The position numbers and the translations under genes were made by a program. From positions 7,103 through 71,102 of the IMG/VR virus record IMGVR_UViG_3300020048_000112: 64,000 nucleotides of DNA. The stretch is one strand, 5' to 3'. Below the pieces are notes generated by a model. It saw only the letters and a list, made by a program, of their open reading frames with translations, was not told the origin of the DNA and made no database searches. How positions within the stretch are numbered: position 1 is the stretch's first letter; the number at the start of each line of letters is the position of its first letter. Below, piece by piece: positions 1 through 64,000 of the stretch. The stretch comes from a virus. Taxonomy: Duplodnaviria; Caudoviricetes.

Positions 1-1
1 G

Positions 2-370
2 GCTACCAAGATATTTCAGCATAAGATCCCTCTCATTTCAGTACCAGAAACCCAAGTATGGGTTGAAGAGAAGATCCGTTTACTGGAGAGCCTGGAAGAT
101 ACCCCTGAATGTGACCTCCCACTATGCGAGGCTAACGATCTCTGGCAAGACGAGCCTACCTACAAGTATTACAAGAACCCCGCTAAAAAGACTCGTAGTA
201 CCGCTAATTTCACTACCTCTGCAGAAGCTACTATTCGTTGGATTGAGGACGGTAGATGCGGTGAAGTAGTCACTGTTCCAGGCACATGTAAAGGCTGTCT
301 TTACTGTGATGCATTCCATCAATGTACTCAAAAAGATTCCCTGATAGCAGCGGGATCATTGAAAGTTTAA
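2..370 (+). CDS. N4 gp42-like putative nuclease, C-terminal part (5'-truncated by window; not in ORF track)
   Basis: Open frame 2 read by hand: ...DEPTYKYYKNPAKKTRSTANF...GTCKGCLYCDAFHQCTQKDSLIAAGSLKV*. Cys cluster at the C-terminus; lies immediately upstream of the primase, as N4 gp42 does. Confidence 0.75.
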   Translation, partial: ATKIFQHKIPLISVPETQVWVEEKIRLLESLEDTPECDLPLCEANDLWQDEPTYKYYKNPAKKTRSTANFTTSAEATIRWIEDGRCGEVVTVPGTCKGCLYCDAFHQCTQKDSLIAAGSLKV

Positions 371-378
371 GGAGAAAT

Positions 379-2550
379 ATGAAGTCATTAGACACTGTAC
401 CGTATCATGGTATGGCTGAGAAGCTTGTAGAAATTCTCTGTCAAAAAACACAAAATGCAAGTCCTCAGTTCTTTAGAGTGCTCATAAGCTACCACCTTGC
501 AAAGGTGGCATCCATGATGCGAGTAATGGTTCAGTCTAAAGACAGAGGTATTATCCCAGTTAACTTGTATGCCATAAACCTTGCGGCTAGTGGTCAAGGT
601 AAAGGCCACTCTACAGATATCATCGAGGAACAAATTACCAACAAGTTTTATAATGTGTTCTTCGATCAGACCTACCCGGTAGTCGTAGAAGAGAACCTTG
701 CTAAATTAGCCGTTAAACGGGCCAACATCAAAGAGCTTGATCCTGATGAGCAGATAGCTGTAGTCACCAAGGAGTTTGAAGCCTTGGGGCCATTACTGAC
801 AGCATTCGACTCAGGTACGACTGCAGCAGTTAAGCAGATGCACCATAAGCTTCTTATGTGTGAAATCGGGTCCATGAACTTCGAGATGGATGAGATTGGC
901 TCAAATCTCCTGGGTAATGCCGATATACTCGGTACATTCCTTGAGCTGTTTGACAAAGGTAAGATCAAGAAAAAGCTTACCAAGAATACCAAGGAGAACA
1001 GTCGTAATGAAGAAATCATCGGCAATACACCGGCTAACTTATTACTATTTGGTACACCGAGTAAACTTCTCGACGGGTCTAAAGTAGAGGACGAATTCTA
1101 TTCTTTCCTCGAAACAGGTTACGCCAGGCGGTGCATGTTTGGTTATACCCGAACCACAAACAAAAACATCAATATGACACCGGAGGATGTCTATGATGCA
1201 CTAACCGATACAAGTACCAATTCCTTCGTTTCAGATGTCAGCACTAAGCTTGGTCAGTTGGCCGGCATCACCAATTACAACAAAATTATCACCGTGTCTA
1301 AACCAGTGAGCCTATTGCTCATTGAATATCGTCAATCGTGCGAGCGTCAAGCTGCAGCTCTAAGTGAACATGAGGATATTCTCAAAGCTGAAATATCCCA
1401 TCGCTATTTTAAGACACTCAAGCTTGCCGGCGCATACGCCTTTATTGACGGTCAATCAGAGGTTACAGAGGACAACCTGTACTCTGCTATCAAAATGACA
1501 GAAGAGTCAGGGGTGGCCTTCAGGAAGCTTCTGAAGCGTGATCGTGCTTATGTCAAGTTGGCTAAGTACATTGCCAATGTAGGGCATGAAGTAACTCATG
1601 CTGATATGACAGAGGATCTTCCTTTTTATCGTGGTTCTGGGGCTACTAAAGCGGAGCAGATGCAGTTAGCTATAGCCTGGGGCTATAAGAATCAGATCAT
1701 CATCAAAAAGTCCTACAGCAGCGGTATCGAGTTCCTTACCGGTGAAACGCTGAAAGCTACGGACCTCAGTAAAATGAGGCTTGCCTACAGTACTGAATGG
1801 ACTGAGAACTATAAAAATGTAACAGCACCATTTGATAAGCTTCACCAGCTTACCCAAAAGGATGATCTTCACTGGATAACCCATCATCTGTCAGAAGGTC
1901 ATCGTCATGAAGAAGGTATCATATCCGGATTCAATATGGTGGTCATCGATGTCGATGGTAGCGTGTCTGTAGATAGTGTCAAAGCTATACTGAAAGACTA
2001 CGTATGCATGATCTATACTACAAAACGTCATACAGCTGCAGTTAACCGATTCAGGATAATCCTACCTATCAATTACTACATCAAACTGGACTCTGTAGAA
2101 TTTAAAGAGTTCATGGCAAACATCTTTGAGTGGCTGCCATTTGAGGTAGACACTGCAACCGGTCAGCGATCCCGTAAATGGATGACCTTTAATGGTCACT
2201 ACGAGTATCTCAATGAGAACAACCCTGATGCAAAGTTGCTTGATGCACTGGAATTCATACCTAAAACTACCAAGAATGACGAGCGTAAAAAGGATATGCA
2301 GACCATGAAATCACTCAACAATGTAGAGAGGTGGTTCATTAATAACACCGGGGACGGTAATCGCAATAACCAGCTTATCCGCTATGCAATGATGCAGGCT
2401 GATTCTGGTATGGCGTTTGATGTTATCAGGAATAATGTCATTGCACTTAATGATAAGCTTCCAGATAAACTCTCAGATAGTGAATTAACATCTACTATCC
2501 TAACCTCTGTATCTCGGGCTATTGCCGGTAGAGCTGCTAAAACAAATTAA
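379..2550 (+). CDS. N4 gp43-like DNA primase (helicase-like N-terminus, primase C-terminus)
   Basis: Track ORF 322..2550; AGGAG RBS favours ATG 379. Walker-A-like AASGQGKG, DVDG motif, C-terminal GNRNNQLIRYA; N4 synteny. Confidence 0.85.
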   Translation: MKSLDTVPYHGMAEKLVEILCQKTQNASPQFFRVLISYHLAKVASMMRVMVQSKDRGIIPVNLYAINLAASGQGKGHSTDIIEEQITNKFYNVFFDQTYPVVVEENLAKLAVKRANIKELDPDEQIAVVTKEFEALGPLLTAFDSGTTAAVKQMHHKLLMCEIGSMNFEMDEIGSNLLGNADILGTFLELFDKGKIKKKLTKNTKENSRNEEIIGNTPANLLLFGTPSKLLDGSKVEDEFYSFLETGYARRCMFGYTRTTNKNINMTPEDVYDALTDTSTNSFVSDVSTKLGQLAGITNYNKIITVSKPVSLLLIEYRQSCERQAAALSEHEDILKAEISHRYFKTLKLAGAYAFIDGQSEVTEDNLYSAIKMTEESGVAFRKLLKRDRAYVKLAKYIANVGHEVTHADMTEDLPFYRGSGATKAEQMQLAIAWGYKNQIIIKKSYSSGIEFLTGETLKATDLSKMRLAYSTEWTENYKNVTAPFDKLHQLTQKDDLHWITHHLSEGHRHEEGIISGFNMVVIDVDGSVSVDSVKAILKDYVCMIYTTKRHTAAVNRFRIILPINYYIKLDSVEFKEFMANIFEWLPFEVDTATGQRSRKWMTFNGHYEYLNENNPDAKLLDALEFIPKTTKNDERKKDMQTMKSLNNVERWFINNTGDGNRNNQLIRYAMMQADSGMAFDVIRNNVIALNDKLPDKLSDSELTSTILTSVSRAIAGRAAKTN

Positions 2551-2563
2551 TATAAGGAGATTT

Positions 2564-3298
2564 ATGGCAGGAGAAATCAACGACAACCTTGTGCTTATCT
2601 GTGGAGAAAGCACAGGGGGTAAAACGGCATCATTGCGTAATATCAATGATCCGGAAGGGGTCATGTATCAAAATTGCGAGGCAGGTAAAAAATGCCCATT
2701 CGCTTCAAAGTTCAAACAATTCATCATCACAGATCCTCTTCAGGTGTACGCAGGATTTGATGCTGCAGAAACGGATAAGTATAAGGCTATCCACACAATC
2801 GTTGTGGATAGCCTTACTTTCCTCATGGATATGTACGAGAGTGTTCATGTACTGACGGCTACCGATGGTCAAAAGGCATGGCAAGCATATCAGCAGTTCT
2901 TCAAAAATCTCATGCAACAGTACGTTGCCAGGTCGACAAAGAATGTAATCTTTACAGCACATGTACTGACTACTCTCAATGAGACTGAGCATATCATGGA
3001 GAAGAAGGTACCGGTCAAGGGAGCACTGAAGAATAATGGGTTGGAAAGCTACTTCAGTGTAGTAGTTTCAGCACGTAAAGTACCTCTTAAAATGCTGGAA
3101 GCATACAAGAATCCCTTACTTACCATCTCACCTGATGAGGAACTCATCGGCGTAAAGCATGTGTATCAAACCAGGCTTACCAAAGAAACTGTCAACGAGC
3201 GTATACGTGCCCCGATGGGGATGTGGCAGATTAATGAAACCTTCATTAACAATGACGCTCAAGTATTACTTGATCGATTAAAACAGTATTACAATTAA
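2564..3298 (+). CDS. N4 gp44-like P-loop protein (Sak4-like ssDNA annealing ATPase)
   Basis: AAGGAG RBS before ATG 2564; GESTGGKT Walker A, VVDSLTF Walker B; located between primase and SSB. Confidence 0.85.
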   Translation: MAGEINDNLVLICGESTGGKTASLRNINDPEGVMYQNCEAGKKCPFASKFKQFIITDPLQVYAGFDAAETDKYKAIHTIVVDSLTFLMDMYESVHVLTATDGQKAWQAYQQFFKNLMQQYVARSTKNVIFTAHVLTTLNETEHIMEKKVPVKGALKNNGLESYFSVVVSARKVPLKMLEAYKNPLLTISPDEELIGVKHVYQTRLTKETVNERIRAPMGMWQINETFINNDAQVLLDRLKQYYN

Positions 3299-3342
3299 TT
3301 AACGTAAGATAATCTTACATAACAATCATTAAGGAGTAAATA

Positions 3343-4089
3343 ATGGGACAACTTTTAACTGGTTTGGATATCCCTTCTGATATCAAAGAGAATGGGGATT
3401 TCCTTGGCGGCTTCTCAGCACTTGAATCAGGTGTCTATGACGCTACGGTAGAGCTGGCATATATGTCAGTTGCTGATAGCGGAGCCAAAGCAGTAAACAT
3501 CCTTCTGAAGACCTCTGATGGTCGTCAGATGCGTCAACAATTCTGGATTACTTCCGGTACGGCTAAAGGCTGCTTGCCTTATTACGTCAATCAGAAGACC
3601 CTGGAGAAGAAGTTTCTTCCCGGGTTTGAAATGGCACAACACCTTTGCCTGCTTACTGCGGGTAAAGCTATCAACACTCTGGAAACCGAAGAGAAGGTTA
3701 TTAACCTGTACTCTCCTGCTGAAGGTAAAGAGCTGCCTACGAAAGTAGACATGCTTGTAGACCTCCTGGGTAAACCGATCACTGCCGGCATTGTCAAACA
3801 GATAGTCGACAAGACCAAGAAGAATGACCAAACCGGTGTTTATGAGCCTACTGGTGAAGTCCGTACTGAGAACGAGATCGATAAGTTCTTTCGTACTCGT
3901 GACGGTATGACCGTAACCGAAATCAAGGCCAAAGCTACCGAAGCCAAATTTAAAACCCAATGGTCCGATAAATGGGATGGTCAAATCCGTGACAAGTCCA
4001 CCAAGACTGCTGGTGTACATGGCACCTCCGGCGCACCTAGCAAACCAGGTAAACCCGCTAACAATACAGCAGACTCCTTGTTTGCTTGA
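3343..4089 (+). CDS. N4 gp45-like single-stranded DNA-binding protein
   Basis: AAGGAG RBS; LESGVYDATVELAY and NEIDKFF segments typical of N4 SSB; C-terminus DSLFA; synteny. Confidence 0.85.
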   Translation: MGQLLTGLDIPSDIKENGDFLGGFSALESGVYDATVELAYMSVADSGAKAVNILLKTSDGRQMRQQFWITSGTAKGCLPYYVNQKTLEKKFLPGFEMAQHLCLLTAGKAINTLETEEKVINLYSPAEGKELPTKVDMLVDLLGKPITAGIVKQIVDKTKKNDQTGVYEPTGEVRTENEIDKFFRTRDGMTVTEIKAKATEAKFKTQWSDKWDGQIRDKSTKTAGVHGTSGAPSKPGKPANNTADSLFA

Positions 4090-4159
4090 TTGGTTCAAGC
4101 TACTGCTATCTACGGGTAGCGATAGTATCTAGTAATCTTTAACAAGAAGGAATCCACCT

Positions 4160-4624
4160 ATGGATATTACCATCACGATGGTTCAATCTGAAATCATCGA
4201 TGCAATCAAGTCATATCTTGATAAGCATGACATCCTTACCTCGGGTAAGGAGATTGAAATCAGCCTTACTGCAAGCCGATCACCAGCAGGCCACTCTGCG
4301 GTAATTGCTATTAAGGGTAATCTTAATGCCCTTTCTACTGCCGGCATGATGGCCCCTGTACTGACTACTCCGGAAGTCAATCCTCCATCTGCACCGGTAG
4401 CTACTCCTGCAGATGAATCACTGTTTGCTGAGGTTGTACAAGAACCAGTAAAGCAAACCCGTAAGCCTCGTACCCCGGCTGCACCAGCACCGGAGCCTAC
4501 ACCGGTACAAGTAGCTCAGGTTGCAGATGTAGTTGAAGATCTGTTCTCTGAGGCCAGCAATAATGCCGTAGAAGAGACTGTAGCTGAAGTTACCGAAGAA
4601 GAAGAATCACTCTTCGGGGCATAA
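4160..4624 (+). CDS. N4 gp46-like protein with Pro/Ala/Glu-rich tail
   Basis: RBS AAGGA; N-terminal ITITMVQSEIIDAIKSYL, acidic tail ending ESLFGA; synteny after SSB. Confidence 0.65.
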   Translation: MDITITMVQSEIIDAIKSYLDKHDILTSGKEIEISLTASRSPAGHSAVIAIKGNLNALSTAGMMAPVLTTPEVNPPSAPVATPADESLFAEVVQEPVKQTRKPRTPAAPAPEPTPVQVAQVADVVEDLFSEASNNAVEETVAEVTEEEESLFGA

Positions 4625-4629
4625 AGCGT

Positions 4630-4803
4630 ATGCTCAGAGTATTACGTGATTCTGCGATTACAGTCGCTATCGTCATTGTAATATGCATAGGAGCAACTCT
4701 TGTACCGGTGATTACAGCAGTCATTACAGTTATAGGGGTGCTGCTTTGTATCTGCGCTATTGCAACTATAATCTACTCAGTTCTGCATGATACTGTAGAC
4801 TGA
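4630..4803 (+). CDS. Small hydrophobic membrane protein (57 aa; not in track)
   Basis: MLRVLRDSAITVAIVIVICIGATLVPVITAVITVIGVLLCICAIATIIYSVLHDTVD*; two hydrophobic stretches. Confidence 0.6.
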   Translation: MLRVLRDSAITVAIVIVICIGATLVPVITAVITVIGVLLCICAIATIIYSVLHDTVD

Positions 4804-4829
4804 TTTTTTAAACATCAAAAAGGAAGATT

Positions 4830-5000
4830 ATGAAAGATACACTCGTTGAAGTTGAAACCTTATTTAAGGAGTTTACCGCCGATGCCAATAAGCTTGTATC
4901 AAGTGGTAATAAGTCTGCTGGAACTCGTTCTCGGGTTATTATTTCGCGCATTAATGCTGCGTTAAAGAAATGGCGTCAAGTATCAAATAAGGCTGCATAA
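4830..5000 (+). CDS. Short histone H1-like (Hc1-family-like) nucleoid protein (56 aa; not in track)
   Basis: MKDTLVEVETLFKEFTADANKLVSSGNKSAGTRSRVIISRINAALKKWRQVSNKAA*; GNKSAGTRxR motif; AGGA RBS. Confidence 0.65.
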   Translation: MKDTLVEVETLFKEFTADANKLVSSGNKSAGTRSRVIISRINAALKKWRQVSNKAA

Positions 5001-5082
5001 CAACCCATCCAGCGGAACCGGGCCACTGACCTATAAATTAATTGCGGAGTATTCCCGGTTTCCGCTGTATGGGCTGTTGGGC
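4995..5082 (+). mobile_element. attC-like recombination site 1
   Basis: GCATAAC (overlaps the stop codon) + 5-nt spacer + ATCCAGCGGAACCGGG ... CCCGGTTTCCGCTGTAT + GGGCT + GTTGGGC; long imperfect hairpin. Confidence 0.7.
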
Positions 5083-5111
5083 ATTTGCCCGTAACTTTTA
5101 AAGGTGAAAAA

Positions 5112-5297
5112 ATGACAAAAGCAATTCGAGTAGAAAACGCAGACACCAGTGACCACAAGGTAATGGTGCAAGTATGGGAGAAGGGGCCGGATGGTGGACA
5201 TGCAAAAATGATCAGCGAGCATCCACTGAATCACCCGACATCGATGATAGAAAAGACTATTTGGGAAGACCACTTTCTGCTCATCAAGGAAGTATGA
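5112..5297 (+). CDS. Hypothetical protein in cassette 1 (61 aa)
   Basis: AAGGTG RBS, ATG 5112; MTKAIRVENADTSDHKVMVQVWEKG...; lies between attC-like sites. Confidence 0.7.
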   Translation: MTKAIRVENADTSDHKVMVQVWEKGPDGGHAKMISEHPLNHPTSMIEKTIWEDHFLLIKEV

Positions 5298-5323
5298 ATT
5301 CATGGGCGGTGTGAATGTATGCC

Positions 5324-5383
5324 GCCCAACGTGCGGATAAGCCGCCCGGAGCTGTTCCGGGTCGGAATTATTGGCTGTTAGCG
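5324..5383 (+). mobile_element. attC-like recombination site 2
   Basis: GCCCAAC-GTGCG-GATAAGCCG-CCCGGA...TCCGGG-T-CGGAATTAT-TGGCT-GTTAGCG. GCCCAAC is the exact reverse complement of GTTGGGC at the start of the same cassette (5076-5082). Confidence 0.7.
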
Positions 5384-5397
5384 GAACAGGGGGAAAT

Positions 5398-5601
5398 ATG
5401 CAAAATAGATATGTGGTAGAATACTACAACGGTGAGAATCTGGTTGTAAGGATTGCTTCGTCAATCGTACCGCCAGTCGGCAGCAAAATTAGTATTCGAG
5501 GAAAAACATGGGGTGTGGCGCGGGTTACATTCGCGATCGACCACGTTGAAAAGATTAGCGAAAGATCAACGCGCGCAAATGTCGATCTTCAAGAATGCTA
5601 A
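5398..5601 (+). CDS. Hypothetical protein in cassette 2 (67 aa)
   Basis: GGGGG RBS, ATG 5398; the stop TAA lies inside the TGCTAAC core of the next attC-like site. Confidence 0.7.
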   Translation: MQNRYVVEYYNGENLVVRIASSIVPPVGSKISIRGKTWGVARVTFAIDHVEKISERSTRANVDLQEC

Positions 5602-5690
5602 CAGTGTAATAAGTGGAAAACAACCCACTGGCTAAACGTACCCGCCGATCGATGAGTATACTCTTTGCCATTTTCACCAACCGGTTAGTG
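5596..5690 (+). mobile_element. attC-like recombination site 3
   Basis: TGCTAAC ... GTGGAAAA ... TTTTCAC ... GTTAGTG. TGCTAAC complements GTTAGCG at the cassette start (6/7). Inner arms are more degenerate than in sites 1 and 2. Confidence 0.55.
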
Positions 5691-6075
5691 AGAATACCGA
5701 GTATTGCAATCAAGCGAAAAACCTTGTGCGTGACTGTAGGAGAGACTATATTAAATTTGACTTTATGGATCAGTAGGACAAAGAGGAGACAGGGATAGCA
5801 GCAACGAACAGGTACTAGGCTGACAGTCTACATCGACGGATGAATAATAGACAGGTCACACGTACACTCGGAATCCTAAAAGTGAAGAGGCGAGTCGTGC
5901 CGTCAAACTTAACACCGAAAGCTTGCTAACTACTGATTCATTCTTATTTTACAGAGGCAACGGGAAAACGTACTGTCCCACCATGAGCTGGTATGCCCGG
6001 GTGTAAACATACTGGCGAGCAATAGTGGATAATCTTGTGCGTGACATTGCTGGAGAGACAGCCCATTAAACCAGA
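5691..6075 (+). ncRNA. Putative structured non-coding RNA of unassigned family
   Basis: No convincing ORF. Two copies of CTTGTGCGTGAC followed by a GAGAGA-loop hairpin with different but pairing stems (5723-5750, 6034-6062); further internal hairpins; ends at a terminator. Confidence 0.4.
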
Positions 6076-6130
6076 AAATGCCCCTCAATCTATTGCTATG
6101 AGCTAGCTTGGATTGAGGGGCATTTTTTTT
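6075..6130. terminator. Bidirectional intrinsic terminator between the convergent replication and late blocks
   Basis: AAAATGCCCCTCAATC / GATTGAGGGGCATTTT 16-bp stem followed by a T run. Confidence 0.85.
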
Positions 6131-9100
6131 ATTTAGCCGCCATTGCAGCTTCAATAAATGGTTGAGCAGGATCTTCTAGCAACTGCACTATTATAGACTC
6201 ATCCATACTATCTATAAAGGCAGAGAAGGGATTCTCAATTAAATTGAGAGGATTCTTACTTAAGAATGGTACTGAGTTCCATATACTAGGTAAACCAAAA
6301 GCACCAGCCATAAGGAATGCTGTAATAGCCTCAAAAGGATGTTCCTTGATAGCATTAGCTATAGGCTTCAATATACGAAGGAAATACTTGCTGTACCATA
6401 TAAAACCCATAGCATTACCATACTCAATCATCTTATGAGTAGGTAAGTTGAAGTTTACAAATTCATGAATTACCTGAGCTACAGCTTTTTTATGAATGAA
6501 ATCAGCAATAGCTTTCTCAGTCTTATGCCCTGCAGCTATAGCCTCATCGTACTTGAATCGCTCTTTACCCCGGGAAGGATCAGTGTACCATTTATACATT
6601 GTGTACCTACTGACAAAATCCGTAGCCTTGACTGCATTATTAAGCATCTTGTACCCTGCAGTATCTTCAGCAAGAAAGATGACCTTACCACTCTTCAGGA
6701 CAGTCTTATTTAGCTTACTTGTTAATTTACTTACAGCAGTGTCCAGCTGTCCAGGATAAGGAGACTGTACGTTACTTGTCTCTATCTCATCAACGATCGA
6801 TTGTAATACACCTGCATCAACCAGAGGTGTTACAGGATTACGCGCAAGAGCATCATCCAACTCATTGACCTTAGTCTCAAGAACTTGAATACGAGAGTCT
6901 AGTGTTTGTTGGTTCAAAGCAGCAGTAGGTTTCATTCCTTTAAGAATCTTCAACTGTACCTTAGCTCTACCGAGTGCTGTAGCATCAGCTTCATAATGAA
7001 GCATACCCATAATAGAATCTTGATTCTGTTTAGCCATGAAGGTTGTAGGTACACCCATTGCTTTACAGTAGTTGGTATTACTCAAACTATTACCAGCAGT
7101 AACAGTGAGTGTCCTTACAATGACGTTATTCTTAGTAATCTTGGTAGTATCTTGAATAGCATCTTCAATGTCTTTCATACGCTGAATTTTCTTGTCCTTG
7201 AACAAGGCTTGAGCTGTATTAACAATCAGAGTCTCCAACACATTACGTTCAGCAGGGGTCTTACCAAAGGCTTCAGTAATAGAATACTTGGTTGAACCAA
7301 AAGCTAAATTAACTATATCCTTGGCAACAAACATCTTATTGTCACCCCAGATACGCTTAATATCCTGTTTAGCTGAAGCGGGTAGTTTATGATACATGGA
7401 CCTGAGTTCAGGATTCTTCGAGTACGGGCTTATCTCTACATATAGAGGAAACCTCTCTTTGTACTCTGCATCATACACATCCTTGAGAGCAGAAATACCC
7501 CGAGTGTTTATTTCTTTGGTTCCGACCTTATCAACTATCTGGCCGGCCATTGCTCCAAGGATATCAGCATAGTCCTTGTGTTGCTCAAGGATATCTTCCT
7601 TCATAGCCTCAGACATCTCATAGCGATACTCTACAATCTGACCCTGGTCATTGACCTTGGGTATCATATAATTTTTAGTAGGGGCATTACGATCAAATGG
7701 GGCCATCTTATGCTTAAACTGGTCATTCAATGCCATCTGCTTGGCCGCTATTAAACGATTATTATATTGAGCACCTCTAGTACCAGAAACACCCAGTTGC
7801 TCTTGTATATGGCGTGAGTTAGTTCCTTTGGCTCTATTTCCTGTAAATGAAAGTAAACCTGATAAGAGACTATTCACTGCACCTGTCTTAGCGGTGTAGA
7901 TATAGACATCTGCCTTCTCCGGATCATCAGGATCACGAGGAATAGCTACCTTAGATCGTGCATAACCCCTCTCTGCAAAGGCAGCTTCATCACTGAGGCT
8001 ACCATATTCAACATTGACCCTACTATTGAATATCTCCTTGATATAACCCTTACGTGTTTGAAGAGGATCATTAGCAAAGAGGATATCTTTAGCTTCTGTT
8101 TTTATCCTATTGGAAAAAGACATGACACCAGCTACAGCATTAGGATCTTCTTTGATCAATTTATGCAATGTAGCCCTGTGTGAGCTACGAACAAACGTAA
8201 GAGCATACATACTAGCGAGCCAATCAATAAGCATCTCTGCATGGTCTATATCAGCATCTTTGAGTGTACCCTGCATGTAGGTATTGTGTAGGCTTGCAAT
8301 TACCCGGGTATTAGGAAGAGTGACTTCCTCTAAACTACGCCCTGTAACCATCGTGTGTCCGAGTGATCTAGCCTGCTTCTGATAGTAGTGTCTTTGTTTG
8401 AAAAACTCAGGTTTAGCCCATATCTGACGCTCTATTTCATCTATAGCAGCTTTAAGGTTAGATTCACTTTCAAGCATAGAAGCTATCTCATCGATACTAA
8501 AATGATTATACAGAGTACCTAGATCAGCTTTAAGTAAGCTTTTAGTAATAGCCTCAGATTCTTTATCAGTTAACTCCCTAGACCATAAAGCCTTAAGGGT
8601 TTTAATTGTATGATCTACTTCGGCTTCACGAGGCTTATCTACCAATATCTTCTTGGTTTCCATGAGCATGTGGATAGACTCTAGCCGGTCAGTCTTACCG
8701 CGGATCTCGGAGACTAACTGTTGTACCAATCCGTATCGTTGTCCATCGATTAACCGACGCATATCTCTAAGCATCTGACCTACAGGGTTATTGGCCTGGG
8801 TCATTGTAGTGCGAAGAGTACGCAGGTTCTTAACAAGGTTCTTTTGAGGATATGCCTTAAAGAAAGCTGCAATTTTACTGTCGACATACTTAGCAAGCTT
8901 ACTTCTACCCGCATCAAATAAGTCAAATGAGGTAGCAATAATGCCTTTATGCTTACTCTCAACAGCCTTCAATTCTCGAGCCAAAGCCTCTAACTGAGCA
9001 GCTACATTAGCCTCACGTTTAATCGATCGGAAGTTGTTATTAATGATCGACATGATCTTATTAAAGATATTGACGAGGGTAGCTTGAATGCTATCTTTCT

Positions 9101-12100
9101 TAATACCAGCCCAGGTAGATTGGCTAAATATAGCTACTTTACCCTGGCTCAAAGGAATACCCGTAAGAGCTTTAATCATGTGCTCATTGGTTAAACCAAA
9201 GGCCATAAATTCATCTAAGCGATTAGAGTACTTCTTAGTATTTGTAAGTCCTGTAGCAGAATCTGTGCTTGATACTTCTCGTACAGGTGCATTGACAAAG
9301 ACATAATCAAAACGAGCTTTAGCATCAGCTATCTCTACAGGATCAGTAGACTTAGGATCACTCATAAAATGAGTGTGATTGAGCTTCTCCTTAGCTAACC
9401 GGTACAGAGCATCTACCTGTCTCTGGATATATGGGTTCATTTCAAACCCATAATGAATAACCGGGTGTAGCATCTCATGTGCATACACTTCACCAGTAGA
9501 CATCTTAATGCCTTGAGCCAAGACACCAGACACTCTACTTGAAACGAACACTGTGTCTCTACTCTTACCCGGGTAGACTTTACCCATGGTATCTGTATTA
9601 GCTTGAGTAGCCAGGTATAGATCAGCAGGGTTCATTACCTTACTTACTATGTCAAAGAGAATCCTTTGTAGGTGACTGTCATGAGCAGAGCTTACCTTAG
9701 CATCACCTTGATTCTTAATCAGGTTGTAAATATCAACAATATTGAGGTTATTAACCTCTTGTACAGGATCGTAGTCAGCAGGATTATCTGACATGCCGGC
9801 AGCTGCAGGAGAGCTTTTATGGGCCATACCGGCTGCAGTGGTAGGAGGTTTATTTTGTTCTTTGGCTCGGGCAAGATAATCTTTTATGTAGCCTTCAATG
9901 TGTTTATCATATTCTGCTTTACCCGCTACGATATCCGCAGCAGCTTGATCAGCTTGTGCTGCCATAGTTACATCAGCAATATTAATAAGGTTCTGTAGAC
10001 TAGCATCAGAAGTAAGATCATTACCTGTCTTATAACCAGGGCCACTCCAGTTGTATTGGTTAACCAACTGCACAGCATCAAGGATGATCTTCTTATTAGT
10101 CTTTGCTATGGTAGCATTAAACTTCATATCTTTAAGAACTTGGTCTATAGCAGTAAATGCTTTTCCTTCATAAGCAGTGATAATTTTAGTAACATTATCT
10201 TTATCTGTGATCTTAACCTCAGTAATACCCATGCGTTTGAATTCAGCTTCAATAGCCTGTTTCCATAATTCTTGAGTAACAGGATCCATCTCGTTATACA
10301 TATTTCTGAATGAAGAGTATGAGAAGTGTACTGACCGATACATTTCATCAAGGAGGTTATACTGAGCTACCTCATAGAAATGTTTATTTATAGTCTCATT
10401 CATTGCCTCAATGCTTGTGATCGGTCCAAAGAATCCATCATGAACATGAAGGATAGGGATATCTTCACCTTGCATACGATTGGATATTGAGCCATCTTGC
10501 ATCTGAGTACCAATGACTATGGTAGATACTCCAGGATTCTTTTTAAGCCACTGTTCGCGTAGATAACTTGTTTTGGTAGCTACGTTGTTTCCGCCCTTTT
10601 TACCATAGGATTGAGTTACAAAATTTTTACCATATATCCTTGAGTTATCATCAGCAGTAACATCCAATCGCCCACCTTTAAACGGTGTTTTGATTGAAGG
10701 AAACATATCCTTTAATGCTTCTGTTATTTTTGCATACTCTTCTATGGATAGATCAGCATACGTAGTAATATCGGTTTTTACACCAGTCTTCTTATTTGTT
10801 TCGTAAGTTTCATTGTAAACAGGAAGATTAAGCTCTTTCTTTCTAGCTTCAACTAACTGACTAAAGGCTACGTTATAGAGTGCTGTTACAATAGAGAAGC
10901 CCATATTAGCCGATTTACGCATATCCTTGATGTCACCATAGATAGCATCAATTGCTTCTGTAAGAGCTGCTCCGTGGCCTTCAGCAATGTTTTTAAATAT
11001 TGCTGCTTCAGTCATAGGAGGGATAAGTATGTTCAGCACTTTCTCCGGAATGAGCTTACCATCTGAACCAAGAAGATCAGCCCCTACAAAGAGCTTATGC
11101 TTATTGGGTGTATCGATCGGGAGATCGGCTAAAATATTTACATCAGCAACAAGATCAATAAGAGCTTGTCGGTCATTTGTTGCAGCTATGTCTTTTATCT
11201 TCTTATAGATATCCTTAATGAGATTGACTGTAAGACCCTTTACAATAGCACTATCACCTGATCCGTAGACAGTCTGCATCGTAGGATCTTTTGTAAGTTT
11301 ACGCATGAAACTGCTTACATAGCCGTCTTCGGTAGTAAGATTTCCCATGAGTCTTTCAGCAGCAGTAAACCTACTTAATTCTCTTTTAGTGTCACCATCT
11401 TTAGACTTGGGTAAGTAGTCAATAAGACCATTCTTATAAGTTCTTAATGCTGTATTCCAATGCATACCTACAGCCTGGTATGTATCCATTTGGCTATTAC
11501 TTTTAAGGTGTGTACCTACTTCATCAGCATTAGGATCAAGAGCAATACCCGCATTACGTAGAGTAGAAATAACACGAGCATTAATAGTCTTGATCATCTG
11601 TATTTGAGCAAGAGTAGGGCCATTAGCAATACCGTCCATCTCTGCAACAAGATCAGTAGTGAAAGATGTAGATTTACCGTCTGCAGCTTCTAAGGCATTC
11701 TCGTATCGAGCATACTCCACAAGACCTTTATATGTAGCTGCATTCTCTTTACCTGCTTTGACAGCTGCAATGACTGTAGCCTCGAATTCAGGGGTATAGA
11801 CACCATCCTTCTGAAATTGCCGTAGGACATCGATACCTGCGCGTATAGCGGGTGTTTTAAGCTTGGCTCGTACTTCAGCTATTACCTCTTTCGGAGTACC
11901 TATCTTGGCAACTTCTAAGCCAAAGGATAAACCTAAAGTAAGAAAGAAATTCTTCTCATGCTTGCCTTCTTTAGTACCGATCTTGAATGTTGATTCCCAT
12001 CCCTTCATGGCAAAGAGATAGCGGAGAAGCTTGCTTCCTTGAGGATTCAGCCGGCCTGCCTGATGTGTTCTAAGATTCTTTGCTATGAAAGCATTAATGT

Positions 12101-15100
12101 AGAATGGCGCTTTACGCTTTAAGGGTTGTGTATCTGCATCATTAGACCATTCTTCAATAGCTTCCAGCTCACGCTCAATACTACGATTAGAATCAGCAAC
12201 ATTGTCTCTCTCAGATATATGTTCAACAGAAGGATCTCCAGCACCGGCAATAGCCATCTGACCTTCTTTGGAGAACACACCAAAGATATCCATCGAGTGA
12301 GTAGCACCATGCCAGGGCTTGTTTATACCGGCTATAAGGTTAGCCGTCTGTTCTGCAGTAGCATGATTGGTTGTCTTCTTGATCTTAGCAAGAAAGTCTT
12401 TGGTTATTTTTACTGGCTCCCAACTATAGTCTCTTTCAGACACTTGACCGGAGAACATTCTCTCCCAGGTATGTTTAGATCTACTGAATAATTTCTTAAA
12501 CTCTACAACCTTATCAACTGCTTGAGGTTCACCCGTCTTTTTATTAGGTATAGGATTAGAGGCTACCTTATAGAAATTGATTACAGGTTTACCTTTATGA
12601 CCATACTTATCATTTACAAAGAATACCCCCGGCTCACTTAAGTCATGTTTAGGTATATTCGTAAACTTGTTTAGAGTATTTGCTTTAAGAGCAGCAATAC
12701 CAAATAATTTTGATCTATTATCAACTGAAACTTCAATATCTCCTGGATTAACATTCTCATTTACAGTAAGCCCTGTATAGATAGAAGTGACCTCTACCAG
12801 TTTCATTTGCTGTAAGTTAGACACAATCATTTGTCCTAAAGATAACTGCATCATCTGCTCAAAATTAGCAGGAGCATTCTTTTTAGGAGCAATATTGAGT
12901 AGCCTGTATGCCTCTTTACCTATATCCTCTACAATAAAATTCTGAGGAGAACCCACATCTTTAAGTAGCTGAATAGCATCAGGTGCAAGATCAATTTCTT
13001 TCTTGAAACCAAGCATTCTACCTATAGATTCACGGTCATTAACGAGTGTCTCTGTGCTACGAGTAGCAAGCCATTTATATGCTACTGCTGAGAGCACACC
13101 AACAGTATTATCAATACTTGTATCGATGTACTGGAAAGGATCTTTGAAACGAAAGGCTTGATTAGCAATAGGCCTGAAGGTTTCTTCTTTAAACGTCTTA
13201 CTAAAATCACTATGGAAATCAGACATTGAACCAAGAAGATTAACCACATTCCCATCAAGCTTATACTTACCGTTGAACACTCGGGATAACTCACCAAGGC
13301 TATTAGCCTTTACAACTGCTTTAAGCGTGCTAAACAGATTAGGTACTATCTGGAGCAGGTTAAGTTTAAAGGTACTCTTAGCCGCAAATAGGGCTTTAAG
13401 TAGATTGATTGTGCTATACGACTTGGGATCTATATTCTTTGGATCAACACCTTCCTCCGGAGTAAGCATCTGCTGTGCGGTAGTAACCGTCTTAGGATCA
13501 GCTATGAGAGTCTCCAGCGGAGTAGGAAGAATAGGGTTCTCTGCTATCGTATCGAAGATAGATGTATCTTCTATATCCTCAGTAGAGAGTTCCTCATTAA
13601 GATTATCTATAGGGGGTTCTTCTCGTGTTTCATCATGCTCAAGTTGATTGGGTGTTCCATTAAAGTCTTCCTGAAAATCTTCACCTGTAAAATCACTGTC
13701 ACTGTGCTCAGGTATATTGGGATCTATATCATCTGTCCGTTCAAAGGATTGAGTATTATCCTCTACAGGAGTTATACCTTTTGCTATATCGATGGCTATA
13801 CTAAGAGACTCTGTTAATAGGGATATGTCCTTAGCATCAATACGTTTAAGTAAAGCATTGAATATCTCTCTGATAGCCTCAACAATCGACTGCTTTCCAA
13901 ATGGTTTAAGTTTATCCAGTTCAACCTGTAGTGCAGGACTGCTTATTACTTCAGCTAAAAATTCCTTTTCGTTAGTAAAACCGTACGTCTCACCTAAAGC
14001 AGGATTCTGCTTTAGAGCGTGTTCCATTACAGCTTTAGTTTTACTAAGTAATACAGGATATTTACTAAGGTTTCCTAAAGTAATAGCGTGAACATACTCA
14101 TGTAAAACTACTTTCAATGGATATATATTTTCCCTGGTATAGCCCGTAGCTAAAGATATGGTATTAGAGGCACTATTTGTTATACCTAGTGGCTTCTCTA
14201 CAACACCTGTTTTAGGTAAATTTTCAGTAAAATTAATAGTTAAGGGTTTAAATAATATACCTGCTTTAACCAGATCATTGAATATATCCTCAAACCATTT
14301 ACTATGATCTACAGTACCAACCGGTTTACCGAAGCGTTCAAACATCAACTCCTGGTACTCTTTTGATAAGGCAATCAATTCACTAAGGCTATTAACCTTT
14401 ACTGAGGTATTACCATTAGAATCGGTAATAGCATTAGTGTCTTTACTTACCCACTTTAACAGCCCTTGCCGCCCTTGCCTTTGCCCTTCTTGGTCTTTTT
14501 CATTAGGATTCTCCTGTTGGGGTTGTTGTTTTTCTTTTGGTTCAACTACTTTGTCACTCACCGTTTCTTCTTTTTGAGTCACAACCGGTTTTGTATCTAT
14601 TTTACGAGACTCTACTTTAGGTATAACAGGTGCAGGTTTCTGCTCCATGGTACCAACAGGTTTTTCTATCGTAGTGGATTCATTTGGTTTATTTTCAGTT
14701 TTAGGGGGTGGTACCGGTTTACTCTCAGGAGCATTAAGAATCTTCTCATGAATCCTGGCTGCATGATTGTAATTCACATTAAGGAGATTACTGATCTCAA
14801 TACGTATAGCTTGAATAGCTTCAGGGGTAGCCTTATTGTTTTGAACCAAGGATAAAACACCCTTAGCTTTATCTCCTGTAGGATCATCGATCGATTCATC
14901 TTTGAATACAGACTGTACAGCCCCGGGAGAGACAGCTTTAGTTACAGGCGTAGTCTTGGGTGGAGCTACAGGAGCATTCACTGTAGAGGCCTTAGCAGGC
15001 TTCTTACCATGCATTGCAAAGAGGGCATTCATAGCACCGGAGGATTTGGCTAGAAGCTCTGCTTCTGCTTCCATAGTATCGAGTGCTCGTAGCCACTTAG

Positions 15101-17216
15101 GAGCTGTTGGGTTAGTAACAGCATAAGGTCTACCCTTCTTGAATTCACTGGCATTAAGCATATCCAGATTAGCTTGATCTTCTGGAGATACCTGAGTACC
15201 TGCTGCCTTAGCATCAGTGATATTGCGGAGTGTCTGAGCCTTTGTAGCTTGTCTGCCGGCGAAGTTATTAAGACTATCAAGTTCTGCTTGAGCTGTCTTC
15301 TCATCACCTTTATTTAATGCTGTAGAAATAGCCTGATGGTAATAGTTGATACCTTTGAATCCTGGCACACCCTGAGTAATATCATTATGCACTACATCTG
15401 TATCTTTACCTGATACTGTTTCAAGACGATCTTTAATCGATTGAAACTCCTGTACCTGTTTTACAAAGGAGAGTGTCTCAGGGGTAGTATGCGGATTGGA
15501 CTTAATAGCCTCAAGTTGTGAACCAAAAGCAACAACATCAGATCCCCCATTATGAGAGAGGATGTTCTTTACAGCGGCAGTGATAGCTTCCGGATCTGTA
15601 CCCTGTGACACCTCATCGAGCTTATCTATGAGTTCTTCAGGAGTAAGCTTGGTTTGGTGCATGGAAGCTATGGTAGCGTCCATCTCAGTAAGAGTGGCCT
15701 TAGCATTTTCTAGGGTCTTGTGGATTGTTTTAAGCTGTGCCGCCTCATCTTCAGTGAGTGGGCCTATCTTCTGCTTCTCTTGAAGCTCTGCCCCTAATTG
15801 ACCCTTAGTAGCCACATCATCGGAGTAATCGCTGTATATAGACAGAGCTTCTTGAAGCTTGGTCTTATCAGTGTCACCGGTAGCAACAGCCATTTCCTTG
15901 AGTGCATTTACAGCTACAGAAGGGTTATATGCCTCATTTTTCGGATCAGAATACTTAGAGACATCTCCGGCCTCAACAGCCTCCTTTACCTTGGTATCAA
16001 ACTCAGGAGCAGCAGTGCCTTGTGCAACTGTCTCCGCAGCTTTTTGTTCTTCAGACTTAGGAGTAATTACATCAGCAATTACATCTTTAGCTTTAGATAG
16101 GGCTGATTTGATCTCAGGTGACTTAGTACCGTATGCATAGATATCTGCAGGTGCAGTGACAGCAGACATACTGATAGCCCCTAGAGCTTCGCCTGCAAGC
16201 TCACCAAGGTCAAGCTTATTATCAGCAGCAAGTTGACCGGCACCTTCACTCACAACCTCAGAACCTATTTCTGCAGTAAAAGCAGTTGCTTTATTAGCAA
16301 GTACAGTTGATATTGGAACATCTTTTAAATTTTTAAGTATTTCTGCATTTAGTAATTCAGTAGGGGCATCTGGCCCAAGCTTCATGGTAGCTTTTTTAAT
16401 AGCTGAAGCTCGATGTAGAGTTGCAATTTTACCCACACCTACACCCATGAGAGCATCTGTGCCGGCAGTACCTGCAGCCTTTAGATTAGCCCTGGATATA
16501 GCTTCATCTTTGAATTCAGGTTCAGCGAGTAGAGTAGCAATATTTGCTTCTGTAACAGGAACCCCTCTATTAGTGAGTTCTTCTATAACGATCTCACTAA
16601 GCTTTGCACCTGCTTCTGCAGCAAAGCCGCCACTGAATGCGCCCACTACACCACCTATAGGACCAGCCGGTGTTGCAGTTCCTGCAACAGCCCCTACGAT
16701 AGAAGGTATAGAGAAGCCTGCAGATTGAGCACCAAGCATAGCTACACCCTTAGGGTTAGTAACTACTTCCTTGGCAGAATCCCATAAAGCAGAGCCAACA
16801 GAACTGGCTATCTCAGTGGGTGTATACGCTTTATTATATTCTTCACTTAGGCGGGCTAGTACTTTTTGAGTATCTGATAGCTCAGGTGGAGTAAATTGAG
16901 AACTTGCTCTTTCATGCCCTCTTGCGATTATACCTGGGGTATTTTCATCGATATTACCCGTAATAGTGTCATCGGCTAAACGTACCGAATCTACAGTAGC
17001 ATTGACACTTTCCTTGGCAAGCTGACCTATGTTATTGAGTAAACTTCGATTAGGGCCATTAAACTGATTAATTACAGCTTCGCCACCAGGGACTGAAGTT
17101 TTAAACACATCCTGGGTTCTCTGCTGATCTTCAGCAGACATAGCCTTATAGTGGTCATCATTAGTGATCGCTTGCCATGCTTTATTACTTTTAGCTATAT
17201 CTTCAGGAGTAGGCAT
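6129..17216 (-). CDS. Virion-encapsidated RNA polymerase (N4 gp50-like vRNAP), 3695 aa
   Basis: Size and position. Single-subunit RNAP motifs EMDGIANGP (A), RKLTKDPTMQTVYGSG (B), LHVHDGFF (C); zincin-like HEYVH and HEMLH motifs; nearly cysteine-free. Confidence 0.95.
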   Translation of the reverse strand: MPTPEDIAKSNKAWQAITNDDHYKAMSAEDQQRTQDVFKTSVPGGEAVINQFNGPNRSLLNNIGQLAKESVNATVDSVRLADDTITGNIDENTPGIIARGHERASSQFTPPELSDTQKVLARLSEEYNKAYTPTEIASSVGSALWDSAKEVVTNPKGVAMLGAQSAGFSIPSIVGAVAGTATPAGPIGGVVGAFSGGFAAEAGAKLSEIVIEELTNRGVPVTEANIATLLAEPEFKDEAISRANLKAAGTAGTDALMGVGVGKIATLHRASAIKKATMKLGPDAPTELLNAEILKNLKDVPISTVLANKATAFTAEIGSEVVSEGAGQLAADNKLDLGELAGEALGAISMSAVTAPADIYAYGTKSPEIKSALSKAKDVIADVITPKSEEQKAAETVAQGTAAPEFDTKVKEAVEAGDVSKYSDPKNEAYNPSVAVNALKEMAVATGDTDKTKLQEALSIYSDYSDDVATKGQLGAELQEKQKIGPLTEDEAAQLKTIHKTLENAKATLTEMDATIASMHQTKLTPEELIDKLDEVSQGTDPEAITAAVKNILSHNGGSDVVAFGSQLEAIKSNPHTTPETLSFVKQVQEFQSIKDRLETVSGKDTDVVHNDITQGVPGFKGINYYHQAISTALNKGDEKTAQAELDSLNNFAGRQATKAQTLRNITDAKAAGTQVSPEDQANLDMLNASEFKKGRPYAVTNPTAPKWLRALDTMEAEAELLAKSSGAMNALFAMHGKKPAKASTVNAPVAPPKTTPVTKAVSPGAVQSVFKDESIDDPTGDKAKGVLSLVQNNKATPEAIQAIRIEISNLLNVNYNHAARIHEKILNAPESKPVPPPKTENKPNESTTIEKPVGTMEQKPAPVIPKVESRKIDTKPVVTQKEETVSDKVVEPKEKQQPQQENPNEKDQEGQRQGRQGLLKWVSKDTNAITDSNGNTSVKVNSLSELIALSKEYQELMFERFGKPVGTVDHSKWFEDIFNDLVKAGILFKPLTINFTENLPKTGVVEKPLGITNSASNTISLATGYTRENIYPLKVVLHEYVHAITLGNLSKYPVLLSKTKAVMEHALKQNPALGETYGFTNEKEFLAEVISSPALQVELDKLKPFGKQSIVEAIREIFNALLKRIDAKDISLLTESLSIAIDIAKGITPVEDNTQSFERTDDIDPNIPEHSDSDFTGEDFQEDFNGTPNQLEHDETREEPPIDNLNEELSTEDIEDTSIFDTIAENPILPTPLETLIADPKTVTTAQQMLTPEEGVDPKNIDPKSYSTINLLKALFAAKSTFKLNLLQIVPNLFSTLKAVVKANSLGELSRVFNGKYKLDGNVVNLLGSMSDFHSDFSKTFKEETFRPIANQAFRFKDPFQYIDTSIDNTVGVLSAVAYKWLATRSTETLVNDRESIGRMLGFKKEIDLAPDAIQLLKDVGSPQNFIVEDIGKEAYRLLNIAPKKNAPANFEQMMQLSLGQMIVSNLQQMKLVEVTSIYTGLTVNENVNPGDIEVSVDNRSKLFGIAALKANTLNKFTNIPKHDLSEPGVFFVNDKYGHKGKPVINFYKVASNPIPNKKTGEPQAVDKVVEFKKLFSRSKHTWERMFSGQVSERDYSWEPVKITKDFLAKIKKTTNHATAEQTANLIAGINKPWHGATHSMDIFGVFSKEGQMAIAGAGDPSVEHISERDNVADSNRSIERELEAIEEWSNDADTQPLKRKAPFYINAFIAKNLRTHQAGRLNPQGSKLLRYLFAMKGWESTFKIGTKEGKHEKNFFLTLGLSFGLEVAKIGTPKEVIAEVRAKLKTPAIRAGIDVLRQFQKDGVYTPEFEATVIAAVKAGKENAATYKGLVEYARYENALEAADGKSTSFTTDLVAEMDGIANGPTLAQIQMIKTINARVISTLRNAGIALDPNADEVGTHLKSNSQMDTYQAVGMHWNTALRTYKNGLIDYLPKSKDGDTKRELSRFTAAERLMGNLTTEDGYVSSFMRKLTKDPTMQTVYGSGDSAIVKGLTVNLIKDIYKKIKDIAATNDRQALIDLVADVNILADLPIDTPNKHKLFVGADLLGSDGKLIPEKVLNILIPPMTEAAIFKNIAEGHGAALTEAIDAIYGDIKDMRKSANMGFSIVTALYNVAFSQLVEARKKELNLPVYNETYETNKKTGVKTDITTYADLSIEEYAKITEALKDMFPSIKTPFKGGRLDVTADDNSRIYGKNFVTQSYGKKGGNNVATKTSYLREQWLKKNPGVSTIVIGTQMQDGSISNRMQGEDIPILHVHDGFFGPITSIEAMNETINKHFYEVAQYNLLDEMYRSVHFSYSSFRNMYNEMDPVTQELWKQAIEAEFKRMGITEVKITDKDNVTKIITAYEGKAFTAIDQVLKDMKFNATIAKTNKKIILDAVQLVNQYNWSGPGYKTGNDLTSDASLQNLINIADVTMAAQADQAAADIVAGKAEYDKHIEGYIKDYLARAKEQNKPPTTAAGMAHKSSPAAAGMSDNPADYDPVQEVNNLNIVDIYNLIKNQGDAKVSSAHDSHLQRILFDIVSKVMNPADLYLATQANTDTMGKVYPGKSRDTVFVSSRVSGVLAQGIKMSTGEVYAHEMLHPVIHYGFEMNPYIQRQVDALYRLAKEKLNHTHFMSDPKSTDPVEIADAKARFDYVFVNAPVREVSSTDSATGLTNTKKYSNRLDEFMAFGLTNEHMIKALTGIPLSQGKVAIFSQSTWAGIKKDSIQATLVNIFNKIMSIINNNFRSIKREANVAAQLEALARELKAVESKHKGIIATSFDLFDAGRSKLAKYVDSKIAAFFKAYPQKNLVKNLRTLRTTMTQANNPVGQMLRDMRRLIDGQRYGLVQQLVSEIRGKTDRLESIHMLMETKKILVDKPREAEVDHTIKTLKALWSRELTDKESEAITKSLLKADLGTLYNHFSIDEIASMLESESNLKAAIDEIERQIWAKPEFFKQRHYYQKQARSLGHTMVTGRSLEEVTLPNTRVIASLHNTYMQGTLKDADIDHAEMLIDWLASMYALTFVRSSHRATLHKLIKEDPNAVAGVMSFSNRIKTEAKDILFANDPLQTRKGYIKEIFNSRVNVEYGSLSDEAAFAERGYARSKVAIPRDPDDPEKADVYIYTAKTGAVNSLLSGLLSFTGNRAKGTNSRHIQEQLGVSGTRGAQYNNRLIAAKQMALNDQFKHKMAPFDRNAPTKNYMIPKVNDQGQIVEYRYEMSEAMKEDILEQHKDYADILGAMAGQIVDKVGTKEINTRGISALKDVYDAEYKERFPLYVEISPYSKNPELRSMYHKLPASAKQDIKRIWGDNKMFVAKDIVNLAFGSTKYSITEAFGKTPAERNVLETLIVNTAQALFKDKKIQRMKDIEDAIQDTTKITKNNVIVRTLTVTAGNSLSNTNYCKAMGVPTTFMAKQNQDSIMGMLHYEADATALGRAKVQLKILKGMKPTAALNQQTLDSRIQVLETKVNELDDALARNPVTPLVDAGVLQSIVDEIETSNVQSPYPGQLDTAVSKLTSKLNKTVLKSGKVIFLAEDTAGYKMLNNAVKATDFVSRYTMYKWYTDPSRGKERFKYDEAIAAGHKTEKAIADFIHKKAVAQVIHEFVNFNLPTHKMIEYGNAMGFIWYSKYFLRILKPIANAIKEHPFEAITAFLMAGAFGLPSIWNSVPFLSKNPLNLIENPFSAFIDSMDESIIVQLLEDPAQPFIEAAMAAK

Positions 17217-19120
17217 TATTTAACACCACTTAATCGTAAAATTTCTTTATAATACTGTTCTTCAGTTAAAACCCCATTCTTTAAACGTTGCTTTGCCAGA
17301 TCTTTAGCTTGTTGAATTTTAAGTTTACTCATACCCGAAATAATAGCTTTTTCTGCAGGTTTACCCACATATTTGGAATAAACACCAGCGACATCTTTAG
17401 CAGTATCTACATTCTTTTCTAAGCCTGCTGTGAGTTCTGCTGCTATGGCAGAAGGTGCTTTTTGAATACCTTCTTTTACATCTGATATTCCTGCACTAGA
17501 CCATAAACCTGTTTTAGTATCTCTTACTGCATTACCAGATTTTGCTTCTACTATTTGATCTATGATTTTACGTGTAAGCCTAGGATCGGTAGGACTATCT
17601 TCTGTAGTAGCAAATACAGGTTTACCTTCCGCGATACGTTGCTGTGCATGAGCTACGGCTTTAGCTTCAATCTCAGGAGTAGGCATGTTATTTTTTAATA
17701 ACCACTGCACCTCATCTTTAGATAGTGTTGGAACCAAAGAAGGAATAAGAGTTTCCTCACCATTAATGTTTACACCTATACTTAACTCAGTAGATTCTTG
17801 ACCATTTACATTAGCTAATTTACCTAGAAACCCTGGACCTTTCTTAGTACCGTCAGGTCTTAGAGTGTCATCAAGAGGGGTTACATCACTAGGTAAAGCT
17901 TCAGTAGTTTTGGTTTTATTTGTAGGTTGTCCTGCTGCATTAACGTAATGATTCACAATACCAGCTACAGGGTCACTACCCTGAGTAGGTTTAAATGGGT
18001 TTGCAACAGTATTTACAGAAGAAGATTCAGTACTACCAAATCTACGCTGAAGGTCATTACGCCTACTTTCTGTAGAAAGATTCTGTGCTGCTTTAAGCCG
18101 TTCAAATTCTATAGTAGCTTTAGCATTTTTTTCTTCTTCAGAATCATTAGGTATAAACCATCCTAGTGTATTCTGATTTTTGTCTTTGTCTAAAGCATCT
18201 ACAGTACTACGAGCTTTTTCAAATAATTTAGCATCAGAAAGATTACCTTCTGTAGCTAGTTTTTCTATGTTACCTACACGTTTTTCTTCAGCAGTTTGTC
18301 TTAAGGTTTCATTACGAAATGCATTCTCTGACTTTCTAGCTGCAGCATTAGCAGCGTGTTCTGCAGCAGAAATAGCAAGTTGCTTTTCTTGTAAATCTAG
18401 TTGCTGTTTTTTAATATCATTATCAAATATCCGGTCTTCTCCCTTCTGTACCCTTTCAGCATACGCATGAAGCTGGTCCATATTAATTAAATTACCATAC
18501 GTATCTGTGGCTCGTTTCATCAAAGCAGGTAGATCAGCCGGCTTAATAGATTCGGGTAATGAATTAAGAAACTCCTGGGTATTAGTATTTGCTTTTTCTG
18601 CCCATGCAGCTTTTTTAGAAGCAAGGTTTTTAACAAGGTAATCATTGGCAAAAGCATCAGCTTCACCACCGGTCATGCCATTAGCAAGAGCATGTTGCCT
18701 TGCAGCTTCTAAAGCAGATCCTACAGATTTAGTAGAGTCTGCCACTGCATTAGCATTAGTTGCTGCAGATGACTTTACTCCTTCAAGTAGTTTTGATTTA
18801 AGTAGTTCACGAGCAGCTGCTACTTTATCAAAATCTGCCTGAACACCTCTGCGCTCCCGTACAGGACCAATATCAAAATTAGCCTCTTGACCCCTGAATG
18901 TACCCAGGTCTTTAGCCTGCTGCATGGCAGCGATCTCTTCCTCAGTACCTATACGGGTTTGGTTATCAAAATTGGCATTATTGACTTTAGCCTGTTCTGC
19001 AAGGATGCGTTGAAGATTAGCACCTGCAGCATTGAAATTCTCACCAGCAGCCTGATTTGCCAGTATGCTGTCACGAAAATTAGGAGCTGCTATGTTATGC
19101 CACGTAATAGGATTTGACAT
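17216..19120 (-). CDS. N4 gp51-like internal virion/ejection protein (634 aa)
   Basis: N-terminus MSNPITWHNIAAPNF typical of gp51-like proteins; immediately upstream of vRNAP. Confidence 0.7.
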   Translation of the reverse strand: MSNPITWHNIAAPNFRDSILANQAAGENFNAAGANLQRILAEQAKVNNANFDNQTRIGTEEEIAAMQQAKDLGTFRGQEANFDIGPVRERRGVQADFDKVAAARELLKSKLLEGVKSSAATNANAVADSTKSVGSALEAARQHALANGMTGGEADAFANDYLVKNLASKKAAWAEKANTNTQEFLNSLPESIKPADLPALMKRATDTYGNLINMDQLHAYAERVQKGEDRIFDNDIKKQQLDLQEKQLAISAAEHAANAAARKSENAFRNETLRQTAEEKRVGNIEKLATEGNLSDAKLFEKARSTVDALDKDKNQNTLGWFIPNDSEEEKNAKATIEFERLKAAQNLSTESRRNDLQRRFGSTESSSVNTVANPFKPTQGSDPVAGIVNHYVNAAGQPTNKTKTTEALPSDVTPLDDTLRPDGTKKGPGFLGKLANVNGQESTELSIGVNINGEETLIPSLVPTLSKDEVQWLLKNNMPTPEIEAKAVAHAQQRIAEGKPVFATTEDSPTDPRLTRKIIDQIVEAKSGNAVRDTKTGLWSSAGISDVKEGIQKAPSAIAAELTAGLEKNVDTAKDVAGVYSKYVGKPAEKAIISGMSKLKIQQAKDLAKQRLKNGVLTEEQYYKEILRLSGVK

Positions 19121-19122
19121 GA

Positions 19123-19710
19123 TCAGACCCCATTCTGCTTCATGTAGGCATCGGTAGTACTTCTACCTGTAGCCGAATCACGAGCAAGCTGACGATCACG
19201 GAGCTGTGCATTGGTAAGAGTTCTTTGGTTCTCAAACTGTTTACTGAAGGAATCTTTCTGGAATTTCAGACTATCCTTAGCAAGTTTCAGGTTCTGTAAA
19301 CCAAGGTAGGCGTTCATACCCGTATTGGCTATACCTAAAGCAGGGCCACCCCAACCAGTAGTCATAGAGCCATCAGCAGATTTTGAACCAGCAAAACTAT
19401 CCCACCAGCTTGCATCTTTACCACCAGCTGTGAGAGTATTACCCATCATGCTCTGATCAATAGCAGGATTCATTCCACTTGTTCCTTGTACGGGAGTACC
19501 TAAATTGTAGCCTGTACCTGTAAAATCTGTAGATGTACCCATGTTACCTAAATCCCACTCACTCATTGGTACTTGCCCATTTGTATTTTGAACTGGGGCA
19601 TTATTAGAAAAATTAGAATTGTTTCCTTGTAAAGCAGCCCATGCTTCTTGTAGCTGTTGCCAAAGTGTTTTCTCTTCTGTGTTTGGGTATGCCATAACAA
19701 ATATCTCCAA
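19123..19710 (-). CDS. N4 gp52-like structural protein
   Basis: C-terminal GIANTGMNAYLGLQNLKLAKDSLKFQKDSFSKQFENQRTLTN; synteny. Confidence 0.75.
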   Translation of the reverse strand: MEIFVMAYPNTEEKTLWQQLQEAWAALQGNNSNFSNNAPVQNTNGQVPMSEWDLGNMGTSTDFTGTGYNLGTPVQGTSGMNPAIDQSMMGNTLTAGGKDASWWDSFAGSKSADGSMTTGWGGPALGIANTGMNAYLGLQNLKLAKDSLKFQKDSFSKQFENQRTLTNAQLRDRQLARDSATGRSTTDAYMKQNGV

Positions 19711-19728
19711 TAAGGATTAACTGATTAA

Positions 19729-21849
19729 TTACACGTATTCTCTTTCAGGTAGTTTTAGCATTATTTCATGATAATTGCTAATTACATCTAAGATAACTGT
19801 ACCAACATTACCACTATGTATTGTCCGATTAAAAAATGCATCAGGACTTTCTATAGGAACTACGGTGTAGGTAGGTTTACGGGTAAAGTTAAGAGGATCG
19901 TAATGATTCTCCATTTCGAGTAAATCCTGAGCTGCAGCAAGTTCTTTTAATTTATCTTTAGCATCGGTGTAGAAATCTGTGAGTTCTGCATACACTTCCG
20001 ATACAGCATAACCAATTGCCTTGGTAACAAATTCAAGTATGGATAGAGTAGCTTGTAAACACATCTGAGCAGTAGGCATTGTAAAACTACCCATGCGTAT
20101 AAACATAGAAGCAATAACTGCTACAACAGCTAATACAGCACCCCATTCAGCACCCACATGTTTGACTACAAACTTGAATGCATAATTAATAACTATCGCT
20201 GCTGCGATCATGGCTAATAGCTCAAATATAGCCATCCATCCTATAAGGAATTCAGGATCATAGGTAAATACAAATATGACTATACCTACAACCATAACCA
20301 CAACTCTGAACCAAGTAGACTCATACCACTTGAGTTTGGTTATTACGTAAGAATTGCATATCAATGTAAGGCTATTGTTATAAAGCTCATTGCGGTGAAA
20401 TACTTGAAGGGTTTCAGCAATGCCATAATGGATAGGTATAATGAGATTGTTATTACCTTCTTCCTGTGTTGCACTAAGAGTTGTCTCTACTAAATGACTT
20501 TTGTAAATATTATTGGAATGTAAAAGACCGTGTACGGTCACTTCACGGTAGGTAGAAGAAGTTAACTGATACCTGTACGTTATGCTTGAAGCATCAATTT
20601 CAACCAGCTCAGTGTCACCCTCCCCATCGCTACCATCTACAACCTCAATCTCTATAGTTTCAGTTGCTATATTTATTGAACTATCCGCGAATCCACGTTT
20701 ACCTATTACACCTTCTACTAAACTTGAATATATATTATTAAAAGATATTTCTATATCTAACCCATGTTCCTGTAATGTGATATCAGGTGGAGTATTAAGA
20801 GGAGAGTAATAGTTATCTGTTTTTACTATGGTACGTGGTACAGACTGACCATCAATAACACTAGACGCACCATCTATCTCAGCATATTTTTGTAAGGTGT
20901 ACAAATAGTGGAAGTACTCAGTAAGGTATCTAAGACTAGGGATATCCTCGGTATTAGCTGGCACACCAAACATTACATATGCATGATCGATTTCAGCTAT
21001 ATCTGGATTTGAATTTATAGACTCAGCTAATGAAGTTATGTTTAGGCCTAGCTTTCTAAGGAGTGATTTACTGGTGCGATAGAGGTCATCATCAATAGTA
21101 GTGAGGTCTACATTCTGATGTCGTAAAGGAATTACCGGCATAAAGGCATCTACACCGAAACCATCGTATTGAACGTGTAGATCGGGATATGTACCATCTG
21201 CCATATTGTAATACCAGAAGGCACCTGACCCACTAGGTAAATAATAAAAGGCTATACAGTATGATCCTCCTGAAGCTAAATTAGAGTCTACAGGTATAGT
21301 TTCTTCAAATGTTTCTTTAGCAAAATACTCACCATCACTTACGTATACAGTATACTTATGTGTATATGTAATAGTAGCTGTAGTTCTATCAGAACTTACT
21401 ACAACTTTAGAAACTAATACAGGCTCATCATTAGGATGTTCTAATACAAAAGGGTAAGTAGTTACGTCATTTGTTTGTGGATGATATCCTCTACTATTTG
21501 AAAGAAAAGGCATAACAAGCATCTTATCTGATACCTCATCAATAAGAGCATATACCAGGGTAATACTCTGCCCGATCTCAGCTTCAATTATTGATTGCAC
21601 GGTAGTAGGTGATGCTTGAGCCAAACCCCCTACAAGACAATTAGGCAAACCAAGGGTATAACGGTTCATAGCATATTTATACGCCTGAGTGGCTTTACTA
21701 CTCATACCCCCTATAGACTCATTAATAATACATCCAGGTAATGATGAATTTGACAGCACAGAGTAAGCCACTACCTCTGCTGTAATATTGGTGCTTTTAG
21801 CCATCAACGGTACTGCTGTTGATGAGACTGATATTTCTACTTCTGGCAT
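19729..21849 (-). CDS. N4 gp53-like tail/virion protein (706 aa)
   Basis: FMPVIPLRH, IDHAYVMFGV and KLKWYESTWF segments; hydrophobic C-terminal stretch; ESPDAFFNRT; synteny. Confidence 0.8.
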   Translation of the reverse strand: MPEVEISVSSTAVPLMAKSTNITAEVVAYSVLSNSSLPGCIINESIGGMSSKATQAYKYAMNRYTLGLPNCLVGGLAQASPTTVQSIIEAEIGQSITLVYALIDEVSDKMLVMPFLSNSRGYHPQTNDVTTYPFVLEHPNDEPVLVSKVVVSSDRTTATITYTHKYTVYVSDGEYFAKETFEETIPVDSNLASGGSYCIAFYYLPSGSGAFWYYNMADGTYPDLHVQYDGFGVDAFMPVIPLRHQNVDLTTIDDDLYRTSKSLLRKLGLNITSLAESINSNPDIAEIDHAYVMFGVPANTEDIPSLRYLTEYFHYLYTLQKYAEIDGASSVIDGQSVPRTIVKTDNYYSPLNTPPDITLQEHGLDIEISFNNIYSSLVEGVIGKRGFADSSINIATETIEIEVVDGSDGEGDTELVEIDASSITYRYQLTSSTYREVTVHGLLHSNNIYKSHLVETTLSATQEEGNNNLIIPIHYGIAETLQVFHRNELYNNSLTLICNSYVITKLKWYESTWFRVVVMVVGIVIFVFTYDPEFLIGWMAIFELLAMIAAAIVINYAFKFVVKHVGAEWGAVLAVVAVIASMFIRMGSFTMPTAQMCLQATLSILEFVTKAIGYAVSEVYAELTDFYTDAKDKLKELAAAQDLLEMENHYDPLNFTRKPTYTVVPIESPDAFFNRTIHSGNVGTVILDVISNYHEIMLKLPEREYV

Positions 21850-21865
21850 ATAGCACCTATAAAAA

Positions 21866-21885
21866 AGGAGGGCATTAGCCCTCCT
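21866..21885 (-). terminator. Intrinsic terminator after gp54-like gene
   Basis: AGGAGGGC-ATTA-GCCCTCCT hairpin with a T6 run on the minus strand. Confidence 0.7.
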
Positions 21886-21915
21886 GAATAAAAATTCTGA
21901 GCCAACAAAAAAATA

Positions 21916-22629
21916 CTATGCGTTAATACCTGCTTTAGCTTTTCCTATAACATCACCGATGTCACCATCAGTTAGCCCTGTACCATCAACAGTAGTAGCA
22001 TCATCAGTAGTACGACGAACAGCCCAACTATCTACCATGATTTTTGCAAGCTTCTGTTCAGCATCACGGGCAAAACCATCAGTCTGGGCCTTATACAGAT
22101 CCATCTGCTTTTTAAGAACACCCCCACCACAATCGTTAGTCTGGGCAGATTCAGTTGATGTTTTTTGGTTCAAAAGACTGATCTCAGCACTGTTTTTACT
22201 GATCTCAGCACTGGTTTTACTTATCTGGCCGGTGAGTAAATCTCTCTGTTTAGCAAGTAAACCTTCGAGTGAAGTACTGTTATTAAACCCAAGGCCGGCA
22301 GTAATAGTGTCTTCTGTTTGAACCAATTCACTAACAATCTTCTGCCGGGTAAGACCTATTTCAGCATTGAGCTTCTCTACCTGTTTACCTATTGATAGGT
22401 AAGCTATTGATTGCTGTAGTACTGCAGCCATAGCCCCAAGATAAACAGTAGAGTACTCTTTACCGGTCAAGCGATTGCTATTATATTCTTCGAGGATATG
22501 CTTACTTACGGTAGACATAAGTACATCAAATACACCAGTACCGCCTATATTACCTGATGTAAGATCAGCAAGACTTACGGTCCCTGGGATAACTTCACCA
22601 ATACTCAGCGGTACAAAGGGTACAGACAT
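21916..22629 (-). CDS. N4 gp54-like structural protein
   Basis: GTGVFDVLMSTVSKHILEEY...LTGKEYSTVYLG and QTDGFARDAE segments; synteny. Confidence 0.8.
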   Translation of the reverse strand: MSVPFVPLSIGEVIPGTVSLADLTSGNIGGTGVFDVLMSTVSKHILEEYNSNRLTGKEYSTVYLGAMAAVLQQSIAYLSIGKQVEKLNAEIGLTRQKIVSELVQTEDTITAGLGFNNSTSLEGLLAKQRDLLTGQISKTSAEISKNSAEISLLNQKTSTESAQTNDCGGGVLKKQMDLYKAQTDGFARDAEQKLAKIMVDSWAVRRTTDDATTVDGTGLTDGDIGDVIGKAKAGINA

Positions 22630-22640
22630 AATTTATCCCC

Positions 22641-23315
22641 TTAATCGATGTTATTAGCAGCAGCCTGTGCAGCAGCTAATTCTTTCAATTCACCCTCTGT
22701 AAGGGCTGGCAGCACGACGACATTGAACTCATTGATGAGCTTACCCTTACGAGTTTTCATGCGTGTACGGGGATCAGTATGGGTGTAGAACACTTGGCAC
22801 TTACGTTCGATCAGTTGATTATAGATCATCCGTGGAATGTGATATCCGGCCTCAGCATTAAAAGGTATGAACTTTTTCACTGTACCTACTACCGAATTAG
22901 ATACTGTGAATACCTCACCTTCCCACAACTGTTTAGCAGGATTCATGCAGTTTACTACTACACGTATAAGAGCATGAGCTTCTGCCCGCATACGAGCTTT
23001 ATACTCATAGATCGACTCAGGTACAGCCTCGACTTCATCAACTACGGTAGCTGCTACAGTTTCAGCGGTATTGAGGGCAGCAGCGATCTTAGCACGAAGA
23101 GTAGCCAATCCAATATTAGGGTGGTAAGTAACCTGCATCTGATCAGCTCGCTCTTTAAGCATGTTAAGCTCAATGGCCTCCAGTTGATCTGCAGTAGCAA
23201 CAACTTTAACCGGTGCTTCAGGCTTCACGGCTTTAACTTTAACCTCAGCAGCTGGAGTAGGGACATCTGCATTAAAGAGATTATCGACAGGAGGTGTTTC
23301 TTTTTGGCTCGGCAT
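22641..23315 (-). CDS. N4 gp55-like protein
   Basis: LKERADQMQVTYHPNIGLATLRAKI; LIRVVVNCMNPAKQLWEGEVFTV; synteny. Confidence 0.8.
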   Translation of the reverse strand: MPSQKETPPVDNLFNADVPTPAAEVKVKAVKPEAPVKVVATADQLEAIELNMLKERADQMQVTYHPNIGLATLRAKIAAALNTAETVAATVVDEVEAVPESIYEYKARMRAEAHALIRVVVNCMNPAKQLWEGEVFTVSNSVVGTVKKFIPFNAEAGYHIPRMIYNQLIERKCQVFYTHTDPRTRMKTRKGKLINEFNVVVLPALTEGELKELAAAQAAANNID

Positions 23316-23347
23316 TATGGACCTTTTACTTTGAATTTTATATAAAA

Positions 23348-23371
23348 ACTTCCCCTGGAGACAGGGGAAGT
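23348..23371 (-). terminator. Intrinsic terminator after major capsid gene
   Basis: ACTTCCCCTG-GAGA-CAGGGGAAGT 10-bp stem, T run downstream on the minus strand. Confidence 0.8.
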
Positions 23372-23394
23372 ATTCAGACCAAACTACTTATTGA

Positions 23395-24807
23395 TTATTG
23401 CTCGGCAACAGTTTTGAGTACAGCAATACGCTCAGAACGGAGTGCCATGAAACCGTAGTACCATTTGATGGACATGAACCCAGTTTCACCATAAGGATCT
23501 GTCTTATCGGCAGTAGCTTCACCTGGCTTCTTATGGAAAATCTTGAACTTGACCGTTTTACCGTCAGTTTGGAAACCGATAGTAGTGAAAGACTCATCAC
23601 CAACTACGAGCATCGGATAGACGTTATATCGACCATTAGCTACACGGTAGCCAGCGTTAGTACCTTCAACAGCACCAACACCTTCCCAATGCATCATTTC
23701 AGGTACAACAACGATACGGAACTGACCGATAGTACCAATCTCACCATTGAGGATCTCACCGGCAGCGGCGTAATGCTGAACAGGAATGAAAGCCTGCTTA
23801 TCAAAATGGTCTTTCATCTTCTCGACAACAGAAATAAGCTCTGAACCAATATACATAACCCGGGCAGAGTTAATGACTTTAGTATCTACCATACGACTAC
23901 CAGTAATGATCTTGGTATGCTTGGGAGTACGGTTGTCATCGAGGTCGACAGACAGCTTGGAAAGATCAGTATAATCTACCATGCAAACAGAACCGGTAGC
24001 ACCGGTTACAGTGGCATTACTGGTAGCTGCGCCTGCATAACGAATGGTGCCAGCCGAATTGAGAAGATCGATCTGCAGGGCATCCTCAGTGATCTCAGCA
24101 GCACCGTTCAGCATCTCACGATTGATATGAGATGCAAGCTGATCGTCAGTGTCAAAATCAAGAGACTCCTGGGTGTACTCATCGAAGAAACCAAATTTCT
24201 CCAAAGTACCTTCAAGCTCGATACGCTTGAAGCCTACACGGTTAACACGACCGCCTGTCTCCGACAATGCCGGCAATTTGGAACTGATATAGCCGATGTC
24301 CTTGGACGAACCATAAAGATTACCAGAACCCTGGGTAGCGACTGCACCCGTAATAGCTGCAACAACTGCATCAGATAAGGTCTTGGTAGCAGCAGTAAAA
24401 GAGGTAGCACTGAAAGTTACAGTCCAGGGATTAGCCGAACCGGTCTTGACAGCAGCACCAGAAGTAATTGCATTGATTGCAGCAGCGGCAGCAGTAGCAT
24501 CTGCTTCAACAGCATAGGTTTCAACCAAACGAGGAAGCTGAACAAAATAGTTGGCGGTAGATATAGTAGCGCCAGCAGCATCAATACCTTGGTCATTGAT
24601 ATTACGCTCATCCAGCATAGGCATATAATGATACTGCTTGATCTTCTTACCGAAGTTCTTCGGCATACTGGTAACGTCAGCGAGCTGAGAAAAATATTGA
24701 AGTTTTTTAAGCTCAATGAGAGCTTTCTTCTGATGAAAGTCAGTACGGATCTGGGATCCGATAGTAGAAGCCGCGGAGTTCGCGGGATCGTTGTAAATCT
24801 GGGGCAT
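23395..24807 (-). CDS. Major capsid protein (N4 gp56-like) with an internal insertion
   Basis: [54 protein letters not shown] are N4-family MCP signatures. Confidence 0.95.
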
Positions 24808-24839
24808 GATAAATTCTCCTTATAAATTCAATACAAAAG

Positions 24840-25985
24840 TTATTTAATTTGGGTGTAAGCTGATGGAGGCAATTTATTGAAATCATCATCCGAGAGAGAC
24901 AGCATGTTAGATGGTGTCTTAACTGCCGGAGTAGATTTACTGGTTGTAATGGTTGCCGCCTTCTTTTGTGCTTTGCGTTTTTCATCTGCTTCCTTTTTCT
25001 GTGCGTCATCAGCATTGACTTTTACAGGAGAAGCCGGTTGACCGAGTTGCCCTTGTGAGTGCAAATAATCACCCATCTGTTTGTAGGCCTCGAAGTCGGA
25101 TACTCCCTGAAGTTTTCCGAATCTACGTGCTCTTTCTACCTCGTTGATTACCTTGTCAAAAATACCACTACCGATATGCTCATTGATTATCGAAATAATT
25201 TTAGGATCGGCTGCAATGACATTTCTGCTGGCATCATCCCAAGTTTCAGATACGACTTTCAGAGTACGAGCATAAGAAGGTGTTTCTTGAATTGCTTCAA
25301 GCACCGACTCAAGTGCCATCTCGGTGTCACTGATCCTTGAGGTTTTAGGGGTATAAGTGCTGTCAGCAGCTGTATCAATTGATAGGGGATCAATACCACT
25401 ATCCTTCATCAACTTGGTAATAGCTGCCGGGTCTTTCTTGGAAAGGTCAATGAGGTATCCGAGCTTAGACTCATCAAGTAACTCATGTCTTTCCAGTAAC
25501 TTCATTATCTTCAAAGACGGTTTAAGACTCGCCATCTTCTTATGGTAGTTGGCTCCCATTTGCATGAGAGATATAATTTCATCTGTGTTCTTTACTTGTA
25601 TATCAAGCCCATTAGCCTTAAACGGGGCAGTAAGTTTTTCGTACTCTACTTTGTAATCAATAGCCGAAGCAGGATCAGGATCCGTTTTTGTATCGGCAGG
25701 CTTATCTTTAGCCTTGTCATCCACAACTCCAGCTCGGTCTTTATCATCGGTTTTGTCAGCAGCATCAGAGCTACCCTCATCTTTGGGATCGTCAGCATCA
25801 AGATCAGTATCACCAGCACTATCAGTGCTGTCAGTAGTTGTAGCGTTGCTATCTCCATTCTTAACCTCAATAGTTTCAACTACAGGTTCTGGAAGTTTAG
25901 CGAAGTCATCATCCGATAGTTCAAGTGTGCTGACTACGACCTCTTCTTCCTCATCTTTTTTATCAACGGTAGTATCTTCAGCCAT
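24840..25985 (-). CDS. N4 gp57-like acidic protein (scaffold-like; often annotated tape measure)
   Basis: Acidic N-terminus; APFKANG, LMQMGANYHKKM; repeated LSDDDF at both ends; upstream of MCP. Confidence 0.8.
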   Translation of the reverse strand: MAEDTTVDKKDEEEEVVVSTLELSDDDFAKLPEPVVETIEVKNGDSNATTTDSTDSAGDTDLDADDPKDEGSSDAADKTDDKDRAGVVDDKAKDKPADTKTDPDPASAIDYKVEYEKLTAPFKANGLDIQVKNTDEIISLMQMGANYHKKMASLKPSLKIMKLLERHELLDESKLGYLIDLSKKDPAAITKLMKDSGIDPLSIDTAADSTYTPKTSRISDTEMALESVLEAIQETPSYARTLKVVSETWDDASRNVIAADPKIISIINEHIGSGIFDKVINEVERARRFGKLQGVSDFEAYKQMGDYLHSQGQLGQPASPVKVNADDAQKKEADEKRKAQKKAATITTSKSTPAVKTPSNMLSLSDDDFNKLPPSAYTQIK

Positions 25986-25987
25986 AA

Positions 25988-26341
25988 TTACGCCTCTGCC
26001 TCGTCACGAAGGATAGCTTCACGAGTCTCTTCATCGTCGACCAGGGCTTTAGCTGCAGTATCACCAATGCGTTCAGTCATACGCATAAATTGGTCTAACT
26101 GACCTACGGCATCAATACGTTTCTGCAGAGCACGTTGAATATTGGGATCTTGACATGCAGGCTCGGCAAGTGCTTTAACCGTTCTGCTTACGTCAGTTCC
26201 AAGGAAGTAATCGAGGAATACTTTCTTAAAATCCTTGTTCTTGTAGAGCCGTCTGAGAGATGTAGCCATAGCCACTTTCTCCCGGGCAGACTCAATAGAT
26301 AACTCGATCAACTCAATTTGCTCTGCTGCAGTCATGTCCAT
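25988..26341 (-). CDS. N4 gp58-like coiled-coil protein
   Basis: LRRLYKNKDFKKVFLDYF...IDAVGQLDQF; between portal and gp57-like genes. Confidence 0.75.
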   Translation of the reverse strand: MDMTAAEQIELIELSIESAREKVAMATSLRRLYKNKDFKKVFLDYFLGTDVSRTVKALAEPACQDPNIQRALQKRIDAVGQLDQFMRMTERIGDTAAKALVDDEETREAILRDEAEA

Positions 26342-26419
26342 ATTTTACATCCTTTGTGTCCCTTCATAACGAAGGATAGTTTATGTTAAGATTGAGCCAA
26401 GAAGCTCAACCACCAATAC

Positions 26420-29173
26420 TTATTTTGCTTTACGCCCACCTGTGACTACACCTCTTAAAAGGTTTTGATTGGCCTCAGCTAAAAGCATTTTATTTTTATG
26501 AGCAACAGCATGGGGAGAATCGAATTCTCCTGCATTAGCATCAGAAGGTGACATCAAAAATTCTGCAGGACCAGCAGCTTTAAGAACTGCACCTGTAGCA
26601 ACGCGTCTTAATGCACTAATAACCCCATCAGGGATTATATCTGCAGCTGCCTGTGCAGTTCTATTAAAATTGGCAAAGCCATCGCTTGTATCTTGATGGT
26701 CTACCCAACCACGTTGTATGTTATTAATAGTGTTCTGATTATTTGCTATGCTAACATTATTACTATGTAATTGACGTTCTGCTTCAGCGAGTTCAGACAA
26801 ACCTATTTCTTCATTTGGAATAACTGTACCATTTGTATTTGGTGTAATTATTTGGGGGCCGTGTTGGCCTATTACGTAAGGATCTGCACCATTAGACGGT
26901 GCAAGCATTTCTGGCCCATTTTCACCAACTAGGTATGTTTTACCTTTTCTTACGGGGCCGCCTTCTGCTCTTGCTTCTACAGTATCAGTCTTAGCTTTAA
27001 GCATAGCCTCAATAACCTTAGTCTTGGCCTGGGCTTCTGCTTGGCCTCTAATCTTCTGAAGGTTACGTTCTTGCTCTACACCCGATTCCTGCTCTACGTA
27101 GTTAAGATCCTTGTTATCGGCATCACTCAAAAGGTTACGGGCCTTAGCCTTCTCTGTGTCAACCTTAGTGAAATCAAGAAGAGTAGCAGCCTGCTCACTG
27201 GCAACCTGTGCTGTAGTGAGATTAGCGTTTGATCCATGCTGTTGAGCAAGAGCTTGTTCCTTGGCTATCTGAGCTTCAAGAAGCTTTATCTCCAGCTGTG
27301 CCTTCATTTCAGCTAATGGATTAGGTTGAGGCTTGAAGTTCTCGAGTGCTCTCGCGAGATCAGGCATCTTCCGGAGTCTTGCTATATTGGCAAGAAGCAT
27401 ACGGACAATATCCGGATCTGCGTTGTTACCCATAGTCTGAAGCATGAAGGCTAATTCTTTAGCCTTCTGATCATCTTCTTCAGCGGTGCTTATAGTGAGT
27501 TTAAGGTCAAAATTACCTGCAAGGTCATCACGACGAATAGTGACAAATTCCTCATCAGTTATACGGACAACCTCTTCTTCAGAGAGGAACTGAGCATTAA
27601 GGCTTATGATCTTACGACCAATTTCAACAACACCCGCGGCAAGTCTGCGGAGAATACCAAGTTCTCGTTTACTAGCAGCATCCAGGGCACCGCGTACACC
27701 TGCAGCAACATCGCCTAAAGCTTGACCGGTAATACCTGCACTGAATGCCTTTACGCCAGAGAAGCTTTCAGCCTCAGCATTCTGGATATTCAGCATGTTA
27801 TACGCTGATTGTGGAATCTCAGGGTAAGTATGCTGAAACACCCCTACACGAGGATCGGTATTCGCATTATATTCGTAGTCTTTTCCTTCACGGAACTTCC
27901 TGGCATTAGTGACATCGAGGAAGTCTTTACGCATACCTGTCTGGCCGGCAGCAGACTTACCCATAAGATCAATCATGCCTCTTGATACGGCACCGATGAT
28001 CTGTTGGTTATCTCTCAGTAGCTCACCATCAGGCTCCCCGTAGGCAGAACGTCTGACAGGCATGAGCGATGCAAATACAAAGGGGAGTTCTTTATCAGGG
28101 AATGGACTTACCTCCATCTGGATAATGGTAGTACCTGCCCATGTAACAACTATAGGCTCAACAGTGCCTGTACCGTGGATATCCCAGAAACCCCAATATT
28201 CAGAAGCCCAGAATTTTGTTCTTGGCTCGTCTTTAAAATTAAAATTAGCGTTGTCCTTACCACCGGTATAATCCGGATCATTCAACGGGGAAGATCCTTC
28301 AATATTAATGCTGTCAATATTTGAGTATTTACCTGCTTTACGTAGAGCTGATTTCGATGTCTCAAAATTGAATATGATAAAACCGGCTTTACTGATATCT
28401 CCCTCACAAGAAGGATCTATAATTATGTTCTTAGAATCACATACCGTAACAGTAGGGTGATTCTTAATTTCAATGATACGTTTCTGTGTTTCAGTTCCTA
28501 CCTGGGTAGGAATGAGTACTTGACCCGTTTCGAGTAAGGTTTTTATTCCTTGCTCTACGCCTGGATTGGTGAACTCTTTATATTTTTTAGGGTTACTTTG
28601 TTGCAGGGCCATCAATGCTGAATAGCGTTTTAACCCGTCACCAGTCATATCAGGTGAGTATTCATAAACAGGAACTTCTTCCTTAATCGTTGCCTCTTCA
28701 GATACCCAACCAACACGAACAATTACAGTACCCTCATCAACAGCACTTCTTACATAATCATCGATGAATTTTACTTTCTTGATCTTGGTGTTGAATTGAT
28801 TGTTCAACACAAGCTGATTCTGCTGTGCGCTCTTAACGTCCTCAGCAGTTATGGGGTAAACATTGAATACGTCATCAGTACTAAGAAAAGGTTCAGTTAA
28901 TGTAGGGTATCGCCACTCTGCCTGTTTACGAATAAGCTTAGGCTGTACGTTTGATCTGCCTGTAACTTTAGCTATCTTGGCAACACCAGTTACATTCAGA
29001 TAGGCTACCCATTCATCTATCTTTGCCTGCTGAGTAGTGTGTTCCAACTGAGCGTCATCATAGTTTTCCTTTAACTCAGATAACGTAGGTGTAGACTTCC
29101 ACCCCGTTTCTATAATGGAAGACTTATTATCTACAGCTGTATCATCATTCATAGCAGACCATATATTCACCAT
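26420..29173 (-). CDS. Portal protein (N4 gp59-like) with a C-terminal extension
   Basis: PKLIRKQAEWRYPTLTEPF, AVDEGTVIVRVGW, SRGMIDLMGKSA, DLAGNFDLKLTIST; extra ~185 aa after the usual end. Confidence 0.93.
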   Translation of the reverse strand: MVNIWSAMNDDTAVDNKSSIIETGWKSTPTLSELKENYDDAQLEHTTQQAKIDEWVAYLNVTGVAKIAKVTGRSNVQPKLIRKQAEWRYPTLTEPFLSTDDVFNVYPITAEDVKSAQQNQLVLNNQFNTKIKKVKFIDDYVRSAVDEGTVIVRVGWVSEEATIKEEVPVYEYSPDMTGDGLKRYSALMALQQSNPKKYKEFTNPGVEQGIKTLLETGQVLIPTQVGTETQKRIIEIKNHPTVTVCDSKNIIIDPSCEGDISKAGFIIFNFETSKSALRKAGKYSNIDSINIEGSSPLNDPDYTGGKDNANFNFKDEPRTKFWASEYWGFWDIHGTGTVEPIVVTWAGTTIIQMEVSPFPDKELPFVFASLMPVRRSAYGEPDGELLRDNQQIIGAVSRGMIDLMGKSAAGQTGMRKDFLDVTNARKFREGKDYEYNANTDPRVGVFQHTYPEIPQSAYNMLNIQNAEAESFSGVKAFSAGITGQALGDVAAGVRGALDAASKRELGILRRLAAGVVEIGRKIISLNAQFLSEEEVVRITDEEFVTIRRDDLAGNFDLKLTISTAEEDDQKAKELAFMLQTMGNNADPDIVRMLLANIARLRKMPDLARALENFKPQPNPLAEMKAQLEIKLLEAQIAKEQALAQQHGSNANLTTAQVASEQAATLLDFTKVDTEKAKARNLLSDADNKDLNYVEQESGVEQERNLQKIRGQAEAQAKTKVIEAMLKAKTDTVEARAEGGPVRKGKTYLVGENGPEMLAPSNGADPYVIGQHGPQIITPNTNGTVIPNEEIGLSELAEAERQLHSNNVSIANNQNTINNIQRGWVDHQDTSDGFANFNRTAQAAADIIPDGVISALRRVATGAVLKAAGPAEFLMSPSDANAGEFDSPHAVAHKNKMLLAEANQNLLRGVVTGGRKAK

Positions 29174-29407
29174 GGGTAATAAATTAATTGTGTATTAATG
29201 CAATCGAGTTTAATAACTTAATTTCCAAATAGCAATAAAACTATACAAGATTAACTAAAGATTATCAAAATTAATTATATTAATGGCAAAATCCAAGGCC
29301 AATATGGTATTTTATTCCCTGTTATTGATTTGAGTTTTACTTACGTACCGAGGACAGTTTGTCTAAAAGTACACGCTGAAGTTATTCAAATGCAGAGGAT
29401 GATATCC

Positions 29408-30139
29408 ATGTCGAAGACACGAAGTATGCAGAGAGAGACAAGAGAAACCCGGGTTGATAAATGCTTTTGTCCTGCATCACAGTTACTACCGAAGAATGCG
29501 TCACAGGGCATCTACATCGATGCTCTACGTTCATCACCGGTAGTAATAGCAACAGGTTATCCTGGAACAGGAAAGACTTACATTCCTGCTAGAATAGCCG
29601 GAGATATGTACAAGAGAGGTCACATCAATACTATCGTATTGAGCCGGCCATCGGTGTCGACATCGAATTCAATAGGTTTTTTTAAAGGAACCAAGAATGA
29701 AAAAATGCTGCAGTGGTTAGCACCCGTACTTGGTGCTCTCAGAGAAGAATTTTCACCATCTCACTTAGAGCACATGATGAAAGAGAATGTGGAGCATATT
29801 GTGTTCTCCCCACTAGAAACAATAAAAGGCCTGAGCTGGTCAAATAGCTTTATCATTATTGACGAAGCAGAGGATCTTACTTTCAAAGAACTACGGTCCA
29901 TACTCACTCGCATTGGCACAGGGTCTACTATCGTACTCTGTGGCGATCTTGTTCAAACGGATCTTCGTAAATCCGGATTGCAAACACTCATTGATCTTAT
30001 GAGCATTGAACCAAAAATGAAAAACATCATCACACATGTTAATTTTAATAAACCAGAAGAAATCATTCGATCGTCTGCCTGTAAGGAATTAGTGCTTGCA
30101 TTTGAACGATCGGCATATCATTTCCAAAACGCAGCTTAA
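29408..30139 (+). CDS. phoH: PhoH-like ATPase
   Basis: GYPGTGKT, IVLSRPSV, PLETIKGLSWSNSFIIIDEAED, GDLVQTD; GAGG RBS before ATG 29408 (track start 29330). Confidence 0.85.
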   Translation: MSKTRSMQRETRETRVDKCFCPASQLLPKNASQGIYIDALRSSPVVIATGYPGTGKTYIPARIAGDMYKRGHINTIVLSRPSVSTSNSIGFFKGTKNEKMLQWLAPVLGALREEFSPSHLEHMMKENVEHIVFSPLETIKGLSWSNSFIIIDEAEDLTFKELRSILTRIGTGSTIVLCGDLVQTDLRKSGLQTLIDLMSIEPKMKNIITHVNFNKPEEIIRSSACKELVLAFERSAYHFQNAA

Positions 30140-30164
30140 ATATTTGAACCAAGAAAAAAACTAA

Positions 30165-30656
30165 ATGAATAGTGAGACACAACTCTTAGTAAAAATGACT
30201 TACACAGGGTCGGTGTGTTCTGTGCTTATGAAGTACGCAGATACTATTGATGCATTCTCAACACTTGATTGGTTGAAGAGTAAATCAATAGAGGTGGTCC
30301 AACAGATACTACGTGAAGGGGGTAAAAAAGCATTCTCCTGGGCCAGGGTAGCAGATCGCTGTAATAAGCATATTGAGACACTTAAACAGGATGATTGGGC
30401 TGATACCCCAATAGAGACTGTAGATATGGCAGAGGAGATTATCTATACCTTGGCTGTGCTCACACGTATGCTGGAAGATATATCACATGTAAGCCTAGCC
30501 AAGAATCATGACATCGAAAGCATGATCACCGCGGCATATACCCTTGAGAGTATTCTCGGGCTGGATTGTAAAAACAAACATGAGCGCGAAGATGAGATCA
30601 GGGGTATTGCTTTTGATTTCTTGGATCAGCTCTACAAAAAAATAGGGGAAGTCTAA
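30165..30656 (+). CDS. Hypothetical protein
   Basis: 163-aa ORF co-oriented with phoH. Confidence 0.6.
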   Translation: MNSETQLLVKMTYTGSVCSVLMKYADTIDAFSTLDWLKSKSIEVVQQILREGGKKAFSWARVADRCNKHIETLKQDDWADTPIETVDMAEEIIYTLAVLTRMLEDISHVSLAKNHDIESMITAAYTLESILGLDCKNKHEREDEIRGIAFDFLDQLYKKIGEV

Positions 30657-30658
30657 GT

Positions 30659-30928
30659 ATGGAACGGGGTACAATACTCGATGAAGCAAAAACTATAATC
30701 AACGGTGAGCGTCAAGATACCAATGGTAATCCGGAGGACTCATTTGCTACCATAGCTGGCTTCTGGTCGGTATACATAAATGGTAAATTTAACACAGATA
30801 TTGCACTTCAACCTAAAGACGCTACTTTGATGATGACCCTCTTTAAAATTGCTCGGGAAACACATCAGGGTAAAAAGGACAACTTGGTTGATGCTGCAGG
30901 GTATCTAGGAATATCCGGGGATTTTTAA
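30659..30928 (+). CDS. DUF6378-like phage protein
   Basis: ILDEAKTIINGERQDTNGNPEDSFATIAGFW...KIARE...DNLVDAAGY pattern. Confidence 0.7.
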   Translation: MERGTILDEAKTIINGERQDTNGNPEDSFATIAGFWSVYINGKFNTDIALQPKDATLMMTLFKIARETHQGKKDNLVDAAGYLGISGDF

Positions 30929-30934
30929 ATGATA

Positions 30935-30962
30935 AGGCCTCCAGTTGGATTACTGGAGGCCT
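30935..30962. terminator. Convergent terminator hairpin
   Basis: AGGCCTCCAGT / ACTGGAGGCCT 11-bp stem between convergent genes. Confidence 0.75.
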
Positions 30963-30966
30963 CTTA

Positions 30967-31275
30967 TCAGTTCTTCAGGGCTTCCAGTTTAGGGGGCATA
31001 CGTATCTCCAACCCCATACTTTTTTTGATGTCATTGACACTTGAAACAACGTAATCAAGCCTTTCCTGCGTAACTGCTGCTGTAGTGCTTAAATTCTTAA
31101 TATCCTGCCGGCTTACTTCGATGGTAGTAGCCATACCACCTAGTCCAACAAACACAAAACAGGCTACAGCGATAATCCATTTAACCTGAAGGTTAAGTCT
31201 GTAGCAAACCAGACAGTTTTTATCACAGTCACCTATATCTGCCACCCTTCGTACTACGTGTCTTTGCTCACTCAT
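30967..31275 (-). CDS. Single-TM coiled-coil protein (possible lysis or membrane component)
   Basis: Hydrophobic WIIAVACFVFVGLGGMA followed by a coiled-coil. Confidence 0.5.
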   Translation of the reverse strand: MSEQRHVVRRVADIGDCDKNCLVCYRLNLQVKWIIAVACFVFVGLGGMATTIEVSRQDIKNLSTTAAVTQERLDYVVSSVNDIKKSMGLEIRMPPKLEALKN

Positions 31276-31661
31276 TTGTAGTTACTCCCTATACCTAAGA
31301 AGGCACCTAAGCGTACACCCCATAATCCCAGTAAACATTTGAACTCTTGGTCTTGTTCAATGTACTTTTTGATCAGGAAATAAATCATGTCGGCTTCTGC
31401 GCGTTCTTTAGCGTTTTTGCATAAACCACATAAGTAGTCATGCACGCATGAAGCTTTTATATTTTTATAGAATTTGGGGGCAATGAATCGAGCGAGAGGG
31501 GTATTAGGAGAGCTGGCGCCATTCCATACAAACCCTGATGGAACGATTGTACCGTTGAAGTTATAAGCACGAGTTAGCACCAAATATTCACTATTGCCCT
31601 GATGCATACAAATGACATTGTCATAGATATAGACAGTACCTTTATGTGTAAATTCGCCCAT
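31272..31661 (-). CDS. DUF1353-like phage protein
   Basis: TIVPSGFVWNGASSP...ASCVHDYLC...RAEADMIY...GVRLG pattern. Confidence 0.7.
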   Translation of the reverse strand: MGEFTHKGTVYIYDNVICMHQGNSEYLVLTRAYNFNGTIVPSGFVWNGASSPNTPLARFIAPKFYKNIKASCVHDYLCGLCKNAKERAEADMIYFLIKKYIEQDQEFKCLLGLWGVRLGAFLGIGSNYK

Positions 31662-31692
31662 GGATCACCAGTGAATTAATGTGTTATTTTAG

Positions 31693-33123
31693 CTAGGCGG
31701 CCAGCTCTTTATATCGCTCAATAAATATTTCTTTGGTGGGTCGCTGGATACCCTCCATGGCAATGATTGCTTCACCGAACAGCAATTGGAATACAGTCTC
31801 GAAAAAGATCATGTGATACTGGAATTCATTATTGCAAGTATGATAGAAAGCTACAGCATCTTGCGCCAGGCATCCACCACGACAGATTGGTAACACAGGG
31901 CAAGACAGACACTCAGGTCGACTATGCCAATGGGTAAATCCAATTACACCAAGGTTTGCTTCTTCAAAATTGTCGATAGTACCAATTACTCTAGGGGTTG
32001 AATGACAAGCAAGCACATCACCTTTAAGGCTGACACTCACATTGAATGGGCTGTCCATAGAACACTTCTGCTGGATGTTGTCATCAAGGTGAAATTTATC
32101 AGAGGTGATAAATTGCATCATACTCTGGACCTTGTGCTTCATGACTGAAACCTCATTGATCCTACCGTTGACTAAATGCCCTACGATTTCCCGGCGCAGC
32201 TCTAAATAGTCCTCCTGGGTGAACATTGTTTTAGCATCAAACTGGGCTTCGTCTTCAATAAGGACGATACCTTCAAAACCCACCTGTACTTTGGCTGGGT
32301 CACTAAACTTGCTCTTGATAAATGTGATAATTCCCGGCAGGTCATACCGACCTTTGGTAATGACAGCATTAAAATACAAAGGCTCAGAAGCATTATCAGC
32401 GTAGTACCTAAGAGCTTCCAGGGTATCTGATCCATCAGCTAAGGGATCTCCGGACCGATAGTCCAGCTGGCCAGGACCGTCATGTGACACTGCCAAAACG
32501 ATCTTGTGCTTGATAAACCAATCTATCTTTTCCTTGGTTACCAAAGAACCATTGGAAAGAACCGTGATCCTTGCATTGGGAAACTCATTTCGGAAATACT
32601 CACCCAAAAGTTGCAGAGTTTCCCAATAAACCAATGGCTCTCCACCCCACAATTCGATGCGGATCGGTTCTTTTCGATCAGTAGTGCAGAACACAGGAAA
32701 TTTTTCAATAAACCTGCGAGCGTCTTCAAGATTAGCATGGGGGTCGAGACTTTTATGCGCAGTCTGCTTGCAATATTGGCAGGTGAAATTACACGCCAAG
32801 CCCATTTGAATTTTGATTGTGCACAGATTCTTACTTTTTGTAGCTTGTGTGAGGCTGTACTTACTACGGCTATAGCATTCCCGGGCAGATGCTTCATGTT
32901 CGGCAAGATTATCACCGCGTTCATTACTTGCTGCTGCGTCCCTGTTTCTGCAGCTCTCTTCTGCTTCAGCCTTGGCTTTGTCCATGGCTTTGATTTCTTC
33001 CTCGGACAAAGAGACATCAACATCAATCTTTTCTCCATCTTCAGTGAAAAAATTGCAGCTCTTGTTATCCCACAGACGAGTGTTAAATGCCCCGTCAGCT
33101 GTTACCGAATGAATAGTTATCAT
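31693..33123 (-). CDS. Radical SAM enzyme with SPASM domain (peptide/protein maturase-like), ~476 aa
   Basis: CNFTCQYC (CxxxCxxC), WGGEPL, SPASM C-x13-G-x4-C (CSMDSPFNVSVSLKGDVLAC) and CLSCPVLPICRGGC-x11-C; AAGGT RBS before ATG 33123 (track start 33225). Confidence 0.92.
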   Translation of the reverse strand: MITIHSVTADGAFNTRLWDNKSCNFFTEDGEKIDVDVSLSEEEIKAMDKAKAEAEESCRNRDAAASNERGDNLAEHEASARECYSRSKYSLTQATKSKNLCTIKIQMGLACNFTCQYCKQTAHKSLDPHANLEDARRFIEKFPVFCTTDRKEPIRIELWGGEPLVYWETLQLLGEYFRNEFPNARITVLSNGSLVTKEKIDWFIKHKIVLAVSHDGPGQLDYRSGDPLADGSDTLEALRYYADNASEPLYFNAVITKGRYDLPGIITFIKSKFSDPAKVQVGFEGIVLIEDEAQFDAKTMFTQEDYLELRREIVGHLVNGRINEVSVMKHKVQSMMQFITSDKFHLDDNIQQKCSMDSPFNVSVSLKGDVLACHSTPRVIGTIDNFEEANLGVIGFTHWHSRPECLSCPVLPICRGGCLAQDAVAFYHTCNNEFQYHMIFFETVFQLLFGEAIIAMEGIQRPTKEIFIERYKELAA

Positions 33124-33136
33124 TGAATACCTTGTG

Positions 33137-33664
33137 TTAGAAATAGCAGTTACCATCACTGCAATTAGCGGTACAGTTGCAGTACCCGCTGTTATAGTTA
33201 CAATCAGATTGGAGCAGACAAGCACAATTACATCTCAAACCATCGCCTGTATCCCAGCTGCAATTACCCATATTAGGCTGATTGGCAGGGCATTCACAGT
33301 TCTGAGTACAGTTGCATTGGCAATTACAGTTTTGATATATCTTGCGCAAACGGACTGCCCTATCACCAGTTTTTTCAAGTGCCCACTCTTGGCCATACCA
33401 ATACTTGCGCGTGCCGGTTGCACTACCTTGAGTGGTGGTAGATGCAAACTCTGCTTGAGTAGCAGTAATTCCGGAATATGCAGGGGCATTCACGATCATT
33501 TCCCAATGGGTTCCCGTAGTGGGTATAACTCCAGAGAAATTATTCTGAGTAGCCTGGTAAGCGCAGTTGTTGTAGCGAACAATATCTTTGAGGCGGTAGG
33601 TTATGTTATTGTCATAGAACCCCATGAAACTCCCACCAGCAGTGAACATCGATATTTTACTCAT
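33137..33664 (-). CDS. Tail-associated protein: CBM5/12-like N-terminal module plus Cys/Asn-rich C-terminus (candidate rSAM substrate)
   Basis: YDNNITYRLKDIVRYNNCAYQATQNNFSGVIPTTGTHW module; last 63 aa contain 15 Cys. Confidence 0.75.
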   Translation of the reverse strand: MSKISMFTAGGSFMGFYDNNITYRLKDIVRYNNCAYQATQNNFSGVIPTTGTHWEMIVNAPAYSGITATQAEFASTTTQGSATGTRKYWYGQEWALEKTGDRAVRLRKIYQNCNCQCNCTQNCECPANQPNMGNCSWDTGDGLRCNCACLLQSDCNYNSGYCNCTANCSDGNCYF

Positions 33665-33671
33665 CGTTGCC

Positions 33672-34160
33672 TCACTGCATGTAGGTTACTGCAAGAATTT
33701 CTGATTTACGCCCTGGTGTAATATAGCCGGCGCTCTCAAAGTAATTCAAAGCAGTGAGCACAGTAGGGTGACTCAAATTGATCCGGGTTGTCCCATCCAT
33801 ATAACGCAGGAAAGCATTGATCAGTCGCTTAGATTCAACCGACAAATTTGTATCATCCTGGAAATTATAAAGGGCCACCATCTCAGCGAAGGTGAGCAGG
33901 CGAAGAAAATCGTCTTTATCCAGAGTGGTACTGGTGGAAGTAACTTGGTTTGCCATTCGCTGGGGGGACCAGAAAATACCATCATGAAAAAGAAATCCGG
34001 GAAAGATGTTTGGTGCGTTTTGCTGCCCAGTATTAGAGGCTACTACCAAGAATCCCGGGTGGGTTGCCTTAATGGTGGCCAAAGCATCTTGTTCAGGTTT
34101 GTCTGCATACACAACTAGATTGGTTGTCTTGTCGATAAAGTGATAAAGGTTCATAATCAT
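33672..34160 (-). CDS. Tail-fibre assembly/chaperone-like protein
   Basis: C-terminal LDKDDFLRLLTFAEMVAL...INLSHPTVLTALNYFESAGYITPGRKSEIL resembles small proteins found next to tail fibres; overlaps the upstream gene by 4 nt. Confidence 0.5.
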   Translation of the reverse strand: MIMNLYHFIDKTTNLVVYADKPEQDALATIKATHPGFLVVASNTGQQNAPNIFPGFLFHDGIFWSPQRMANQVTSTSTTLDKDDFLRLLTFAEMVALYNFQDDTNLSVESKRLINAFLRYMDGTTRINLSHPTVLTALNYFESAGYITPGRKSEILAVTYMQ

Positions 34161-34447
34161 CTCGGTTTGTTAAGGGTTATTGTAGAACCATCAGAAGTCA
34201 GGGTAAACGATGATGGTGTGACACCAGATCCTGATGTACTGACAGCGATTGATGGTACCGTGGTGAATAGGCTGAAATACATTGCATTGGTGGGGACGTT
34301 ACCCACTGATTTTTTAATGCATATGTATATGGAATTATTATACGTTACCAAATTATTCGGGAAATACGTTGTGCCCGCTGCATATGTTTCCCGATACTGC
34401 AGCCTACCTTGTTCGTAATCAGAGATTAAACTCATATTGTCACCCAC
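34157..34447 (-). CDS. Small tail-associated protein with CBM5/12-like module
   Basis: YAAGTTYFPNNLVTYNNSIYICIKKSVGNVPT. Confidence 0.55.
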   Translation of the reverse strand: MGDNMSLISDYEQGRLQYRETYAAGTTYFPNNLVTYNNSIYICIKKSVGNVPTNAMYFSLFTTVPSIAVSTSGSGVTPSSFTLTSDGSTITLNKPR

Positions 34448-35991
34448 CCGTAAGCTGCGCCTGAATAAAACAATTTCACAGTTATCCCAAGGATATCAAT
34501 GGTTAAGTTCTCTTCTAAACCATTAATTCTTGAGCCATTCCTATCAATGACACATGTGTTTACACTGGAAAAATTTACTACGGAAAGAGTTGCCCCAATC
34601 GTTGGGCCTAATGGGAGGGTCAGAGTTGCTGACGCAGCAAGAATATGCAGATAGTTTTCTGTTGCACCAGCACTGGCATTTAAAACCACTGCTCCAATAA
34701 GAGCATTGGATGCCATGGTGCTGATTAAGTGCAACCCACTATCCGTCCTTGCCCGACTAAAAGTGGTTAGATTGGTTACAATCCAGCCATCAGCTACACT
34801 GGCATAGGTGAAGATTACTCTCTGGCTGGGTGTATTTAGTAACAGGTCACTGGCCATGACTTCGCCGTGAACCACTAAGCCCGTGGTTACGACCGTGCAG
34901 GGGTGCACACCGAAAGTATTCTTTAAATCAGCAATGGCTACTGTATCCCCAATTTCCGGATTAGCATGGAAGGTTACTATTCTATTTCCACTGGCAGTAT
35001 TTAATAGAATACCTATGCCGGCTTGAGTCGTGACATCGATTGCAGACTCAATCCAAGACATTCCTCCGCCGCTACCGCCAGATCCGACAGGAACCCAGCC
35101 TGTACCGTTGAATCCCTCAAAGGATACTTCGTCCAAGTTGAAGCGCATATGCCCAGCACTTGGCACCAGATCTCTTTGTAAAGTAGTACCCGCAGGTATG
35201 ATCGCAGATCCATCATAGCCAGTTTTCAGCACTGCATTTTCAGCAACATATGCTGTATTGGCAATCTGAATGGTGTTCGATCCCTCTTCTGCAGTGGGCG
35301 CCGTAGGAATACCTGTAAGCACAACACTGTTTGTACCAATAGGGGCAGAAAGTGAAATAATCCAGTCATCAAAAGTACCAATACCATTAACAAGGTCGAC
35401 AACAAAAATGAGTTCACCGGTTACGGTGTCATAGCTTTCAATGATACCATGCACCCAATTAGCCGTAGGAGTGCTACCAGCAGCAATAACAATGGACATG
35501 CCAGGTATAAGGTTCTTACCTGCCTGAATGCCCAGTGTATGGGTACCTGCGCTGATTTCCATCACGGTGTTGCTGCTTGCGTTAGTGCTGGGCAAACCGA
35601 CCAATGTGGCTACACTTATGGAAGCCTCATAAGCGTAAAGCTCTGCAGCGTCTGCAGCGGTAAGCGCTCTTTCTTTAGCATTTACTGATGTAAGAGAATA
35701 TCCCTGAGCCTGATTCCTGTAGGTCTGGGACAAAGTAGCATTCTGCGAAGATTCATTTGCTCGGGCAGTAGCAGTTACTACACTGTTTGAAGCAGATGTC
35801 GCAAAAGCACTTGCGGATGTTTTGTAACCAAATGCGTCATTTACCCAGCCGGCCACATCAGCGTGCATATTGTTGACTGACGCGACGTTATTACTGGTCT
35901 GGTCCACTGCTAGGTCTAACGCAGCTTTGCCATCAGTAACGGCGTCAAGCAATGATGTAGTCGCACTAGTAAGATCGTCTATTGTTGCCAT
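34432..35991 (-). CDS. Tail fibre protein (519 aa)
   Basis: Ala/Ser/Thr-rich shaft; LTGIPTAPTA...NTIQIANTAYV fibre repeat; AGTTLQR...RFNLDEVSFEGFNGTGW; two C-terminal beta modules ending YSGAAYGWV. Confidence 0.85.
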   Translation of the reverse strand: MATIDDLTSATTSLLDAVTDGKAALDLAVDQTSNNVASVNNMHADVAGWVNDAFGYKTSASAFATSASNSVVTATARANESSQNATLSQTYRNQAQGYSLTSVNAKERALTAADAAELYAYEASISVATLVGLPSTNASSNTVMEISAGTHTLGIQAGKNLIPGMSIVIAAGSTPTANWVHGIIESYDTVTGELIFVVDLVNGIGTFDDWIISLSAPIGTNSVVLTGIPTAPTAEEGSNTIQIANTAYVAENAVLKTGYDGSAIIPAGTTLQRDLVPSAGHMRFNLDEVSFEGFNGTGWVPVGSGGSGGGMSWIESAIDVTTQAGIGILLNTASGNRIVTFHANPEIGDTVAIADLKNTFGVHPCTVVTTGLVVHGEVMASDLLLNTPSQRVIFTYASVADGWIVTNLTTFSRARTDSGLHLISTMASNALIGAVVLNASAGATENYLHILAASATLTLPLGPTIGATLSVVNFSSVNTCVIDRNGSRINGLEENLTIDILGITVKLFYSGAAYGWVTI

Positions 35992-36009
35992 TATGCTTTT
36001 AACCTCCCA

Positions 36010-36360
36010 TTATACGAATGTGTTATATTTGGCTACAATAGCCTGAGTGCGTATTAAATTGTAGGCCATGTCAAATATGCTGGACTCAATCTCATTTTGT
36101 TTATCTGTGACATACTTAGCTGCTTCATCGATAGCAGTGATGCTACCAAACATGGTAACGATCTCCAGGTGCACAGTATTTACCGAGCTGGCATAACCAG
36201 CAAGAATCGGCAGGTCTTCATGTGCTTGCTTCGCAGATGATACGGCAGTCTCCAACCAAGGTAAGGCATTGGCTACACTTAAAATTATGTCATACTTAGT
36301 GCCTATATACTTATCTGCCAGGTACCCGGCGGAATTTGCACTTATTGGACTTATATCCAT
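36010..36360 (-). CDS. Virion/tail-associated hypothetical protein
   Basis: 116-aa ORF; ADKYIGTKYDIILSVANAL resembles N-termini of N4-like tail proteins. Confidence 0.55.
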   Translation of the reverse strand: MDISPISANSAGYLADKYIGTKYDIILSVANALPWLETAVSSAKQAHEDLPILAGYASSVNTVHLEIVTMFGSITAIDEAAKYVTDKQNEIESSIFDMAYNLIRTQAIVAKYNTFV

Positions 36361-36361
36361 G

Positions 36362-37084
36362 TTATATCCATCCCTTTGATCTAAAATTTTCAGCAGAACT
36401 ATTGTTGTCGTTTGCTAAAACATTCTCAATTTCCAAGCGTTTACACTCCAGCTCGTATTTGAATTCATAGCTGCGACTTGCGCTTGTCTCACTCTCTTCT
36501 CCGTTGATACCCTTGTATGCCTGGGCTGCAATGCGAGCGTACAGTGCGTCTAAGATAGCATCAGTAATGTTTAGCTGAATGGTTTCAGGATCATCAGTGG
36601 ACTCAACAACCAATTTAGGAAATCTTGCCCGGTACTTAATCCAAAGTGCCTGGGGCATGTCTCCTGTAGGCAATGCAGTTACAACATCAAATTCAGGAGT
36701 AAATATTGGATAGTGTTGGTGGCTGTCATTAATTGGAAAATTTTCTCCTAACTCAGAGTACACACTTTCAATTTTTATAATGTCAGCTTTAAAAGGGTTA
36801 TCAAACGTATCAACGATAAATTTTATAGGTTCAGTGGAACCAATGTTGCTGTATGCAAATGGCACTCTCAAGGGGTACCTTGTCATGTTCCGGTGGAGTT
36901 GGATTACAACTTCATCCACACGTAGTAAGAATCTTTTATACAAAGCCGTTAAAGCCAGGTTGACGTAAGAAGTCACTTTTGCATAGGAAGTAGTCTTTAT
37001 GCGCTGGGTTGTATGGTCCACCAAAGGTAGATTGGCCAGAACACCCATAGCAAGGTCATCAAACATTTCTTGTAATGTTACCAT
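36362..37084 (-). CDS. N4 gp67-like head-tail adaptor
   Basis: YVNLALTALYKRFLL, DIIKIESVY, C-terminal FRSKGWI; directly downstream of terminase. Confidence 0.8.
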   Translation of the reverse strand: MVTLQEMFDDLAMGVLANLPLVDHTTQRIKTTSYAKVTSYVNLALTALYKRFLLRVDEVVIQLHRNMTRYPLRVPFAYSNIGSTEPIKFIVDTFDNPFKADIIKIESVYSELGENFPINDSHQHYPIFTPEFDVVTALPTGDMPQALWIKYRARFPKLVVESTDDPETIQLNITDAILDALYARIAAQAYKGINGEESETSASRSYEFKYELECKRLEIENVLANDNNSSAENFRSKGWI

Positions 37085-37135
37085 ATATGCTCCAGAGATT
37101 AATTTAATTAATCCAGTTTAAACCAATTAATTTAA

Positions 37136-38728
37136 TTATACAATATATGATTCTAATCTTGCATTATTTTTGGTATCTTCTTCAATCTCCCATATATCAT
37201 CGCTTGACTGATGCATCTCTACTTCTTCACTGGGTTTCCATGTAGTAAGACTACCAAGCATAGAGATACTATCAATACAGTCATCATGTTTACTCTTGAA
37301 GCCGGCAAGTGATGCAAGACCGAGTTCTTCCATGAACTCAGTCATTATAGGGGTAAGCTTCATTTCTTCCGGAAAGAATACTTGTCCTGCCTTGAAGTAA
37401 GGTAGGACAATATTAAAGCGTACCATCTTGTTGGTATTGGGTTTTATACCAGGCTTGCTCTCATTACCGTCAGAGGCTAGATTGAAATAAATATTGCGGG
37501 TCATCATTTGGTCTTGGATCCAAGGAATAAACCCACCCTGCTGACCACTCACCTCTATACCTACCTGCTGTGGTTTATATTTTTGAGCCAAGAGAAAAAG
37601 ATCATCTATATTCTTGTTCATCAGCTGCTTGCGGCAAATACCATCTACCCAAAACCAGTAGCCTTTCCAGTTGAGTGCCCACACGGATATAACAGAATAA
37701 TCTGCACTGTCCTTCTCAGACGTAGCAAAGTCAGTGGTTATATAAAAATTGAACTTACCTTTTTGGCTTAGGAGGTTAGCTCGCTTGTACCACTTGATTT
37801 CAGCAGTAGTGATCAAGCGTTCTTCATCAGACATGATGCGTAGCATCAACTCTTGATTGAATGTGGCGATCTTACCGGTAGCCAAGGCCTTGTCATACTT
37901 TGCCTTCACATAGGCATAAGGGAATCGGTCCGGCCAGCAGCTTATAAACTCCTCTTCGGTACAGGGGAATCTCTCACAAATGGGGTACACATTGACTGCC
38001 CAGGCTCCTGACTCAACAGCCTTATACAGGGGATCTCTTGCATTAAAGGGTGTACCTGACCAGATGATCTTCTGCCTTGCAGGGTGCAATGCGTAATCAA
38101 TAGCCTTATATACTGTGTCCTCGATACTCGATATAACCGTGGCCGACCGGGCATCTTCATCTGAGAGTAAGTCATCAAGGATAGCAAGCACGGGACGCTT
38201 GCCCATTTCCTTACTACCCCTGACTCCGGTTTTTGCACCATAACCCTTTACAATAAAGGTATTGCCATCAGCATTGGTAAACTCCCATCGTATATCAGTG
38301 AACCTGGTATTAGGTACATATTGCTGCAGGAATGGTGAGTTCTCCCATCTATACTCAAGGTTCTTCCTCATGTTCTTGACACCGTTCTCTATGCTATCTG
38401 AAACATAGAGGGCCAGCTCTACCTTACCAAAGCATGGCAATACCCCATACACAGCAAGGTACAAGAACAGGTACTCAGCAAGAATAGTCGTCTTTGCAGT
38501 ACCCCGGGCACACATATTAGCTATGTTCTGCTCCGGTCCTACAATCTGATCCAGGATCTTATAATGAATTACCGGTGTAAGATTCTCTTCTCCAGAAGAA
38601 CCATTTACTAGCTTAATAAAATTGACAAATTCAAGAGCAAAATCACTAGGTACATATTTAGGATCTACCTTGTAATTAATTGCATTAAGAAATCCCTCTA
38701 CCGATTGAGCTACTCTCGCTTCAGACAT
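37136..38728 (-). CDS. Terminase large subunit (N4 gp68-like)
   Basis: CARGTAKTT (Walker A), ILDDLLSD (Walker B), WSGTPF, TTDFATSE and KHDDCID nuclease motifs. Confidence 0.95.
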   Translation of the reverse strand: MSEARVAQSVEGFLNAINYKVDPKYVPSDFALEFVNFIKLVNGSSGEENLTPVIHYKILDQIVGPEQNIANMCARGTAKTTILAEYLFLYLAVYGVLPCFGKVELALYVSDSIENGVKNMRKNLEYRWENSPFLQQYVPNTRFTDIRWEFTNADGNTFIVKGYGAKTGVRGSKEMGKRPVLAILDDLLSDEDARSATVISSIEDTVYKAIDYALHPARQKIIWSGTPFNARDPLYKAVESGAWAVNVYPICERFPCTEEEFISCWPDRFPYAYVKAKYDKALATGKIATFNQELMLRIMSDEERLITTAEIKWYKRANLLSQKGKFNFYITTDFATSEKDSADYSVISVWALNWKGYWFWVDGICRKQLMNKNIDDLFLLAQKYKPQQVGIEVSGQQGGFIPWIQDQMMTRNIYFNLASDGNESKPGIKPNTNKMVRFNIVLPYFKAGQVFFPEEMKLTPIMTEFMEELGLASLAGFKSKHDDCIDSISMLGSLTTWKPSEEVEMHQSSDDIWEIEEDTKNNARLESYIV

Positions 38729-39419
38729 CGAGTTCCTCTAAGGTAGTATCAATGACCAGCTTACTATGAGCAATGTCAAGAGCAGTCACGCCGGCAGCAA
38801 GAAGCTCCTTCTGCTGTTCCACCAGGGCGAGGGTACTATCCCTTAATGTCTTAATCGTAGAATCTTCCTTCATACCAATCTGAAGCTCTATCTTCTTTGT
38901 CTCGGGTGGCTTCAGATGGGTAAGCAGGCTATTGGCGGCATCACACCGTACCTTTGGGCTAACGTCCTCATTCACCATCAAGGCCGCCTGCACGTTTAAC
39001 GCCTTCTGGAACAATGGGGCATTCAGTATATGTGTTGGTATGAGTGCCTGCTCAAAGATGAGATTAACTAGCTTGCTTTTATTATAGGCCGTGCAATAAC
39101 TGGATATGTCCTTTGAGGAGACACCCTCTATTAAGAATTGTTGATACTTATCTGGAAATGTTTTGATATAGGCATCAAGATTACTTGACCCCATAACCTT
39201 GAATCCCACATACTTTACGGCACTGATATAACTAGATAGCTTAAACTTCCCTTCACGAAGTACCCCGGTAAAGCTGATCAAATTCTCTTTATAGATTTCC
39301 ATAGCCTCATGATCGGCCATGGAAGTGTTCACAGTATCAATTAACTCCTGGTTAACAGTAGACTTAATGTGCGCTGGTAATGCATTTTTAAACTGATCAA
39401 CAGTAAGCAATTCATTCAT
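38721..39419 (-). CDS. N4 gp69-like protein (putative small terminase)
   Basis: AAGGAG RBS before ATG 39419; YKENLISFTGVLREGKFK, AYNKSKLVNLIFEQ, VSPKVRCDAANSLLTHLKPPE. Confidence 0.85.
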   Translation of the reverse strand: MNELLTVDQFKNALPAHIKSTVNQELIDTVNTSMADHEAMEIYKENLISFTGVLREGKFKLSSYISAVKYVGFKVMGSSNLDAYIKTFPDKYQQFLIEGVSSKDISSYCTAYNKSKLVNLIFEQALIPTHILNAPLFQKALNVQAALMVNEDVSPKVRCDAANSLLTHLKPPETKKIELQIGMKEDSTIKTLRDSTLALVEQQKELLAAGVTALDIAHSKLVIDTTLEELDV

Positions 39420-39514
39420 TTTTAACGTATACTCCTTTTGTTGTTTACGTATTAGTGTATAGGCTGTATATGGTAATCCATAAGTAAACATTTTAATATA
39501 ATTTAATTACTGTC

Positions 39515-39589
39515 GACTTTATTTATACATTAACAACCTTCAAGCACCGGCTACGCCGGACCATTGATTGTTAATGTATAAATAAAGTC
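39515..39589. repeat. Perfect 22-bp inverted repeat enclosing a 5-bp/3-nt-loop mini-hairpin
   Basis: GACTTTATTTATACATTAACAA (39515-39536) and TTGTTAATGTATAAATAAAGTC (39568-39589); CCGGC-TAC-GCCGG at 39547-39559. Confidence 0.95.
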
Positions 39590-39638
39590 TAACTGACCTG
39601 GAAGACCTAGCTAACTAACAATTTAGAGAGGATTATCA

Positions 39639-39827
39639 ATGACTAAAGATGAATGGAACGAGAAGTTAGACACTCTATGTACTGCAGTAACTACAGCACA
39701 TAAAGACCTTATCCTTCACGTTGAGGGACTACCGGCAGTGAGTGACATCAAGGATGTCGACATGGAAGAGTTCATGGCAGTATTCCAGGTAAAGATGAAC
39801 CGAGTACAGCGGGCAATAACGACATAG
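39639..39827 (+). CDS. Hypothetical protein
   Basis: GAGGA RBS; 62 aa. Confidence 0.6.
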   Translation: MTKDEWNEKLDTLCTAVTTAHKDLILHVEGLPAVSDIKDVDMEEFMAVFQVKMNRVQRAITT

Positions 39828-39880
39828 ATTACTAAGTTCTTGAACCAAGAACAAAAACCTTAACTTGCATAAGGATTACA

Positions 39881-40174
39881 GTGGAAAAAACATTACACAA
39901 TTCAGATATATCAGGTGCCCGAGTAAACGTGAAAGATATTAAAGTTGTGGGCAACGGGGATATGTTCCAGCTGCTCTGTAAAGCCTCCAGTGAAGCTGAA
40001 GGTTGGATGAAGAGTACTAAGGCCTGCGAGCTACACGATGGTTGTATTATCCAGGTAACAACTCAGCAACGTAATCCAGATGGGTCATATGCTATTGCTG
40101 AAGCTATTACGTATGTACGAGGAGTTATGATAGCTGACGACACGAACAACGGACGTAAGTTAGTAGCTCTGTAA
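39881..40174 (+). CDS. Conserved phage hypothetical protein
   Basis: AAGGA RBS, GTG start; GNGDMFQLLCKASSEAEGWMKSTKA motif. Confidence 0.7.
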   Translation: MEKTLHNSDISGARVNVKDIKVVGNGDMFQLLCKASSEAEGWMKSTKACELHDGCIIQVTTQQRNPDGSYAIAEAITYVRGVMIADDTNNGRKLVAL

Positions 40175-40190
40175 TAAGGATATAACGCCA

Positions 40191-40397
40191 ATGCAAATAG
40201 GTGGATGGTTAATCAAAAAGAAGTTCTTCTGTCAGATGGAGATAGGCTACAAGCTATGGACATTTGCCAAGGAGAATCCTAAAAGAGAACGTCAAGTACA
40301 ACTCTTCTTCATAGGTTGGTATGACCGGCCCGATACAGTGAAGATGTGGACTCTAGTTGTTCTTGGTTTAGCAATTCAAATTCAGATAGTTATATAA
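40191..40397 (+). CDS. Hypothetical protein
   Basis: AAGGA RBS; 68 aa with a hydrophobic C-terminus. Confidence 0.55.
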   Translation: MQIGGWLIKKKFFCQMEIGYKLWTFAKENPKRERQVQLFFIGWYDRPDTVKMWTLVVLGLAIQIQIVI

Positions 40398-40558
40398 TAT
40401 TAAGGGTACTACTAATCCCTCCTTTGCTTATTTCCATCTTAGCGATTGTGTGATCTCGTCACTAGGTTAGAAGTTGCTAACAACACCCGGCAATTAAATT
40501 AGTAGATAGGGTGTAAATTTTATTAGGGAATTTATAAAAATTTTGTGAGGAATTTAAT

Positions 40559-40729
40559 ATGACCGTGCAAGCAGAAAAGGCAATATGGTTTAGGTGTGAA
40601 AAGTGTAAGAGAGGTCAGTATGCCGATTATTCCTTAGAGTTACAATGGTATAAAGATCGCTCAGTTATGGGGGATAACATACTATGTGAATACTGTGGGT
40701 TTGCTAATCACATTATTGAGGAACTATAA
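40559..40729 (+). CDS. Small Zn-ribbon protein (56 aa; not in track)
   Basis: GAGGA RBS; CEKC...CEYC. Confidence 0.6.
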   Translation: MTVQAEKAIWFRCEKCKRGQYADYSLELQWYKDRSVMGDNILCEYCGFANHIIEEL

Positions 40730-41069
40730 AAATTTTATTAGGGAAAGCATTGAGGGTCTGATGATTTTCTTTATTGACAGGTGAAGGTAGGTATAATTTT
40801 TATAACAGAAATCATGGAAGGTTTGGGGAAAAATCTCATTGACAGACAGAGGTAGTTCATCAGTAGACAGGACTTTAAAAGCTTTACTACCCCCCCCCAT
40901 GCTTGATACTTCAGTCCTGCTCACTGTCTACCTACCACCCCTTCGGGTGTAGCGATGGATGCATATAGCATACCAACCAGCAACCTCAACGGGTGCTTAG
41001 GAGTAGGGCAGGCATATACGTTCACGCCGAGCAATGCCGCGAAACAAGCACCAACTAGGAGATCACACC

Positions 41070-41333
41070 ATGTCACAAGTTAACACCGATGTAACAGTTA
41101 AGGATGTATTCCGTATGTCACTTGCTGCTGTAATGTCCATCTTCTCGATGGCACCACAGACCGTAGCTCTCGTAGCTACCAACCTTGATTCACTCCAGCG
41201 CCTGTCCAATGCAGGCAATCTACTGTCCCAAGACGTAGAGTCCTCAGCTCAGTTCAACCATGAGCTTAATGTCATCGAGTTATCCACTCGTAAGACTAAG
41301 GCTCAACGTGCTGCGGATAAAGCCATCGGCTAA
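41070..41333 (+). CDS. First early-region hypothetical protein (87 aa)
   Basis: AGGAG RBS before ATG 41070; followed by hairpin GGACTCC/GGAGTCC. Confidence 0.7.
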   Translation: MSQVNTDVTVKDVFRMSLAAVMSIFSMAPQTVALVATNLDSLQRLSNAGNLLSQDVESSAQFNHELNVIELSTRKTKAQRAADKAIG

Positions 41334-41807
41334 TTCCACCTGGACTCCAGAGCATCGGAGTCCTATGTAGTTCTTACACAAAACACATACACATTACACA
41401 CTTAGATAGTCTCACTATCATCACTCCTGTGCTCACTCAGGAGATAGATAGCCTTCTGCTGTAATGGTAGTATAATGGTAGTAAATACTATCATTCCACT
41501 ATCAGTATAGACCAGTTAATCATGATTAATAGTGGGGAAATAGTGGGAGAATGATAGGTAAATGGTAGTACATTAGTAGTTTAATTTACCTCTCAATCAC
41601 CCTATGCCCTATCATCACTCTCCTCATTACCTACATATTCCCGATACTCTATCACTCTCAATCTCACACACCAATCCGATGTTATAAAGTAGTACTCCTT
41701 AACTACTACCCTACATAGCGTTCCGCTATAAGGACAGGAACAAGAGTGGGATTCATCCCCAAGAGTTTCCTTCAATTAAACCTTTAATCTTAACTTAGGA
41801 GATTACT

Positions 41808-41990
41808 ATGTGTAATTGTACTTACAGTTATTACGTACAGTGTGATGTTATCCTGAAAGTTTCTGCTATTGATACGCATTGTCCATTCTGCGTACATGGT
41901 GGAGATATATCTGATGATATTCAGTTTATCCCTTTTAAGGGATTTATGCACAAAACACCGTGTGTAAATACAACTGAAATACCATTCTAG
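41808..41990 (+). CDS. Small Cys-containing hypothetical protein
   Basis: AGGAG RBS; CNC...CPFC. Confidence 0.55.
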   Translation: MCNCTYSYYVQCDVILKVSAIDTHCPFCVHGGDISDDIQFIPFKGFMHKTPCVNTTEIPF

Positions 41991-42045
41991 TAGTTAACAA
42001 TCAATGCACTGCTGCTTATACAGAGCAGTGCTATGGGAGATAGTT

Positions 42046-42390
42046 ATGAAAGCTAAAGATACGATAGTATTGGCTCAGGCATTGACTGAGACTATGGCTA
42101 GTATAAAACCAGGCACTAGTTCTGGTAGTCAGTATGCCGTCATATTAGATGGCAAGCGTAATAGTGTTGATGAATGGGCATTACGCACATTCATTAGCAA
42201 AACTTGGACTCGCATCAAGGGTGAGTTCAACGAACGCTACATGTCACCATGTGGAAACTTCCGATCATTAGTTATTGATTCGGGAGCAGTCAGGATAACA
42301 TCCTGGCCTCCTACTCCTGGTGCATCACAGTTTGTGATGCGATCAGGTAGATGTGGTAGTTCCACGGGTCAATGGGAAGCAGACTGTTAA
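42046..42390 (+). CDS. Early hypothetical protein
   Basis: GGGAG RBS before ATG 42046. Confidence 0.55.
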   Translation: MKAKDTIVLAQALTETMASIKPGTSSGSQYAVILDGKRNSVDEWALRTFISKTWTRIKGEFNERYMSPCGNFRSLVIDSGAVRITSWPPTPGASQFVMRSGRCGSSTGQWEADC

Positions 42391-42429
42391 CAATCAATGC
42401 CCTCTTCGGAGGGCATAAGGAGATAACTC

Positions 42430-42513
42430 ATGCCAATAGAATTACAGATAGGACTCTTAGTTTCATTCATAGTCTTGTTAGCTATAGTAGCCATAGCACA
42501 TACCCAACTATAA
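42430..42513 (+). CDS. 27-aa single-pass membrane microprotein (not in track)
   Basis: AAGGAG RBS; MPIELQIGLLVSFIVLLAIVAIAHTQL*. Confidence 0.55.
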   Translation: MPIELQIGLLVSFIVLLAIVAIAHTQL

Positions 42514-42524
42514 GGGGATCACTC

Positions 42525-42800
42525 ATGAAGACTCAACACGTAGTACAACTTACTGGCATGATAGATAACAAGCCCGCTAAGACTCACCAGGCTGACGATG
42601 TGCGCATCTTCCAGGCTAAGGGTATCAATGGTGGTATGTCCATCGATAACACCAATGAAGGCTCTCCTGTGCTTATTACAGCTAAAGGTACATATCCTCT
42701 CAGCTGGAACAGAGCAGGCTACTTTGAACCTGACTTTGATCATGTCAAAGTACATGTCATCATCAAAGCAGTTGTTGCCCGGGTAATATACTGGGCTTGA
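42525..42800 (+). CDS. Early hypothetical protein
   Basis: GGGGA RBS before ATG 42525, in frame with track ORF 42372..42800. Confidence 0.55.
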   Translation: MKTQHVVQLTGMIDNKPAKTHQADDVRIFQAKGINGGMSIDNTNEGSPVLITAKGTYPLSWNRAGYFEPDFDHVKVHVIIKAVVARVIYWA

Positions 42801-42822
42801 ACCAATAACATAGGATATAACT

Positions 42823-43038
42823 GTGAAATTACGAACAACTTGTGAAGCAATATTGTGGGTTGGCTTCTTCGGAATTAATGAAAACGGCGATCAGCCGGAG
42901 TGTGGTTGTGAAATAGAAGAAGAGGTTGAAGACGATTGCATCGACACTGAGTCTCCTGGGATACGTCCATCGTATTCAGTACGGTGCCCTAAATGTGGTA
43001 GTCTACTTGAATGGCCTCACGAATGGGAAATTATTTGA
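42823..43038 (+). CDS. Acidic Zn-ribbon protein
   Basis: AGGA RBS; CGC...CPKCG. Confidence 0.55.
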   Translation: MKLRTTCEAILWVGFFGINENGDQPECGCEIEEEVEDDCIDTESPGIRPSYSVRCPKCGSLLEWPHEWEII

Positions 43039-43092
43039 ACCAATAACATAAACATAAAGCTCCTCTTCATCGGGGAGCTTAGGAGATACATT

Positions 43093-43380
43093 ATGGCAAT
43101 TAAACTGTTATTAGCTAAACCTGCAGAAGTAGGTAAAGAATTAGCAAAAGTACACTTTTCAATGAGTGTAGAACCCGGTGCTGTACATGGTATAAAGCTG
43201 CATCAAGATAACTCAGGTAACTGGTTCCCTGAACTACATATTTCCCTTACTGGTATTAGGGACACAGATACTGATTTTGTACTATGTAATATCGTAGATA
43301 GGCTAAACGAAGTAATACGCCTACTACAGAGTAAAGATGCAGCTAAAATCAAAATAGCTGCAGATATGCTATCTGACTAA
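43093..43380 (+). CDS. Early hypothetical protein
   Basis: AGGAG RBS directly after a hairpin. Confidence 0.65.
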   Translation: MAIKLLLAKPAEVGKELAKVHFSMSVEPGAVHGIKLHQDNSGNWFPELHISLTGIRDTDTDFVLCNIVDRLNEVIRLLQSKDAAKIKIAADMLSD

Positions 43381-43424
43381 ATAAAATACCCTCAGTCTCT
43401 ATGATGAGGGTTAAGGAGATCACC

Positions 43425-43604
43425 ATGACTAAAGAAGAGGCAATGAAGCTCTACAACCTTGTTGATCCAAAGCAAGTAACACTCCATTTTCTCGTCGATA
43501 AGACAATCTTTGATCCCGATGTTGGAGTAGAACTTCACTATGCCGGGATTAAGGTTGAAGCTGGCTGTACCCAGTGTTGGGTAGAACTACGGAGATACTC
43601 ATGA
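43425..43604 (+). CDS. Early hypothetical protein
   Basis: AAGGAG RBS before ATG 43425. Confidence 0.6.
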   Translation: MTKEEAMKLYNLVDPKQVTLHFLVDKTIFDPDVGVELHYAGIKVEAGCTQCWVELRRYS

Positions 43605-43724
43605 AAACAATAACCTATCTATACTTTTGTACACTTGGAGGATTATCCAATCCAAGGTGTTACACCCTAGTTCATCGCAACGGCTCTTACGTCTATTCAA
43701 CATATCACATTTGGGGTTAACTAC

Positions 43725-43970
43725 ATGAAAATAACAACTGAAGTACTGTGCACTTGGCCGGCTGATGATATTACTATCGTTCAGACAGCTCAAGATAGTA
43801 ATGGTGGCACTAGACCGGGTGCGTATATAGGTATTCGTATTGATGAGGTAGATGCTGTTATCAAAGGTCTTATAGAGGCTAGAGCACAAGCTATAGGCCA
43901 TAATCAGGATTATGCTGAGTATGAGATGAAATGTAGGGCTGATTATGCCTTACAATTAAAAGAAGTATAA
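43725..43970 (+). CDS. Early hypothetical protein
   Basis: GGGG RBS; 81 aa. Confidence 0.55.
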   Translation: MKITTEVLCTWPADDITIVQTAQDSNGGTRPGAYIGIRIDEVDAVIKGLIEARAQAIGHNQDYAEYEMKCRADYALQLKEV

Positions 43971-44125
43971 TATATATTACTCAGTAGTATAAAGGAGAAT
44001 AGCATGTTCACCCTCTGCAATGTGTACCGCAATCAAAGATGGCAACAGTTTTGGTACAAGAAAGTAAAATCTGTACGGGCACACTATGCTGTGCTTCGTG
44101 AAATGAATAGCTAAAGGAGAATACC

Positions 44126-44437
44126 ATGAAACTACCACCAACACCTTGGACATTCAAAGATGAGTGTGCTGCTAATCAGTATGCCATACTTGATGCGGAG
44201 GGTAATTGGATAGTATCGCTGTTGCATAATGGTGAGGCTATGCCTGTGAAGCAGGCTCGAGTATTACAGCTTATGACGGCTGCTCCCGAGTTATTGGCTG
44301 CCCTGGAGGCTATAGCTACTCTTGACCCTGAACATGATTCAGAGAATGGCTACAACGAATGTGGTGAAGCAGAGTGTTTCACCAAAGCTCAAGTAATTGC
44401 TCAAGCAGCATTACTTAAAGTCAACTCCGTTACATAA
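44126..44437 (+). CDS. Phage early protein of the AAPELL-motif type
   Basis: AAGGAG RBS; TPWTF...LMTAAPELLAALE. Confidence 0.7.
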   Translation: MKLPPTPWTFKDECAANQYAILDAEGNWIVSLLHNGEAMPVKQARVLQLMTAAPELLAALEAIATLDPEHDSENGYNECGEAECFTKAQVIAQAALLKVNSVT

Positions 44438-44613
44438 TCCTGTTGTAGTTATTAACCCATAATTAAACTTAATGAGGTAACGCCATGTAAATAGGTAATT
44501 AAGCCCAGTAGCCTAAGATACTATTGGCCGGCATGTAGTGGGCATGTTGAAAGCAAAACCCACTTCTCTTTATCACCCTGCTGTAATCCATCCTCTGTGT
44601 AACACACTCCTCT

Positions 44614-44625
44614 AAGCCTTCGGCT
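44614..44625 (+). promoter_or_regulatory. Putative vRNAP hairpin early promoter
   Basis: AAGCCTTCGGCT; template strand AGCC-GAA-GGCT is a stem with a GNA triloop as in N4 early promoters; identical copy at 45237. Confidence 0.65.
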
Positions 44626-44686
44626 GAATGGTTGGTAACTAGCATCTTGCTGGTATTTAATCAATCATTCATCCGGAGGCTTTCCT

Positions 44687-44797
44687 ATGTCTATCAAACG
44701 CAACTACTTCTTCACCCGTTCAAATCGCATTGTAGTAACTCGTAGAAAATCAACCTGGAAATATGTAGGCCGCAATACGCGTGCTGCTCGTGTTTAA
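44687..44797 (+). CDS. 36-aa highly basic early microprotein (not in track)
   Basis: GGAGG RBS; MSIKRNYFFTRSNRIVVTRRKSTWKYVGRNTRAARV*. Confidence 0.65.
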   Translation: MSIKRNYFFTRSNRIVVTRRKSTWKYVGRNTRAARV

Positions 44798-44804
44798 CTG
44801 AATT

Positions 44805-44828
44805 AATGCCAATAGTGATATTGGCATT
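44805..44828 (+). terminator. Hairpin terminator or processing site
   Basis: AATGCCAATA-GTGA-TATTGGCATT then GCTTTT. Confidence 0.55.
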
Positions 44829-44857
44829 GCTTTTAAATTAACCAGGGAGTATAGAGC

Positions 44858-44938
44858 ATGAAATACGTATTCATAGTTATCCCCGTATTAGTGTTTGTTT
44901 ACCAGATAGTAACCTTTGCTCAGGCTGCAGGCCTGTAG
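44858..44938 (+). CDS. 26-aa hydrophobic microprotein (not in track)
   Basis: GGGAG RBS; MKYVFIVIPVLVFVYQIVTFAQAAGL*. Confidence 0.45.
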   Translation: MKYVFIVIPVLVFVYQIVTFAQAAGL

Positions 44939-44948
44939 GAGTTAATTC

Positions 44949-45227
44949 ATGGCTCGATTTAACGGTAGTGACTACGTACCCGGGAGAGACAACGATCGTC
45001 TTGATAGACAGATCGGTAGGATCTGGAACTTAATGAAAGATGGTAAACGTAGGAGTCTTGCTGATATAGCAGCTGCTACGCAAGATGGCACTGCGAGCAT
45101 ATCAGCTCAACTCAGACACCTTCGTAAAGAACGCTTTGGATCACACGTAGTAGAGAAAGAATATGAGGGAGATGGTCTGTACTTGTACAGGGTCATTCCC
45201 AATATCACTCAGCCTCTTGCCATATAG
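44949..45227 (+). CDS. Winged-helix/HTH-like DNA-binding protein
   Basis: AGGAG RBS; IWNLMKDGKRRSLADIAAATQDGTASISAQLRHLRK. Confidence 0.65.
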   Translation: MARFNGSDYVPGRDNDRLDRQIGRIWNLMKDGKRRSLADIAAATQDGTASISAQLRHLRKERFGSHVVEKEYEGDGLYLYRVIPNITQPLAI

Positions 45228-45236
45228 GTAGCTACA

Positions 45237-45248
45237 AAGCCTTCGGCT
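45237..45248 (+). promoter_or_regulatory. Putative vRNAP hairpin early promoter (second copy)
   Basis: AAGCCTTCGGCT upstream of the gp2-like gene. Confidence 0.65.
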
Positions 45249-45310
45249 ATACAGACAGAACGCCTAATATCGGGCAAATTATCAATCATCATTATCAATG
45301 GAGAATCCTC

Positions 45311-45646
45311 ATGACACTTCACAAGAAAGATCAATCACTCGTACCCGTAGTTGATGCAAAGAACAACGCAGTAGCATTCGTTAATTGGAACTTGCCTCTT
45401 GCAGATGGCAGAATGCTCCGTTCCAGCAAGGGATTCCCTATCTTCCAGAATCCCAAATATCCCAACAAGAATGAGGACATCCTCGTAAACCTGGCTAAGA
45501 AGCACGGTGGCAGTGTAACTGTTACCATGGAGTGCAGAATCATGCTCAATACTGGGGCTACTGCAGATGATTTCGACCTCGATCAGATCGTGGTTACGCC
45601 GACAGAGGTTCATCCTCAGCCGGCACCAACAGAGATCATTCAGTAG
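45311..45646 (+). CDS. N4 gp2-like ssDNA-binding RNAPII activator (tentative)
   Basis: GGAG RBS; AVAFVNWNLPLADG motif recalls N4 gp2; early position upstream of RNAPII genes; followed by a terminator. Confidence 0.5.
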   Translation: MTLHKKDQSLVPVVDAKNNAVAFVNWNLPLADGRMLRSSKGFPIFQNPKYPNKNEDILVNLAKKHGGSVTVTMECRIMLNTGATADDFDLDQIVVTPTEVHPQPAPTEIIQ

Positions 45647-45654
45647 TACTACCT

Positions 45655-45688
45655 GAAGGGCTACTTGCTTGTATAGAGGTAGCCCTTC
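45655..45688 (+). terminator. Intrinsic terminator
   Basis: GAAGGGCTAC / GTAGCCCTTC stem followed by TTTACTT. Confidence 0.7.
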
Positions 45689-45711
45689 TTTACTTGTTAT
45701 TAAAGGATAAT

Positions 45712-45864
45712 ATGCCTGTAGATCCGGAGTGGTTAATGAAAATGCTTAAAGAACTTGCAAATAGAAAGAAGCTTATCTTCTGTCCTGATTGTGGAGAAGC
45801 TTTGATCCAAGAAGATAACTACCACTACTGTGATAACTGTGGGTATATCGGGGAGATCGAATGA
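45712..45864 (+). CDS. Small Zn-ribbon protein (50 aa; not in track)
   Basis: AAGGA RBS; CPDCG...CDNCG. Confidence 0.65.
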   Translation: MPVDPEWLMKMLKELANRKKLIFCPDCGEALIQEDNYHYCDNCGYIGEIE

Positions 45865-46220
45865 TTCCAATAATTAAAGAGGGGAGAGCTGCCTATGTAT
45901 ATGGAGGTAATCCTCAAGAGTTGTGTCCATACAAGGAACCTCTATCACGAGAGCAATTAGCCTGGTCTGTAGGTTGGTATAAGGCTCAAGCAGATAGCGT
46001 GAGTAAGCTCTATAAGGACTTACGCGAAGGAGATATAATAGTCAATGCACTCATTCATGCAGAGCTGAGAGGTGCTAGAGACTACAGCCCTAATTACACG
46101 TATGAAGAGGTCTGTCCTTACAGAGGTACTGAGTACATCGGTGCCTATGTCAAAGGATGGTTTAGAGGTAAAGCCCAATATGAACTCAAGAATGGGGTGA
46201 AAGATGCTAAAACGCTATAG
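45861..46220 (+). CDS. Protein with two Rmf/CrpP-like repeats
   Basis: GRAAYVYGGNPQELCPY...AWSVGWYKA and GARDYSPNYTYEEVCPY...AYVKGWFRG. Confidence 0.6.
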   Translation: MIPIIKEGRAAYVYGGNPQELCPYKEPLSREQLAWSVGWYKAQADSVSKLYKDLREGDIIVNALIHAELRGARDYSPNYTYEEVCPYRGTEYIGAYVKGWFRGKAQYELKNGVKDAKTL

Positions 46221-46533
46221 CCAGAAATGGCTACGATACTTTGTGAAAATGCTCGTCGGTGTGCCGTTCTTCAACGAGATTGGTGAGACAAGAAGAAGTA
46301 GTAGATACCGAGCGTACTCTTCTGTTGCTTTGGCCGCAGTGATGACAATGTTAGGGGGGTAAAGTATGAAACGTAACCTAAAAAAACTAACCCGATGTCA
46401 ATCGTAGTACGCATTGTAATAATCTCCTTATTCCTCATAGCCTACGCGATCGTAGGTACCGCAGATCATGATTTTAAATTCCCTGGAGATCCGGATGATC
46501 GGATTTCTATGACCAAATCAAAGAGGTAGCCTA

Positions 46534-46788
46534 ATGGCGAAATATCGCGGAGTAATCATTAATGTAGTCAAAGATATAATCCCTGGCTCTGATATTAAAG
46601 AGCTTTCTAGTGGTGGCTTTAAACTGTGTGCGCCTAAGTACGTCACTTCGTATCAATATGCAGGCTCTTACCCGTGTTCTACATTACGGGAAGCTAAGGA
46701 CTCCATTGAGGCTATATACCAAAGCTGTAAAGCCCTTGGTGGTGTTACAGAAAAGAAGTTATTTGCCTCTATTATGAATGAGGAATAG
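46534..46788 (+). CDS. Hypothetical protein
   Basis: GAGGT RBS; 84 aa. Confidence 0.6.
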   Translation: MAKYRGVIINVVKDIIPGSDIKELSSGGFKLCAPKYVTSYQYAGSYPCSTLREAKDSIEAIYQSCKALGGVTEKKLFASIMNEE

Positions 46789-46790
46789 CC

Positions 46791-47615
46791 ATGTTGAGAG
46801 CATCAGAATTCTATGTCCAACAGCAGATCGGTAAATCCGGAGGTCAGCCCGAGATAGACCAGGCTATTGAGCTTATAGAAGAATACCTGGCTGGAGACTA
46901 CTATCAGAGCAAGAGTCTCAGACTCGCTGAGTGGAGTCCAGACAGAGGTACGATCTATGAAGTAGTACTGACAGTGTTCACAATAGTACTGTCAGTGCGT
47001 AGCCTCACCTATCAAGCAATATGTGGAATGATGGCTTCACGTATTGGTGTCTTGGATCACATGGATCAAATCAAGACTACTGCAGAGGTCATCGCTATCA
47101 TCAGTAAAACTGGCCTCATCAACATCAAGAGAACCGGTTCAGGTAATCATATCATGCTCGATTCAGACTATGAGATAGATGGCATTCCTGAGCTTGAGCG
47201 TCACGCTATACTCACAGATAAACCACCTGAATTCGAGGAGAATTATCATCATGAATTTGGCAGTCTTATTCTTGGCGGCAGAGCTAATCACCATAGTGAT
47301 GATATCTGTCTTGATCATCTCAACAGGATGAATGGTATCAAATTAAAGCTTAATAGGCCTTTCCTACGCAAGTATGAAGAGGCACCTACTTATGCCTTAG
47401 ATACCCAAGATAAAGCTGACCAGTGGGATCAATTCATTACCAATAGCTACCGTACTTACATCAAGTTGGTACGTGAGGGCAATAGGTTCTACCTGAGTCA
47501 TAAGTACGATAAAAGAGGCAGATGCTACGCCGAAGGGTATCACATCAATACCCAGGGAAGTAGCTTCAAGAAGGCCATTGTTCAGTTGGCTCAATCTGAG
47601 CTGGTGGAGATGTGA
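46791..47615 (+). CDS. RNA polymerase II subunit 1 (N4 gp15-like)
   Basis: HHSDDICLDHLNRMN, HKYDKRGRCYAEGYHINTQGSSFKKA; T7-like RNAP N-terminal half. Confidence 0.92.
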   Translation: MLRASEFYVQQQIGKSGGQPEIDQAIELIEEYLAGDYYQSKSLRLAEWSPDRGTIYEVVLTVFTIVLSVRSLTYQAICGMMASRIGVLDHMDQIKTTAEVIAIISKTGLINIKRTGSGNHIMLDSDYEIDGIPELERHAILTDKPPEFEENYHHEFGSLILGGRANHHSDDICLDHLNRMNGIKLKLNRPFLRKYEEAPTYALDTQDKADQWDQFITNSYRTYIKLVREGNRFYLSHKYDKRGRCYAEGYHINTQGSSFKKAIVQLAQSELVEM

Positions 47616-49423
47616 TGAATATACCAACAGGATCCTGGTGTGTCGTACAAAGGCACATCAAGGATATCACGAGTAAGGGTGACATCATTAAGAAGAATAT
47701 CACCCAGAAAGATGCTAGGAGATTAGCTCTATGGTATGCCCACGAAGACTATCATTACTGGGCTATGCACATTGACAGCTACCATACACCCTTTGCAGAA
47801 GGAGATAAACCATGAAAGTATTTTGTAATTGTAACAGTAGTTGGATTATTGGGTTAGGTTATTCATACTCAAGTACGAATCCTCAAGTACAACTGAACAC
47901 TATACCCGACGCGTATAAGTATTCGTTATCATTTTGGTGTTATAAGTGCTCATATTGGTGCTGGTACGATGCTCATTATGAAAATATGTTATTTGATTTA
48001 AGGAGTATGAACCAATGAAGAAACTGGCTAAACCCATCGTTAAGTATGATGGCACAGACAAGTACACTTTCGTCAATGGAATAGCTAAGGTACCCGGTAC
48101 ATCCATGACAATAACCATTAAAGAGTTCAATGATATAAAGAGGTTCAGATGAAACAATGTAAATCATCAGGCTGTACAAGCATGGCAGTCAATGTAGATC
48201 CGGATAGAGAACTCTGTGATGTCTGCTTCTACAAGATCCCTCTTAGGGATCTACTTGCAGTCATTCATCGAGATAGTGGTGATTACACCTGGAAGTACGG
48301 CATCAAGAAGTCAGCTGCAGATGCTTCGAGGATAGTGAGTAACCTTATTACCCATGCAGAAGCCCACAATACAATTATAGGTTAACCCTTAATAAACTCC
48401 AGGTAGAAATACCTGGAGTTATTGGAGATACAAATGAAACATACTCCCGGTCCATGGCGAGTAAATACTACGCACCTAGAAACTAGAGTTGTAATGGCGG
48501 ATAAAAGGATAGCCACAGTGCATCAATGCATTACAAAATACGATTATTTAAGCGTACCTGTGCAACAGCAAGTTGCAAATGCTCAACTCATAGCGGCTGC
48601 TCCGGATTTATTAGAAACATTAGAGAATTTACTTCTTGCGTGTGAATACTGTAAGCCGGAACGTATACTTACATCTAAAGCAGTACTGCTTGCAAGACAG
48701 GCAATCGCCAAGGCAAAAGGAGAATGAGATGAAGAGGGATTATTATATGCACAGGTCAGGAGGCTATGCCTTTGATCACGGGGGAAATATTGGGACTCCT
48801 TTCAAAGTTTCAATGCTTAGGGCATGTATCAACGATTTGTGCGGATATTGCGTCACGAGCGTACCAAAAGGAGCATCAATCAAGAGAGTTTATATCAGGG
48901 CGGCATTAACGCGAGGTGCTCACCGAAAGTCATGGCTTGTTGGCGAAATGAAGAAAGGAAAGTATGGAGAATAATTATGGCAGACATAGTACTGGAACCT
49001 CTCATCATAGACTACGTTGACCTTATTGAATTAGAAGGTCAGCGTAAGCATCTCAACAGTATCATCCATGATGATTCTATTCTCAGCTGCATGACCGCAG
49101 AACAACAAGATGCACTACAAGGCATAGAGGCTATGCTCGATCAGTGGTCTGATAATCGATACTTTAAGGAGCAGTAAATGAAGCTTGAACTTGATCTTAG
49201 CAAGGTATCTCCGAAATGTAAGCGTATGATACTCAAGGATATTACTGCCTGTCTCTATGTTAATATGAAGAGGCTTGGTAATAGCATGAGGGACTCCGGA
49301 GATGCACAGCTGGAAGAATGGTACTACGGTACCAAAGAAACAATGATCTATCTTACTAAATATAAGAAAGAGGAAGGATTATGCAGACCTACACCGGAAA
49401 ACAGTACCTCCAAATCGATATAG
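47612..49423 (+). CDS. Cluster of small hypothetical ORFs between the RNAPII subunits (47612-47815, 47812-48018, 48149-48385, 48434-48727, 48729-48974, 48977-49177, 49178-49423)
   Basis: Tightly packed or overlapping ORFs, most with RBS; 48434-48727 is a second AAPDLL-motif protein; 47812 and 48149 carry Cys motifs. Confidence 0.6.
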
Positions 49424-50595
49424 CCAACTGTTACGGTCTTGATAAAGAACTCTTTCATAACCGCATTGAATGGGTAGATAATCACGAGCTTCAGCTGGAG
49501 GCACTCGTAGATAAAGCAGAGAATCCCTTTGAATATCTTGCCGCGGTAATGGCCTATAGAGATGCTCAATCGAGTATTCCTACAGGACACATGGTTAGCT
49601 TCGATGCATGTGCATCAGGATTACAGATCATGGCAGCACTGACAGGATGTCCCATTACAGCAGAGAATACCGGTCTTACAGGTAAGCGCAGAGCAGATAT
49701 CTACTCTAAATGCACTGGGGTGATGGGTGGTATTCTTGGTTCAGAAGTAGAGGTTAAGCGTCCCGAAGTCAAGAAGGCCTTGATGACCCGTTTCTATGGG
49801 TCAAAGGACACCCCTAAGCGTATCTTTGGAGAAGGTACAGATGAATTCAATGCCTTCTATAAGGCATGTGAGATCGTTGCTCCTGGGGCAACAGAGCTGC
49901 TTGATGTGCTGCTTGCAGCATGGCAACCCTACGCTCTGAGTCATGATTGGATTATGCCTGATGGCTTCCATGTGAAGGTGAAGGTCATGACCCCTGTCGA
50001 CACCAAGGTAGAGGTTGATGAGCTTGATCATGCAAGCTTCATGTACAGGCATGAGATCAATCTTGGTACCGAGAGAGGGCTATCATTGGCCGCTAACACT
50101 GTGCATAGCTGCGATGGTATGGTGGTACGGGAGCTATGCCGGCGATGTAACTACAACCTGAATACGCTTATACATACTCGTAATTTACTTATGAATTACA
50201 TCGCTAGTACAGCGCCTCATGATAGAACATGCGTACCCCTCATTGAAGAGTATGCCATGAAATCGGGGTTTGTATCTATTGTAGGTATAGATCATGTGAA
50301 TCATGCTTCTATCGTTGACTTCGGACACCCATACCTGTTGAAACTATATTCACTGGTAGATCATGTACTAGAACATAAACCCTTCCCTGTGGTGACTATC
50401 CACGATGCCTTCAAGGCTCATCCGAACAACATCAATACGGTCAGACAGACCTACATTGATATCATGGCAGAGATAGCCGAGAGTAACATGCTCGAGTTCA
50501 TGCTATCTCAGATCGAAGACAAACCTGTCACAATACAGAAGTACTCACCTGATCTCGGAGAACTTATCAGAGATGGGGAGTATGCACTGAGTTGA
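49381..50595 (+). CDS. RNA polymerase II subunit 2 (N4 gp16-like)
   Basis: LQIDIANCYGLDK, FDACASGLQI (motif A), KKALMTRFYGS (B), TVHSCDG, TIHDAF (C). Confidence 0.95.
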   Translation: MQTYTGKQYLQIDIANCYGLDKELFHNRIEWVDNHELQLEALVDKAENPFEYLAAVMAYRDAQSSIPTGHMVSFDACASGLQIMAALTGCPITAENTGLTGKRRADIYSKCTGVMGGILGSEVEVKRPEVKKALMTRFYGSKDTPKRIFGEGTDEFNAFYKACEIVAPGATELLDVLLAAWQPYALSHDWIMPDGFHVKVKVMTPVDTKVEVDELDHASFMYRHEINLGTERGLSLAANTVHSCDGMVVRELCRRCNYNLNTLIHTRNLLMNYIASTAPHDRTCVPLIEEYAMKSGFVSIVGIDHVNHASIVDFGHPYLLKLYSLVDHVLEHKPFPVVTIHDAFKAHPNNINTVRQTYIDIMAEIAESNMLEFMLSQIEDKPVTIQKYSPDLGELIRDGEYALS

Positions 50596-50601
50596 AATCA
50601 T

Positions 50602-50651
50602 ACAGTCATGGGAAATCGCCTCCGGCGATTCTTGTGACTGTGTTTTTTTTT
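50602..50651 (+). terminator. Intrinsic terminator after RNAPII subunit 2
   Basis: ACAGTCA..AATCGCC-TCC-GGCGATT..TGACTGT compound stem followed by a T9 run. Confidence 0.8.
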
Positions 50652-50830
50652 GTCAGGAAAGAGAGTTAAGAAAAATACCATCGAACCTATATACTAAGTT
50701 TTCAAAATCGACCTTTTTCGGCGATATGAAGACTATATACTAAGGGGTATTTTTGAGGGTATTTCTATACTCTAACTGCCTGACCAACAATTAACTTCTA
50801 TATTGAACCAACAAACAAAGGAGATATCCC

Positions 50831-51874
50831 ATGGGAGCACCTGTGCCTGTAAGTAGTGGTATTCGTATTAACACCGAGGAAGCTGTTAAGGCTGTCAGCA
50901 TGTGCTTCCAGACTAAGCTTGTTCCTATGCTGAGTGGTAGTCCTGGAACAGGAAAGAGCGCTGTCCTGCATCAGATAGCCAAGAAGTTCAAACTGTTCTT
51001 AATAGATATTCGTTTAGCTCAGTGTGACCCGGTTGATCTTTCAGGCTTCCCTATTACCTCTGGGCTGAAGGCTAAGTACTTGCCTATGGATATCTTCCCT
51101 CTTGAAGATGACCCTATTCCTGCTGGATACAATGGCTTCCTCATTCTGCTTGATGAAATCAACTCTGCATCGATGGCAGTCCAGGCTGCAGCTTACAAGC
51201 TGGTATTGGATAGAAAAGTCGGTCAGAAGAATCTTCACCCTAATGCTGTCATTGCCTGTGCGGGTAATCTGATCACTGACGGGGCCATAGTGAATCGATT
51301 GAGTACTGCCATGCAGTCACGCATGATACATCTCGAATTGATGGTAGATCATAAGGTATGGTCTATGTGGGCCTCTGCTAATCATCTGTCAGATAAGGTC
51401 ATCAGCTATATCAATGCTTGTCCTGATAAGCTTCATGTATTTGATCCTCACCATAATGACAAGACCTTTGCCTGTCCAAGAACTTGGTCGTTCACATCCA
51501 GTATCGTACAGTATGGAAAGATGTCTTTGAAGGAGAAGCTTCCTGCTATTGCAGGTGCAATCAGTGAAGGTATTGCCCGGGAGTTTATCACCTACTGTGA
51601 TGTCTATCAGTGGATTCCCACCTATAAGCAAATCATCGCAGATCCGAAGGGTATTGCCCTCACGAATGAGCCGAGCATGTTGGCTGCCCTGGCGGGCACA
51701 GTGGGATCAAACGTGACTGTAGCAGACCTTCCCAAGGCTATTCAGTACATTCACCGTCTACCTATTGAGTTCCAGGTATTTGCATTAAGAGATGCCTGTA
51801 AGCGTAATCCTCAAATGGTACGTGAGAAGGATGTTATTGATTGGCTCAATATGAATAGTGAGGAGTTGTTCTGA
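50831..51874 (+). CDS. AAA+ ATPase (N4 gp24-like)
   Basis: GSPGTGKS, LLDEINSA, CAGN, MQSRMIH, ACPRTWSF. Confidence 0.9.
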   Translation: MGAPVPVSSGIRINTEEAVKAVSMCFQTKLVPMLSGSPGTGKSAVLHQIAKKFKLFLIDIRLAQCDPVDLSGFPITSGLKAKYLPMDIFPLEDDPIPAGYNGFLILLDEINSASMAVQAAAYKLVLDRKVGQKNLHPNAVIACAGNLITDGAIVNRLSTAMQSRMIHLELMVDHKVWSMWASANHLSDKVISYINACPDKLHVFDPHHNDKTFACPRTWSFTSSIVQYGKMSLKEKLPAIAGAISEGIAREFITYCDVYQWIPTYKQIIADPKGIALTNEPSMLAALAGTVGSNVTVADLPKAIQYIHRLPIEFQVFALRDACKRNPQMVREKDVIDWLNMNSEELF

Positions 51875-52625
51875 TGGATGAACCAATCAAAACTACAGGT
51901 GAGTTAGTGCCGTACACGCATCATCCTGATGGTAGAAGAGTTGACGCCAGTGCAGGTGTAATACCTGGAATAGTTAGCGCATATTTTAAATGTAACGACT
52001 GTGGCACTATATTCCCATATGCGAAATATTGGAATAGTCAAGATGACTGCTATGAGTATGCCATACGTTGCAATGGGCAATCAATAACGCTATGCCCCTG
52101 GTGCAGAGAAGACAGTCAACCGTGGACTGTTGGTAGGGGTAAGTGAACCCATAAAATAATAAAGGAATACAAATTGATGGGCTACTTCAAAGAGGACACT
52201 ATAAAAATGAGTCTGATATGCACTATCCGGCTCATTGCAGATAAGCTCAAGGTAGATGTGGAGTTTGATTCATTGGATCGATTGAGCTATGACAATCTCA
52301 ATACTTTCAGAAATGAACTCCTTGAAGAATACAATGCTAAAATAGCAAAAAGAAAAGGAGTTCCTGGAATATGAGAAAAGAATGCGTAGCAACAGTAGAA
52401 GAAGCCCTGATTTATATAACTGATTGCAATCTTGCCACAGTATGTAATATGGCCTCATTGAAATCTAGGCCTAAAGGTGAATTTAGGCGTCAAATTGCTA
52501 TAGCTCAATCAGCTTGTGATTGGATTAAACGCTTCAATATTAATGCTGAATCTACAAGGGCTGTAGATATTATAGGTAAAACTACTGTAGAAAACTGGGC
52601 TTATCAATTCATGCCAAAAAAATAA
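51874..52625 (+). CDS. Three small hypothetical ORFs (51874-52146 Zn-ribbon-like, 52174-52374, 52371-52625)
   Basis: Track ORFs with RBS, located between the gp24- and gp25-like genes. Confidence 0.6.
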
Positions 52626-52636
52626 AGGAGTTTCCC

Positions 52637-53824
52637 ATGTGGGAGAATCGAGAGAAGATCCTAAGCAATGCTAAGTTAGGTTTAATGGCACCTAATGATA
52701 CAGGCGACTATAGTAAACACCCCATCTTTTACAGTTCAATCCTATTCTCATTAAAAATATCTTTTACAGATAAAGTACCTACTGCCGGTGTTGATGGTAA
52801 AAACCTTGTCATTAATCCTGATTGGTTTTGTCCATTAAAGCCTAAAGAGCAGGTAGGTTTGTTGGCTCACGAAGCTTTGCATATTGCCTTTAGGCATATC
52901 GACTACTTCAGGGATTATAACCTGAAAGAGTTCAGTCCTGCAGCAGAGCATTATCTCTGGAATGTTGCCGGGGATCATGTGATCAACCTGGCCTTATTAG
53001 AAGCTGGCTACCATATACCTCCTGGTGGATGTGCTGATAGACGCTTCTACAATATGAGTACTCTGCAGGTGTATAGAGTGCTTCACAATGAATACGATGC
53101 TACTCAACCTCAGCCACAACCTGGGGATGGGGATATCGTATTCCCCGAAGAGGGTAGTTCGGCTAAAGAGGAGCGTGAGATTGCTGATCTACGCGCTCAT
53201 ATTACCGAGGTAATAGGTAAGGCTGCAATAACCTCAAAGATGGGTGGAGAGAATCCTGGAGCTATTCCTGGGGGCATACTCCGTACCCTTGATGAGGTGC
53301 TGAATCCTCTATTACCGTTTGAGGTAATCCTTGCAAATTACATGAGTGTATATGCAAAGGACGATTACACCTACCGAAGACCAAACAGAAGGTTCTTACC
53401 TGATGTTTACCTTCCCTCTGCTTATGGAGAACACCTCTGTAACATAGCATGTGTGTTTGATGTTTCTGGTTCAGTTACCAATGAAGAACTCAGTTCATTC
53501 GGTAGAGGTGTTCGTACTATAGCTGAACAGCTTAAACCTGAGAAAATAACTCTCGTTGAATTTGATACTGAGATCCGAGGTATCAGAGACATTACAGCAA
53601 GTAATAATGTAATGGATGTAAAATTCAGTGGTGGAGGAGGAACCATCATTAAGCCAGTAATGAAATGGATCCAAAAGAATAAACCTGAAGTCACTCTTAT
53701 CTTTAGCGATGGTGACTTCTATAAACCTGATATTAATCCTGGTTCAGATATTATTTGGATCATCCACAGTAACCCGGAGTTCACTGCACCATTTGGTAAA
53801 GTGATTCATTATAAACTTGTTTAA
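52637..53824 (+). CDS. Metallopeptidase-like plus vWA domain protein (N4 gp25-like)
   Basis: LAHEALHIAFRH (HExxH); DVSGS MIDAS motif, GGGGT, FSDG. Confidence 0.9.
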   Translation: MWENREKILSNAKLGLMAPNDTGDYSKHPIFYSSILFSLKISFTDKVPTAGVDGKNLVINPDWFCPLKPKEQVGLLAHEALHIAFRHIDYFRDYNLKEFSPAAEHYLWNVAGDHVINLALLEAGYHIPPGGCADRRFYNMSTLQVYRVLHNEYDATQPQPQPGDGDIVFPEEGSSAKEEREIADLRAHITEVIGKAAITSKMGGENPGAIPGGILRTLDEVLNPLLPFEVILANYMSVYAKDDYTYRRPNRRFLPDVYLPSAYGEHLCNIACVFDVSGSVTNEELSSFGRGVRTIAEQLKPEKITLVEFDTEIRGIRDITASNNVMDVKFSGGGGTIIKPVMKWIQKNKPEVTLIFSDGDFYKPDINPGSDIIWIIHSNPEFTAPFGKVIHYKLV

Positions 53825-53838
53825 TTAAAGGCCAGACG

Positions 53839-55113
53839 ATGAGTACAATGCAACTTACGGATGATCAACAAAATGCGTCTGCTGCATTTACTGATTTTCT
53901 GTTAAATGAAAATGAGAAGTACATGGTAATAGCTGGAGCTGCAGGTACAGGAAAGAGTACTCTCATGCGTCATCTAGTAAATACCGTTCAGGCAAAAATG
54001 AGAATGTTTTCTCTGCTGCTTGGAAAGAAACGAGAGCAAGGTGATTTCACTATTGAACTCACCGCTACAACGAATAAAGCTGCAGCAGTATTATCTGATT
54101 TATCTGGCGATACTGCTCGCACTATCCATTCTCGATTAGGTCTTGTTGCTAAACAAGATTTCAAAACAGGAGAGCTTGAATTCATTAAAGGTAAAAACTA
54201 TGAGGTTATTTATAATACCCTCCTAGTTATTGATGAGGCTTCCTTCATAAGCAGTAAGCTGTTCAAAGATATCGATTCATCAACAGTGGATTGTAAGATT
54301 CTACTTGTAGGCGATCAATATCAATTAGCACCAGTCAGACAAACTGTACCAATCATGGATTCTATTGATTGTACCAAGGTATCTCTTGATAAAATCATGC
54401 GTCATGGTGGAGCTATTGCCGAATCTGGGGCTAACTTCAGAGAGACAGTTAAGACCGGTATCTTCACTGATATTACCCCTAATGGGGTAGATATCATTCA
54501 TGTCGACGGTCCTACCTTTCAGCGTATGATTGATGATGAATTTACTCATCCGGATTACGAAGCATCAAAGGCACGTATTCTTGCCTGGACTAATGAAAAG
54601 GTACAGCAATACAATGCCCATATCAGAAGCATACTAGGGTATGATTCACAGTTAGGAGAGGGTGATGTACTTACTACCAATAACCCTATTTTAGCTAAAA
54701 ACTATACTCTGGCTAACACCGATGCCTTTGTAAGAATCACCGATATTATTCGTGAAGTTACTAATCAAGGTATATCTGGAAGAATAGTAGAAATCAATAA
54801 CATGTATGAATACTTCCTTCCGGATAGCCAATATGAGGTAAGCCAGCTATTGAAACAATATGCTAAGGCTGGTAACTGGATGCAGTATTATAGTATTAAG
54901 AATCACTGGTTAGACCTACGACCAGTGTATGCAAGCACCATTCATAAAGCGCAAGGCAGTACTTATGATACTGTGTTTATAAATCTGAGTGACATTGGTC
55001 GCTGTAATATAGCATCTGATGTAGCACGTATGATGTACGTTGGAATGACTCGGGCGGCAAAGAGAGTAGTATTATATGGTCAACTTCCAGAAAAATATCG
55101 AGGTAAACACTAA
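53839..55113 (+). CDS. SF1 RecD/Dda-like DNA helicase (N4 gp37-like)
   Basis: GAAGTGKS, IDEASF, GDQYQLAPV, YASTIHKAQGSTY, YVGMTRA. Confidence 0.92.
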   Translation: MSTMQLTDDQQNASAAFTDFLLNENEKYMVIAGAAGTGKSTLMRHLVNTVQAKMRMFSLLLGKKREQGDFTIELTATTNKAAAVLSDLSGDTARTIHSRLGLVAKQDFKTGELEFIKGKNYEVIYNTLLVIDEASFISSKLFKDIDSSTVDCKILLVGDQYQLAPVRQTVPIMDSIDCTKVSLDKIMRHGGAIAESGANFRETVKTGIFTDITPNGVDIIHVDGPTFQRMIDDEFTHPDYEASKARILAWTNEKVQQYNAHIRSILGYDSQLGEGDVLTTNNPILAKNYTLANTDAFVRITDIIREVTNQGISGRIVEINNMYEYFLPDSQYEVSQLLKQYAKAGNWMQYYSIKNHWLDLRPVYASTIHKAQGSTYDTVFINLSDIGRCNIASDVARMMYVGMTRAAKRVVLYGQLPEKYRGKH

Positions 55114-55655
55114 TGAGATTCATCAAATTTACTATAGGTAAACAACGCTACGCCGTATATGAAAACGGCTTAGTATACTCATTTCAAAAGAACCGTTGGT
55201 TACATATTTTTGGTAATGGTACAGGATATAAAAATGTGAAATTATGGGATGGCTCTAAAACAATAATTATGTATTTGCATATTCTTGTTGCTACACATTT
55301 TATAGCTAATCCGGAAAACAAACCGGAGGTAAATCATAAAGATGGTAATAAAGAAAATAATCATTTTTCTAATTTAGAGTGGAATACTAGATTAGAAAAT
55401 ATGACCCATGCTTATGACTCAGGGTTATTTTCCGAATATCGCCGTATACAGAGAGAAGAACGAAACCGTTGGGTAGGCCTTAGTAATTCAACTAGAACTA
55501 TCCTGGCGGTCACAGATATACACAACAAGACAGGAAACTATAAAGTTTTAACACGGTGTAAATGCTCAAATGAACTGCTCATGTACTTCAATGATTTTCA
55601 GAAGGACAAGCAAAATTATTGTGCAAAATGCCGACCTAAAAGTAGCTATAGTTAA
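55113..55655 (+). CDS. HNH homing endonuclease
   Basis: HILVATHFIANPENKPEVNHKDGNKENNHFSNLEW. Confidence 0.88.
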   Translation: MRFIKFTIGKQRYAVYENGLVYSFQKNRWLHIFGNGTGYKNVKLWDGSKTIIMYLHILVATHFIANPENKPEVNHKDGNKENNHFSNLEWNTRLENMTHAYDSGLFSEYRRIQREERNRWVGLSNSTRTILAVTDIHNKTGNYKVLTRCKCSNELLMYFNDFQKDKQNYCAKCRPKSSYS

Positions 55656-55668
55656 GTGGGGGGATATA

Positions 55669-56199
55669 ATGTTAACTCTAGGTGAAATCAAAACCAGAAA
55701 TAAGTATTTGCTTACTATACGCTCAGTATTTGAAAGAACTGTATATGAGCAAAGGGATCTAGCTAAAGCTGAAAGAATCGAAGAAGCTATAGCTAAAAAT
55801 ACCAGATTACTTGGAGATGTTTCACCTACATTTATTTATAAGGGAGTCATCTATCAAGCCTGGTGGTACGGTCGACAGAAGGGATTCAACAGACAGATAC
55901 ATCCCGATGCTCTTGCAGATGTTATATTTGCAATCGATAATCAAGACTTTGATGTACTCGTTGAAGAAAAGAAAGTGATGAACTACATCAATAATACATT
56001 GGGTATATCTCAACATGTAAACGATCTATTCTGCTTAATACCTGATCGTATTCATTCGCCGATAAGACAAATTAATACCCAATATTTTAATATTGGTGAA
56101 CCAATGACAGAAGACCAACTGTCTCAATTCAAAGAAAACAATCGATCGGGATTGATTGCATTTAAGCGATTATTCCTTGAAAGATTAATTATGTCCTAG
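55669..56199 (+). CDS. N4 gp38-like hypothetical protein
   Basis: GGGGG RBS before ATG 55669; position between helicase and DNA polymerase. Confidence 0.6.
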   Translation: MLTLGEIKTRNKYLLTIRSVFERTVYEQRDLAKAERIEEAIAKNTRLLGDVSPTFIYKGVIYQAWWYGRQKGFNRQIHPDALADVIFAIDNQDFDVLVEEKKVMNYINNTLGISQHVNDLFCLIPDRIHSPIRQINTQYFNIGEPMTEDQLSQFKENNRSGLIAFKRLFLERLIMS

Positions 56200-56208
56200 A
56201 GGAGTATT

Positions 56209-56451
56209 ATGAAACGCTGGCGTAAACAACCAAGTGCAACAGGCCTTGCAAAAATATGTCAAGGTCCAAGAGGATATGAATTACGTGAGAATGGTGTAAT
56301 TATTGCTCATGTTGCCCCTGTAACTAAAATTAGGTTTACTATAGTTGGGTGGTATTGGTATGGCTTTGGTAAGAATACTTACGGTAATCCTGTAAAAACT
56401 GCTGAAGAAGCCAAAGCACAAGTAATGGCCTATTTAAAAGAAAAAGGATAA
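56209..56451 (+). CDS. Hypothetical protein
   Basis: GAGGAG RBS; 80 aa. Confidence 0.65.
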   Translation: MKRWRKQPSATGLAKICQGPRGYELRENGVIIAHVAPVTKIRFTIVGWYWYGFGKNTYGNPVKTAEEAKAQVMAYLKEKG

Positions 56452-56454
56452 AGA

Positions 56455-59031
56455 ATGCGTCATATATTGTTTGGAGCAGACGCGAGTAAACTTACAGTTG
56501 CCCTTCTGATAAAAGATTCCAGCTTCAACAAAGCACACATACTAACCCAGTATGTAAACCCTCTTGTTGAGGCTGGAATAAGCAAAGATAGTATTGTTGC
56601 ATTCACACTTAAATATGGTGCATCAAAGAAAGTCAAAGCGGCATATCAGAAGGAGTACCTGGACGTACTACTTCCTGCAATAGATGAACTCGGTATTAAA
56701 GTTTTATACTGCACTGATACCGAGTATTTCAAAACCTTAACTAAGAATCGTACAGCAGAACCTTTTCATGGATGTGTAGTGCCGTGTGCATTGAATGTAT
56801 CTATGGATGTTGTACTCGGTATTAATTACCAAGCAATATTCTATAATCCATTACTTAAACCTAAATTAGAAGTGTCGCTTAAAACACTATCTGATTGTTT
56901 ATTGAACACTCATATTGAACCAGGAAATAACATCATTCACCTGGGCTTATATCCAGATTCGGTAGATGATATCAAAGCTAGTTTAGAGAATCTTCATCAA
57001 TACCCGATGCTCACATGTGACATCGAGGGCTTCAGTCTGAAGTTCTACAACTGTGGTGTGGGTACCATATCGTTTGCCTGGGATGAACATCATGGTATTG
57101 CCTTTGCGGTGGACTGTGGACCCGAGGGTAATGGGGCTGTAGTGAGGGATCTCATTAAAGAGTTCCTTACATCCTACAAAGGTACGCTCATTTACCACCG
57201 AGCAGCGTTTGATATAAAGGTACTTGTGTATCAGCTTTGGATGAAAGACCTGGGTGATTATGCAGGTATGCTTGATGGTATTGAAATACTCACGCGTAAA
57301 TTTGAAGATACTTTACTCATAGCCTATCTTGCTACCAACAACACAGTAAAGAATATATTAGGGTTGAAGCACTTGGCTCAGTCATTTGCAGGTAACTGGG
57401 CACAAGAAGAGATCAATGATATTACACTCATTCCTTTAGATCAATTGTTGGAGTACAACCTGAAGGATTGTTTAGCTACTTGGTTCGTATTCAATAAATA
57501 CTACCCTAAAATGGTAGAGGATGACCAACTGCATTTCTATTTGAACCAAATGAAACCAGCAGTAAAGCTCATCCTACAGATTGAATTAACCGGTATGCCT
57601 ATTGACCCTGTAAAGGTTCAAGAAGCACGAGCAATACTTGAGAAGATAGTAGGTGAGCACCACGCATATCTTGAAAATTCTCCTATCATAAAAGATTTCC
57701 ATAATCAACAATTAGAGGAACGGGTTGCTTATGACAATACCAAGCTTAAAAAGAAAGTAAGAGTACTAAGCGACTTTGCTGATGTGAAGTTTAACCCGGG
57801 CAGTGATCAACAGCTTCAAGGTCTTATCTATGATTACCTCGGCTACGAGGTTATTGATACGACTGATGGTGGTCAGCCGGCAACAGGAAGTAAGACTCTT
57901 GAGAAGCTCATTAACCATGCTAAAACAGATGTGCATAAGGAAATATTTGAGCATCTGATTGGCCTGGCTAAAGCAGATAAAATACTCACAAGCTTCATCC
58001 CTGCATTTGAACAAGCTCAACAGTTACCAGATGGGTCATATAGATTGTATGGAAGCTTTAACCAAGGTGGTACGCAAAGCGGGAGGCTTTCTAGCTCAGA
58101 TCCGAACATGCAAAACATACCTTCTGGCTCAAAGTACGCTAAGATTATCAAGGCGTGTTTTATATCATTATTTGGTTGGTTGTTCTGTGGTGCAGACTTC
58201 AAAGCATTAGAGGCAGTATGTGAGGCATTACTTTCCAAAGACCCTAATAAGCTGAAGGTATACATAGATGGGTTTGACTCCCATTGTGTAAACACCTATG
58301 CATATTTCGGGGATCAAATGCTAGATATCGATCCTAATTCAGTTGAATCAATTAATTCGATACAAGACAAATATAAACCTCTACGGCAGAAATCAAAATC
58401 ACCAACCTTCGCTTTACAATACCAAGGTACTTGGCGCACTATTATGAAGAGTGCCGGCTTGACTGAAGTAGTTTCCAGACAGGTAGAAACCAACTATCAT
58501 AAGCTCTACGAAGTATCAGATACATGGATAAAAGGTGTACTTGATGCTGCCCATACCGATGGCTTCATCCTTGGTGCCTTTGGCCTCAAGATAAGAACAC
58601 CCATCCTCAAGCAAACCGTTATCAGTAAAAAAATGCCCTACATGGCTACTGCTGAACGCAGATCAGCCGGCAATGCCAAGACACAGAGTTATGGATTGCT
58701 CAACACCAGGGCTGCTGTAGAGCTTCAGGACCGCATTCTCAAATCACCCTATAGGCTCGACATCATGCCGTCAGCTCTCATCCATGATGCCATATACATG
58801 ATGGTAAGAAACAAGCCATCTGCCGTTAAATGGCTTAATGACAACCTCATTGAGTGTATGTGCTGGTGTGAACTACCAGAGCTTCAACATGATATCGTTA
58901 AGCTAGGGGCTGCTATGGATATCTATTGGCCCCATTGGGGAACTGCACTCACTCTCCCGAATAGTATAACCAAGGAGGAAATTCAAGCTTTAGCTCTTGA
59001 GTATAAAGCAAAGGTAAACTCACCTAAATGA
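56455..59031 (+). CDS. Family A DNA polymerase (N4 gp39-like)
   Basis: Exo motifs CDIEG and YNLKD; GTQSGRLSSSDPNMQN; GADFKALE; RQKSKSPTFALQYQG; IHDAIY. Confidence 0.95.
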   Translation: MRHILFGADASKLTVALLIKDSSFNKAHILTQYVNPLVEAGISKDSIVAFTLKYGASKKVKAAYQKEYLDVLLPAIDELGIKVLYCTDTEYFKTLTKNRTAEPFHGCVVPCALNVSMDVVLGINYQAIFYNPLLKPKLEVSLKTLSDCLLNTHIEPGNNIIHLGLYPDSVDDIKASLENLHQYPMLTCDIEGFSLKFYNCGVGTISFAWDEHHGIAFAVDCGPEGNGAVVRDLIKEFLTSYKGTLIYHRAAFDIKVLVYQLWMKDLGDYAGMLDGIEILTRKFEDTLLIAYLATNNTVKNILGLKHLAQSFAGNWAQEEINDITLIPLDQLLEYNLKDCLATWFVFNKYYPKMVEDDQLHFYLNQMKPAVKLILQIELTGMPIDPVKVQEARAILEKIVGEHHAYLENSPIIKDFHNQQLEERVAYDNTKLKKKVRVLSDFADVKFNPGSDQQLQGLIYDYLGYEVIDTTDGGQPATGSKTLEKLINHAKTDVHKEIFEHLIGLAKADKILTSFIPAFEQAQQLPDGSYRLYGSFNQGGTQSGRLSSSDPNMQNIPSGSKYAKIIKACFISLFGWLFCGADFKALEAVCEALLSKDPNKLKVYIDGFDSHCVNTYAYFGDQMLDIDPNSVESINSIQDKYKPLRQKSKSPTFALQYQGTWRTIMKSAGLTEVVSRQVETNYHKLYEVSDTWIKGVLDAAHTDGFILGAFGLKIRTPILKQTVISKKMPYMATAERRSAGNAKTQSYGLLNTRAAVELQDRILKSPYRLDIMPSALIHDAIYMMVRNKPSAVKWLNDNLIECMCWCELPELQHDIVKLGAAMDIYWPHWGTALTLPNSITKEEIQALALEYKAKVNSPK

Positions 59032-59378
59032 ACGAATATCAATATTACTGTAATTGCGTCGATTGGCCTAGGGAGGATGTAAATGCCTTAACAGAGATGA
59101 TCGATAAGGAAAGAGCTATCTCACGTAGGGTATTTGTGACTCATGTAAGGAGGTCAGATCTCCTCTGTTTAGAGAGACTCATGGGTTATACCATGGGTAC
59201 TCTCACTATGGCTGGAGACTGGCATGTCCAATACTATAAATCAAAATACAAAGGAAATACCGCTTACTACTTCAAGCATAGCGCGATTGAGTATGTATTT
59301 TTGAGCCAAGAACAAAAGGAAATATCTGTACCATGGCAACACCTAATTACACAAAACAACTCAAAGACAATGGCATAA
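59028..59378 (+). CDS. Hypothetical protein
   Basis: Overlaps the Pol stop; DWHVQYYKSKY...YYFKHSAIEYVF. Confidence 0.6.
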   Translation: MNEYQYYCNCVDWPREDVNALTEMIDKERAISRRVFVTHVRRSDLLCLERLMGYTMGTLTMAGDWHVQYYKSKYKGNTAYYFKHSAIEYVFLSQEQKEISVPWQHLITQNNSKTMA

Positions 59379-59569
59379 CCGCTACGAGTGACGGCTTACT
59401 TTGTGATTTCATATACAGAGGCCTCTACTCGGCAGCTGTAGCTACATTGGAAGAATCTGTAAGTAAGCGTAGGCTGGAGCTTAAATTTCTAGCTGAGTTA
59501 AAAAATAACCTCAAACAAGAAATACTCCTCGCTCGTATAGAGGAGCACCTGAAGGAAACTAATGTATAA
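59333..59569 (+). CDS. Hypothetical protein
   Basis: 78-aa ORF with AAGGA upstream. Confidence 0.5.
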   Translation: MATPNYTKQLKDNGITATSDGLLCDFIYRGLYSAAVATLEESVSKRRLELKFLAELKNNLKQEILLARIEEHLKETNV

Positions 59570-60086
59570 ACCACTTAAAGTAGAGTTAATGTCTGTCTGG
59601 GGTGTATTGGAATCGATTGAGGCTATGCGTTTACCTAAAGGTAGTGAGAGTGATAGTCATTTTAACTACGATGGCAGCATTGCACTTGGACCTGGTGACA
59701 TTGATCTCGCTGGCAGACTTATTCGTGCCGGCAGTGACCATGCTAAGGCTATGCGGGGTATTGTAGTCTATATTCGTATGGAAATGCAGGTAGGATTCAT
59801 GATTGAATTCGAGACTTACCGGCATGGTGTGGAATGTCTTTCTACGTCCTCTGCTATGCATGGTGAGTTAAAAGAACTCACCGGTATTTCTCTTGCAGAA
59901 CAGAAGCAGGCTGATCTTCCAGGTAAGGTATACACCCGTATTGTCATGATATCATACCAAGCATTACGGGCCATGTATAAGGCAAGAAGGAAGCACCGTC
60001 ATCCGGATTGGCAGATATTCTGTAATTTCATTGACAGTCTCCCTCATTTTAATGTACTGATAATGCCGGAGTTAAAGTTGAAATAA
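59562..60086 (+). CDS. ThyX-like (flavin-dependent thymidylate synthase-like) short protein
   Basis: HAKAMRGIVVY...EFETYRHGVECLSTSSAMH, SYQALRAMYKARRKHRHPDWQIFC; divergent from canonical ThyX. Confidence 0.5.
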   Translation: MYKPLKVELMSVWGVLESIEAMRLPKGSESDSHFNYDGSIALGPGDIDLAGRLIRAGSDHAKAMRGIVVYIRMEMQVGFMIEFETYRHGVECLSTSSAMHGELKELTGISLAEQKQADLPGKVYTRIVMISYQALRAMYKARRKHRHPDWQIFCNFIDSLPHFNVLIMPELKLK

Positions 60087-60247
60087 CATTAAATTTTATC
60101 CAGAGCTGGTGCAGGCAGATGGTTCGATCCCATTCAAAAAGACACCGAGGAAACAAGGATCAAGTGCTGGTGCAAAACGTGTTGGGACACGCAAGAGACA
60201 AACAGGTTCGATTCCTGTATTCCCACTGGATAATTAAGGAGAATCCC

Positions 60248-60427
60248 ATGGATGGTACATACCGAGAACAACTTGAAAGGTTGGGTCTACCTGTGGATTA
60301 CGATCCATGGGCTGAATTACGTAAGCAAGCCGAGGATGAGAAACCGAAGGTTGAAAAGAATAATCTCAAACAGGCACGGAAGGCAGCATTACGCCTGAAG
60401 TATCGGAAACCCATAAAGAATAAATAA
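60248..60427 (+). CDS. Small basic hypothetical protein
   Basis: AAGGAG RBS before ATG 60248, in frame with track ORF 60119..60427. Confidence 0.5.
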   Translation: MDGTYREQLERLGLPVDYDPWAELRKQAEDEKPKVEKNNLKQARKAALRLKYRKPIKNK

Positions 60428-60432
60428 TCTAC

Positions 60433-60504
60433 TGCTGCGTGGTTGTAATGGTTAACACTGCCCCTTTGCTAAGGGAGATATAGGTTCGAGTCCTGTCACA
60501 GCAT
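60433..60504 (+). tRNA. Degenerate tRNA-like gene (anticodon GCT if the loop is TTGCTAA)
   Basis: Acceptor TGCTGCG/CACAGCA, D arm GTTG..TGG..TAAC, T arm ATAGG-TTCGAGT-CCTGT; mismatched stems, very short variable region, no encoded CCA. Confidence 0.45.
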
Positions 60505-60519
60505 CTGAAGGAGAAACAC

Positions 60520-60915
60520 ATGAGTAATACATTTTACAAGGTATGGCTCCAAGTTGAAGAAATTAACTTAGACGAAGACAAATATGAAAACGTAGGTGAG
60601 CCTGATTATTTAAAAAGAGAGTTCCCCTCGTTTGAAACAGCAATTGCTGCCTTAGACCATGCAGTAACATCATTTAATCCACCCAAGTGGTCTGTGCTTC
60701 TCGGGTACCCTGATTACCTTGATACCGCTGAAACCTATTACGCCTGGGTGGAAGCATTCACAGTAGAAGAAGCTGTCACCATAGCCCGGCAGAATGCCGT
60801 TGAAGCTAATCGTGACCATGAATGTAAAGATGATGATCACATGTCACCCGATGATTTAAATGTACTGCTCGTTACTGCAGGGCATATAAACGCAAAAATG
60901 CGAAAGGAAGATTAA
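60520..60915 (+). CDS. Hypothetical protein
   Basis: AAGGAG RBS; 131 aa. Confidence 0.65.
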   Translation: MSNTFYKVWLQVEEINLDEDKYENVGEPDYLKREFPSFETAIAALDHAVTSFNPPKWSVLLGYPDYLDTAETYYAWVEAFTVEEAVTIARQNAVEANRDHECKDDDHMSPDDLNVLLVTAGHINAKMRKED

Positions 60916-61358
60916 TGAAAATACCCTACATTGGACCTTATCCTTTGGTTCAAGCAAAAGATGGCGACGCAGGATTTGACATCGCTAGTAATGAAACCAA
61001 AGTTGCTCATCAGCACTCATCCACGAAGTTCTCTACAGGCCTGTCAATGGCTATCCCTCCGGGATATGTGGGTAAGGTCGTGTCTCGTTCAGGCTTATCA
61101 TTTAAGCACTGTATAGAGGTCGGTGCCGGCGTAATCGATTCAGGTTACAGAGGTGAGATCAAGATTCATCTGCATAACTTCGGGGATAACCCCGTAGTGA
61201 TCAATAAGGGAGATCGCATTGCTCAGATCATTATTCTGAAGCATGAGACTCCTGTGTTTGAGCTGGTTGAATCCTTGGATCAGACTGATCGTGGAGCTAA
61301 TGGCTTCGGTCATACAGGCACAAGTGCCTTAGAATCATATTACCAAAACGGTATCTAA
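60915..61358 (+). CDS. dut: Trimeric dUTPase
   Basis: All five motifs present: AGFDI, SRSGLS, GVIDSGYRGEI, GDRIAQII, RGANGFGHTG. Confidence 0.95.
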   Translation: MKIPYIGPYPLVQAKDGDAGFDIASNETKVAHQHSSTKFSTGLSMAIPPGYVGKVVSRSGLSFKHCIEVGAGVIDSGYRGEIKIHLHNFGDNPVVINKGDRIAQIIILKHETPVFELVESLDQTDRGANGFGHTGTSALESYYQNGI

Positions 61359-61364
61359 AATTTG

Positions 61365-61494
61365 ACTGTGGGGCATGGTCGTAGTTCAACTGGGAGAACA
61401 CCTGTGCAAGTCTCTGGAAGTAAGGTCATTCCTTACTACAAGCCCTAGACGGGTATGTTGTAGGTTCGAGTCCTATCGGGCACACCCCCACAGT
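61365..61494 (+). tRNA. tRNA-like gene with a 43-nt structured insert replacing the anticodon loop
   Basis: D arm GTTC-AACTGGGA-GAAC, anticodon stem CCTGT/ACGGG, T arm GTAGG-TTCGAGT-CCTAT; flanked by the 9-bp inverted repeat ACTGTGGGG/CCCCACAGT. Confidence 0.6.
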
Positions 61495-61516
61495 CATTTC
61501 TTTTAAAGGAGAGATC

Positions 61517-61741
61517 ATGCGCAAGCTGACTCTGGATGAAAAAATAACACTGAAAGGCCTACTGGCTAGAAAGCCTGGATTCTCTGGTCCCACCGTAGCC
61601 AAAGCAGGTATGCGTGACATACTGTTTTGGTGGCGATGGTGCTACGGATCGTCCATTACAGACTACGCCAAGATCAGGCCAAGGAGAGTAAAATGTCTGA
61701 ACCAAGAACAAAAACAACTAACTCTAATCCCTGGAGAATAG
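61517..61741 (+). CDS. Hypothetical protein
   Basis: AAGGAG RBS; 74 aa. Confidence 0.5.
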   Translation: MRKLTLDEKITLKGLLARKPGFSGPTVAKAGMRDILFWWRWCYGSSITDYAKIRPRRVKCLNQEQKQLTLIPGE

Positions 61742-61837
61742 ATAAGAAATACTCTGTACAGGATTGAATATACGAGTGTTCCTCTAATAATACCCGTCTG
61801 GGTTACTTGGATTGGGTAGACCACATGAAGGAGAGTA

Positions 61838-62047
61838 ATGAACAAGTGGAAAGCAAGGCCTAATGCCAAGTGCATATCGGTGTGGGTTGATCCCAAAACG
61901 ATAGAGATGCTGGAGGTATTAAAGGAAGCTTCCGGTAACTTTAACTATCAAATCATTGAACTCGCTGTTCAAAGCATATTCCAAAAGCATCAACATTTAC
62001 TACTAAAGGAGACTAATGATAACAGATCCTTGCCTACTGGCTATTGA
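61838..62047 (+). CDS. Small ribbon-helix-helix-like DNA-binding protein (tentative)
   Basis: AAGGAG RBS; KCISVWVDPKTIEMLEVLK...NYQIIELAV. Confidence 0.45.
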   Translation: MNKWKARPNAKCISVWVDPKTIEMLEVLKEASGNFNYQIIELAVQSIFQKHQHLLLKETNDNRSLPTGY

Positions 62048-62537
62048 TCTTGCATTTCGTAACGTAGGTTTAGTTCTCTTGGTTAAGGGTACTCCAATAA
62101 TATGGGGCACTGCTAAGACAAAAGCTGTTAAACGAAAACAGGATCGTATTAGTGATGTATTTGCGTCTGAATGTGCGGATTTATCTAATCGACTGCATAA
62201 AATTATTAATAAGTACCCAGTTAAGGGAATAACAGCAGAACTTCCAAACGGATCCCAAAATGCTATAGCTGCTAAATTACTTGGAGGTGCTGTAGGTATT
62301 CTCGCTGCTGTAGCCTCTTGTAATAATATTCCAGTGGAATGGATATCTGAAGGTGACTCCAAAACTGCAGCGTTTAATCGACGTAAAGTAACAAAAGAAG
62401 AGTCAATGCAGTGGGCGCGAAATAAATACCCTGTGTGCAATTTTCCAAAAGCAGCAAGTACATTTGAGCATATTGCAGATGCTCTATTGGCCTACAATGG
62501 GCTACGCAACGGGTTACTTATAAGAACATTCGGGTAA
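62016..62537 (+). CDS. RuvC-like Holliday junction resolvase (N4 gp48-like)
   Basis: LLAIDLAFRNVG, ITAELP, EHIADAL acidic RNase H-fold residues. Confidence 0.85.
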   Translation: MITDPCLLAIDLAFRNVGLVLLVKGTPIIWGTAKTKAVKRKQDRISDVFASECADLSNRLHKIINKYPVKGITAELPNGSQNAIAAKLLGGAVGILAAVASCNNIPVEWISEGDSKTAAFNRRKVTKEESMQWARNKYPVCNFPKAASTFEHIADALLAYNGLRNGLLIRTFG

Positions 62538-62569
62538 TCTATAATCTGAACCAAAAACAAAAGGAAAGA

Positions 62570-63046
62570 ATGAAACCTTACATTGCAGTAAAGGCTGTCA
62601 ACGCTATGTCTATGAGTCTTGGTGAGTACAACCAGTTCCGTGGCTGGACTATACCTAAAGATGAAGACCCTGCTACTCAGGGGTATCTTGTTGAATACTC
62701 TGATGGATATAAATCATGGTCGCCGGCCAAAGCTTTCGAGTCGTCACATCTCGAGATTGATGATCCAACCAAAATAACTGAAGCTGATCTCGACAGGTTC
62801 ATTGGAAATTCCGAGGAAACTGTAAGTGTAGGTAAACTTGATGAAAAAACTACACTGGTCAAATTAATACCCCGCACTGGGTTCGTTCAATACGAAGTAT
62901 CCAGTTGTGTTGATCCTAAGAATTATGACGAGCTGCTTGGTGCTGAAATCTGCATGAAACGCATACGTAGTAGGCTTTGGCCCATGCTCGGGTTTGTTCT
63001 CCAGTGGGCTAATAATGGTCTGCTACCACTAACCAAGAAGGAGTAA
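62570..63046 (+). CDS. N4 gp49/Sf6 gp66-family protein with an N-terminal GYLVEY...SWSP domain
   Basis: QGYLVEYSDGYKSWSPAKAFE; SSCVDPKNYDELLGAEIC...LWPMLGF. Confidence 0.75.
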   Translation: MKPYIAVKAVNAMSMSLGEYNQFRGWTIPKDEDPATQGYLVEYSDGYKSWSPAKAFESSHLEIDDPTKITEADLDRFIGNSEETVSVGKLDEKTTLVKLIPRTGFVQYEVSSCVDPKNYDELLGAEICMKRIRSRLWPMLGFVLQWANNGLLPLTKKE

Positions 63047-63049
63047 CCT

Positions 63050-63442
63050 ATGGGCCTCATGGAGGCACTGTTATGGCTAACCCTTACCGTGTACCATGAA
63101 GCTCGTAATCAAGATCAATTTGATCAGATAGCCATCGCGCACGTTGTCATTAACAGAGCCAAGAAACACAATAAGTCCATCAAAGAAACCGTCCTATATT
63201 ACAAGCAGTTCAGCTGGACCTACCTCAAGCAAGACTGGTACCCCTACGATCATAAAGCATTCCTACAATGCTTCCAGAGTGTACTTATAGCCAAGCAGGG
63301 ACATGACTTCACAGGTGGTGCTACACACTACCATGAGAAGAAACTCAAGCATGTATGGCGTAAGGATATGATCTATCTTGCAGACTATGGTTCCCATAAG
63401 TTTTATAAGGTAAATTATAGTAGAAGATTAACTAGACGTTAA
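63050..63442 (+). CDS. SleB/CwlJ-family cell wall hydrolase
   Basis: LTLTVYHEARNQ...IAHVVINR...KQFSW...TGGATHYH...HKFY. Confidence 0.85.
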   Translation: MGLMEALLWLTLTVYHEARNQDQFDQIAIAHVVINRAKKHNKSIKETVLYYKQFSWTYLKQDWYPYDHKAFLQCFQSVLIAKQGHDFTGGATHYHEKKLKHVWRKDMIYLADYGSHKFYKVNYSRRLTRR

Positions 63443-63521
63443 TTTTCTATACATTTAGGACAAAAACCATTAACATCTCTCCTAAGTTCATTTGTTGTTA
63501 ATTTAATTTAGCTTAGGAGAG

Positions 63522-63824
63522 ATGATGAAAACTGCACTATTCACGAATAAAACTGGAAGTATTCAACCTAATGCCGGAGTCAACACTGTAACAGTAGCCG
63601 ATTGGGATACTCCCATCGGTATTGTTATTACCACTAACCGTCAAGACGATCGTGTAATGCTCGTCAGACAAAACACCGCTGCTACCGGATGGGAACCTGT
63701 TACTGATGGTGAAGGTATTGTTTATCTGAGTGCTAAACGCTTAGATGTAACTCTTACCATGCCTGATGTATATGGCCTTCAGGGATATGTGAAAGGAGTT
63801 ATGTCTGCTGTTAAGGTGGCATGA
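63522..63824 (+). CDS. Small beta-rich hypothetical (possibly structural) protein
   Basis: AGGAG RBS; 100 aa. Confidence 0.55.
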   Translation: MMKTALFTNKTGSIQPNAGVNTVTVADWDTPIGIVITTNRQDDRVMLVRQNTAATGWEPVTDGEGIVYLSAKRLDVTLTMPDVYGLQGYVKGVMSAVKVA

Positions 63825-64000
63825 TGAATTCTTTAAAAAGGTATAGAAATACCTCATTACAACCTTCACTATTTAATTCTATTACTAGAAGAGTAAGTGG
63901 CCGAACCTACCTCCTCTCCCCCATGACCTCCTCCCTAATCCTCACCAAAGGCACAGGCAATCCCACACTCACGCGAGCAACTACAGCGTATACCGTGGAC
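63821..64000 (+). CDS. Start of a probable tail/lectin-like protein (3'-truncated by window)
   Basis: Open frame MMNSLKRY...GTGNPTLTRATTAYTVD; the TRATTA segment recalls tail-associated proteins. Confidence 0.45.
   Translation, partial: MMNSLKRYRNTSLQPSLFNSITRRVSGRTYLLSPMTSSLILTKGTGNPTLTRATTAYTVD

Follow-up and report, generated by a model that had tools for sequence, protein, structure and literature searches.

In the window (the whole 64,000-nucleotide stretch of viral DNA analysed here), five minus-strand genes are tightly packed, with successive gaps of -16, -4, +7 and +13 bp. An earlier reading of this DNA made from the letters alone (the sequence-only reading) had described the same run of fibre, 96-aa, 162-aa, 175-aa and radical SAM genes, and this layout was confirmed; all coordinates given below are on the minus strand. 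The first gene (34432..35991) encodes a tail-fibre protein of 519 aa with only 2 Cys, which matched tail and tail-fibre PHROGs (phrog_9383, 7.6e-13; phrog_2631, 8.6e-8; and others) and for which a Pfam search gave no family. The second (34157..34447) encodes a 96-aa protein, a small fibre-type (CBM5/12-like) module with 1 Cys and without a Cys tail. It matched phrog_5073 (tail fibre) at 2.2e-6 and CBM_5_12 at 4.6e-4, the latter below the cut-off, and judged from its BLASTP alignment with the 175-aa protein (E 8e-4) it is a paralogue of the N-terminal part of that protein. The 162-aa protein (33672..34160) had been called chaperone-like, but no match was returned by Pfam, PHROG and NCBIfam searches; in the Atlas it fell among viral hypothetical clusters only, with a faint lead (0.81) to tail-fibre assembly proteins. 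It showed no similarity to gp029 of Achromobacter phage JWF, and it was rejected as a conserved helper: among approximately 280 enzyme loci it was present only in one close relative (L098). Downstream of the enzyme by 31 bp lies a gene for a 129-aa DUF1353/tail-assembly-chaperone-like protein (31272..31661; PF07087, 5.5e-9; phrog_1158, 7.4e-14), which probably shares the operon of the enzyme. It too was rejected as a conserved partner, because no other enzyme locus has it. When the 4.3-kb region was compared with phage records by megablast, nothing matched.

The last gene of the packed run encodes a radical SAM/SPASM enzyme of the phrog_1802 family (31693..33123; 1.9e-44). Its mechanical ORF extends to a GTG at 33225; 35 of 35 homologues start at the equivalent of the ATG at 33123 (MITIHS...), and an AAGG lies 8 nt upstream of this ATG, indicating that the enzyme is 476 aa long and begins 13 bp past the 175-aa gene, the spacing given earlier. 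The CxxxCxxC, GGEP and full SPASM Cys set that had been read from the letters are all present and invariant in 36 sequences. They comprise the CX3CX2C motif of the radical SAM [4Fe-4S] cluster (C111/C115/C118; 32770..32793), G160-G161-E162-P163, and a SPASM region (31834..32064) with seven Cys for two auxiliary clusters (C354, C373, C405, C408, C414, C418 and C430) together with G368. The seven-Cys motif that defines the SPASM subfamily runs CX9-15GX4C, CX2CX5CX3C and a further C, and the enzyme reads C-x13-G-x4-C ... C-x2-C-x5-C-x3-C ... C. HMM searches for Radical_SAM, SPASM and RRE domains had been proposed as a check: the enzyme scored above the cut-offs of PF04055 (36.4 bits; cut-off 29.5) and of TIGR04085 (34.2 bits; cut-off 27; residues 354-424), whereas an RRE (PqqD-type) domain was not detected at E 0.1. 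Pfam's own SPASM model also gave no match at E 0.1. The AlphaFold2 model (pLDDT 92.6) has an N-terminus of beta hairpins and two long helices, and the enzyme may hold a divergent RRE.

The best curated family matches of the enzyme were PapB, QhpD, CcpM and SCIFF, so that by sequence its nearest curated relatives appear to be mostly Cys-linking or Cys-rich-peptide maturases. The closest solved relatives by sequence were TigE (1e-27), CteB (2e-24) and anSME (2e-22), and the closest solved folds to the model were CteB (first), ChlB, anSME, TigE and SuiB. In accord with these matches, the motifs and the Radical_SAM and TIGR04085 scores support the assignment of the enzyme to the SPASM radical SAM proteins of the peptide/protein-maturase kind, as the sequence-only reading had proposed. 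The scores fell far under every curated family cut-off, including those of PapB (NF047865; 61 bits vs 340), QhpD (TIGR03906; 58.3 bits vs 453) and anSME (TIGR03942; 39.5 bits vs 349), and the reaction type is therefore not readable from homology. Neither a QhpC partner nor an amine dehydrogenase operon was found among the window neighbours of the enzyme, and the 175-aa protein has no Cys/Ser-x-Pro/Ala-x-Arg, the motif that anSME targets. Within phrog_1802, which is a family name only, without a described function, the enzyme is 29-33% identical to Achromobacter phage JWF gp030 and Ralstonia phage RSP15 ORF045, and in both of these cultured phages the gene sits in the tail-fibre module. The JWF homologue was formerly annotated as an anSME. 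Relative to these two proteins, the enzyme clade of the window carries an extra 45-residue helical insert.

The 175-aa protein (33137..33664), the candidate substrate, consists of a fibre-type small beta module, a linker, a conserved strand and a Cys/Asn-rich tail. The module (residues 10-59; 33488..33637), delimited with AlphaFold2 (pLDDT 72-87 for residues 11-60; below 50 elsewhere), is of the CBM5/12 or tail-fibre type. It matched CBM_5_12 at 3.6e-4, below the cut-off, and long fibre ORFs at two other loci (L004 and L032); the whole protein gave weak matches to tail-fibre PHROGs. The tail, the last 63 residues (33140..33328), is predicted to be unstructured (pLDDT 29-42) and holds 15 of the 16 Cys of the protein. 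The counts reported earlier for it (15 Cys in 63 aa, eight NC dipeptides, and three NxxC motifs, NCQC, NCEC and NCAC) proved correct, and a fourth NxxC, NCNC, begins at the residue just before the tail. This Cys richness is not due to chance: 15 Cys in 63 residues is the window maximum at a six-frame Cys frequency of 2.7%, and apart from the 175-aa protein, no ORF of at least 40 aa in any of the six window frames has a CxCxCxC run. Beyond the opening run, NCNCQCNC, the protein continues for 56 residues with 11 further Cys, indicating that the tail is an elaborated form. All 15 tail Cys were invariant in 11 sequences, the 175-aa protein and ten orthologues (54-79% identity; 170-176 aa, one artefactually 234 aa). 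This fixed, elaborate pattern, which is not a plain (NC)n run, would suit a metal-binding or disulfide knot too and to that extent counts against a thioether-linked tail. In one record (P0070) the 175-aa-type gene and the enzyme gene read through into one, indicating that their adjacency has been kept. For several of the ten orthologues, the longest contig has the length recorded for an enzyme orthologue. No longer fused forms of the tail were found, which is weak evidence, and neither a signal peptide nor leader-cleavage machinery was found beside the protein.

A survey of gene neighbourhoods for co-occurrence of the enzyme with Cys-rich tail genes had been suggested, and we carried it out from both sides. 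Tblastn of the 175-aa protein against phage records gave no match, and single-sequence scans of viral contigs returned nothing for the enzyme and a single weak match, to the N-terminal part of the 175-aa protein; an alignment-based scan was therefore needed. The enzyme family was encoded in at least 589 viral stretches and at least 363 bacterial genome stretches. From the enzyme side, we looked near the enzyme for a same-strand ORF with a CxCxCxC run and used the opposite strand as the control. Such an ORF was found at 51 of 80 viral loci (opposite strand, 4/80), nearly always 0.2-3.5 kb upstream and with the run at its C-terminal end. Among bacterial (prophage) loci with at least 3.5 kb upstream, 43/58 had one (opposite strand, 4/80), and the other 15/58 were without a strict CxCxCxC run. 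From the tail side, we searched for DNA coding NCNCNCNC and counted C-terminal runs with at least 4.5 kb downstream. A same-strand enzyme lay near 28 of the 31 C-terminal runs vs 1 of 17 internal runs, and the three C-terminal runs without an enzyme resemble non-coding frames. The association spans unrelated phage types and two independent collections, viral and bacterial, and no other neighbour was conserved with the enzyme across the surveyed loci. The window fits the pairing as defined, with a phrog_1802 enzyme downstream, on the same strand, of a fibre-type ORF with a Cys run. Because the enzyme family and C-terminal CxC runs co-occur both ways, the Cys/Asn-rich neighbour is by far the best candidate substrate, which upholds its earlier nomination.

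At most other loci a Cys tail of this kind stands at the extreme C-terminal end of a 200-700-aa protein that contains collagen, CBM5/12 or T4 gp36-like parts, collagen-repeat and CBM5/12 proteins being among the carriers of the run, which indicates that at those loci the tail belongs to the fibre itself. In phage JWF, gp028 (a fibre that matches Shufflon_N and bears Hint; record note, T4 gp36-like) carries an NC/DC run and is encoded two genes upstream of the enzyme. In the window clade, unlike JWF and RSP15, a small protein of its own bears the tail, an elaborate one with 15 Cys. Asn and Asp predominate at the positions between the cysteines of such tails. At 14 loci the cassette also includes a 2OG-Fe(II) oxygenase, encoded after the tail gene and ahead of the enzyme, suggesting additional chemistry. 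In the literature searched, from which most subscription journals are missing, no description of a phage radical SAM enzyme paired with Cys-tailed fibres was found.

The phage is N4-like and has a 3695-aa ORF of virion-RNA-polymerase size. Enterobacter, Pectobacterium and Acinetobacter phages have terminases that share 65-67% identity with its own, and relatives of the enzyme occur in Achromobacter and Ralstonia phages and in prophages of Bradyrhizobium, Variovorax, Limnohabitans and Rhodobacteraceae. The O2-sensitive Fe-S chemistry had been linked earlier to an anaerobic host, but the phage type, these relationships and the O2 dependence of the oxygenase in the 14 cassettes lend such a host no support, and the idea was rejected. 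In Enterobacter phage SABI (an unannotated record) the genes are arranged differently.

Several described systems resemble the pair in the window. CteB/CteA (SCIFF), PapB/PapA (freyrasin) and NxxcB/NxxcA share with it a CX3CX2C motif, a seven-Cys SPASM region and a maturase gene placed beside the gene for a Cys-rich substrate; the enzyme resembles CteB most closely in structure and PapB most closely among the curated families. NCxC units hold both the NxxC spacing of NxxcA and the Cys/Asp pairing of PapB. However, the enzyme scores far under those family cut-offs (61 vs 340 bits for PapB) without a detected RRE, in place of a short leader-core peptide it has a candidate substrate of 175 aa that includes a folded fibre-type module, and the operon is that of a phage tail fibre, without a protease or exporter. 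Of the features of a sactipeptide or ranthipeptide RiPP system, neither an RRE nor a short protease-released leader-core precursor was found. The SPASM enzymes of QhpD/QhpC and CrpC/CrpA, three-cluster enzymes encoded alongside their targets, put thioethers on whole proteins (PMC13692751), as proposed here. QhpD is the second-best curated match, whereas the similarity of QhpD and CrpC to the enzyme is at superfamily level only, and neither QhpC, which is a subunit of an enzyme, nor the archaeal CrpA, whose role is unknown, is viral or structural. The CrpA target motifs CAGM, CAVD and CPLV also differ from the alternating (N/D/A)C runs (PMC13692751). Finally, anSME (PDB 4k36-4k39) has the SPASM fold and modifies Cys in a protein, whereas the window is without a sulfatase or a Cys-x-Pro/Ala-x-Arg motif and the conserved partner is a multi-Cys tail. 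It oxidises Cys without cross-linking, yet it is about as close to the enzyme as CteB, which weighs against a cross-linking role.

Because the pairing of enzyme and Cys tail recurs in hundreds of phages and prophages, a fibre component is, on genomic grounds, very probably modified chemically by the phage. We infer that the 476-aa enzyme is a three-cluster SPASM maturase that thioether-links the Cys/Asn tail of the 175-aa protein and that the product is fibre-associated, a reading to which we give a probability of about 0.55. The most likely link, as far as sequence can suggest it, would be a Cys-to-Asn/Asp thioether, Asn and Asp being the residues to which NxxcB, PapB and QhpD are known to join Cys (see also PMC13692751). 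The 175-aa protein would be a small fibre-type protein produced together with the tail fibre and modified after translation in the host cytoplasm. The enzyme would probably take a hydrogen from the side-chain carbon of a residue between or beside the cysteines (Asn in most cases, otherwise Asp, Gln, Glu or Ala) and then bond a Cys sulfur to this carbon. Small rings closed by thioethers (ranthionine-type) would follow one another like the rungs of a ladder, each NCxC unit being an NxxC unit as well. The fibre-associated protein would thereby gain a compact knob that resists proteases and is insensitive to redox conditions. More tentatively, phages of many lineages may employ a radical SAM enzyme of their own to weld, through non-reducible thioethers, the C-terminal tips of their host-binding fibres or small proteins docked there, possibly between trimer chains, and the N4-like phage of the window would then bear a more elaborate form with 15 Cys on a 175-aa tip protein apart from the fibre.

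The enzyme might instead act on the Cys tail without forming thioethers, by Cys oxidation, epimerisation or C-C links or by preparing the tail for metal binding, for example through anSME-like formylglycine or dehydro residues or as a CxC cluster of the fibre that resembles a metallothionein. Metals are typically bound by CxC and CC motifs, anSME is among the three closest solved relatives, no curated thioether-family cut-off was reached, and the oxygenase at other loci could fit such chemistry. The authors of the CrpA work suspect metal binding by their product (PMC13692751). We nevertheless consider this explanation unlikely: the tail is devoid of the anSME target motif, its inter-Cys residues are mostly the Asn and Asp that act as acceptors in NxxcB, PapB and QhpD, and most of the top curated matches are Cys-linking or Cys-rich-peptide maturases.

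The place of the product is a separate question. The 175-aa protein is small, has its own start codon, has no longer fused tail forms among those found, and bears a tail predicted to be unstructured like a RiPP core, all of which would suit a protein that is modified but is no part of the virion, either a RiPP-like product, lysis-released or intracellular and directed at competitors or host functions, or an assembly factor that departs. This appears improbable for a gene that overlaps or nearly abuts its neighbours in a fibre operon, shares its N-terminal module with long fibre proteins and lacks an adjoining signal peptide or leader-cleavage machinery, the more so as the tail ends large fibre-type proteins at most other loci. 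Phage radical SAM genes with other roles do exist, for example in Campylobacter phages, and the adjacency could be incidental, with the 519-aa fibre, a host protein, a nucleotide or another small molecule as the substrate and the Cys tail a plain zinc or disulfide domain. We regard this as very improbable in view of the two-way association (28/31 vs 1/17, 51/80 vs 4/80 and 43/58 vs 4/80), its recurrence across unrelated phage types in two independent collections and the lack of any other conserved neighbour of the enzyme.

Fibres that bind receptors set the host range of a phage and the survival time of its particles, and their known maturation involves folding chaperones, self-cleaving domains and metal ions. 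If the thioether reading is true, a cross-link installed by an enzyme through RiPP-type radical chemistry would be a new virion assembly step, and SPASM enzymes, for which few whole-protein substrates are known (QhpC and CrpA), would gain another. If the welding of fibre tips is also true, an enzyme would harden the receptor-binding end of the virion covalently, in a class of virion modification so far undescribed. The pairing is common and simple, consisting of two genes in the window, and fibres of the Cys-tailed kind that are expressed without the enzyme may be immature.

The radical SAM/SPASM gene of the window is the last of a tightly packed run of minus-strand genes, comprising a tail fibre of 519 aa (34432–35991), a 96-aa gene (34157–34447), a 162-aa gene (33672–34160), the 175-aa gene (33137–33664) and the radical SAM gene itself (end at 31693, start ATG at 33123). 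From tail fibre to radical SAM gene the intergenic gaps are −16, −4, +7 and +13 bp. Called mechanically, the enzyme ORF opens at a GTG at 33225, within the 175-aa gene; a start equivalent to ATG 33123 was present in all 35 aligned homologues, and because every one of them begins there, the enzyme was taken to be 476 aa long. A DUF1353/tail-assembly-chaperone-like gene follows 31 bp past the radical SAM gene. At the operon end, with a 4-bp overlap with the DUF1353 gene, lies a gene for a protein of 102 aa that contains a hydrophobic stretch (30967–31275, minus strand; phrog_1863) and may be membrane- or lysis-related.

The 175-aa protein contains 16 cysteines, 15 of them within its last 63 residues, and the eight NC dipeptides and the NCQC, NCEC and NCAC motifs described in the sequence-only reading were all found in this tail. 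When the window was searched in six frames, this gene was the sole ORF with a CxCxCxC run, and its product had the highest local cysteine density of all window ORFs. The tail begins with a short NCNCQCNC run; another 56 residues come after it, in which 11 additional cysteines are fixed. It is predicted to be disordered. Ten orthologues (54–79% identity) retain all 15 cysteines of the tail and the majority of its asparagines. Several orthologues have longest source contigs equal in size to those of the enzyme orthologues, and in one orthologue record (P0070, 234 aa) the Cys tail continues without a break into the enzyme's N-terminal sequence, indicating that the pair and its gene order are conserved in the window clade. 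The read-through is probably a frameshift or an assembly error, the alternative being a real fusion. Residues 11–60 form a small beta module with a confident AlphaFold2 fold, a weak CBM5/12 match and matches to tail-fibre PHROGs; the same module occurs in the 96-aa neighbour and in very long fibre ORFs of other contigs.

We then surveyed gene neighbourhoods using six-frame ORFs rather than gene calls. A profile scan of viral contigs gave at least 589 stretches encoding relatives of the enzyme, and 80 loci were kept for the counts. A run was scored when an ORF on the enzyme's strand had at least four alternating cysteines, with the opposite strand as the chance control. Such an ORF was present in 51 of the 80 viral loci, versus 4/80 on the opposite strand; it lay almost always 0.2–3.5 kb upstream of the enzyme, with the run at the extreme ORF end or just ahead of a Hint domain. 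In many of the viral loci that lacked a run, the upstream sequence is shorter than 2 kb. Bacterial genomes yielded 363 stretches, and where the upstream flank was 3.5 kb or longer, 43/58 loci had a Cys run (opposite-strand control, 4/80). In the reverse test, viral contigs were scanned for DNA encoding NCNCNCNC. A same-strand enzyme accompanied 28 of the 31 in-frame C-terminal runs with at least 4.5 kb downstream (the three without it were short ORFs, non-coding in appearance), whereas runs interior to ORFs, giant-virus records included, had the enzyme in only 1/17. The co-occurrence sought in the sequence-only reading therefore holds in both directions.

No neighbour other than the Cys-tailed protein was conserved among the surveyed enzyme loci. 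The 162-aa and DUF1353 genes were present, besides the window, only in its closest relative, and the genes separating tail gene from enzyme in other loci belong to several unrelated families. The conserved core is thus the enzyme and the Cys-tailed protein. An unnamed family of about 320 aa sits between the two genes in 28 loci, and a 2OG-Fe(II) oxygenase (PF13759) does so in L005 (7264–7872), L086 (4612–5295) and 12 further loci; the window has neither.

The Cys-tailed proteins range from 60 to more than 700 aa. The L023 carriers are fibres with collagen repeats and CBM5/12, and gp028 of Achromobacter phage JWF (L001:3676–5127), two genes before the JWF enzyme, is a fibre that resembles T4 gp36 and Shufflon_N. 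A Hint domain of the self-cleaving intein/Hedgehog type (Hom_end_hint, 47.5 vs 32.1 bits) directly follows the run NCNCDCNCNCSC of gp028, and the same arrangement was found in L014 (5551–6978), L036 (6482–7312) and L061 (6201–7004). The first cysteine of the Hint domain is the last cysteine of the run. Cleavage by a Hint domain takes place at the first cysteine of that domain; the mature fibre would therefore again end in a Cys run, its new C-terminus possibly an activated thioester. Most spacers between cysteines are Asn, with Asp and Ala next in frequency, and a strand-like segment, in many cases basic, usually comes before the run (VRLRKIYQ in the window). The window protein is an elaborated form of the Cys tail on a separate small protein; a search for a longer, fused form of this tail found none. 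The enzyme family may serve several tail types, since other Cys repeats replace the alternating run in some loci. Such repeats lie about 2–3.5 kb upstream of the enzyme in L035, L042, L046, L049, L053, L054 and L063; non-alternating examples beside the family include CTYCTHCTYC and five-residue NCTT(I/V) units. In L093, L144, L183 and L199, instead of a single radical SAM gene, two to four paralogues adjoin small proteins that terminate in DDYST(A/N)CNCNCNC or in a longer Cys-rich sequence.

The expected radical SAM and SPASM assignments of the enzyme were borne out, with Pfam Radical_SAM (36.4 vs 29.5 bits) and NCBIfam TIGR04085 (34.2 vs 27 bits) both above cut-off. An RRE was looked for as well, and no PqqD-type match was detected in the enzyme. 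Across an alignment of 36 homologues, with identity down to 25%, C111, C115, C118, GGEP (160–163) and seven SPASM cysteines (C354, C373, C405, C408, C414, C418 and C430) were invariant. The enzyme reached no curated equivalog family: the best were PapB (61 vs 340 bits) and QhpD (58 vs 453), followed, also below cut-off, by CcpM, HxsB and the nif11 and SCIFF maturases. Its PHROG, 1802, has only a generic name. A PDB sequence search returned TigE (1e-27), CteB (2e-24) and anSME (2e-22), and the confident AlphaFold2 model (pLDDT 92.6) matched CteB best, then ChlB, anSME, TigE and SuiB. In the model, the N-terminal 90 residues form beta hairpins, after which come two long helices.

The reading with most support has the Cys tail of the 175-aa protein as the enzyme's substrate. 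The reaction is most likely thioether formation, which would join the Cys sulfur to a carbon in an Asn or Asp side chain. One reason is that cysteine-rich peptides are the substrates of most of the closest curated families and, among the solved structures, of CteB; Cys-to-carbon links are made by PapB, QhpD, SCIFF and CteB. Moreover, the spacers are the acceptor residues of NxxcB, PapB and QhpD, for which Asn/Asp serve as acceptors. Whole-protein thioether formation by SPASM enzymes also has precedent in QhpD/QhpC and CrpC/CrpA (PMC13692751). Alternatively, the chemistry may be an anSME-type oxidation or another radical reaction, or the tail may have a metal-binding role.

The window phage is placed as an N4-like podovirus because its large terminase shares 65–67% identity with the terminases of N4-like phages that infect Enterobacter, Pectobacterium and Acinetobacter, and because a 3695-aa ORF (6129–17216, minus strand) has the size of their virion RNA polymerase. 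The source record is a viral contig of 71 kb rated 96% complete, and the host is most likely a gammaproteobacterium. No N4-like phage was matched when the enzyme was searched against the phage collection. ARAGORN reported one tRNA-like gene (60433–60505, plus strand) with a two-base anticodon call (tRNA-???). The proposed link to an anaerobic host was not borne out. Achromobacter and Ralstonia are the hosts of the cultured carrier phages, and among bacteria with a carrier prophage, most are aerobic Alpha- and Betaproteobacteria. Phages related to that of the window grow on Gammaproteobacteria that are facultative or aerobic, and some cassettes include an oxygen-dependent oxygenase.

In a full-text literature search, no paper found described the pairing of a phage radical SAM enzyme with a Cys-tailed fibre. 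The finding would amount to RiPP-type SPASM maturation of a phage fibre protein, with the product presumably located on the virion.
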